Shown: positions 1 to 37,414, counted from the first letter of the stretch. The stretch is 37,414 bases of DNA from Candidatus Bathyarchaeia archaeon (GCA_037481775.1 JBBFKZ010000006.1:42787-80200), one strand, 5' to 3'. Notes: a model not told the origin generated them from the sequence alone. Made by a program: numbers and translations.

Positions 1-2
1 CG

Positions 3-449
3 CACGATGCGCCAGACGCGATTGGCAGAGCACTCATCAGCGAGATGCTGGAGCCTACACGCATCTACGTTAAACCCATCCTCCAATTAGCCGAGACAAC
101 ACGAATCAAGGCAGCGGTGCACATAACAGGAGACGCATACTTGAAATTCAACAATCTCGCCCGATTCTCCCCTGGCACAGGCTTCGAATTCCGCAACTTC
201 AAGCCGCAACCAATCTTCAGCTTAATTCAGAAAACCGCCGCAGAACTCGGCTACGCCGTAACGGATGAGGAGATGTTCCGAACCTTCAACATGGGCTGGG
301 GCTTTGCGGTAATCGTGGACAAGCAAGAGACAGAAAACGCGCTGAACACCTTAGAAAAGGCTGGCGCGCAGCCGGAGCAGATTGGAATCGTGACCGACAC
401 GCAGAGAATAGTGATAAAGCACGCCGGTAAGAATTTAGTCTTAGCATAA
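3..449 (+). CDS. purM: Phosphoribosylformylglycinamidine cyclo-ligase (AIR synthetase), 3' part; truncated by the window edge
   Basis: Frame is open from base 3. C-terminal PurM motifs LEPTRIY, HITG, EEMFRTFNMGWG. Directly upstream of purS/L/Q. Confidence 0.93.
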   Translation, partial: HDAPDAIGRALISEMLEPTRIYVKPILQLAETTRIKAAVHITGDAYLKFNNLARFSPGTGFEFRNFKPQPIFSLIQKTAAELGYAVTDEEMFRTFNMGWGFAVIVDKQETENALNTLEKAGAQPEQIGIVTDTQRIVIKHAGKNLVLA

Positions 450-469
450 TGCTTTGCATTTTATGTGAT

Positions 470-484
470 GAAAGCGTTTAAATT
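470..484 (+). promoter_or_regulatory. BRE-TATA promoter for purS-purL-purQ (probably leaderless)
   Basis: GAAAGCG-TTTAAATT ending about 23 nt before the purS ATG; no SD motif. Confidence 0.55.
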
Positions 485-506
485 CCAAGCGCTTAACATT
501 TAGCCC

Positions 507-758
507 ATGAAATACCGCGCAAAAATAGAAGTCAGCCTGAAACCAGGTCACAGCGACCCCGAAGGCGAAACCACAGCGCGCCTACTAAAAGAGCTCGGCT
601 ACGCAGTTAGCGCCGTGAACGTGGGCAAGGTTTACACAGTAATTCTCGAGGCTCAAACGCAGAAGGAAGCCGCGGCGAAAGCGGAGGAAATGTGCCGAAA
701 ACTTTTGGCGAATCCAACGAAGGATAATTACACAATAATAATAGAGGAGCAGAAATGA
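507..758 (+). CDS. purS: FGAM synthase subunit PurS
   Basis: 83 aa; LKPG..DPEG, GK.Y, LLANP motifs; stop overlaps the purL start (ATGA). Confidence 0.96.
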   Translation: MKYRAKIEVSLKPGHSDPEGETTARLLKELGYAVSAVNVGKVYTVILEAQTQKEAAAKAEEMCRKLLANPTKDNYTIIIEEQK

Positions 759-3136
759 ACGGAAGCTTCTACATACGCAGAAAAACCGCTTTCCCACTTT
801 ACGAAGTAGCCCTATCCAAAGCCTCTGACAGGCAGCTGTTAGAAATCAGCGGCGAACTGGGCTTATGCTTAAACATAGAAGAGATGAAAGCCATCAGAGA
901 TTACTTTGCGAGCGAGGGCAGAAACCCAACGGACGTGGAGTTGCAAGCCATAGCGCAGACATGGAGCGAACACTGCTATCACAAGACATTCAAAGGCAAA
1001 ATCCGCATAGGCAAAACGGAAATCAACAGCCTCTTTAAAACATACATAGCAAAAGCCACCAAAGCAATCGCCCCCCGCTGGTGCTTCAGCGTCTTCGAAG
1101 ATAACGCAGGCATAATCCGCTTCGACAAAGGCTACGGCATAGCCGCCAAAGTTGAAACACATAATCACCCGTCTGCAGTGGAGCCCTTCGGAGGCGCAGC
1201 CACAGGCGTAGGCGGCGTAATCCGCGACGTCCTCGGCGTATGGGCTGACCCCATTGCATGCACCGACGTTCTGGGCTTCGGCCCGTTAGATTATGATTAC
1301 GCGAAGCTTCCAGCAGGCGTGAAGCATCCAAAGTATGTTTACATGGGTGTTACCGCAGGCATCGGCGCCTACGGAAACAACATGGGCATCCCCACCGTGA
1401 ACGGCGCCATATACTTTGACGAAAGCTACACAGGCAACGTCGTGGTCTACTGTGGATGCGTGGGGATCCTACCGCTTAAAAAGTTCCGAAGAAACGCCCA
1501 GCCAGGCCACATAATAGTGCTTGCAGGCGGAAAAACCGGCCGCGACGGCATCCACGGCGTAACCTTCGCTTCAGCTGAACTGACCGAAAAGTCAGAAGAA
1601 GTCTCTCGTCCAGCCGTGCAAATCGCCGACCCCATCGAGGAGGAGAAACTGAAGCGAGCGGTGATTGAAATCCGAGACCGGGAACTCGCATCGGCGATAA
1701 CGGATTTAGGCGGAGGCGGCTTATCCTCAGCCGTAGGCGAAACCGCAAAAAAATTTGACTGCGGCGCAAAAGTGGCGCTGGACAAAGTTCCCTTAAAGTA
1801 CCTGGGGCTAGCGCCTTGGGAAATCTACCTCTCAGAATCCCAGGAACGAATGCTCTTAACAGTTCCGCCTGAAAAACTCGAAAACGTGCTGGAAGTTTTC
1901 GAAAAAGAAGATGTAGAAGCAACTGCAATAGGGACGCTCACCAAAGAGCAGCGACTACAACTCGCTTATCAAGGCGAACAAGTCGCAGACATGCACATGA
2001 AATTTCTCTTTAAACCGCCTGAAAGCGTAAAAAACGCTATATATCCAACTGTAGAAATTGAGGAACCCACGTTTCCAGAGCCTGCGGACCTCACGGAAAC
2101 TCTTTTAGCGTTACTCGAGGCACCGAACATCGCCAGCAAAGAAAGCGTAGTACGCACCTACGACCATGAAGTAAAAGGGAACACTGTGCTGAAGCCGCTG
2201 CATGGCGAAAACAGCGGACCAAATGATGCCGCGGTGATAAAGCCGCTGGAAAACTCCTGGAAAGGCGCCGTAATATCATGCGGCATGAACCCGAATTACG
2301 GGAAAATTGACGCTTACTGGATGGCCGCATCAGCCATAGACGAAGCCATACGCAACAACGTGGCAGTGGGCGGCCGCAGAATAGCGCTTCTGGACAATTT
2401 CACATGGGGCAATCCGGAGAAGCCTGAGAGGCTGGGCTCCCTTGTTAGAGCATGTCAAGCCTGCTATGACTTCGCCATCGCTTTTCGAACACCCTTCATC
2501 TCAGGCAAAGACAGCCTATACAATGAGTCGCCGCTGGGACCTGTTGCGCCCACTCTCCTAATCACCGCGCTGGGCATAATTTCTGACATTCGGCTGGCAG
2601 TTTCAATGGACTTGAAGAAGCCAGGCGACCTTATCTACATAGTCGGCCGAACCTTCAATGAACTGGGCGGCTCGGAATATTATAAGCTTAAAGGTTACTT
2701 GGGCAGGTCGGTGCCAAAAGTGAGGGCAGGACAGGCAAAACGAACCTTCCGAGCAATAACCAAAGCCATTGACCTAGGCCTCGTTAAAGCCTGCCATGAC
2801 CTTTCAGAAGGCGGCTTGGCGGTGGCAGCGGCGGAAATGGCTTTTGCAGGCAGCTTAGGCTTGAAGCTGGATCTAAGAGTGGCTCCGAGTAAGCAGGTAA
2901 CCCGTAGCGATTTCCTGTTGTTTTCTGAGTCTAACAGCCGTTTTCTTGTGGAAGTTGACGCGCAAGACAAGGCGGATTTTGAAGCATTAATGAAAAATAA
3001 TGCGTGCGCCAGAATAGGCGAAGTAACTGATGACGCAAGATTGACAATTCGCGGTTTACACGGGAAGGTTGTTGTTGATGCCGCAGTTGCCGAGCTATAT
3101 CGCCGTTGGAAGAAAACTTTAAGCAGCGAGGTGTAA
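755..3136 (+). CDS. purL: FGAM synthase subunit PurL (small type)
   Basis: WSEHC, KVETHNHPSAVEPFGGAATGVGG, DLGGGGL, SESQERM, SGKDSLYN, HDLSEGG motifs. Confidence 0.98.
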   Translation: MNGSFYIRRKTAFPLYEVALSKASDRQLLEISGELGLCLNIEEMKAIRDYFASEGRNPTDVELQAIAQTWSEHCYHKTFKGKIRIGKTEINSLFKTYIAKATKAIAPRWCFSVFEDNAGIIRFDKGYGIAAKVETHNHPSAVEPFGGAATGVGGVIRDVLGVWADPIACTDVLGFGPLDYDYAKLPAGVKHPKYVYMGVTAGIGAYGNNMGIPTVNGAIYFDESYTGNVVVYCGCVGILPLKKFRRNAQPGHIIVLAGGKTGRDGIHGVTFASAELTEKSEEVSRPAVQIADPIEEEKLKRAVIEIRDRELASAITDLGGGGLSSAVGETAKKFDCGAKVALDKVPLKYLGLAPWEIYLSESQERMLLTVPPEKLENVLEVFEKEDVEATAIGTLTKEQRLQLAYQGEQVADMHMKFLFKPPESVKNAIYPTVEIEEPTFPEPADLTETLLALLEAPNIASKESVVRTYDHEVKGNTVLKPLHGENSGPNDAAVIKPLENSWKGAVISCGMNPNYGKIDAYWMAASAIDEAIRNNVAVGGRRIALLDNFTWGNPEKPERLGSLVRACQACYDFAIAFRTPFISGKDSLYNESPLGPVAPTLLITALGIISDIRLAVSMDLKKPGDLIYIVGRTFNELGGSEYYKLKGYLGRSVPKVRAGQAKRTFRAITKAIDLGLVKACHDLSEGGLAVAAAEMAFAGSLGLKLDLRVAPSKQVTRSDFLLFSESNSRFLVEVDAQDKADFEALMKNNACARIGEVTDDARLTIRGLHGKVVVDAAVAELYRRWKKTLSSEV

Positions 3137-3141
3137 CAGGC

Positions 3142-3960
3142 GTGAAGCGTGAGGAAATCAAAGTTTGTATTTTACGTGTGGGCGGAACAAACTGCGACGC
3201 CGAAACCCAACGAGCATTCCAAGAGCTAGGCGCAAAGGCGGAAATCTTGCATGTGAACGAGCTTGCCAAACGCAGAAATCTCATGGATTATCAAGCACTT
3301 GTCTTTCCCGGAGGCTTCTCATTCGGCGACTACGTCCGCGCCGGCGCCATACTTGCAAGATGGCTCTCGGCCAAGTTGGGCAAAGAAATCCGCGCATTCG
3401 TTGACGACGGTAGACCAATTCTCGGCATATGCAACGGCTTCCAAGTTCTCGTTGAGTACGGTCTGCTTCCAGGGTTCGACGGTGTAAGCGAATATCCCGA
3501 AGCCGCATTAGCTGCGAACATTCCACAAGGCTACAATTGCCGCTGGGTCTACCTCAAACAAGAAAACAGAGGCAAATGCATTTTTACAAGCAAAATTCCA
3601 ACGGGCAGCGTTCTTAGAATACCTGTGGCGCATTCTGAAGGAAGATTCCTGTTTCCAAAGGAGAAGCAGCAGAAAATGTTTGACAGGCTCATTGACGGGG
3701 ACATGCTGGTTTTCCGCTACTGCAGCAAGAATGGTGAATATGCAGAAGGTAAATATCCAACTAACCCCAATGGTTCTCTCCACGATATTGCGGGTATATG
3801 CAACAAAGAAGGCACCATTTTCGGTTTGATGCCGCATCCTGAAAGGGCGTTTTACTGGTGGCAACAGCCAGACTGGACGCGCCAAGAGAAGATGCCGCAG
3901 TACGGTGATGGGAAATTAATTTTCGAAAGCCTCGTGGACAATCTAACCCGGAAGTTCTAA
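3142..3960 (+). CDS. purQ: FGAM synthase glutaminase subunit PurQ
   Basis: GTNCD, PGGFSFGD, GICNGFQ (nucleophile Cys), NPNGS, MPHPER. GTG at 3142 follows SD-like GAGGTG (the ORF track starts at 3106). Confidence 0.96.
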   Translation: MKREEIKVCILRVGGTNCDAETQRAFQELGAKAEILHVNELAKRRNLMDYQALVFPGGFSFGDYVRAGAILARWLSAKLGKEIRAFVDDGRPILGICNGFQVLVEYGLLPGFDGVSEYPEAALAANIPQGYNCRWVYLKQENRGKCIFTSKIPTGSVLRIPVAHSEGRFLFPKEKQQKMFDRLIDGDMLVFRYCSKNGEYAEGKYPTNPNGSLHDIAGICNKEGTIFGLMPHPERAFYWWQQPDWTRQEKMPQYGDGKLIFESLVDNLTRKF

Positions 3961-4857
3961 ATCCTTAGCGTAGGGTAACCCTGCCCTAGCGCCCATTTTC
4001 ATTATGCATCGTGAAGCAACAAAGTTGCCAAGTGCGCCGCATTCTTGAAGGCTTTTGTCCTTAAGCAATCCGTAGAGGAAGCCGGCGCAGAATGCGTCTC
4101 CCGCTCCCGTGGTGTCTACAACCTTCACGTTAAGCGCCGGTATCAGATGCTTTTCGCGGCCGTCCGTAACGTAGCAGCCGCCGCTTCCAAGTTTGACCGC
4201 CACAATCGTAACGCCCTTTTCAAGCATAAAGTCTGCGCCTTTGCGGTAATCCGCTTCCCCCGTCAGCAGCTTAAGCTCGAGGGCATTGGGCATTAAAACA
4301 TGGGTTCTTCGAATTATGGGTTCCAGAGCTGCGAAGCCTCGTCGGGCATATAATGCGCCTGGATCAAAACTTACCTTGACACGGTCGGGTATTATGTCTA
4401 AGAGTTTCTTCTGAGTTTCAAATGATTTTTCGCCGACGAACGAGGTTAAATGCAGAAAACGCGTTTGCGAAGCATAAGCTACGTTGACATCTTCCAAAGT
4501 TATGGTGTCGTTGACGCCCGAGTTAATATACAATGCGCGCCCGCCTTTTCTATCTACAAAACCAAAGACCGACCCGCTTCTGCCCTGCTCAGCGCGGACG
4601 ATGCCCTCTGTGTTTACGCCTTCCCTGCAGAAGCTTTGGATTAGCAGGTCGCCTTCTCTGTCGCAGCCTACTTTGCCGATGAAGCCAACCCGGCAGCCTA
4701 ACCGTGCAAGGCCAACTGTGGTGTTGGCTGCTGAACCACCGCAGTCCTCTGCGTAGTCCTCAACGAAGCTTTCTTCTTCCTCTCGCGCGATCCTGTTCAC
4801 TTTGAAGAGTTTATCCACATTAAGCGCGCCGAAGCCTACTACATCAAAGCGGCTCAT
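3943..4857 (-). CDS. PfkB/ribokinase-family carbohydrate or nucleoside kinase (EhaT-like)
   Basis: GGSAANT and DTTGAGDAF PfkB signatures. Start overlaps the Ftr-like stop (ATGA). 3' end overlaps purQ by 18 bp. Confidence 0.92.
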
Positions 4858-5762
4858 GAAACCAGCTCTCGCAGGTAAATTTTGTAGTCGCCTAGTTTTC
4901 CGCCATAGTTTCCCGCTGAAACGCGGGCGACGCCGTCAACATTAAGCGCTGCTTGGATTCCTGCTTTCATTGCCCGCTTGACAGCATCCATTGAGACACC
5001 GTTAATTACTATCTCGGGAATGTAACGCACTTCATCGGGCACTAGTGAACGAGGTAATTTCGGTTTAAGTGATGGACAATATGGATGGTTCGTAGTAGGT
5101 CCTATAGCTGGAAAATTGGTTTCTGGCTTTGAGCCAGCGGAACAAACATCAAAAGGAGTGATTACGCCCGCCACTGTGTGTATGGCGTCTAAGGCTTTTC
5201 GGCCCGCCTTCTTCACGGCTTCTTTTGTCCTGCACATAACCCAAAAGTTTGCGCCCATAACGCCGCGAGCATAGCCAAGCCGGCGTTCGATGACGAAGTC
5301 TGGAACCATAAGCGGCACAATGATGACTTCGCGGTCATGTCGCTTTTCAGTCCATTCGTAGCCGTCACCGCAGTGTCCAACATGCTCCATCATGTCCAGT
5401 TTTCCCTCTGCATCTGGCAATGCGTCATAAACTGCAGTGAAAGGCTTAACCAGAATGTCCTGCCGTATTCTGTAGGACAACTCGGTTTCAAACTTCTTCA
5501 ACGATGCAGAGAAGGATGTACGTGAGTTTATTGCACCCCAGAACTGCAGCAGCGCGCCTGCGCGGCCGTCAGGCGTCTCTTTCTCGCTTAGCCATTTTTC
5601 AACTCCGCCCTCTACTCTGCCAATCACCACGGCCGGTGTTGCGGTTGCGTCCTCGGCTGCGCTGCGAACCGTACGCTTATCGTCAGCTGTAATGATTATG
5701 CGGCAAAAAATCCCGGCGAAAGCTTCCGCATAAGTGTCCTCGATAACAGGTTTGCCAGTCAT
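4854..5762 (-). CDS. Formylmethanofuran:H4MPT formyltransferase paralog (Ftr-like, EhaS type)
   Basis: [34 protein letters not shown] and [10 protein letters not shown] Ftr motifs, but with non-canonical [13 protein letters not shown] and [11 protein letters not shown] segments. Confidence 0.9.
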
Positions 5763-6844
5763 TATCCGAGCCTCCCTATGCTTTCGCCTCGCACTTTCCT
5801 TCTAAACTCGCTGCTTTCTTTGGCTATGATGTCCATATTTTCCGCTGTTACTATTTGAACTTTGGGCAAAGCGGAAGGATACAATTCGAGGAGCTTGCTG
5901 CACAGATGCTGGCTAACCGTGCTTTTCTGCAGCGTTTTAAGGCTCCAGCTTTCCAGCACTTTCAGTGTTTGCTGTTTCCCAAGGTTAAAGAATAGGTCAG
6001 CGATTACGGCGGTTACGATGCTGCTTTGAGATAGCACTGCGACTTCAGCGTTTTTCACCGCGTACTCGTTGCCGTTGAATGAAACAGTTAAGCCGTCGCT
6101 GCTTCTAACAAGTTTGAAGGCTTCCACGTCAGTTATGCTGTCGCCCACGTACATCACATCGCTTAACTGCGCGCCTACGCGTTCCACAGCATCTTGTATG
6201 GCTTCAGCCTTTTGCTTGCCGCCCACAGTGGTTACTTCTATGAAGATTCGGCCTAACCTCGTGCCTGCAATTTCGCTCCAGAAAATCTTGTCAAGCCGCC
6301 TAATTGTTTCCTGATCCACAGGCGAAAAGTCTTCTATTGCCTTTGCAGCCGGCGGAATATTAATCATCGGCATCTGCGCAATTTCTTTCGCGACATCTTT
6401 CAGCCAAGCCTTTTCCCCTTCGCTGACGTCATACTTGCTGAGGCGCAGTTTAGTGCAGTAAGTGTTTGCGTACGGAAAATTTGTGGCTCTGCAAAGCGCC
6501 TTGATGTAATGCTCATAGCTTGTGCTGACAATAAAAGCGCTGGCTACTGCTTGCACATGTTGCAGTGTTTCTCTGCTGTTTGCAATTAGAATCAGATTTT
6601 GAGCGGAAAATTCCTCTATCTGCTCATCTGTGAGGTCATATGCTTTTAGGAAGGGCAGAATCAGCTTTAGCGTGTTTCCAGCGGAGTAGCCAGGCCGTTT
6701 AAAAGCGTCGGCAAGCACGTCGTCGTACTTGCTTATGAGCGCGAAAAGCTTATCACCGTTTGGGATAAAATGCGCCGTTATTTCATAAGCGTTGTCATTC
6801 TTGCTTATGGGGCCCTCGCAGTCTGATATGAAAACGGGCTTCAC
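5762..6844 (-). CDS. HAD-superfamily hydrolase, COG4030/EhaR-like
   Basis: HAD motif I SDCEGP, motif II VSTS, motif III Lys (GGKQK), motif IV GDSITD, plus [11 protein letters not shown] start overlaps the purD stop (GTGA). Confidence 0.85.
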
Positions 6845-8265
6845 AGGTTACGCCTCAACTGCTCCATGTGGCTTATGCTCTGTGCTATGTGCTGCCTCGC
6901 CGCGATGTCAGTTCTGTTCCAGAGCGCTCCGCCGCTTATCGCCCGCGTGCCCTCCAATGAAATTTGACGTGCTTCCTCGATGCTTGCGCCGATGCCTAAA
7001 ACGCCTACTGCCCGGGATTTCAGCGCGTAGGTTTCGCCGTCTCTAACCTCCATGGAGCCTGGGTAAACTCTGATTCGATCACCGTATTTTTCTGCAAGCG
7101 CATAAGCCCTTGACAAGTCAACTGGCGTGTCCACCTTAGTCTTATTCACACGCTCCGGGAAGGCGTCCGCGTAGCCGCCGTATGTGGGTGGAACCTTGTA
7201 AGTTAACACGGCGGCTGCCTTCTCCAATTCCACACGCTTGAGGTTTCCTTCTAAAATTCTGAAGCAGACTTCAACGAAATCATCCTTTAAAAGTGGAAGA
7301 ATGTTAATGATTTCGGGGTCGCCTGGGCGGCTGTTGTTTTCGAGAACCTTTATACCCTTTCCAGTGTGCATAAAAGCCAAATACAATGGCACGCCTCTCA
7401 AGGCGGTGTTATCGTTTATTTTCGCCGCCCATCTCTCAAAAATTTTCTCGGCAAGCTCAAGTTCGCATTCCCGTTCAGCCGCCGTTAGGAAAGGCAATTT
7501 GTCATCCGCGTCTTTGTAGGCGCCCATGCCGCCGGTGTTTGGACCCTTGTCGCCGTCAAATGCACGCTTGTAATCACGCGTATCCGGTAACGGAACCAGA
7601 TGCTTGCCGTCGCAGAACGCTTGAAAGCTGGATTCTTCTCCATCTACTTTCTCTTCGATTATAACCGCGCCATGTTGGAAGTTTGAAAGGAAATGCTCAA
7701 AGAGCTGCTCGCGCGTTGTGAAGTGGTCACCCCAAACGCCTACACCTTTGCCTGCTGCAGGCTTGTCTGGCTTCACCACCGCTTGGTTCTCAAGCTCATC
7801 AAGCCACTCGTAAACGTCCTTCTTTACAGCGGATAGCCCATCATAATCCTTCGGGTCAAAGATTTTGAAGCGCGGATTTGCTTCCGGCGCTATTTCCTGC
7901 AGCAACAAGCGCTGCTGAACTTTGCTGGCTTCTATGGCGTAGTCCCGTGTTGGGCAGATAACTGGGATGCCAGTTCGCTGCTCTACAAGGTTGCGTACGC
8001 CCTCAATTATGGGTTTTTCAGGGCCAACCAGCACAAAGTCGATTTTATCCCGGTTAGCCTCGGCAAACCTGCAAATTTCCTCGATGTTCAAGTCGGGTAT
8101 AACAACATGCTTTGCGGCTCTTTTCATATTGAATGGGTTGCGCTGTTTGTCTGCAATGTAGAGCTCCACTTTGTGGTTTGGGCTTCGGCTAAAAGCGTCA
8201 ATCATCGCGGCTTCTCTTGCACCGTATGACACGACGAGTACGCCTACTTTCTCCATTCGCGACAC
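6841..8265 (-). CDS. purD: Phosphoribosylamine-glycine ligase (GAR synthetase)
   Basis: GAREAA, VGPEKP, EASK, VVKPD..AAGKGV, DYKRAFDGDKGPNTGGMG, SRPGDPE. Start is GTG 8265 or ATG 8256. Confidence 0.95.
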   Translation of the reverse strand: MSRMEKVGVLVVSYGAREAAMIDAFSRSPNHKVELYIADKQRNPFNMKRAAKHVVIPDLNIEEICRFAEANRDKIDFVLVGPEKPIIEGVRNLVEQRTGIPVICPTRDYAIEASKVQQRLLLQEIAPEANPRFKIFDPKDYDGLSAVKKDVYEWLDELENQAVVKPDKPAAGKGVGVWGDHFTTREQLFEHFLSNFQHGAVIIEEKVDGEESSFQAFCDGKHLVPLPDTRDYKRAFDGDKGPNTGGMGAYKDADDKLPFLTAAERECELELAEKIFERWAAKINDNTALRGVPLYLAFMHTGKGIKVLENNSRPGDPEIINILPLLKDDFVEVCFRILEGNLKRVELEKAAAVLTYKVPPTYGGYADAFPERVNKTKVDTPVDLSRAYALAEKYGDRIRVYPGSMEVRDGETYALKSRAVGVLGIGASIEEARQISLEGTRAISGGALWNRTDIAARQHIAQSISHMEQLRRNL

Positions 8266-8291
8266 CTTTGTTAGAGAATAAACGGAAACAC

Positions 8292-9854
8292 TTAATTTGT
8301 TTTATCACTATGCGCACTTGAAATCTCGCAGGTTTCGTAGAGCCTTCCCTTTTCCTCATAGCCCTTGAGAAATTTTCCTTTCATTTCGTCAGCTAACTTC
8401 TGTGCATAAGGCGTCGGGTATTCACCTGTAACGCAGGCTAAACATAGCTCTCCGCGGCTGTGCCCTGTGGCGCGCACTAATCCTTCGATGGATTGATAGC
8501 ACACGGCGTCTGCGCCTATTATCTTAGCGATTTCTTCGGGCTTATGCTTTGAACCTATCAGTTGCCCGTAAGTTGCCATGTCAATTCCGTAGAAGCAGGG
8601 GCCGATTATGCGGGGAAACGTCACGAACATGTAAACCTTGCTGGCGCCTGCCCGCCGCAGTTTTTCTATAATGATTTTTGTGGTGTCGCCGCGTACTATG
8701 CTGTCCTCTGTTACTATAACTCGTTTACCTTTAACTTTGGAGCCAAGGATGTTTACTTTGCGGTCGATTGTTGAGAAACGCTCATTATTCAATAGTATGA
8801 AGGCTCTTTCAGTTACGTAACGGTGCCTACGTGAGGCGCGCTCCCATCTAAGCCCGGAAGCCTCGTGGACCCCCATCGCAGAGTCATCGCCTGTCTCAGG
8901 CACGGAGAGAATGACATCCGCGTCTTTAACAATTTCCGGGTATTCCCTAACGAGATTTCTTCCAAAATCTTCGCGTATTTCGTAAACGTATTTACCATCA
9001 AACCTTGAGTCAGGCCTTGCGAAGTAGGCGTATTCAAAAGCGCAGAATGCCTTACGAGGATTCTTAATAAGCTGTATACGCTCAAAACCATCCTTTGAAG
9101 CCTTCACGAGTTCACCTGGCGCAAGCTCAAAATCTCGGATAAACCCGTTCATGTCCAAGCTTACGGTTTCAGAGGAAAACGCGTAGGTTGCACCGTCTGG
9201 GCTGTGCCCGGCGCAAAGCGGCTTTATGCCATGCGGATCTTTGAATGCGAAGAGTTCACCTTCCGCAGTTATGCCTGCTACGGAGAATGCGCCGTCAAGG
9301 CTGTGCATGCATGCAGCGACAGCTTCTGCTAGGTTTCCACTCTTGTCAAGTTCTAGCAGTAACTTTTGGCAAACTATGTCTGAATCGCAATTATATGAGA
9401 AACCTGGAAAGCTTTGCTCCAACTCCTTTCTTAACAGCATGGCATTAGCGATGTTGCCGTTAAATGAAATCGCAAGTTTCAGCTTATTCAGCGACGCAGT
9501 AACAGGCTGAGTGCCCTGAATAATCGACGTTTCATCGCTTTTTCCCGAAGTCGTATAGCGCACGTTACCTAATCCCGCGTGCCCCGGTAGACGCTTGAGC
9601 CATTCTTGTATGTTGCTGGTGAGTAATTTGGGCACTAAGCCAAGTCTCTTGTGCAGGTAAACCCTGCCATTGTCGTATGTGAGAAATCCATGGGACTGGT
9701 GTCCTCGATGGTTTTGGGCGCGTAGTCCCCAATAAATATATGGAAATATCGCTTCGTCTCTGAAGTTTATTGCAGCGAATACACCGCAGCCTATTTCAGG
9801 TCCCTTCTTGTTGCGGAGAATAAAGAAGAATGGGGGTTTATCAGCTTTTAGCAC
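8292..9854 (-). CDS. purF: Amidophosphoribosyltransferase (Fe-S type)
   Basis: Ntn Cys (CGVF), HRG, VRY.TSG, CAFEYAYFARPDS, EDSIVRGDT PRPP loop, PCFYGID, CLAC. The start codon is uncertain. Confidence 0.93.
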   Translation of the reverse strand: MLKADKPPFFFILRNKKGPEIGCGVFAAINFRDEAIFPYIYWGLRAQNHRGHQSHGFLTYDNGRVYLHKRLGLVPKLLTSNIQEWLKRLPGHAGLGNVRYTTSGKSDETSIIQGTQPVTASLNKLKLAISFNGNIANAMLLRKELEQSFPGFSYNCDSDIVCQKLLLELDKSGNLAEAVAACMHSLDGAFSVAGITAEGELFAFKDPHGIKPLCAGHSPDGATYAFSSETVSLDMNGFIRDFELAPGELVKASKDGFERIQLIKNPRKAFCAFEYAYFARPDSRFDGKYVYEIREDFGRNLVREYPEIVKDADVILSVPETGDDSAMGVHEASGLRWERASRRHRYVTERAFILLNNERFSTIDRKVNILGSKVKGKRVIVTEDSIVRGDTTKIIIEKLRRAGASKVYMFVTFPRIIGPCFYGIDMATYGQLIGSKHKPEEIAKIIGADAVCYQSIEGLVRATGHSRGELCLACVTGEYPTPYAQKLADEMKGKFLKGYEEKGRLYETCEISSAHSDKTN

Positions 9855-9989
9855 ATATTTAATTAAAAAGCATGGAAAAAGAGAACTGAACCAGGCAATT
9901 TTCCTTTTCCAGCTATTGATTTTTGCAATGCTTTTGCAAACTAGTAAATGAGAACTGAAAATAGAATAAGGAAAGGGGAAGGCTTATGC

Positions 9990-11156
9990 CTATGGCCTTA
10001 GTGCTTTCCGCAGTTCTTCTGCCTTGTCTGTGTATTCCCATGTGAAGTCAGGGTCATCTCTTCCGAAATGACCGAAGACAGCGGTTTTCCGGTATATCGG
10101 CCGGAGCAAGCGCAAGTGCTCTATAATCGCTTTAGGTCGCATGTCAAAGTGCTTCTTCACCAGCTTCAGAATCTCGTCGTCAGGCAGTTTTCCAGTGTCG
10201 AACGTGTTCACGAACACGGATACGGGTTGTGCTAGGCCGATGGCGTAGGCTATTTGCACCTCGCATTCGTCTGCTAGGCCTGAGGCAACTATGTTCTTGG
10301 CAATGTATCTGGACATGTAACTGCCTGATCTGTCCACTTTTGACGGGTCTTTGCCTGAGAAGCATCCGCCGCCGTGGCTTCCGAAGCCGCCGTAGGTGTC
10401 CACGATTATTTTCCGTCCAGTCAAGCCTGAATCCGCTAGGGTTCCACCGATCACGAATCGTCCTGTGCCGTTAACGATGTATTTTGTTTCTGAAGTTAAC
10501 ATTTCTGGTGGAATAATGGCCTTGACCACGTGGTTAACTACATCTTCTCTTACTTTTGCCTCGTCAACTTCCTCGGTGTGCTGTGCAGCGATGACTACGG
10601 TGTGCACTCTTACGGGTTTTCCATCACAATATTCCACTGTAACCTGCGATTTGCAGTCTGGCCGCAGATAAGGCAGGATTTTCTGTTTTCTGCAGTCTGA
10701 CAGCCTTTTGACTAGCTTGTGCGCAAGCATTATCGGCATGGGCATCAGCTCCTTTGTCTCGTTAGTGGCGTAGCCGAACATCATTCCCTGGTCTCCAGCG
10801 CCCTGCTCATGTGTCTCGGTTTCGTTAACGCCCATTGCGATGTCCGGCGACTGCTCCTCTAGGGAAACTAGGATGCCGCAGGTTTCCCAGTCCAGCCCGT
10901 CTTTGGCGTTGTCGAATCCGATTTCGCGGAGTGTGTTTCTGACGATTCTGGGTATTGACACGTAGCAGGATGTTGTGACCTGGCCGGTAACTATAACGTT
11001 CCCTTGCATCACCAGTGTTTCGCAGTCAACCCTTGCTTTGGGGTCTTTTGCTATGATTGCGTCCAGAACACTATCAGAAATTTGGTCGGCAACTTTGTCG
11101 GGGTGCCCCTCGCCCACTGATTCTGAAGTAAACAAGTATTTCCCTTTTCGTCTCAT
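9990..11156 (-). CDS. metK: S-adenosylmethionine synthetase, bacterial/eukaryotic type
   Basis: [56 protein letters not shown]. Confidence 0.97.
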
Positions 11157-11326
11157 AGGAACACTTCATTAAATCTACAACTGAGCGTTTTAATAACCTA
11201 CCCTTTTTCTTAAAAGGCTTTCTGCATTCTCAAGTAAAAGCAAACAAACTATCGCTTACATTCCGTTTAATATCCAAAAGTAATTTTAGGCCTCTATACA
11301 AAAATGAGGCTTCGGAGCGCTGAACT

Positions 11327-11704
11327 ATGAAACAAGTCATCCAAACCGAAAATGCGCCTAAACCTGTAGGCTCATACAGCCAAGCAATAAAAGCGGGAAA
11401 TTTCCTGTTTATTTCAGGACAGCTAGCCGTAGACCCAAAAGAAGGCAAAATGATTGACGGAGACGTTAAAGCACAGACCGCACAGGTCATGCGGAACATC
11501 AAAGCAATATTAAACGCTGCCGGCTACGACATAAATGATGTAGTGCAGGTTACTGTTTACCTTTCATCCATCTCGCTTTTCAGCGAATTCAACAGTGAAT
11601 ACTCAAAATACTTCGGAAAAGCGCCGCCAGCACGAGTCACTGCTGGAGTAGAGCTTATGCGTGGTGCCCTTGTCGAAATTTCCGCCATAGCATACAAAGA
11701 ATGA
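11327..11704 (+). CDS. ridA: RidA/YjgF reactive enamine/imine deaminase
   Basis: [28 protein letters not shown]. Confidence 0.92.
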
Positions 11705-11856
11705 AATATATGATGAAGGAGATTTTTGATACAATAAAAAGTTTGAGAAGAAACTGAACATTGAGATATGCCTCAAACATGCGGCTAAGCTTCGTCTGCT
11801 TGTTAGTATACGCTTAAATGGCTGGGCGCGCACTCAGTATTTAGGTAGATGCAAGC

Positions 11857-12117
11857 ATGACTGAGTCAACGGAAAAATTACCCATCTCTGAATTCTACAA
11901 GGTTATCGATTACGTTACGATTTTTAAGAGTGGCAAATGGTGGGAAGCCATTGTAGTCTATGAAGCTGCTGGAAGGCGTTCAATTGGGCTTTATCTTTGG
12001 GAAAACAGGAACAACACTTGGAAGCGAAAAAACAAGTTCAGCATAAGAAACATAGACGAATGGAACAAAGTCAAAAACGCGGTAGAGCAGCTTGCCACCA
12101 AACTATCCCAGAAATAA
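11857..12117 (+). CDS. Small conserved hypothetical protein, possible PC4-like nucleic-acid-binding fold
   Basis: 86 aa; aromatic/basic beta-strands followed by a C-terminal helix (LYLW..WKRKNKFSI..EW..VK); AGGT upstream. Confidence 0.7.
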   Translation: MTESTEKLPISEFYKVIDYVTIFKSGKWWEAIVVYEAAGRRSIGLYLWENRNNTWKRKNKFSIRNIDEWNKVKNAVEQLATKLSQK

Positions 12118-12232
12118 CGGCAAGTTGACAGAGTCAAATGCCCACGTGCAAGCTTAAGTTTACACTGTAACGCTTCAGCAGTCATAAATTATAATAATTA
12201 GCCACTTTAAATAAGGGTATGTGGCGCCAATT

Positions 12233-12859
12233 ATGACCTCACAGCTGAAAAGTTTTATTGAAAGTCTGGCCAGCCCCAAAGGCCCAGGGCCGTCAACCAC
12301 GTTTTCCATGTTTCACATTTTTGCGGCCTTGGAGCTTATGGCTAAGAGGCCGATTGGCCGCAATAAGCTAGCTAAGAAATTAAACGTGGGTGATGGGGCC
12401 GTCCGCACGATAATAAGCCGCCTTAAAGATGCAGGTTTAATCGTAACTTTAAGAGAAGGCTGTAAGCTTACAAGTGAGGGGCTTAGCGTCTGGAAGAGTC
12501 TTGAAGAAGTTTTCCCCGTGCGAGTTGAGATAGAGCGAACACAGTTAACAACTTCGGAGTATAATTATGCTTTTCTAGTCAAGAATAGGGGGCATAAAGT
12601 GAAGTCTGGCATAGAACAGCGGGATGCCGCCATAATGGGCGGCGCGAAACGCGCGCTTGTCATAGTCTGCAAAAACGGCAACTTAGCCATTGAATCCGTA
12701 AGCGACAGTATAGAGAAAGATTTCCCTGATGCAGCAAGAAAAATTCTCCAAGCCCTCAAGCCTGAAAGCAACGATGTCATAATAATTGCTGGTGCTGATA
12801 GCCCTCTTAAGGCAAAGCGCGGCGCCTTCGCTGCAAGCTGGGTGCTATTAGGCGACTAA
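12233..12859 (+). CDS. DUF4443-like protein: N-terminal winged HTH plus GAD-like C-terminal domain
   Basis: IGRNKLAKKLNVGDGAVRTIISRL wHTH, GIEQRDAAI.GGA motif. ATG 12233 lies downstream of TTTAAATA (the ORF track starts at GTG 12221). Confidence 0.8.
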   Translation: MTSQLKSFIESLASPKGPGPSTTFSMFHIFAALELMAKRPIGRNKLAKKLNVGDGAVRTIISRLKDAGLIVTLREGCKLTSEGLSVWKSLEEVFPVRVEIERTQLTTSEYNYAFLVKNRGHKVKSGIEQRDAAIMGGAKRALVIVCKNGNLAIESVSDSIEKDFPDAARKILQALKPESNDVIIIAGADSPLKAKRGAFAASWVLLGD

Positions 12860-12887
12860 AGGCGGAAATCGCGGCTGTGCGGCGGGA

Positions 12888-13649
12888 TTAGTAAGTGTAT
12901 TTGTCACCGCCGACGAGTATCCGCTCCAACGCCATATTGAAGTTTATGAAACCGTCGTTTGTTTTGGCTGAAACTGGCATCAGTGTGAATTTTAGGCCAA
13001 GCTGGCTTATCGCGCGCATCATGTTTCTACTGAAGAGACGCTTCATGTCTTCCAGTTTTTGTTCAATTGCATATTCTAAAGCTTTCGGATTGACTGACCA
13101 ATCAATGATTTTATCAACCTCATTTTGTGGAAGTAAATCACATTTAGAAAGCAGATGTAGTTGCGGCTGGAAAAAACGGTTATACACCGCCGCGGAGAGA
13201 AACATGTTGGAGACGTAATTGAGTGGATTAACAGAGAAAACAGCATCGAATAGATAAACCAATGCTTTAGGCTCTTTTGTAAGCTCGTTCACAATGTAGG
13301 GGCCGCTGGCTCTGAAGGCGAAAAGCTCCATCTGCCCAGGAGTATCTACTAAAACAATGTCCGCTTTTAATTCTTCCACCTCTTTTGTGATGTTTTCGAT
13401 TTCGTCGGCTATAAGATCTGCAGCCATTATCAAGGCGCCATTAGGGCCTAAACCATAATCCTCCATCAAGTTGCCGACGTCCACATAGTTTCGCACATCA
13501 ACATCCGGCGAATAGGGAAGCGTTAACGCGCCGGGATCCAAGTTCACGACGGCAATATCTTGCTTTGACATTTTAAGCCAATCGCTGAAGGCTGCTGTGA
13601 ACAGCGATTTACCAGAACCCGCAGTTCCAATTATGAACACAACAGGCAT
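12888..13649 (-). CDS. GPN-loop GTPase
   Basis: GTAGSGKS P-loop, NLDPG, LGPNG (GPN loop), DTPGQ.E, SK.DL, SAK. Confidence 0.95.
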   Translation of the reverse strand: MPVVFIIGTAGSGKSLFTAAFSDWLKMSKQDIAVVNLDPGALTLPYSPDVDVRNYVDVGNLMEDYGLGPNGALIMAADLIADEIENITKEVEELKADIVLVDTPGQMELFAFRASGPYIVNELTKEPKALVYLFDAVFSVNPLNYVSNMFLSAAVYNRFFQPQLHLLSKCDLLPQNEVDKIIDWSVNPKALEYAIEQKLEDMKRLFSRNMMRAISQLGLKFTLMPVSAKTNDGFINFNMALERILVGGDKYTY

Positions 13650-13832
13650 ATCTGCCTCTCCTTTTACTTGCTGCCTCTATAATTTTGAGGGTAATAACTT
13701 TTCTGCTACTGCTACTTAGTCATAGAATCTTCTCATGATAAAACTTTTGGAAGCATAGATTACTGTGTTTCCCCAGATAGCCCCTCTATAGGTTTCTGCA
13801 ATGAATCGCTAATAGCCGCCAAATATGACGCC

Positions 13833-13857
13833 GCAAGTGGAGAAGTGGGGCACTTGC
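13833..13857 (-). terminator. Hairpin immediately after the HMG-CoA reductase stop
   Basis: GCAAGTG-N11-CACTTGC perfect 7-bp inverted repeat about 5 nt beyond the stop; function not shown. Confidence 0.35.
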
Positions 13858-13862
13858 AAAGA

Positions 13863-15137
13863 TCACTTTTTAGTTTGCTTAAGCTCTTGAAGAATCTCTT
13901 TGGCTCGGTCGATGCGGATTTTTCGTTCCTTTACCATTCTTTCCGCTACTAAGTCGATTAGTTCGCCTTCTGCGCCTGCTGCTGCAGCGATGTTTCTGGC
14001 ATGAAGTGACATGTGCCCGCGCTGTATGCCCTCATGTGCCAATGCCCGAAGCGCAGCGAGGTTTTGGGCTAAACCCACAGCGGCCAACACTTCCGCGAAT
14101 TCATTGGCTGTTTTTACACCGAGGATTTTCACAGCGATTTTAGCGATGGGATGTGTTCGCACGGCGCCTCCTATAAGGCCCACAGCCATGGGAAGTTCAA
14201 TGAAGCCTTTAAGGTCGCCGTTCTCAGTTCTATCCCATCTAGAAAGCGAGGTGTATCTACCATTCAGCGCTGCATAAGCGTGGGCGCCGGCTTCCACAGC
14301 GCGGTGATCATTTCCTGTGGCGAGGACCACGGCGATTATGCCGTTTAAGGCACCTTTGTTATGCGTCGCCGCTCGATATGGGTCAGCAGCAGCGAAGGCA
14401 GAAGCGTTAACAATGCCGTCCACAACTTCTTCTCCGCCCAATGCCTCTTTTGGAACGGTGCACCATGCACGGGCAAGGCGTTTCACAGCTAAGTTGCTGA
14501 TTATCCGCAAGTAAACCCGGCCGCCTGTTACACGCTCTACCATAGGCGCCACTGCTTCCGCCATGGTGTTGACTGCGTTTGCGCCCATGGCGTCACGGCA
14601 GTCCACATGCAGCTCCACTATGAGCATAGATCCAACAGTGGTGCTGATGATTTTAGCGTCAAGGTCTTTTGCGCCACCGCCGGCTGAAACCAACACTGGG
14701 TCCTGCTCATTGGCTTTTCTCAGAATTTCCGCTTTTGCGTCCAAAATTCGCTGTCTGGCGGCTTCCGTGTCTTTGATGCCGACGACTTGTATTTGCCCAA
14801 TCATTATTGGCGGCGTGCTGCTTGTGTGGAAGCCTCCGCCTTCACGCACCATTTTAGCCGCGTAGCTGGCTGCAGCCACTACAGATGGCTCCTCGATGGC
14901 CATCGGAATCAAATAATCCTTATTGTTGATGAGGAAGTTAACGGCGATACCTAAGGGCAGGGGAAACGCGCCTATCACGTTTTCTATCATGCGGTCAGCT
15001 AATTCCAAAGGCAAAGCGCCGGTGTTCAGCAGCAACTTGCATTCCTCGTCGGATAGGGCTGCGAAATCTTTAACGAGCGCTAATCGTTCCTTCGGGCTGA
15101 GTTTATAGAAGCCTGAAATTGCAGATGATTTGTTCAT
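13863..15137 (-). CDS. mvaA: HMG-CoA reductase, class II (MvaA/degradative type)
   Basis: MIENVIG, EEPSVVAA, DAMGAN, ATHNKG, GIQRGHMSLH. ATG 15137 preferred over the ORF-track start at 15164. Confidence 0.93.
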   Translation of the reverse strand: MNKSSAISGFYKLSPKERLALVKDFAALSDEECKLLLNTGALPLELADRMIENVIGAFPLPLGIAVNFLINNKDYLIPMAIEEPSVVAAASYAAKMVREGGGFHTSSTPPIMIGQIQVVGIKDTEAARQRILDAKAEILRKANEQDPVLVSAGGGAKDLDAKIISTTVGSMLIVELHVDCRDAMGANAVNTMAEAVAPMVERVTGGRVYLRIISNLAVKRLARAWCTVPKEALGGEEVVDGIVNASAFAAADPYRAATHNKGALNGIIAVVLATGNDHRAVEAGAHAYAALNGRYTSLSRWDRTENGDLKGFIELPMAVGLIGGAVRTHPIAKIAVKILGVKTANEFAEVLAAVGLAQNLAALRALAHEGIQRGHMSLHARNIAAAAGAEGELIDLVAERMVKERKIRIDRAKEILQELKQTKK

Positions 15138-15282
15138 GGCTGTTTCACGCACGCTTCTGAACAAGAGTAACGTTAGCTTTTAAGTTTTAGCTGTCTGCAA
15201 AAGAAGTCCATTTGTTAAATTGGCCTCCAGTTTCTCTGATTCTACTGAAGCCATGAGCAAAGTAACCACCGTATTTTAACAG

Positions 15283-16275
15283 TTACCTCTTTCTTCCCGG
15301 CATGGCAACTGCGGGAATTCCAAGGCGGCGACTAATTTCTTTAGCCAAAGTTGCGCCGTGGCTTACGCGGTAGTTGTCTGTTATAACACGCTTAGGCTTA
15401 CAGCGCTCAACGTACTCAAGTAAGCCTTCAAAATCCGCGTGATCACTAAATGCAACCAAATGCTCCCGCTCACCAATCTGCCTACATGGCGAATGAAACT
15501 CCCAGCCGCTGACGCAAATGCGCGAGGCATTTAAACCCACACTGTTTCTGGCGTTCATATGGTAAAACGCTACGCACGGCAGGTTTTCATCCAGCAGCGT
15601 CTTTCCTTCCTTTGCGCTTGCCAGCGTCAAATTGCCCAGCCGCATTCCATGCTGTTCGCACACCTTAGAAACGCGAAAAACCATTTCAGGCATAACAAAC
15701 GGCACGCTCACATCAGCATTATGCAGCAGCTGCATGATCTCCTGAAGTTTACCGTAATAACCAAAAACGTAAACTGCGCCGTATCTGAGGTTTTTCTCAA
15801 CAAGTGAAATTAGCAGTTCCTTTACATCCAGCCCGAAAGAGCGTTTACACAAGGGGTTCCCATAAGTTGCCTCCACAACCATGACATCGCAATCCAACAG
15901 AGGCTCGGTTCCCTCTACCCGAAAGTCTCCCGTGTATGCAACCCGTGCGCCTGTCGAGTCCTCAACCAAAACTTGCGCGGCGCCTAAAATATGGTCTGCT
16001 TTGACAAGCGTGACCTGTTCGCCATCGTGCTTTAAGGTTTTTCCGTAATCCATTACTTCAACGGTGTTGCCGTTAATCGGGAGTGAACCATAGATGACTT
16101 CCACAAGATCACGTGTGGCTGCGGTCATCAAAACTTTTTTGCCGCTCCGCAGGCTTTTTCTTAAACCAGCTAGATGGTCTGCGTGCGCATGAGTGACCAC
16201 GTGGAATAGCCGGTCAGCATCAAACGCGTCGCAAGCAACTGAATTGCCCAGTAAAACCGCGCCAGCCTCGCTCAC
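15283..16275 (-). CDS. Metallo-beta-lactamase/beta-CASP family nuclease
   Basis: THAHADH (HxHxDH), DHILGA, YTGDF, EATYG, SDHAD. The true start may be CTG at 16290. Confidence 0.88.
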   Translation of the reverse strand: MSEAGAVLLGNSVACDAFDADRLFHVVTHAHADHLAGLRKSLRSGKKVLMTAATRDLVEVIYGSLPINGNTVEVMDYGKTLKHDGEQVTLVKADHILGAAQVLVEDSTGARVAYTGDFRVEGTEPLLDCDVMVVEATYGNPLCKRSFGLDVKELLISLVEKNLRYGAVYVFGYYGKLQEIMQLLHNADVSVPFVMPEMVFRVSKVCEQHGMRLGNLTLASAKEGKTLLDENLPCVAFYHMNARNSVGLNASRICVSGWEFHSPCRQIGEREHLVAFSDHADFEGLLEYVERCKPKRVITDNYRVSHGATLAKEISRRLGIPAVAMPGRKR

Positions 16276-16310
16276 AGAAGCCTTCGCCAGTTCACTTCTG
16301 CCTCCTGTTG

Positions 16311-16712
16311 CTAAGCGGTTCTGGGCGCAAGCCAGTCAATGAGCCGCCGCGGTTCATCGCATTCGATTGTAACTTTAATCGGGCCTAAGGGTGATTCTGC
16401 TTCTGCTTCGGAGAAAGAGATGTGCCCCGCAAATGCTGCCTGCTTGTTAAGGTAAAAGCTAATGGTCTGCTCGCGTATGGCTTCGAGAAGTGCTTTTCTT
16501 GCAGCGTCGCGGATGCGGTCTTGGCGGAGTAAGTCACGAAATTTTATAAGCGCTTCTTGTCCCTTCGCCTTAGCTTTTAACAAGCTTCCTTTGTAGGATG
16601 GCTTAATTTCGGTTGATAGATTGCCGAAGAGGTTCTCCACTGCTCTCTTCACTTTTTCTTCACTTTCTGTAAGGTTGATGCTTGTCTCGATGTTGACGGT
16701 TATCTCATCCAT
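16311..16712 (-). CDS. UPF0201/DUF54 putative RNA-binding protein
   Basis: TESEEKV..A..N.F, IRDAAR, LNKQAA..G, SPLGPI. Confidence 0.88.
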   Translation of the reverse strand: MDEITVNIETSINLTESEEKVKRAVENLFGNLSTEIKPSYKGSLLKAKAKGQEALIKFRDLLRQDRIRDAARKALLEAIREQTISFYLNKQAAFAGHISFSEAEAESPLGPIKVTIECDEPRRLIDWLAPRTA

Positions 16713-17266
16713 TTTTCTTCAATCATCCTCAATGTCTCTTTTACCTTGATGGCGGCGTCTTTTTTTTCATTCTCGTTTACTATCATGTACTCAGCCATGG
16801 CTATAGCGTTTCCTAAACCTACGCTGAGCTCGCGCATATCCCGCTCTTGGAAAAGTTCCCATCCATCGGGGTCATCGCTTCGGCGGCGACTGAAGAGGCG
16901 GTTAAACCGTGTTTCAGGTGAAGCGTGAACTGCGATAAGGCTGAATTTGGCGAAATGCCTCTTGAACGCGTCAACTTCGCTTAGGCTTCTGATGCCATCC
17001 ACGATAACTTTATTGCTTTTCTGCTGTTCAATCTTGGGAATGCACTTGTCCGCTATCACGCTTGGCCCGCCTTTTTCCCGTAGTTCAAGCATAACTTTGC
17101 CGACGTTCTCAGGCGTTAACGGCAAGCCGCACCTCCGCGTCTCCTCACGCACCACATCGCCCATAACCACAACTGCGTAGCCTATTGTCTGCGCAATTTC
17201 TGCAACTATAGATTTCCCAGCGCCCGGCATTCCTGTTAATCCAACAACAATTTTGTCAGCAGTCAT
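16700..17266 (-). CDS. UPF0200 P-loop nucleotide kinase (dephospho-CoA-kinase-like)
   Basis: GMPGAGKS, MGDVVREE, DGIRS..E, R.RSDD, RD.REL..GLG..IA.A. Confidence 0.88.
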   Translation of the reverse strand: MTADKIVVGLTGMPGAGKSIVAEIAQTIGYAVVVMGDVVREETRRCGLPLTPENVGKVMLELREKGGPSVIADKCIPKIEQQKSNKVIVDGIRSLSEVDAFKRHFAKFSLIAVHASPETRFNRLFSRRRSDDPDGWELFQERDMRELSVGLGNAIAMAEYMIVNENEKKDAAIKVKETLRMIEEKWMR

Positions 17267-17353
17267 GTTACACACGTTATTCGCTACAATAGCAGCACTT
17301 AGAATTAAAAAGCATTTATGCTTGGAAAATGTAAAAGTAGGGAAGGGAACGTC

Positions 17354-17923
17354 ATGTCTGAGTCTGTGAGAAGCTTCATAGCTTTTGATATTGAAAGCGC
17401 CGCTGTCCTAAGCAAGGTTGCAACAGCACAGAACCTGCTGGCACAAACGGGCGCAGACTTGAAGCTTGTAGAGCCGCAGAACATTCACATAACGCTTCGC
17501 TTTCTCGGTAATATAACATCTGCAATGGTTGAAAGAATTTTTGAGGAAATGAAGAAAATCCAGTTTACTCCTTTTAACGTGCAAATTAAGGGCTTAGGAG
17601 TTTTTCCTGACCTGCGCTATCCACGGGTTGTTTGGGCTGGAATAGCTGAAGGCGCAGAACAATTGAAAAGCATTTTCAGCCAGCTGGAACCACGCTTACG
17701 CAGTTTAGGCTTTGCCCCAGACGCTAAAGGTTTCAGTCCACACTTGACAATCGCTCGTGTGCGCTCAGGAAGAAACAAAGCGCAATTAGCCAAATTCATC
17801 ACCGAGAACGCGAGCTACGATTTCGGCCCGGTCGCCGCAAAGTGTTTACGGCTTAAAAAAAGCAATTTAACGCCTAAAGGTCCAATTTATTCAACGCTTA
17901 GAGAGGTTTGTTCCCAACAATAA
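17354..17923 (+). CDS. thpR: RNA 2',3'-cyclic phosphodiesterase (2H family)
   Basis: Two HxT motifs (HITLRFLG, PHLTIAR), R.FIA, PRVVWAG. ATG 17354 follows a GGAAGG SD. Confidence 0.93.
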   Translation: MSESVRSFIAFDIESAAVLSKVATAQNLLAQTGADLKLVEPQNIHITLRFLGNITSAMVERIFEEMKKIQFTPFNVQIKGLGVFPDLRYPRVVWAGIAEGAEQLKSIFSQLEPRLRSLGFAPDAKGFSPHLTIARVRSGRNKAQLAKFITENASYDFGPVAAKCLRLKKSNLTPKGPIYSTLREVCSQQ

Positions 17924-17927
17924 GGTA

Positions 17928-19367
17928 TTGACCATGCAGAAACTGGAAGCTGTTACGAGGGAAGTCTTGAAGAAAATTACGCCCACGCCAGAGGACAGAG
18001 TGAAAATGAAAGCGCTAGCTGAGGAGCTGCAGCAGAAGACAGCCCGTGCCTGCGAGGAGCATGGCGTCAAAGCTACCATTAGAGTTGAGGGCTCAATTGC
18101 TAAGGACACCTGGTTGCGTGAGGAGCCTGAAATCGACATCTTCCTGCGCTTGCCTACATCAGTGCCCCGACGGGAACTCGGCGAAATCGGATTGAAGATA
18201 GCACGGAGAGCCACTGAAGGCGCGAAACAGGTTGAGCGCTTCGCGGAGCACCCGTATTTGGAAGCGTTCGTTGACGATGTAAGAGTGAACATTGTTCCCT
18301 GCTATGAAGTGAAACAAGGCGAGTGGCGAAGCGCCACTGACAGAACACCCTTTCACACAGACTATGTGCAGAAGCACTTGGCGGAAAGCTTACGCGGCGA
18401 AGTACGCTTGCTCAAAAAGTTCCTGAAGGGCATCAACGCCTATGGAGCTGAGATAAAGACAGGCGGCTTCAGCGGTTACCTCTGCGAACTGTTGATACTT
18501 CATTACAAATCCTTCGCTGAAACTCTGCGTGCGTTCGCCGCCTATACGAAGCGGATAACAATAGACATTGAAGGCTATTATGCAGGTAGGCAGAATGAGC
18601 AAAGACTACTCTTTCCAGAGCCGCTGGTCGTAGTTGACCCAGTGGATAAAGGCAGAAACGTCGCGTCTGCTGTGCAACCGCAGAAACTTTTCACGCTAGT
18701 AGCTGCTTCACGCGCTTTCCTAAAAGCTCCAGATACAAATTTCTTCTATCCGCCGAAAACCAGCGCCTTGCCAGTTGAGGAACTAAGAAACAGGCTGGAG
18801 AACAGGGGAACCACGTTTATTTTTCTGATGCTTGAAAGAATCGAAGCGGTTCCCGACGTTTTATGGGGGCAGCTTTACAAGACGCAGAGGGCTCTGCATA
18901 AGCTGCTGGAACTTAACGACTTCAAACTCATCAGAGAAGCCGTCTGGAGCAACGAAAAATCGCTCAACGTGTTCGTTTTCGAGCTTGAGCAACGTTTTCT
19001 CTCAAAAGCCAAAAAACATTTGGGGCCTCCGCTGGAGCGAATGAAAGAATGTGAAGACTTCCTCGACAAATACACCAACGCAGACAGTGTAGTTTCTGGA
19101 CCCTACATTGAAGGCAACAGGTGGGTTGTAATGCTACACCGAAAATTCACAGACGCTGTAGAACTGCTAAGAGAGAAATTAAAAGACGGCGGAAGAAACG
19201 CAGGCGTCGCGGAGCTCATGGCAAAGTCATTCAGAGAAAAACTTGAAATCGTAGTCAACAGCGAAACAGTTGAGGCTTATCGGCGCAACAGAGATTTCGC
19301 TGAGTTCTTAACCAGCTTTCTCTCTGGCAAGCCTTTTTGGCTAGAAACCACCGAGGCTCAGCGCTAG
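17928..19367 (+). CDS. cca: Archaeal class I CCA-adding enzyme
   Basis: GSIAKDTWL..EIDIF, AEHPY, SATDRTPFH, GGFSGYLCELL, DPVD..RNVA, H.GPP. Confidence 0.96.
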   Translation: MTMQKLEAVTREVLKKITPTPEDRVKMKALAEELQQKTARACEEHGVKATIRVEGSIAKDTWLREEPEIDIFLRLPTSVPRRELGEIGLKIARRATEGAKQVERFAEHPYLEAFVDDVRVNIVPCYEVKQGEWRSATDRTPFHTDYVQKHLAESLRGEVRLLKKFLKGINAYGAEIKTGGFSGYLCELLILHYKSFAETLRAFAAYTKRITIDIEGYYAGRQNEQRLLFPEPLVVVDPVDKGRNVASAVQPQKLFTLVAASRAFLKAPDTNFFYPPKTSALPVEELRNRLENRGTTFIFLMLERIEAVPDVLWGQLYKTQRALHKLLELNDFKLIREAVWSNEKSLNVFVFELEQRFLSKAKKHLGPPLERMKECEDFLDKYTNADSVVSGPYIEGNRWVVMLHRKFTDAVELLREKLKDGGRNAGVAELMAKSFREKLEIVVNSETVEAYRRNRDFAEFLTSFLSGKPFWLETTEAQR

Positions 19368-20132
19368 AAGCATAAGGCTGAAAAGCCAACAGTAAAAGGC
19401 GAAGAAATGTAATTTTTGACCAACCACAATTTTCCGGAGTAGGCTCAGCGCAAAATAGCCCACAACCATCGAAACGCCTACACCGACGAGAAGTTCTGGC
19501 CATTCTACACCCGCAAGCGCCAAGGCTGCATGCTGCTCGTAAAAGGTTAAGCCTAAAGCGCCGACTATGGCGGGAATCGAAAGCAGAAAGGAGAACTTAA
19601 AGGCTTTTTCGCGTTTGATGCCAAGCAGAAGCGCAACAGCAATTGTTAACCCGCTTCTGGATATTCCCGGGATTATGGCTATGCCCTGAGCTGTGCCTAT
19701 TGCCGCCGCCTCCAACAGGCTTATGCCGTCTTTTCTTTCTAGCCCAATTTTTGACGTGTAAAGCACCGCACCACAGACAATAAAGGCGCATGCTATCGGA
19801 AGTAGCTGGCTGAATGCCGCCTCGATGGCGCTGCCGAGAAATAGTCCTATCAAAACAGTAGGCACTGTTCCAACGATGATTGGTGGAATTAACTGGCCCT
19901 TTTCTGATTTAAAATCCATTCTTCCAAGCGCTGCAAGAAGCGCCTTTAAGTCCCTACGGAAAAAAAGCAACGTTACAATAAGTGTGCCCAAATGCAATAT
20001 ACCATCAAACAGTATGGGCACCCGCAAACCTGCGAGCTGCTCAGCTACGCGCAGGTGGCCCGTGCTTGATATTGGCAGCCACTCTGTTAAGCCTTGGATT
20101 ATGCCGAGCATCACTGTTTGCATCAGGTTCAT
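19341..20132 (-). CDS. uppP: Undecaprenyl/polyprenyl-diphosphate phosphatase (BacA family)
   Basis: QGLTEWLPISSTGHL, PGISRSG, FSFLLSIPA; multi-TM. Confidence 0.93.
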   Translation of the reverse strand: MNLMQTVMLGIIQGLTEWLPISSTGHLRVAEQLAGLRVPILFDGILHLGTLIVTLLFFRRDLKALLAALGRMDFKSEKGQLIPPIIVGTVPTVLIGLFLGSAIEAAFSQLLPIACAFIVCGAVLYTSKIGLERKDGISLLEAAAIGTAQGIAIIPGISRSGLTIAVALLLGIKREKAFKFSFLLSIPAIVGALGLTFYEQHAALALAGVEWPELLVGVGVSMVVGYFALSLLRKIVVGQKLHFFAFYCWLFSLMLLALSLGGF

Positions 20133-20277
20133 GTGCAGTCAGCTATTTCTCATTAGCACCTTTGAGATTTAAATCCGTAGGTTATTTTCACCAATATCAG
20201 CTTCGCACGAGCATAAAAGCTCGAAAGACCGTGGAAAATTTAGAAAAATTCATCTTATGACAGAGGGAATTTGCTTG

Positions 20278-21366
20278 TTATTGCGTTACCGAGTGGTACC
20301 AGCTGATTATGTACTCGGGGAGCTTCAAGCCTCTTTGACCCAGCCTTTCAGCTAATTTGACCGGCAGCGGGCTCAAAACATAGGCGGCACGCGTGTAGAA
20401 CCGCCTCGGCGTTCCAGGTTTGACTTCTTCTTCCAAGATTATTTGCAAGTCTGCCTTCTTAGCCAAGGTTGATTCCTTCTTGCCAGTTATGGCCAGCACA
20501 GTACCGTTAAATTTCTTCATCACTTCAGCCCAGTTTATGACGAGTTTCGTTTCGCCAGTGTAAGATAGCAAGATTTCAAGGTCGCCTGCTCTTGGATGCG
20601 GCGTATTTACGCCTCGTGTGACGTAGACGTTGTCACCTAGGAAGCTCTTGATGTGAAACAGCCGTATCCCCGTCATCTTGGCGATTTCGTTCGCAGTGCC
20701 TTTTCCGCCGATGAACACGTTGGTTCTTTTCTCCAGCAAGTCAACCAGTTGCGTGTAGGTTTCTGACTGCACATTAGAATCTATCATGGCGCCTACTTTT
20801 TCAAACTCCTCCTCGCAGAGCATGAACACGTCCTCTGCTTCTAGGTTTCTGAAAATAGCCTCAATCATCATGCATAAAAGCAGAAGCGTACCCAACTCGA
20901 ATATGTCGCCCATCATGCCTGTCTCGCTATACTCAAACGAGGGCTTGGATTTCCCGCGTCCCTTAACCTGCACCACGTAGCCATACTGCCGTGCTATCTG
21001 AGCTAACGGCGATTCTAAATTGGATGTCAATAAGCCAATTGTGAACTTGGAGGTTTTCTTCTCTTCAATATACCGTGCCAAATCTTGCGCCATCATCAAG
21101 GGATCATCAGAGTAGCCGCTGCCAGAATTTATCAGCAGCAACGTCTTCTTGTAGCGACGCTCAAGATCTGCCGCGGCGTCATACATGCTTTTTCCGGGGA
21201 ATCCCGGGTCATCAGGGGTTATTACCACCTTGTTTCTCCAGCCTAGCTGGCTGAGGGCAATTTGGCTCATAGCCGCGTTTAACGAGTGCAACGACCTGCC
21301 TGAGCCCGCGCAAACGACGCAGTCCGCTGCTTTCAGCGCTTCATACAATGGTGAAAGACTTTTCAC
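20278..21366 (-). CDS. Tandem SIS-domain sugar-phosphate isomerase-like protein (two PHI/HxlB-like domains)
   Basis: Domain 1: AGSGRS, SGSG, TSNLESPL, MGDIFE. Domain 2: GGKGTA, SYTGET, ITG..ESTLAKKAD. Frame stays open upstream to about 21480. Confidence 0.8.
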   Translation of the reverse strand: MKSLSPLYEALKAADCVVCAGSGRSLHSLNAAMSQIALSQLGWRNKVVITPDDPGFPGKSMYDAAADLERRYKKTLLLINSGSGYSDDPLMMAQDLARYIEEKKTSKFTIGLLTSNLESPLAQIARQYGYVVQVKGRGKSKPSFEYSETGMMGDIFELGTLLLLCMMIEAIFRNLEAEDVFMLCEEEFEKVGAMIDSNVQSETYTQLVDLLEKRTNVFIGGKGTANEIAKMTGIRLFHIKSFLGDNVYVTRGVNTPHPRAGDLEILLSYTGETKLVINWAEVMKKFNGTVLAITGKKESTLAKKADLQIILEEEVKPGTPRRFYTRAAYVLSPLPVKLAERLGQRGLKLPEYIISWYHSVTQ

Positions 21367-21636
21367 TGGAATGCTTAGTATGTTATCGCGGATTTTGTTT
21401 ACGTAGCCTATACTGCTGATTTTGCTTTTGATGGTAACGGCACCCAGCTTAACAAGTTCAGCTGCTCTTATATTACTTTTTATTCAAGTTCCCGCGTATT
21501 TGCTTAAAATATTCTTGCTTCGCTGAGCCGCTGCCTTTTAACCAGCGCTTTTCAAGCCGCATTTTATAGAACCTTTTCCAATTTTAACTACTAAATATTT
21601 ATATCAATTTGGCTCAATCAACCAGAGCATCGGTGA

Positions 21637-22278
21637 ATGCTAATGGCTCCACAAAACGAGCTTGGGCAATTCGAGTTTCTTAGAAAAACGGCTTTGGAAA
21701 AGGGGGCAGTTGACGCAAAACTAATTTCCACAGACAAAATAGTCATCGAAGACCGGGTGGTTCTGAAATGTAAAGTTGGCTGCCCAAATTATGGGAAAAC
21801 ATTAATGTGCCCGCCCTATACGCCTACTGCCGAAGAGTTCCGAAAAATAGTTAAAGAGTACCGCTACGCCCTATTCATGAAATTTAAATCATGCGCAACA
21901 GCCACTCCCGAATTATCAAAATACTTTTCCAAGGCTGAAACCGATCCCGCCATTCCGCCTGATATTAAAGAGAAATTGCAAAAGTTCTGGGCGGACTGGA
22001 AAGAGGACAAACTAAAAATTCTGTCTTTAGTGCTTGAGCTTGAAAAAGCAGCCATGAACAAAGGTTACCCGCTGGCGGTAGGGCTAATCTCGGGCTATTG
22101 CCAACTATGCGAAAAATGCACACTGGACAGAAGCACATGCCTTCACCCAAACAAAGCGAGGTACTCAGAAGACGCCGTGGGCGTAAACGTTAGAGCCACA
22201 GCGAAAAATGCGGGCATTGAGATAACGTTTCCCTTTGAAGAGAACCCAGAGACCTTTGCGTTGCTCCTTATAGACTGA
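21637..22278 (+). CDS. DUF2284 predicted metal-binding protein
   Basis: KC..GC.NYG..LMCPP, G.C.LC..C, C.HP..AR.S..A.GV.V..T. Confidence 0.88.
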   Translation: MLMAPQNELGQFEFLRKTALEKGAVDAKLISTDKIVIEDRVVLKCKVGCPNYGKTLMCPPYTPTAEEFRKIVKEYRYALFMKFKSCATATPELSKYFSKAETDPAIPPDIKEKLQKFWADWKEDKLKILSLVLELEKAAMNKGYPLAVGLISGYCQLCEKCTLDRSTCLHPNKARYSEDAVGVNVRATAKNAGIEITFPFEENPETFALLLID

Positions 22279-22280
22279 GC

Positions 22281-22895
22281 TTAAGCTTCGACAACTTCTA
22301 TTTTTACGTCATCGATGTAATACGTCATGCAGGTTTCCCACCGCACCGAAATGTCAACCGCAACCCATAAGTCGCCACTTGAATCCGTGTTCAAGGTTAA
22401 AGTGTAAACGTATTTTTTCCATCCAACTGCTTCATTAGCAGCACCCACGACAGCGAAATCTTCTTCAACAACGGGTTTAGTGGCGCCAGCGTATGCAACC
22501 ACCGCCGCGATGGTGTTAAAGCTTTCCTGCTCGCTGTAAAGCCAAAAAGATACGCCAACATGGATCTGCGTGTTCGTTTTCACGTTTATTTTTCTCTCCA
22601 GCCATATAGTGCCGTCGTCCTGAGTACCATCAATGAAAAACTCTGACGAGTACAAGCCTGATCTTGAAACGTTTGCCACTCGCCTTATGTGCCACTGCAC
22701 AGGATTTCCCGGCCCATTCGGATCTAGGGGAACCTGACCGTTTGCCGCCCACTCGCCAAGGTTGCCGTCTCCAGGTAGCTGCTCGAAATCCTCTGTCACA
22801 GCTATGCGTGATTGAAAAATGTACAATGCTTGAATAATACCCATGGATAGGGCGAGGGCGATTGCCAACGTACTAAAGATCCACATTTTATTCAT
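22281..22895 (-). CDS. Membrane-anchored or secreted beta-rich protein of unknown function
   Basis: N-terminal hydrophobic helix; Trp-rich beta-sandwich-like domain (EDFE, GWK.Y, YYIDDV.I). Confidence 0.7.
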   Translation of the reverse strand: MNKMWIFSTLAIALALSMGIIQALYIFQSRIAVTEDFEQLPGDGNLGEWAANGQVPLDPNGPGNPVQWHIRRVANVSRSGLYSSEFFIDGTQDDGTIWLERKINVKTNTQIHVGVSFWLYSEQESFNTIAAVVAYAGATKPVVEEDFAVVGAANEAVGWKKYVYTLTLNTDSSGDLWVAVDISVRWETCMTYYIDDVKIEVVEA

Positions 22896-23054
22896 GCCAT
22901 TGCCCCGCACTCAGAAATATGTGCCTTCTTAAGGTTATATTTCTATTTTTTAGAACACCCTGTTCTACTCTTTAGAACAGCCAGCTAAAGTTGAAGAATA
23001 AACAGATAAATATTTGAGGCTTCAAGATTAAGCCCTAACCAAGAGGCGTAACAA

Positions 23055-23327
23055 ATGAAACTGCTGCTTGACGAGATGTACGCGGGTTTGAAAGAATATT
23101 TTGAGACGCTCGGATACGAAGTTTTAACAGCGCAGGAGGTCGGCTTGCGTTCTGCAAAAGATAAGGACATAGTGGAGTATGCGGGTAAAAACGGCTTAAT
23201 TCTCGTGACACAAGACCAGAAGCCTGCAGAATTAGCGGAGCTAACAAGTGTGAAATACGTTCTAATCTCTAATGCTTTGATTGCTAAAATAGCAGATGAG
23301 AAAATAAGGGAAAAATATAAACAATAA
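23055..23327 (+). CDS. DUF5615/Mut7-C-type PIN-like domain protein
   Basis: MKLLLDEM, LGY.V, D.DI..YA, ILVT.D; GAGG SD upstream. Confidence 0.85.
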   Translation: MKLLLDEMYAGLKEYFETLGYEVLTAQEVGLRSAKDKDIVEYAGKNGLILVTQDQKPAELAELTSVKYVLISNALIAKIADEKIREKYKQ

Positions 23328-23360
23328 ATCCCTAAATCGCTAACCAAAATTCTCGCTGCA

Positions 23361-23507
23361 TTAATATGATTTTGATGTTAAGTACTGCGGAGCATATTTT
23401 TTGTAAACCCACAGTGGAAGCTGCTGCTTGGCATTTTTTGTTCTAATTATTGTTAATCGTGTCTTTTTTGGATCTACCATCAGTGCTCTCGCATGCCACT
23501 TTGCCAC
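23361..23507 (-). CDS. Possible small basic protein (39-48 aa), not in the ORF track
   Basis: (M)AKWHARALMVDPKKTRLTIIRTKNAKQQLPLWVYKKYAPQYLTSKSY; start GTG 23507 or ATG 23480. Confidence 0.3.
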   Translation of the reverse strand: MAKWHARALMVDPKKTRLTIIRTKNAKQQLPLWVYKKYAPQYLTSKSY

Positions 23508-23655
23508 TGCACATCCTTTCTTATGGAAAAGCTTCGTAGCATTGCTCTCCTTTCTTTACCTGCATCCTGAAAAGAAGTTTAAAAAAAGTATTTCAATATC
23601 AGAATATATCCTTCCAAAATTTGCGTACACAGCCGTCTAATGTCGCAATTTACGC

Positions 23656-24174
23656 TTACGCGAGGGATTTCACGTTTTTCAAGTATTTGTTCCAGAGATA
23701 GGCCGCGGCATATCCGGCAGAGATACCGCTACCTGCACCTAAAAACAACATAAGCGATGTCCACATCGCATCTATTGGAAGCCATTTGAATAGAAGGGAG
23801 CTTATGTAATAACTCAAGAATGCAATCAGCGCAGTGCTCAGTGCCATGGCGAGGACAACTCGGTTGCGGTTTACTTCTTCCGAATGGGCTGTAACTTTGA
23901 AGAGGAAAAAGGTTACGTCCACTAAAAAACCGAAAAGAAATGTGAAGAAAAAGGTCATCGGCCCCAAGGCTGGTCTTGCTAACGTCGCTAAAATGCCGCC
24001 GACAATACCAACGTAGGTGGCGCCCATCGATTTGATGAAGAATGCAGCTAAGGCCAGCAAGATTGCTTGAACAACTATTAACAGATTGTCCCATGGAGGG
24101 TTAAAGAAGACCTTTGTTACGAACAAGATGGAGCCGAAGAGCGCGATTATGAACAGTTGCTGCGCCTTTTGCAC
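23656..24174 (-). CDS. Integral membrane protein, ECF S-component-like
   Basis: 172 aa, about 5-6 TM helices, GAT.VG..GG.L and FG.LVD patterns; GAGGGG SD. Confidence 0.65.
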   Translation of the reverse strand: MQKAQQLFIIALFGSILFVTKVFFNPPWDNLLIVVQAILLALAAFFIKSMGATYVGIVGGILATLARPALGPMTFFFTFLFGFLVDVTFFLFKVTAHSEEVNRNRVVLAMALSTALIAFLSYYISSLLFKWLPIDAMWTSLMLFLGAGSGISAGYAAAYLWNKYLKNVKSLA

Positions 24175-24358
24175 ATTTACCCCCTCTTACCTTAAAGAGG
24201 GCATCTTTCCATTTTAAAAAGCTTAATGCCACAATACTAGGCAGTGCAGCAGACTGTTGATATTTTTAACGGAAATTATAAATTAGCAATCTACCATAAA
24301 GAGTAAACGTTTTAGTATTTGACGCATCTGTGTTTAAACGGTTAGATGGGGGAAAAGG

Positions 24359-25117
24359 ATGAGTACACACGCAGAAAATCTAAAGCTTCGTCTAATGACA
24401 ATCGAGCTTTTAAGAACTGCAAAGTACAAGCGAAACATCACTTATCGTGAATTAGCTTCCAAAACAGGCTTACCTGTCACGGTTTTAAGTAGGTACGCGA
24501 AAGGCCATGTTCTGCCAAACACTACCAGAGCTAAGCAGCTTTGGCGCGTACTGACAAAAATTGTTGGGCTAGAACCTGAACTGCGTAGCAGAATAAAATT
24601 CGACGAGACCGGATACTTCGATAACACCGAGATTATAGGTGATCACAACATACTCCAACAAGCTGCAAATTATGCTTTGGCAAACTTTGCTGGGAAGCGT
24701 GTGACGAAAATCTTAACGGCAGCTGTTGATGGAATCCCCTTAGCTACGATGGTTGGCAACGCCCTCAGCGTCAACCTTGTCGTAGCGAAGAGAAACAAAG
24801 AAGTCGGAGTGAAAGCTTTTCTGGAGGAAACTTATGTCCTCGGGAAAGATTCAGGAGTAACAATGACGCTGTATGTTCCTAAAGACGCGATTAAAAAACG
24901 CGACAGCGTCTTGATAGTTGACGACATGATCAAAAGTGGGGAAACGCAAGAAGCCTTAGTTAACCTTGTTAAGAAGGCACGAGCTGAAGTCTCAGGCGTC
25001 TTCGCGCTTATTGCTGTAGGTGAAGAATGGAAAAAAAGGCTAAAATTAGGTAATGACGCCCCAATTGAGGTAATAACTTCCTTGCACTCGCCCTCGGAAA
25101 TCGAAACCCGCACCTAA
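24359..25117 (+). CDS. HTH + phosphoribosyltransferase-domain protein (archaeal PurR-like regulator)
   Basis: TYRELASKTGLPVTVLSRY.KG.VLP HTH; ILTAAVDGIPLA; VLIVDDMIKSGET PRPP loop. Confidence 0.88.
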   Translation: MSTHAENLKLRLMTIELLRTAKYKRNITYRELASKTGLPVTVLSRYAKGHVLPNTTRAKQLWRVLTKIVGLEPELRSRIKFDETGYFDNTEIIGDHNILQQAANYALANFAGKRVTKILTAAVDGIPLATMVGNALSVNLVVAKRNKEVGVKAFLEETYVLGKDSGVTMTLYVPKDAIKKRDSVLIVDDMIKSGETQEALVNLVKKARAEVSGVFALIAVGEEWKKRLKLGNDAPIEVITSLHSPSEIETRT

Positions 25118-25168
25118 GCATTTTTGTTTAAAGCCATACGAAAACTCAAGGAAGCAGAGGTTGCCTAT

Positions 25169-26194
25169 ATGCGAACAATAGAATGGCAGGATGGAACTGT
25201 TATCACAATAGATCAGACCAAGCTGCCTAATGAAACAGTAATTTTGAAGATCAAAACAATTGAAGAAATGGCGGAGGCCATAAAAAACCTGCGAATTAGA
25301 GGCGCACCCTTGCTTGGTGCTGCTGCCGCCTTTGGCTTGGCCTTGACGGCTTTCCATTCAGAAGCAGCTAGCAGGGAAAAACTTCTCGAGGATTTGGAAA
25401 ACTCCGCGAAATTTCTAAAAAGCACAAGACCGACGGCTGTAAACCTCTTTTGGGCAGCAGACCGTATCCTAAGCAAGGCGCGGAGTTTTTCTGGCGCTCC
25501 TGAGGCGCTGCGGGCAATTGTGGTTCAAGAAGCAAAGCTGATAGCAGATGAAGACGCAGCTGCAAATCGGGCGATAGGTGAAAACGGCGCTGCTTTAATC
25601 AGCGACGGAGATGTAATCTTAACACACTGCAACGCAGGAGAGCTGGCCACGGTTGAATACGGCACCGCTCTCGGCGTCATACGTGCCGCGTGGAAGCAGG
25701 GAAAAAAGGTCAAAGTGATCGCCACAGAAACGCGGCCGCTACTGCAGGGTGCTAGGCTTACTGCTTATGAGCTTAAACGCGATGGCATACCCGCCACGTT
25801 GATAACGGATAACATGGTTGGCTACGTCATGTACAAACGCTTGGTAAACAAGGTTATAGTGGGCGCCGACCGCATAGTCCAGGACGCAGTAATTAACAAG
25901 ATCGGCACGTTTACCGTGGCGGTTTTAGCACATGAGCACGGAGTACCCTTCTATGTTGCAGCGCCAAAGTCCACGTTTGACTTAACACGCAAAGCATCCG
26001 ACGTCGTCATTGAAGAAAGAAGCGCCGAAGAAGTTACTCATTTTGGTTCTCAGCGGGTCGCCGCAAGAGGCGTAGACGTGCTTAACCCTGCTTTTGACAT
26101 TACACCGTTGAAGTATGTGTCAGCGATAGTTTCTGAAAGCCGCGTTTACCATCAAAAGGACTTTGCCAAGTTTAACACCGGAGCACTTTATTAG
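25169..26194 (+). CDS. mtnA: Methylthioribose-1-phosphate isomerase (MtnA/eIF2B family)
   Basis: IDQTKLP, IRGAP, TRPTAVNL, LTHCNAG.LAT..YGTALG, ETRP..QGARLT, GADRI, NKIGT, NPAFD.TP; ATG follows GAGGT. Confidence 0.9.
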   Translation: MRTIEWQDGTVITIDQTKLPNETVILKIKTIEEMAEAIKNLRIRGAPLLGAAAAFGLALTAFHSEAASREKLLEDLENSAKFLKSTRPTAVNLFWAADRILSKARSFSGAPEALRAIVVQEAKLIADEDAAANRAIGENGAALISDGDVILTHCNAGELATVEYGTALGVIRAAWKQGKKVKVIATETRPLLQGARLTAYELKRDGIPATLITDNMVGYVMYKRLVNKVIVGADRIVQDAVINKIGTFTVAVLAHEHGVPFYVAAPKSTFDLTRKASDVVIEERSAEEVTHFGSQRVAARGVDVLNPAFDITPLKYVSAIVSESRVYHQKDFAKFNTGALY

Positions 26195-26299
26195 GTCACA
26201 TTGCATCTTAGGCGCATTAGCGTATTCATGTTCCGTATTGTATAAAAGGAGAAAAGTGTAACGTAAAGACTTAGGTTAAGCTAATACAGTTGATAATCG

Positions 26300-26854
26300 A
26301 TGAGCGATAAAGTAAAAGACACCGTGGTTTCAGAAATTAAATCCACCGGAGTGCTAACTAAACAAGGGGTTAGAATAACTGAAAAAAGCAGCATTGATGC
26401 GCTTTCTCAACGTGGCTACGGCACCGTCGAAAATGACACGCTTGTGCTTGCGTTCTACGAGGCGCTTTACCTTATGGATAAGGGTTTGCTGGAAGTGAAA
26501 AGCGAAAAGGATGCACCAATGGATTTTCAAGCTGTCTTACATCGTTACGAGAAAGTAGACGCGAATGCGTGGGTTAACTATCTGATTTACAGGGATCTGC
26601 GTAGCAGAGGCTACGTGGTCCGCGAAGGCTTTGGCGCTGGCACGGAATTCCGAATGTATGAGCGAGGCGCGTATGGTAAGGACTCTGCTGCCTACTTAGT
26701 GTTGGGCATTCAAGAGGGCAAGCCGCTGCCGATCAAGGACTTGGCAAATGCGCTGCAACACTGCCAAAGCCAGAAGAAGGAACTAATCTTAGCTGTTATG
26801 AACCGAAGAGGCGAAATAGTTTACTACTCAGTCTCACAATTAACCTTCAAATAA
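26300..26854 (+). CDS. endA: tRNA splicing endonuclease, probable structural (beta) subunit
   Basis: EALYL, Y.DLR.RGY.V, FR.Y.RG, KKELILA, GEIVYY; catalytic His and the GLK(Y/F)G motif are missing. Confidence 0.82.
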   Translation: MSDKVKDTVVSEIKSTGVLTKQGVRITEKSSIDALSQRGYGTVENDTLVLAFYEALYLMDKGLLEVKSEKDAPMDFQAVLHRYEKVDANAWVNYLIYRDLRSRGYVVREGFGAGTEFRMYERGAYGKDSAAYLVLGIQEGKPLPIKDLANALQHCQSQKKELILAVMNRRGEIVYYSVSQLTFK

Positions 26855-26869
26855 CCAAGTGAGCCTGTT

Positions 26870-28144
26870 ATGCCGACGTTCCAACCTGTCCGCGGGATGC
26901 GAGATTTACTTCCTGAAGATGCAGCGATGCTGAACAACGTTATAGCAAAAACAAGGAAAACCGCAAAGCTCTATGGGTACAGAGAAGTGATAACACCCGT
27001 TGTTGAGCCGTATGAGCTTTTGGCCGCCAAGTCCGGCGAGGAAATCCGCCAGCGCATGTTCACCTTCAAAGATCTTGGCGACCGCATGGTGGCACTGCGT
27101 CCAGAATTCACCGCTTCCATAGCAAGGTTAGCCACAACCGCCTTGCGAAACGAGCCTAAACCGCTGAGGCTTTTCAGCGTTGGCAGCGTTTACCGTTATG
27201 ATGAGCCACAACGCGGGCGCTACCGCGAGTTTTGGCAGGCAAACTTTGAGCTTATTGGTTCAAGCACACCTGAAGCTGACGCCGAAATTCTAACACTCAC
27301 TAACAATGTAATGAAAATGTTGGGCTTACGTGGCTACTTCTTCAAAATAGGGCATGTTGGCGTATTAAGAGGTATTCTAAGCCAAGAAGGCGCGGATGAG
27401 AAAGTTCAAAACGCAATTTTGCAGCGCATGGACAAGAAGGAGTATGATGAAGCATTCAAGCTTATAGCGCCGGAGAAGTGCAGAAAAGTTCTGCAAGGAC
27501 TATTAGAGCTAAAAGGCGAAACGCCGCTTAAAGCGGTTGAGAAAATACGGCAATACGTTGCAGACTACGAGAAAGCGGAAGCGGCAGTGGACAACCTAAA
27601 GGAAATTCTGCAGCTAGTCACCTCAAGCGGATGCCCCATTGGAACCGTAGACGCCGCGTTCGCCAGAGGTCTTGAATATTACACGGGCATGATTTTTGAA
27701 GTTAATATTCCAGAACTTGACATCGCTTTAGGCGGCGGTGGACGATATGACCGGCTTATTGAAGTCTTTGGAGGCGAACCGACGCCCGCCGTTGGTGTTG
27801 CTCATGGCTTAGACCGAATAGTTCTGGCAATGCAGATGCAAAAGATTAGCGCGTCAAGCAGGCAGGAGAAAACTGCCGTGGTGATTCCTGTTAAGCAGGA
27901 GCTGAAAGTTGAAGCGTTAAAGCTTGCGCAGTTTCTCAGAGAGGCAGGTGTGTCAGTGGAGTTTGAGGTCATGGGGCGGAAAATGGCTAAGGCGCTGGAG
28001 GATGCTGACAAGCGGAAAGTTGACTACGCGGTTATAGTGGGAGAGCGGGAGCTTAAAGAGGGCACGGTGGTTCTGCGGGATTTGGCAAAACGTGAGCAGA
28101 TAACTGTTGAAATTGCCAAGTTGCCTGAAAAAATTAAGGGTTAA
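26870..28144 (+). CDS. hisS: Histidine-tRNA ligase
   Basis: RGMRD, LRPEFT, RYDEPQRGRYREFWQ, RGLEYYTG, GGGRYD, anticodon-binding domain. Confidence 0.98.
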   Translation: MPTFQPVRGMRDLLPEDAAMLNNVIAKTRKTAKLYGYREVITPVVEPYELLAAKSGEEIRQRMFTFKDLGDRMVALRPEFTASIARLATTALRNEPKPLRLFSVGSVYRYDEPQRGRYREFWQANFELIGSSTPEADAEILTLTNNVMKMLGLRGYFFKIGHVGVLRGILSQEGADEKVQNAILQRMDKKEYDEAFKLIAPEKCRKVLQGLLELKGETPLKAVEKIRQYVADYEKAEAAVDNLKEILQLVTSSGCPIGTVDAAFARGLEYYTGMIFEVNIPELDIALGGGGRYDRLIEVFGGEPTPAVGVAHGLDRIVLAMQMQKISASSRQEKTAVVIPVKQELKVEALKLAQFLREAGVSVEFEVMGRKMAKALEDADKRKVDYAVIVGERELKEGTVVLRDLAKREQITVEIAKLPEKIKG

Positions 28145-28167
28145 AAAAATGAAGGCAGCTGCTAATT

Positions 28168-29529
28168 CTAGAGGCGTCTAATGTATCTATTGACTTCCCA
28201 TTCAGTTACTTGTGTTCGGTAGAGATCCCATTCTTTGCGTTTCTCTCGCAAGAAGTTCTCGAAAGCAACTTCGCCAAGCGTCTCGCGCATCAGTTTGCTG
28301 TTTTCCATCTCGTCTAATGCTTCTTTTAACGATTCGGGCAGTGAGACTATGCCTCGTTTCTTGCGTTCTTCATAGCTCATTTCGTAAACGTTTAGTTCCA
28401 CTGGCTCGCCTGGGTCTATCTTATTTTTAATGCCATCTAATCCAGCAGATAGGAGAACCGCAAACTGCAGGTACGGGTTTCCAGCGGGGTCAGGACAGCG
28501 AATCTCGCATCGGGCTGCTCCTTTTCTTCCTCCAAAGTTAGGCACCCTGATGAGCGGCGAACGGTTTTTGTGTGCCCACGCAAGATAAACTGGTGCTTCG
28601 AATCCTGGCACTAGACGTTTGTAGGAGTTAGGCCAAGAGGCAAGGACGGCGCACATTTCGCGTCCGTGAGCGAGTTGTCCGCCTATGAAGTTCATAGCGG
28701 TTTCCGAGAGATAACCCGTTTTTGGGTCATCATCGTAGAACAGGTTTTCAGTCATGTCTGTGTTCCAGAGGCTTTGGTGCGTGTGCATTCCTGAACCGTT
28801 GATTCCTGCAAAAGGCTTTGGCATGTACGTGGCTACGTAGCCGTTTTTTGCTGCTATCACTTTCGTAATCATTCGCATTGTCAGGGCTCTGTCGGCAGTA
28901 ACTAGCGCTTCATCATACTTGAAGTCAATTTCGTTTTGTCCTAAAGCCACTTCGTGGTGGGAGATTTCAATTTCAATGCCAAACTGTTCAGCAGTGTCAG
29001 CTATTTCCCGTCGCAAGTCGTCTGTGAGATCGCCCGGGTGAAAGTCAAAGTAGCCTGCCAAGTCAATTGGTGTTGGTAATGCTGAATCGTTCTCTTTTAC
29101 AATAAAGAATTCCTGCTCTGGAGCGCAAACATAGGTGAAGCCGGCTTCTCGAGCTTTGGCGATTGCTCTTTCGAGTATGTAGCGCGGATCACCTTCGAAG
29201 CGCTTGTACTCGGGAGTGTACACGTCGCAGATGAGTCTACAGGAGGATTTTTCTTTTGGCCGCCAGGGCAGAACCGCGAAGGTTGTTGGGTCAGGGAACA
29301 GCACCATGTCTGACTCTTCAATTGGTCGGTAGCCTGTTATGGATGAACCGTCGAAGGATTGGCCGTTTTCGAAAATGGATTTGATGTTTTTGGATGATAC
29401 TGCTAGGTTTTTTATGATGCCGTTTATGTCGGTAAATTGTAGTCTTACGAATTTTATATCTTGTTCTTTTATTTGTTTAACGACTTTTTCCACGTTTTCT
29501 TTCCAGACGGAGTCTTTGAAGTTTTTCAT
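28168..29529 (-). CDS. glnA: Glutamine synthetase type I
   Basis: LQFTDI.G, FDGSSI, HHEVA.GQ.E, MPKP..G.NGSGMH, NSYKRLVPG.EAP, NRS..IR.P, EIR.PDP..NPY. ATG 29529 follows GGAG (the ORF track starts at 29640). Confidence 0.97.
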   Translation of the reverse strand: MKNFKDSVWKENVEKVVKQIKEQDIKFVRLQFTDINGIIKNLAVSSKNIKSIFENGQSFDGSSITGYRPIEESDMVLFPDPTTFAVLPWRPKEKSSCRLICDVYTPEYKRFEGDPRYILERAIAKAREAGFTYVCAPEQEFFIVKENDSALPTPIDLAGYFDFHPGDLTDDLRREIADTAEQFGIEIEISHHEVALGQNEIDFKYDEALVTADRALTMRMITKVIAAKNGYVATYMPKPFAGINGSGMHTHQSLWNTDMTENLFYDDDPKTGYLSETAMNFIGGQLAHGREMCAVLASWPNSYKRLVPGFEAPVYLAWAHKNRSPLIRVPNFGGRKGAARCEIRCPDPAGNPYLQFAVLLSAGLDGIKNKIDPGEPVELNVYEMSYEERKKRGIVSLPESLKEALDEMENSKLMRETLGEVAFENFLREKRKEWDLYRTQVTEWEVNRYIRRL

Positions 29530-29573
29530 TTTTACGCATCTCCATAGCTTTTTCGTGTCTTGGTTTTCACATG

Positions 29574-29615
29574 TTATGGAAAACACATTTACCATAAACG
29601 TATATAAATTTATCG
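29574..29615 (-). promoter_or_regulatory. glnA promoter (BRE-TATA) followed by a 24-bp palindromic operator candidate
   Basis: Minus strand CGATAAA-TTTATATA (29615-29601), then TTATGGTAAA-TGTG-TTTTCCATAA (29597-29574; 9 of 10 arm pairs). Confidence 0.6.
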
Positions 29616-29719
29616 CATAAATAACTTGATAAATGTTCACAAAAATAGCAAATCATTAAAATTTTGCAAAATCAAAACCATATGCCATTTAACAAGAAAC
29701 GACGTTAAACCGCAAGCAA

Positions 29720-30187
29720 CTAAACCTCCCTGCGCAAGAAATCGCCAACATCCAAAACATTCTTAACAGCCACTTCATCGTCTCCTACAGCCTCATCCAA
29801 GGCGCATATTATCTTGCCAAAGCCCAAACACTCTCCGAACTCATTTACCACCAGCGTGTGAGCACCCCTCTTCCGAGAACCGTATATCGCGGTTATTCCC
29901 CGTCGAAAAATGTCTCTGCCACAAATGAACAGCCAAGCCGCCTGCTTATCGACAACAACTTTGTTAGCATCGCCCTTCGCGAGGATTGCCAACAAGTTAA
30001 AACTTGGAAAAAACTTTCCATTCTTCACTTTTCCCAGATAAATTCCAGCGTAATAGAAGTCTTGCCGCGTAACTTTACGCAATGCCTCATTCAAAAGAAA
30101 ATATCGCCCAGCTTTATTCACCACAGAATCAACATTCAAGGCTAGTTGAGCGCCGACTTGAGAAGCAAACTTTAAGATTGCCTTCAT
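29720..30187 (-). CDS. Nip7-like PUA-domain ribosome biogenesis protein
   Basis: G.YLG, F.PS, A.LF..GRD.F, VVN...E.LG.G, N..D.G.FLRRE; start overlaps the Nop2 stop. Confidence 0.85.
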   Translation of the reverse strand: MKAILKFASQVGAQLALNVDSVVNKAGRYFLLNEALRKVTRQDFYYAGIYLGKVKNGKFFPSFNLLAILAKGDANKVVVDKQAAWLFICGRDIFRRGITAIYGSRKRGAHTLVVNEFGECLGFGKIICALDEAVGDDEVAVKNVLDVGDFLRREV

Positions 30188-31074
30188 CGCTTTCCCTCAT
30201 GCTTTTTGAGTTTACAAACAAAAAAGCCCTGCGTTGAACCCGGCCAAATCCTTCTACATCGCGCCACAGAACTATCCAATTCCTTTCCGAAAACATTAGT
30301 CAAACCCCTTTGGCCGTGGCAATTAATCTCTTCAATTTGAAGCCCCAAATGCTTCACAGCCCAATCCATGTTAACCTCGTTTTCCTCAGGCTCCAAAGAA
30401 CAGGTTGAGTAAACAATTTCGCCCTCGCCATTTAGGCATGCAGCAGCCTCAGCTAAAATTTCCCGTTGCAACCGCGCATTGCGCTCAACATCCTTCAGTG
30501 TCCTTCTGTTAAACCAATCTTTATCCGCAGCAAAATTCCCCGAGCAAGGTGCATCTATAAGAATCCTGTCGAACCGCACTTTCAGCCTCGAGGCTTTTCT
30601 TGCGTCAAGCAAGTAAACAACAGTGTTACTTGTGTGGCAGCGTTCTAGATGATTTGCCAAAGCTGCGAGCCGCCGCTTTTTAACATCCAAAGCCACTATC
30701 AAGCCACTATTACCCATCAAATCCGCCAGCTGCACAGTTTTCCCACCTGGCGCAGCACAAGCATCAAGCACCCTTTTATCCTTCAAGTCCGTGAACAATG
30801 TAGCTGGAATCTGGGCTGCAGCCTCCTGAATAGAATATAATCCCAGCAAGTATTCAGTTGTGGCGCCTACCGAAACTTTGGATTCGCGAATCCAATAGCC
30901 AGCTTCAAGGAAAGGAATCTTGTCAAGATGAACACCTATGGCGCGCAGTCTTTCTTCAATGTTTTTGCCCTTTGCGTTGGTCCAGTTTATTCTGATGGCC
31001 TGCTTGGGCGTAGTGGCTTCAAATTCCCAACCTAACTGCTTATAACGGTTTACAAAAAACTCCTTACCAGACAT
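30184..31074 (-). CDS. RsmB/NOL1/Nop2 family RNA m5C methyltransferase
   Basis: IQEAA, LDACAAPGGKT, DAPCSG, YSTCSL..EENE, GFF. ATG 31074 lies about 25 nt after a TATA (the ORF track starts at 31137). Confidence 0.93.
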   Translation of the reverse strand: MSGKEFFVNRYKQLGWEFEATTPKQAIRINWTNAKGKNIEERLRAIGVHLDKIPFLEAGYWIRESKVSVGATTEYLLGLYSIQEAAAQIPATLFTDLKDKRVLDACAAPGGKTVQLADLMGNSGLIVALDVKKRRLAALANHLERCHTSNTVVYLLDARKASRLKVRFDRILIDAPCSGNFAADKDWFNRRTLKDVERNARLQREILAEAAACLNGEGEIVYSTCSLEPEENEVNMDWAVKHLGLQIEEINCHGQRGLTNVFGKELDSSVARCRRIWPGSTQGFFVCKLKKHEGKR

Positions 31075-31130
31075 CAATCGTGAAATAACCGCGCTTGCAA
31101 ATAAAAGCTTTTCAAGGTATGCGCAGAGGC

Positions 31131-31850
31131 TCAGCAACGTTCAAGAGCCGCAATTAACTCGCTCAGGCTCTTTATTGTCTGATCTGGACAGAATTGTTCC
31201 ACTTCTTTCTGCGGGCGCCGTTCGATAAATATGGTTTTCATGCCGATGCTTTTCGCGCCCTTAATATCTGCATCCACAGTGTCGCCTACAAAAACCGCTT
31301 CAGCGGCGCCAACGCCTAACTTATCTAACGCTGCTTGAAAGATTTCTGGGCTGGGTTTGCGCTTGTTAATTGCCGCCGACACGATCACAACATCAAAGAA
31401 CTTGGCCAGGTCATACATTTTCAGCAGTTTAATAACGCACTCTGGGATGGCAAAATTTGAAACTACTCCAAGCTTATACTTGCCATGAAGCCTCTGCAAA
31501 ACTTCAACGGTATAGTCGTCAATACACACGTACTCGATGAAGCCTTCGCAGAAAGCGTTCGACGCGCCAGCCACAACTTCGCTATTAACATCAAAGCTGA
31601 AGCCCAAATCCTTAAGCGCGTTTGAAATGCGAACATTAAAATGCGGTTCCTCCAATTTTGCATCAGCTTTTGCATAAAGCGCATCGCGAGCTTTTATGTA
31701 AGCATTCTTGAAGTCACTGAAGCTAGCATTCACGCCGTTTTTGACGAGAAACTTGTGCATTCGTTTTAACGAAGGATTATAGAACGCATGGTTCCTCTCA
31801 ATTAGCACTATCGTGTCAAACATGTCGAAGAGTACAGCTTTGATGGGCAT
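31131..31850 (-). CDS. HAD-superfamily hydrolase (subfamily IA)
   Basis: FDMFDT, VVSN, KPSPEIF, VGDT..ADI.GA. Confidence 0.9.
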   Translation of the reverse strand: MPIKAVLFDMFDTIVLIERNHAFYNPSLKRMHKFLVKNGVNASFSDFKNAYIKARDALYAKADAKLEEPHFNVRISNALKDLGFSFDVNSEVVAGASNAFCEGFIEYVCIDDYTVEVLQRLHGKYKLGVVSNFAIPECVIKLLKMYDLAKFFDVVIVSAAINKRKPSPEIFQAALDKLGVGAAEAVFVGDTVDADIKGAKSIGMKTIFIERRPQKEVEQFCPDQTIKSLSELIAALERC

Positions 31851-31906
31851 AGAGCTTGATCCTACACCACTAAAATTACATCAAACTTTAAAACGCTTCT
31901 CATGAG

Positions 31907-33295
31907 CTAATCGTGCTCCGCAAGATGCCAACTTCCTCTACTGCCGAGCGTATACGCTACGATGCTGCGTAATCGCGCGAGCAAGTTAATTAGCCAGAGA
32001 AACGGGAAAAATGGCGTGTATAAGACCAAGCGGTCATGGCGAAAACTATTGTAGGCATACTTCAGCGCGATTGCTTGGTTGACTATACTAATTAATAGAC
32101 CATAAACTGCAAACACGACGAGATTATATGCAAAGTGCAGCCTGTCAGGTGCAAACCAGAAGAGCAGCGGAAATGCTGAAACAGCCAATAAATCCACGAA
32201 TGCTCCGGCATACTCGAATATTAAACTGTACCATAATACTGCTGACAGCCATGAGCGTTTATTGAACAGGTCAACATGTATGTCCATTGTATTATGCAGC
32301 CATCCTGTAATCCATCGTAGCCGCTGATGCCACAAGGGCCTTAGCCGTTTAGGTGCATCTGTGCTGCTATAAGCAGTATTTATGTAGCCTACTTTTCCTC
32401 CACGCTTATGTATTTCTAAAGTGATTTCTGAATCCTCAGCTACACTGCGAATGTTTGATTCATTCAGGATGTTCCGCAATACATCTGCATCGTAGATGCC
32501 AATGGCTCCTGGAACAACAAGAACACAGTTGCCGAGCGCTTGAGCACAGCGGTCAATTCCCAATCCTTGACTGTACTCCAACTGCTGTAAAGCCACAAGA
32601 AATTTGCCTTTTGCGTCATCGGTTTTTGGGTGGATGTAGCCTGTAGCAGCGCTTTTCCCATTTGAAAGCATATAATCAACCAGTCTTTTCAGCGTGTAAG
32701 GCGCCCACTCAGAATCGCTGTCAACAACCGCGATTAATTGGCCTAAAGCCTTGTTTGCACCAGTTCTTAACGCTTCAGTTTTGCCAAGGTTCATCATGTG
32801 CCTTGATATCTTACAGTGGACTCTGTGGTTTTGGGTATGGAGCATTTTTGCGGCTGCGCATGCTTTTTCATAAGTATAGTCTGTGCTGCCGTCGTCAACT
32901 ACTATAATTTCGCAGTTGCCTTGGTAATTTTCTGCGCACTTAAAGAGACTAGCTATGCAGTTTGCTATGTTTTTTTCTTCATTGTAAGCTGGAACTACAA
33001 AGCTTACCATGGGATAGAATTCTTGTTTAGTCGCTGCATGTTGCTTTCTCGCGAAAAAGGCTGCTACAATCCAGATACCCGTAACGCCGATAGCTAAGAA
33101 TGTGTACCAACTATAAAAGAACCTCAGTAACCAGTACCAAATGGGGTTGGCAACTTGCTCAACTGCGGTGTAGCCAAATAACTTGTTTATTATCCATGTG
33201 GCTAAGAGCGGGAAGTACATCCATGAGAGCAGAGCCAGAATGAGGGGTATAGTAAACGCTATGTATTGTACTTTGAAGCGTCTAGTAAATTTCAT
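31907..33295 (-). CDS. Processive GT2 membrane glycosyltransferase (PgaC/IcaA/hyaluronan synthase-like)
   Basis: PAYNEE, DDGSTD, GK..AL, DSD, AED, QRLRW; N- and C-terminal TM helices. Confidence 0.9.
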   Translation of the reverse strand: MKFTRRFKVQYIAFTIPLILALLSWMYFPLLATWIINKLFGYTAVEQVANPIWYWLLRFFYSWYTFLAIGVTGIWIVAAFFARKQHAATKQEFYPMVSFVVPAYNEEKNIANCIASLFKCAENYQGNCEIIVVDDGSTDYTYEKACAAAKMLHTQNHRVHCKISRHMMNLGKTEALRTGANKALGQLIAVVDSDSEWAPYTLKRLVDYMLSNGKSAATGYIHPKTDDAKGKFLVALQQLEYSQGLGIDRCAQALGNCVLVVPGAIGIYDADVLRNILNESNIRSVAEDSEITLEIHKRGGKVGYINTAYSSTDAPKRLRPLWHQRLRWITGWLHNTMDIHVDLFNKRSWLSAVLWYSLIFEYAGAFVDLLAVSAFPLLFWFAPDRLHFAYNLVVFAVYGLLISIVNQAIALKYAYNSFRHDRLVLYTPFFPFLWLINLLARLRSIVAYTLGSRGSWHLAEHD

Positions 33296-33490
33296 TCTGT
33301 GCTGCCAGCCTCGAAGCCTTGCTCCATTCTCATGGAAGTGTTTGCTTTAGCTAATAAAGCAAGTATTCCCGAAAAAGCAATATTTCAGTTGCTATGCTTT
33401 GTGGTTGTTGCGGGTGTATTCTGCCGTCAGAAAAAGACTTATATTATATAGTGTGACATAAGATTTAACTATCAAGGCGGAAAAAACAAC

Positions 33491-33604
33491 ATGAAAAATT
33501 ATATAGACAAAGAAATCCGCTGGCAAGTTGTAAAATCCATGCTCGACGAATTTCCTACACTACACGAACGAGTTAAAGACTACATCAAAAAACAGAAAAA
33601 CTGA
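33491..33604 (+). CDS. Putative 37-aa small protein, not in the ORF track
   Basis: MKNYIDKEIRWQVVKSMLDEFPTLHERVKDYIKKQKN; upstream BRE-TATA (GAAAAAGAC-TTATATTA, about 33430-33446) and GGCGG SD-like motif. Confidence 0.55.
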   Translation: MKNYIDKEIRWQVVKSMLDEFPTLHERVKDYIKKQKN

Positions 33605-33677
33605 GCAACAGTTTGACACTTTAACGTTTACCACTAATTTTACAGCAACAACAAACATGACACGCTAAAAATAGGCA

Positions 33678-34007
33678 TTAAGCGTTTTTAAGCAGTTTCT
33701 GAGGCGGAATTTTCACACCATTCTTGCCCTTTTCAACCTGCTTCAGCAGCTCGGTCAATTCACAGTACCTTTGCAAAAAGTCCAAACCCTTTGCGGTTGC
33801 CGCATACACCATTTTTCCTTTGTCCGGAACCTTTTTCAGCAACTCATTTTTCAGCATAAACCTAAGATACTCGTTTAACTGCGTAAAGCTGAGGTTTGCC
33901 CGGTACATTATTTGAGTTTTCAAGGTGCCGTCTTTCGCGATTTCCAAAATTTCCGCGATTATGTTGAGTTTATCTCGCCGTTTTGATTCGACATCCGTTA
34001 TTTCCAT
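33678..34007 (-). CDS. Winged-helix transcriptional regulator (COG3432/HTH_45 type)
   Basis: RRDKL.II..IL, KTQIMY.ANLS...L..YL, Y..T.KG..FL. Confidence 0.88.
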   Translation of the reverse strand: MEITDVESKRRDKLNIIAEILEIAKDGTLKTQIMYRANLSFTQLNEYLRFMLKNELLKKVPDKGKMVYAATAKGLDFLQRYCELTELLKQVEKGKNGVKIPPQKLLKNA

Positions 34008-34181
34008 GCTAATTTCAGCTCTCCCATAGAACTGTTTTCTATAACTGAGTTAGAATCAGCGTATTTTAAGGGCTGTTTCGCTCGTCAACATATTACCATG
34101 CGGGAATATTCTATAGTATTCTTCTATAACGGGAAACCTTAATTTGCGTCGATGCGAAAAAACAGAAAACCGTGATGTAAA

Positions 34182-34679
34182 ATGCTGGTAGGCGTAATCT
34201 CTGATACGCATGATAACTTGCCCATGATCGATAAAGCAGTTAAAAGGCTTAATGAGGAAAAAGTCGGACTAGTGCTTCACGCAGGAGACTACGTTTCACC
34301 CTTCGTCATCCCCAAATTCAAAGCGTTAAACGCCCGGCTCATTGGTGTTTTCGGCAACAACGATGGCGACCGCGAGCTGTTAAAGAAGCGGTGCAGTGAA
34401 ACGGGAAACTGCGAAATACGCGGCAGATTCGCCGAAGTTAACGCTGAAGGCTTCAAAATGGCGTTGTTGCATGGCGACGAAACCGAACTACTCAATGCCT
34501 TGACTAATTGCGGCTGCTTTGATGCAGTGGTTTACGGTCATTTTCACGCTGATGTTTCTCGCGTCAACGGGAAAACTTTGGTTGTGAATCCCGGAGAAGT
34601 TTGCGGTTACATAACGGGCAAAACCACCATAGCGCTGCTGGACACGGCCAAACGAGAAGCGCGGATAATACCACTATAA
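34182..34679 (+). CDS. YfcE/MJ0936-family metallophosphoesterase
   Basis: SDTHDN, HAGD, GNND, HG, GHFH, NPG. Confidence 0.92.
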   Translation: MLVGVISDTHDNLPMIDKAVKRLNEEKVGLVLHAGDYVSPFVIPKFKALNARLIGVFGNNDGDRELLKKRCSETGNCEIRGRFAEVNAEGFKMALLHGDETELLNALTNCGCFDAVVYGHFHADVSRVNGKTLVVNPGEVCGYITGKTTIALLDTAKREARIIPL

Positions 34680-34809
34680 GCACTTATCTTTTTCTTTAAT
34701 GTATCGTGGATGGCGGCTTGCAACCGATGCCGCGCTTGTTTTTTGAGGAACCGCTGGGCAAGGTTTAAGAGTTACAGTTCACCTATTCTGTCGTGTAGGT
34801 GAATGAAAC

Positions 34810-34971
34810 ATGCCAACTCACGGGTCGCTTTCAAAAGCTGGAAAAGTTAGGTCGCAGACGCCGAAAATCCAGGCTGCAGAAAAAACTAAGCCTAATCCAA
34901 AGATCAGAAGCAAGCGCAATTATGAGAAGCGTATTATTCTGCAACGGAAAGCAGGGCAAAACTGGATGTAA
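34810..34971 (+). CDS. rps30e: 30S ribosomal protein eS30 (S30e), missed by the ORF track
   Basis: [21 protein letters not shown]...RNYEKR (53 aa); AGGTGA SD; TTTAAGA TATA at about 34764. Confidence 0.95.
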
Positions 34972-35053
34972 ACCTTTTTCTAGCCGGAAGCCTTTTAAAA
35001 TTTTATCTTTTTGCAACGTGTAGTTTTTGTTGTACGTTTAAGCTGGTGTAACC

Positions 35054-36646
35054 TTGGAATCCGCTGATGCCGCACGGGAAGTCATAGATGCACTGCTGCT
35101 TTTGCCCTCGCCTACTCATGAGGACGTGCAGCGCATAAAGACGCAGGTTGCAGCTAAGCTCCAGCTTAAGCGGATACCATCCAACGCTGAGATCATAGCA
35201 GCTTTGCATCCTGAAGAAAAGCGCAGGCTACTGCCTCTTTTGCGGCGAAAAGCCACACGGACAATTTCAGGCGTTACTGTAATAGCAGTTATGACGAAGC
35301 CGCAGCCGTGTCCGCAGCTTGAACCATGCGCTTACTGTCCAGGCGGTCCAGCGCAAGGTGTGCCGCAGAGCTATACTGGGCATGAGCCTGCAGCCATGCG
35401 TGGAAGCCAAAATAGCTATGACCCGTATTTGCAGGTGAAAAGCCGCATTGATCAGCTTTCGGCGATTGGGCATCGCGTGGACAAGGTTGAGCTTATTGTT
35501 ATGGGCGGCACGTTTCCCGCAACGCCGCTTGAGTATCAAACATGGTTTATTCAGCGCTGCTTGGATGCAATCACTAGCGTGACGTCTTCAAGCTTGGAGG
35601 AGGCAAAATCTGAGGCGGAAACCAGCAGAATCCGCAATGTGGGCATAACCGTGGAGACAAGACCGGACTGGTGCAAGCAGCCGCATGTGGACGCTATGCT
35701 CAGCATGGGCGTAACCCGCGTGGAAATAGGCGTGCAGAACCCGTCTGACGAGATTTACCGCTTGGTGGGCAGAACCCACACAGTGGCGGATGTTATTGAA
35801 GCCACGCGTATCGCCAAAGATGCCGGTTTAAAAGTCGGTTATCACCTTATGCCTGGAATGCCCGGCTCGAATCCAGAGGCTGATTTGGCGGCTTTCAAAC
35901 GGGTTTTTGCTGATGCAGCGTTCAAGCCGGACATGCTAAAAATTTACCCTTGTCTGGTAATTGAAGGCACGAAGGTTTATGAGTGGTATCGCAAGGGCAC
36001 TTACAAGCCATACTCAACTGAGGAGGCTGCGGCGCTTATCGCCGAAGTCAAAAAGGCACTTCCGCCATGGGTGCGCGTCATGCGCGTTCAACGCGACATC
36101 CCCGCAGGCCTAATTGTAGCAGGTGTGGACAAGAGCAATCTCCGCCAGCTAGTCCATCGCCGACTGGCGGCGCAGGGCCGACGGTGCCGCTGTATACGCT
36201 GCAGAGAAGTAGGGCACCGCTCGGTGGTTGACGGCGTAAATCCTGACCCTGAGAACGTGGAGATTTTGACCACACGATACGAGGCCTCTGAGGGCGAAGA
36301 AATCTTCATTTCAGCCGAAGACACCCAAAACGACGTGTTAATCGGGTATTTGCGGCTGCGTGTTCCCTCAGCCAAAGCATACCGACCGGAAGTAACCGCG
36401 GTGCCTTCAGCTATAGTGCGCGAGCTTCACGTTTACGGTCCCGTGGTGCCCGTGGGTCAGCGCTCAGCCAAGGCATGGCAGCACAAGGGCTACGGCGCGG
36501 TTCTGCTAAGCGAGGCGGAGCGTTTGGCGCGTGAAGAATACGACTTAAAGAAGCTTCTGGTTATCAGCGCGTTGGGCACGAAACGGTACTACATGCGCTT
36601 CGGCTATAAGTATGACAGCGCATACGTCGCAAAAACGCTACATTAA
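35054..36646 (+). CDS. elp3: Elp3 radical SAM/GNAT tRNA U34 carboxymethyltransferase
   Basis: RTISGV, CP....CAYCPGG, QSYTG.EPA, MGGTF, ETRPD, KIYP, RVQRDIP, CRCIRCRE, RELHVYG, QHKGYG. Confidence 0.96.
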   Translation: MESADAAREVIDALLLLPSPTHEDVQRIKTQVAAKLQLKRIPSNAEIIAALHPEEKRRLLPLLRRKATRTISGVTVIAVMTKPQPCPQLEPCAYCPGGPAQGVPQSYTGHEPAAMRGSQNSYDPYLQVKSRIDQLSAIGHRVDKVELIVMGGTFPATPLEYQTWFIQRCLDAITSVTSSSLEEAKSEAETSRIRNVGITVETRPDWCKQPHVDAMLSMGVTRVEIGVQNPSDEIYRLVGRTHTVADVIEATRIAKDAGLKVGYHLMPGMPGSNPEADLAAFKRVFADAAFKPDMLKIYPCLVIEGTKVYEWYRKGTYKPYSTEEAAALIAEVKKALPPWVRVMRVQRDIPAGLIVAGVDKSNLRQLVHRRLAAQGRRCRCIRCREVGHRSVVDGVNPDPENVEILTTRYEASEGEEIFISAEDTQNDVLIGYLRLRVPSAKAYRPEVTAVPSAIVRELHVYGPVVPVGQRSAKAWQHKGYGAVLLSEAERLAREEYDLKKLLVISALGTKRYYMRFGYKYDSAYVAKTLH

Positions 36647-36714
36647 GCTGTCGAGAATTAGGGTACGATTTTTGATTATATTGCCTCTATTTATAGTTAA
36701 ACTAAAAATTGATT

Positions 36715-37125
36715 CTAATTGTCAATCTCTGTTTCGGCTAATGAATTAACACTGACTGGCTTGCCTAACTGGGAAATAGCCTGTAACAAAACAGGATCGC
36801 CTTCGGTTACAACAAAATACTGCTCTGGGATACTGGATAGTTTTTCTGCTGTTATTTCTACTTTTGGAGCCGCAATATATGGAATTAGAATCAACAATGC
36901 GACGCAAAACAGAAAGAGCACTGCAAGCATCGCTACAAGAACCTTTGACACGCCAACTTTAGAGCATGCTCGTGCATCCTGCTTGCGGCGGATGCTATGT
37001 AACTTTGCTTTTTTCCACTTCTCTGAAAAATGGATAACGAATTTTAGGGCTAACGGACTGCCTTTTTGAAATAAATTCGGTTGCTCTTGTGTGCCCAGGG
37101 CATTTTTGTTAGACACATTGAGCAC
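36715..37125 (-). CDS. Hypothetical single-TM protein, possibly truncated
   Basis: One hydrophobic helix (VLVAMLAVLFLFCVALLILIPY) followed by a short soluble segment; start uncertain. Confidence 0.4.
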   Translation of the reverse strand: MLNVSNKNALGTQEQPNLFQKGSPLALKFVIHFSEKWKKAKLHSIRRKQDARACSKVGVSKVLVAMLAVLFLFCVALLILIPYIAAPKVEITAEKLSSIPEQYFVVTEGDPVLLQAISQLGKPVSVNSLAETEIDN

Positions 37126-37312
37126 CAGTTAATAATGCAATATTGGTTACGTAAAAGGATTATCTACGTTATAGAATATCTTAATTAGCGCAAAATCAGT
37201 CAATTTGTCTCTAAATTAACTTTGGTATGTAAGCGCTGCTGGCAGGTTATTGTGCGATAAAGTTAAAGCCCTAAAACGCCTTCTTCTCCAATGAATTGGC
37301 GGAGAACCATAA

Positions 37313-37414
37313 ATGAGCGAAAAAGCGGAAAGTTCAGGTTACAAGGGTGAAGCGTTAAGCGCCCTCAAAAAAGCAGGCTGCCAAGTCGGCGACGTCATAC
37401 GCATCACCGCCGAT
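37313..37414 (+). CDS. gatD: Glu-tRNA(Gln) amidotransferase subunit D, 5' end (runs off the window)
   Basis: MSEKAESSGYKGEALSALKKAGCQVGDVIRITAD matches the GatD N-terminal pattern GY.G.A...L.....VGD.I.I; GGAG SD at 37301. Confidence 0.7.
   Translation, partial: MSEKAESSGYKGEALSALKKAGCQVGDVIRITAD

Follow-up and report, generated by a model that had tools for sequence, protein, structure and literature searches.

Gene content of the locus

The window, by which we mean the whole analysed stretch of 37,414 nucleotides, comes from a Bathyarchaeia metagenome-assembled genome of 1.82 Mb in 54 contigs that is 96.7% complete. It contains a minus-strand series of genes in the order purF, purD, HAD-like gene, Ftr2 and PfkB, which is convergent with a plus-strand series purM-purS-purL-purQ, so that the 3' ends of purQ and of the PfkB gene overlap by 18 nt. 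The features are as follows.

3–449, plus strand: 3' end of purM (step 5), profile match
507–758, plus strand: purS (step 4), profile match
755–3136, plus strand: purL (step 4), profile match
3106–3960, plus strand: purQ (step 4), profile match
3943–4857, minus strand: PfkB-family kinase, ribokinase-like, 304 aa; PF00294, 179.4 bits
4854–5762, minus strand: Ftr2, 302 aa, paralog of formylmethanofuran:H4MPT formyltransferase; PF01913 and PF02741
5762–6844, minus strand: HAD-like protein, EhaR/AF1437 family, 360 aa; weak HAD matches and homology to 1Y8A
6841–8265, minus strand: purD (GAR synthetase, step 2), divergent type; TIGR00877, 263 bits (cut-off 288)
8292–9854, minus strand: purF (amidophosphoribosyltransferase, step 1); TIGR01134, 327 bits (cut-off 350)
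9990–11156, minus strand: metK, a neighbour outside the proposed system; TIGR01034, 571 bits

An earlier note on this DNA had assigned these reading frames and families and had described three start/stop overlaps among them. The profile scores, coordinates and strands agree with its assignments, and all three overlaps can be read directly from the sequence (GTGA at 6844–6841 between purD and the HAD-like gene, TAATG at 5764–5760 between the latter and Ftr2, and ATGA at 4857–4854 between Ftr2 and the PfkB gene). The catalytic Cys of purF lies in a CGV motif and is residue 23 of the longest open reading frame. The metK gene occupies the same position in four related loci (L010, L012, L013 and L020).

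The same note had stated that PurN and PurT, the two known enzymes for step 3, were missing. Profile searches found neither gene in the window, and across the whole source genome there were no matches to PF00551, the PurN profile, while the best match to TIGR01142, the PurT profile, reached 56 bits where the cut-off is 502 and sits in an open frame of 1093 aa, which is too long for PurT. The genome search likewise returned no PurH and no FTHFS, and located two tandem PurP-like genes. The note had also called for a search for a separate canonical ftr, and one such copy (Ftr1, canonical clade) was found on contig C1. Because Ftr1 is accompanied in the genome by Mch and by FwdA/C-like genes, formyl-H4MPT and formyl-methanofuran should both be available.

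Ftr2 is a distinct paralog of Ftr

Both Ftr domains of Ftr2 are recognised well above threshold (PF01913, 152.8 bits, cut-off 27; PF02741, 195.6 bits, cut-off 25). The protein exceeds the cut-off of NF002554 (353 bits against 297) and falls under that of TIGR03119 (239.8 bits against 292.6). It aligns over its full length with the solved Ftr structures (E 5e-55) and belongs to the same two-domain fold family as Ftr (PDB 1FTR/2FHJ, 1M5H and 1M5S), with the catalytic Glu kept: the Glu of the motif PEIVING (E250), which both clades conserve, pairs with that of EIVING in 1M5S and 1M5H. In FhcD an oxyanion-stabilising role is described for Glu252 (Hemmann 2019, PMC6926001).

Phylogenetic analysis places Ftr2 in a clade distinct from that of the source genome's Ftr1 (SH-aLRT 99–100), with the signature residues W75, C131, I147, E214, I220-G221-P222 and P249, and full-length alignments with Ftr1-type genes give 37–42% identity. 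The separate clade, the TIGR03119 score below cut-off and the genome's own canonical copy set Ftr2 apart from the clade of characterised Ftr and FhcD proteins. Unlike Ftr, Ftr2 is a second copy encoded in a purine operon, and it is excluded by PurN and PurT as described below. No fusions of Ftr2 with PurD, HAD or PfkB were found; the three long proteins recovered were all Ftr–FwdC combinations.

The HAD-like protein and the PfkB kinase

Profile searches with the HAD-like protein gave only weak HAD matches. Direct comparison was more informative, with matches to A. fulgidus AF1437 (PDB 1Y8A, E 2e-29), to a Methanopyrus sp. protein (P0454, 34% identity, E 3e-54) and, over the full length, to a protein carrying the JGI name 'energy-converting hydrogenase A subunit R' or EhaR (P0424, 28% identity, E 2e-35), so that by sequence the protein, called COG4030-like in the earlier note, belongs to the EhaR/AF1437 family. 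The motifs DxEGP, STSY, GG..K, GDSITD and FNGN.YA are conserved in 88 homologs, and AF1437, a structural-genomics protein, shares DxEGP, VGDSIxD and FNGNEYA. HAD phosphatases are characterised by an Asp nucleophile in DxD, a Ser/Thr, a Lys and an acidic pair. In the 88 homologs D8 is invariant and the residue at position +2 is Glu (DxEGP), with STSY, K212 and GDSITD conserved, and D8, STSY, K212 and GDSITD may, in our reading, correspond to HAD motifs I–IV. The protein probably acts in the cassette as an accessory phosphatase or phosphotransferase.

The translated kinase contains the PfkB motifs GG and DTTGAGD, and GG/DTxGAGD is invariant in 24 orthologs. Its best NCBIfam match is the ribokinase family TIGR02152, at 176.6 bits where 299.65 is required, and for this reason it was rejected as a ribokinase equivalog. 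Among 75 related loci, 67 have this gene directly 3' of Ftr2. It is likely that the HAD-like protein and PfkB are accessories of the formylation step which travel with the formyltransferase.

Ftr2, PurN and PurT exclude one another in Bathyarchaeia

A fixed sample of 151 Bathyarchaeia genomes (designated by G numbers) was searched, and all exclusion counts refer to this group; Methanobacteriales, Archaeoglobi and ANME-1 enter here from published reports. Ftr2 was found in 57 genomes, PF00551 in 59 and PurT-like genes in 11. These three almost never coincide: the pairwise co-occurrences number one, zero and zero, the single double carrier (G144) combining Ftr2 with a PurN-like gene whose score is below cut-off. 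The earlier note's expectation that PurN or PurT would not routinely accompany the triad thus holds in this sample. A naive Fisher test of exclusion gives p = 3e-20, a value inflated by the relatedness of the genomes; the exclusion is largely structured by family and so represents few independent events. One family (f16) is mixed, with PurT in seven genomes, the Ftr2 cassette in two, PurN in one and none of them in one. Five families without PurD (10 genomes) contain none of Ftr2, PF00551 or PurT-like genes. Conversely, five genomes with a lone Ftr2 all have PurD (325–438 bits) and all lack PF00551 and PurT matches. The HAD-like gene was found in no sampled genome with canonical PurN or with PurT.

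The slot after purD and exchange within the cassette

The arrangement purF-purD-HAD-Ftr2-PfkB recurs in most of 80 related loci examined. Of 71 Bathyarchaeia loci with sufficient flanking sequence, 63 have purD upstream of Ftr2, as do 17 of 42 metagenome loci, so that the linkage to pur genes, which might have been peculiar to the source genome, is not confined to it. Depending on the genome, the slot directly after purD holds purN, purT or HAD-Ftr2-PfkB. In 17 genomes a PF00551 match is no more than 410 nt away from purD, and in four PurT is no more than 255 nt away from it; occupants that were spot-checked scored above their cut-offs (PurT, 482 bits, cut-off 339; PurN, 218 and 153 bits, cut-off 150).

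Five genomes have a divergent PurN-like gene in place of Ftr2 and keep the HAD and PfkB genes, among them G048 and G054, where the order is purD, PurN-like, HAD, PfkB. The G048 PurN-like protein retains the catalytic motifs N-x-H-P and D-E-G-P, and the cassette PurN-like enzyme shows no match to the N-terminal part of PurN. Since HAD and PfkB persist beside a PurN-like gene, they are not tied to H4MPT chemistry. The earlier note had regarded the entire cassette as H4MPT-dependent; exclusion and linkage favour a step-3 role for Ftr2, with formyl-H4MPT or formyl-methanofuran as the possible donor, and the five exchange genomes speak against H4MPT dependence of HAD and PfkB.

On three contigs (L104, L137 and L140) purD-HAD-Ftr2 is 53–61% identical to the window, whereas purF, purL, purQ, purS and purM are only 33–41% identical, and comparison of the sequences indicates that the module moves as a unit. 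Ftr2 also occurs alone, without pur, HAD or PfkB neighbours, at 51 of 79 metagenome loci; at 13 of these the flanking sequence exceeds 2.5 kb on either side, and the genes examined around nine of them are not conserved.

A candidate enzyme for purine step 3

The earlier note had mentioned a PurN/PurT gap in archaea, and the literature describes it: Brown 2011 (PMC3261824) found neither purN nor purT in M. kandleri, in two Archaeoglobi and in four Methanobacteriales. For M. kandleri the missing step-3 enzyme is noted again in a 2023 review (PMC10025317). ANME-1 are described as being without PurN and PurT, and a divergent Ftr2 is described in Archaeoglobales, M. kandleri, M. marburgensis and ANME-1 (Chadwick 2022, PMC9012536). 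According to the same source Ftr2 is also found in ANME-2a and ANME-2b, which keep folate enzymes including PurN, and co-occurrence therefore exists outside Bathyarchaeia.

Because Ftr2 occupies the gene slot of the missing enzyme in a genome devoid of both known ones, it probably fills the step-3 gap. We favour, as the most probable reading, that Ftr2, with formyl-H4MPT or formyl-methanofuran as donor, acts as a third GAR formyltransferase that is not homologous to the other two. The operon purF-purD-HAD-Ftr2-PfkB would then encode purine steps 1 to 3. Ftr2 would be a duplicated formylmethanofuran:H4MPT formyltransferase that has retained pterin-dependent formyl-transfer chemistry, and would pass a formyl group from N5-formyl-H4MPT (or from formyl-methanofuran) to GAR or a close derivative, whose primary amine would replace that of methanofuran as acceptor. 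The analysis demonstrates gene content, family membership, the lack of PurN and PurT, phyletic exclusion and positional replacement; the acceptor, the donor and the occurrence of the reaction itself we infer. The support for GAR formylation by Ftr2 is comparative, namely phyletic exclusion, shared gene position and exchange within the cassette. A literature search found no earlier proposal connecting Ftr2 or the triad with purine step 3.

Ftr2 would thus be a third solution for this step. With PurN, which uses formyl-folate, it would share the product FGAR and, in Bathyarchaeia, the position after purD, but its fold is unrelated and its C1 carrier different. PurT performs the same step without folate and takes the same slot in four genomes; unlike Ftr2, it is an ATP-grasp enzyme using free formate and ATP. 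With formyl-H4MPT as donor, formylation of a primary amine is uphill by only +4.4 kJ/mol (Hemmann 2019, PMC6926001), and this low cost together with the retained oxyanion-stabilising Glu makes the chemistry plausible. Brown 2011 (PMC3261824) states that formyl-H4MPT is not believed to be the formyl donor for step 3, a statement that concerns the N10 form, and cites labelling in which purine C8 derives from acetate C2 in M. stadtmanae and not in M. smithii. The acetate labelling is consistent with a formyl donor bound to H4MPT.

That no GAR formyltransferase is recognised in Archaeoglobi, Methanobacteriales and Methanopyrus has been acknowledged as a gap since Brown 2011, for some 15 years, and Ftr2 is a concrete, testable candidate to fill it. 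If the proposal is true, purine C8 is drawn directly from the H4MPT/methanofuran C1 pool, the Ftr fold has a second physiological acceptor, and the gap can be filled in models of metabolism for methanogens, ANME-1, Bathyarchaeia and some Asgard archaea.

Roles of the accessory proteins

The triad resembles EhaR-EhaS-EhaT, which are the last genes of the Methanothermobacter eha operon, are co-transcribed with the hydrogenase and have been read as hydrogenase subunits (Kaster 2011). The families and their order are the same (HAD-like, Ftr-like, ribokinase-like), the likeness to EhaS and EhaT resting on the family descriptions in Kaster 2011 and that to EhaR on JGI 'EhaR' names, an Atlas cluster name and sequence matches. 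Unlike EhaR-S-T, the triad of the window follows purD rather than a hydrogenase operon, and with pur genes as neighbours both here and in most related loci, we rejected, on gene position, the reading of its products as Eha hydrogenase subunits at this locus.

A further idea, possible but doubtful in our view, is that the three genes encode an ATP-driven shunt around step 3, which EhaR-S-T would also encode in Methanobacteriales. The EhaR-type HAD protein would strip the 5'-phosphate from GAR, Ftr2 or a PurN-like enzyme would formylate the resulting glycinamide riboside, and PfkB would re-phosphorylate only the formylated riboside, so that a near-equilibrium formyl transfer would become irreversible for one ATP, the same price as PurT. 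In Methanobacteriales the genes of such a shunt would share a transcript with the hydrogenase by which the formyl-methanofuran pool is refilled. Among known systems, the Fhc complex of methylotrophs resembles the cassette in that the slightly uphill transfer by its Ftr-family enzyme FhcD is pulled by an exergonic partner, FhcA (Hemmann 2019). That partner is a formate-releasing amidohydrolase, whereas Ftr2 would be partnered by a kinase and a phosphatase-like protein. If the purine role of the triad is true, EhaR, EhaS and EhaT are wrongly classed as hydrogenase subunits, and 'EhaR' labels of the JGI kind mislead. Methanothermobacter is genetically tractable.

Alternative explanations

Compared with GAR formylation by Ftr2, it seems unlikely that some other enzyme carries out step 3 while the triad serves in synthesis or recycling of H4MPT or methanofuran, or in nucleoside or nucleotide salvage beside a redundant Ftr. 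Such a role would suit the many Ftr2-clade genes that lie far from pur genes, the position of the Methanothermobacter triad, which follows a hydrogenase operon and not pur genes (Kaster 2011), and the sugars and nucleosides on which PfkB and HAD families commonly act. It leaves unexplained the mutual exclusion of Ftr2, PurN and PurT, the location of the triad in the slot used for purN or purT by its relatives, the replacement of Ftr2 by a PurN-like gene inside the cassette, and the absence of the HAD gene from sampled genomes with canonical PurN or PurT.

We regard as improbable the suggestion that Ftr2 formylates a different amine of the pathway, such as glycine, and that the divergent PurD ligates N-formylglycine to phosphoribosylamine, giving FGAR without free GAR. 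Its attraction is the PurD score (TIGR00877), which is below cut-off at 220–272 bits in most Ftr2 genomes as compared with 300–505 in those with PurN or PurT. This difference may simply track lineage, however, and HAD-Ftr2-PfkB stands beside a high-scoring PurD of 397 bits in G051, and the five genomes with a lone Ftr2 have PurD at 325–438 bits.

Least probable of all is formylation of GAR by a PurP paralog (ATP-grasp, formate and ATP) with formate or other support from the triad, for although the source genome has its tandem PurP-like pair and Brown 2011 (PMC3261824) lists cluster II PurP proteins as having no shown function, formate would be needed most in PurT genomes, where the triad is absent, Methanobacteriales lack PurN/PurT and are reported with one PurP (Brown 2011), the tandem pair also occurs in four PurT genomes (G036, G086, G119 and G025) and a PurN genome (G079), and at least 10 Ftr2 genomes, for example G031, G033 and G051, have a single PurP match.

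The operon and its genomic setting

The Ftr-like gene (Ftr2) lies in a run of five minus-strand genes of the window, supported by open reading frames and profile matches, with the other pur genes on the opposite strand.

Genes of the operon and its surroundings in the window
8292-9854, minus strand, purF
6841-8265, minus strand, purD
5762-6844, minus strand, HAD-like gene (EhaR/AF1437 family)
4854-5762, minus strand, Ftr-like gene (Ftr2)
3943-4857, minus strand, PfkB kinase
opposite strand, purM (3' end), purS, purL and purQ

The three gene junctions, read directly from the sequence, are GTGA, TAATG and ATGA, which together with the reading frames and profile matches bears out the earlier description of a five-gene operon with overlapping starts and stops. 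The window PurF retains its catalytic Cys, the PfkB kinase its catalytic motifs, and the HAD-like protein a putative Asp nucleophile and, on our own assignment of its residues, what appear to be the remaining HAD motifs. Beside the operon, at 9990-11156 on the minus strand, is a metK-type S-adenosylmethionine synthetase of the bacterial/eukaryotic type (TIGR01034, 571 bits), and a MetK gene occupies the same position in four other fetched loci (L010, L012, L013 and L020); archaea usually carry a different MAT family.

The Bathyarchaeia genome assembly has a size of 1.82 Mb, consists of 54 contigs and reaches 96.7% completeness. A whole-genome search found no Formyl_trans_N domain and no PurT, since the best match to the PurT profile reaches 56 bits (cut-off 502) and is situated in a 1093-aa open frame that is too long for PurT. 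Step 3 is therefore without a known enzyme here, and the hole in the pathway is real. PurH and formate-THF ligase were likewise not found in the genome search. Mch is encoded, FwdA-like and FwdC-like genes adjoin mch, and a second Ftr copy lies on contig C1, so that the organism has an H4MPT/methanofuran route; both the lack of PurN and PurT and the presence of a separate canonical Ftr are thus confirmed at the level of the whole genome. Two tandem PurP genes were also found, and purine C2 is therefore supplied by the formate- and ATP-dependent route.

These two PurP-like genes (G000, C24:3160-4799, loci L007 and L008) raise the possibility of a PurP paralog as the general answer to step 3. 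This was rejected because many genomes of the class have tandem PurP pairs, whether or not they encode PurT, and such pairs also occur with PurN, because at least 10 Ftr2 genomes have a single PurP match, and on the strength of passages in Brown 2011 (PMC3261824).

Ftr2 as a separate paralog

In a tree of 56 full-length family representatives, the window Ftr2 falls in a 16-member clade separated from a 40-member clade containing the genome's own Ftr1 with SH-aLRT support of 99. The split persists when 79 metagenome sequences are added, with 91 rows on one side, the Ftr1 outgroup on the other and a support of 100. Identity to the window protein is 61% or more for Ftr2 orthologs of the same order and 37-42% for Ftr1 copies. 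Judged by tree and identities, Ftr2 is a distinct Ftr paralog. Solved Ftr structures align with it end to end (E 5e-55), and in this alignment the Glu of the 'EIVING' motif is retained; residues specific to the Ftr2 clade are W75, C131, I147, E214, I220-G221-P222 and P249. No fusion of Ftr2 with PurD, the HAD-like protein or PfkB was found among longer proteins, a weak negative, and each of the three long proteins that did turn up pairs Ftr with FwdC.

Distribution in Bathyarchaeia

The class-level family searches used one fixed sample of 151 Bathyarchaeia genomes at least 80% complete. Ftr2 (E <= 1e-75) is present in 57 of these, PF00551, the PurN-type domain, in 59, a PurT-like gene (225-303 bits) in 11 and PurD in 124. 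Ftr2 and PF00551 coincide in one genome only, G144, where the PF00551 match is PurN-like and below cut-off, and PurT co-occurs with Ftr2 or PF00551 in none of the 151. Routine occurrence of PurN or PurT alongside the HAD-Ftr2-PfkB triad, named in the earlier note as an outcome that would tell against its proposal, is thus not what the class shows, with a single overlap in 151 genomes. The p value of a naive Fisher test is 3e-20; given the kinship of the genomes and a pattern that for the most part follows families, the independent events behind this value are few. One family, f16, is mixed, with seven genomes carrying PurT, two the Ftr2 cassette, one PurN and one none. All three are missing from 25 of the 151 genomes, ten of which make up the whole of families f15, f19, f21, f24 and f31 and also lack PurD. 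The PurT of G119 is genuine (NF006766, 482 bits against a cut-off of 339), as are the PurN proteins of G106 and G079 (218 and 153 bits against 150), and the remaining PF00551 matches checked, that of G144 included, are PurN-like and under the cut-off at 51-108 bits. PurD falls into two score classes in this sample. Most Ftr2 genomes, families f13 and f20, and some genomes of f26 and f23 have a PurD that stays under the TIGR00877 cut-off (220-281 bits), and PurN and PurT genomes have one of 300-505 bits; one genome, G097, has a PurD of each class.

The three enzymes also share a position. A purN or PurN-like gene follows purD immediately, within 410 nt, in 17 genomes of the sample, purT does so within 255 nt in four, and in Ftr2 genomes the same slot is occupied by HAD-Ftr2-PfkB. 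For 80 Bathyarchaeia loci, each taken with 10 kb of sequence on either side and counted only where there was enough room, PfkB lies downstream of Ftr2 in 67/75, and upstream are HAD in 64/74, purD in 63/71 and purF in 62/70. The pur linkage is accordingly not unique to this genome, the second outcome that had been named as refuting. Four loci (L016, L019, L079 and L087) escaped the count only through a few-base overlap of adjacent matches; the true exceptions are L041, L049, L053, L054 and L061, where Ftr2 stands alone, and L035, L039 and L081 have neither HAD nor purD upstream. At locus L165 the Ftr2-HAD-PfkB triad stands by itself, away from any pur genes. In the contig lineage of L104, L137 and L140, purD-HAD-Ftr2 is 53-61% identical to the window and the flanking pur genes only 33-41%, which suggests that the putative module passes between lineages as a unit.

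Some cassettes are interrupted by unrelated genes, namely a GH43-like ORF, two paired nucleotidyltransferase genes and an AAA_14/DUF4143 gene, which were discounted. In L018 (8991-9968) and L029 (8988-9962) a 325-aa ORF with a GH43-like match of 24-28 bits, below cut-off, lies between the HAD gene and Ftr2; L034 and L045 have the same gap of about 1 kb, which in L045 holds just two short ORFs. L059 (9941-16890) contains two purF-purD-HAD-Ftr2-PfkB copies in inverted orientation with fragmented matches, probably through misassembly in a long-read bin.

Genomes with Ftr2 alone

Five genomes carry Ftr2 alone. All five have PurD (325-438 bits) and none has PF00551 or PurT. Their only HAD paralog (27-34% identical) and their PfkB (42-46% identical) are encoded elsewhere, and in three of the five a 50-residue piece of the HAD gene, with 62-78% identity to residues 309-360, persists just upstream of Ftr2.

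Remnants of the HAD-gene 3' end in stand-alone Ftr2 genomes
G421, C1:2417721-2417870
G425, C1:394921-395076
G423, C22:5349-5456

As the HAD-like protein is reduced in these genomes to a remnant or a distant paralog, Ftr2 may suffice for its predicted function without it. The position of the G421 remnant, directly before the stand-alone Ftr2, looks like the result of a deletion of the other operon genes. No conserved partner gene was seen around nine annotated stand-alone Ftr2 loci.

A PurN-like gene in place of Ftr2

The HAD-like gene is present in 57/57 Ftr2 genomes, in two where a contig end truncates Ftr2 (G017 and G164), and in five without Ftr2, three from family f13 (G022, G030 and G054) and two from family f26 (G048 and G138). 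In each of these five a divergent PurN-like gene encoding 299-330 aa directly follows purD, and in G048 and G054 the order is tightly packed as purD, PurN-like gene, HAD, PfkB.

PurN-like genes
G048, C17:16341-17333 (L091:2341-3333)
G022, L090:2423-3322

Against TIGR00639, which has a cut-off of 150, the G048 and G022 proteins reach 51-73 bits; the genes of G030, G054 and G138 are partial PF00551 matches. The G048 protein retains the PurN catalytic motifs, and its first 140 residues have no match in solved PurN structures. Each of the five genomes has one canonical-type Ftr elsewhere, and PurP was not found in them. By gene order and profile matches, then, a formyltransferase of one fold is replaced by one of another fold within a single cassette, and this swap is the strongest single argument for the candidate Ftr2 as the step-3 formyltransferase. 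Because they are kept with the PurN-like gene, HAD and PfkB are likely to be part of step 3 rather than of H4MPT chemistry. The cassette as a step-3 candidate has survived all computational tests applied, including the two outcomes named beforehand as refuting. Ftr2 would represent the third family of enzymes to catalyse GAR formylation, itself a known reaction, after the formyl-folate-dependent PurN and the formate- and ATP-dependent PurT, and as a candidate it makes a long-standing gap at step 3 directly testable.

Proposed mechanism

Ftr-type formyl transfer passes via an oxyanion held by a protonated Glu, and transfer from formyl-H4MPT to the furan-coenzyme amine costs +4.4 kJ/mol, according to passages in Hemmann 2019 (PMC6926001). 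The aminomethyl group of GAR, the proposed acceptor for Ftr2, is a nucleophile similar to this amine, and the pull on the transfer could come from the downstream ATP-dependent PurL. Purine C8 derives from acetate C2 in M. stadtmanae and not in M. smithii, as quoted in a passage of Brown 2011 (PMC3261824), labelling that is consistent with a donor in the H4MPT pool. The HAD-like protein, formyltransferase and PfkB could form a cycle of dephosphorylation, formylation and re-phosphorylation, a coherent proposal that we consider unlikely.

Relatives beyond Bathyarchaeia

In 301 Thermoproteota genomes no HAD-like protein was found outside Bathyarchaeia; all 40 carriers are Bathyarchaeia, so that the phylum-wide search adds no new lineage. 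For Methanobacteriales, Archaeoglobi, Methanopyri and ANME-1 the evidence consists of papers, protein names and one PDB entry. According to a passage of Brown 2011 (PMC3261824), purN and purT are missing in Archaeoglobi, Methanobacteriales and M. kandleri, in agreement with the earlier note that some H4MPT-using archaea have no recognisable PurN or PurT. This list largely coincides with the Ftr2 list of Chadwick 2022 (PMC9012536), with the exception of ANME-2a and ANME-2b, which retain PurN. Among the matches listed in a literature search of openly accessible main texts, none linked an Ftr paralog or EhaS to GAR formylation, and no paper paired 'glycinamide ribonucleotide' with 'formylmethanofuran'.

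Methanothermobacter EhaS and EhaT are annotated as Ftr and ribokinase and co-transcribed with ehaA-R, as stated in a section of Kaster 2011 (PMC3087415); by published annotation they resemble the window Ftr2 and PfkB. Their co-transcription with Eha would also be logical, as Eha replenishes the pool of formyl-methanofuran (PMC3585446). Homologs of the downstream eha genes occur in unrelated systems, and the linkage of these genes to the operon is not a tight one (passage in the PIRSF paper, PMC2674652). The Ftr-like eha gene is called EhaS in one passage of Kaster 2011 and EhaT in another, and in Table 2 of that paper the Ftr of M. thermautotrophicus is MTH403, a gene that falls within the eha range 384-404.

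The window HAD-like protein matches PDB 1Y8A (A. fulgidus AF1437, an entry without assigned function), a Methanopyrus protein (E 3e-54) and a JGI 'EhaR' (E 2e-35); the protein atlas gave the same EhaR lead, and its nearest PfkB clusters belong to Methanobacteriota. Proteins related to the L165 HAD-like protein bear the JGI name 'energy-converting hydrogenase A subunit R' and, by NCBI name, include proteins of Methanopyrus, Altiarchaeota, Asgard lineages, Thermoplasmata, Hydrothermarchaeales, Halobacteriota and a few bacteria. Bacterial relatives of the family by NCBI name include Dehalococcoidia and Ammonifex. The JGI name is carried by many metagenome proteins of the HAD family (P0382, P0393-P0395, P0424 and others) and looks like an over-extension from operon position.
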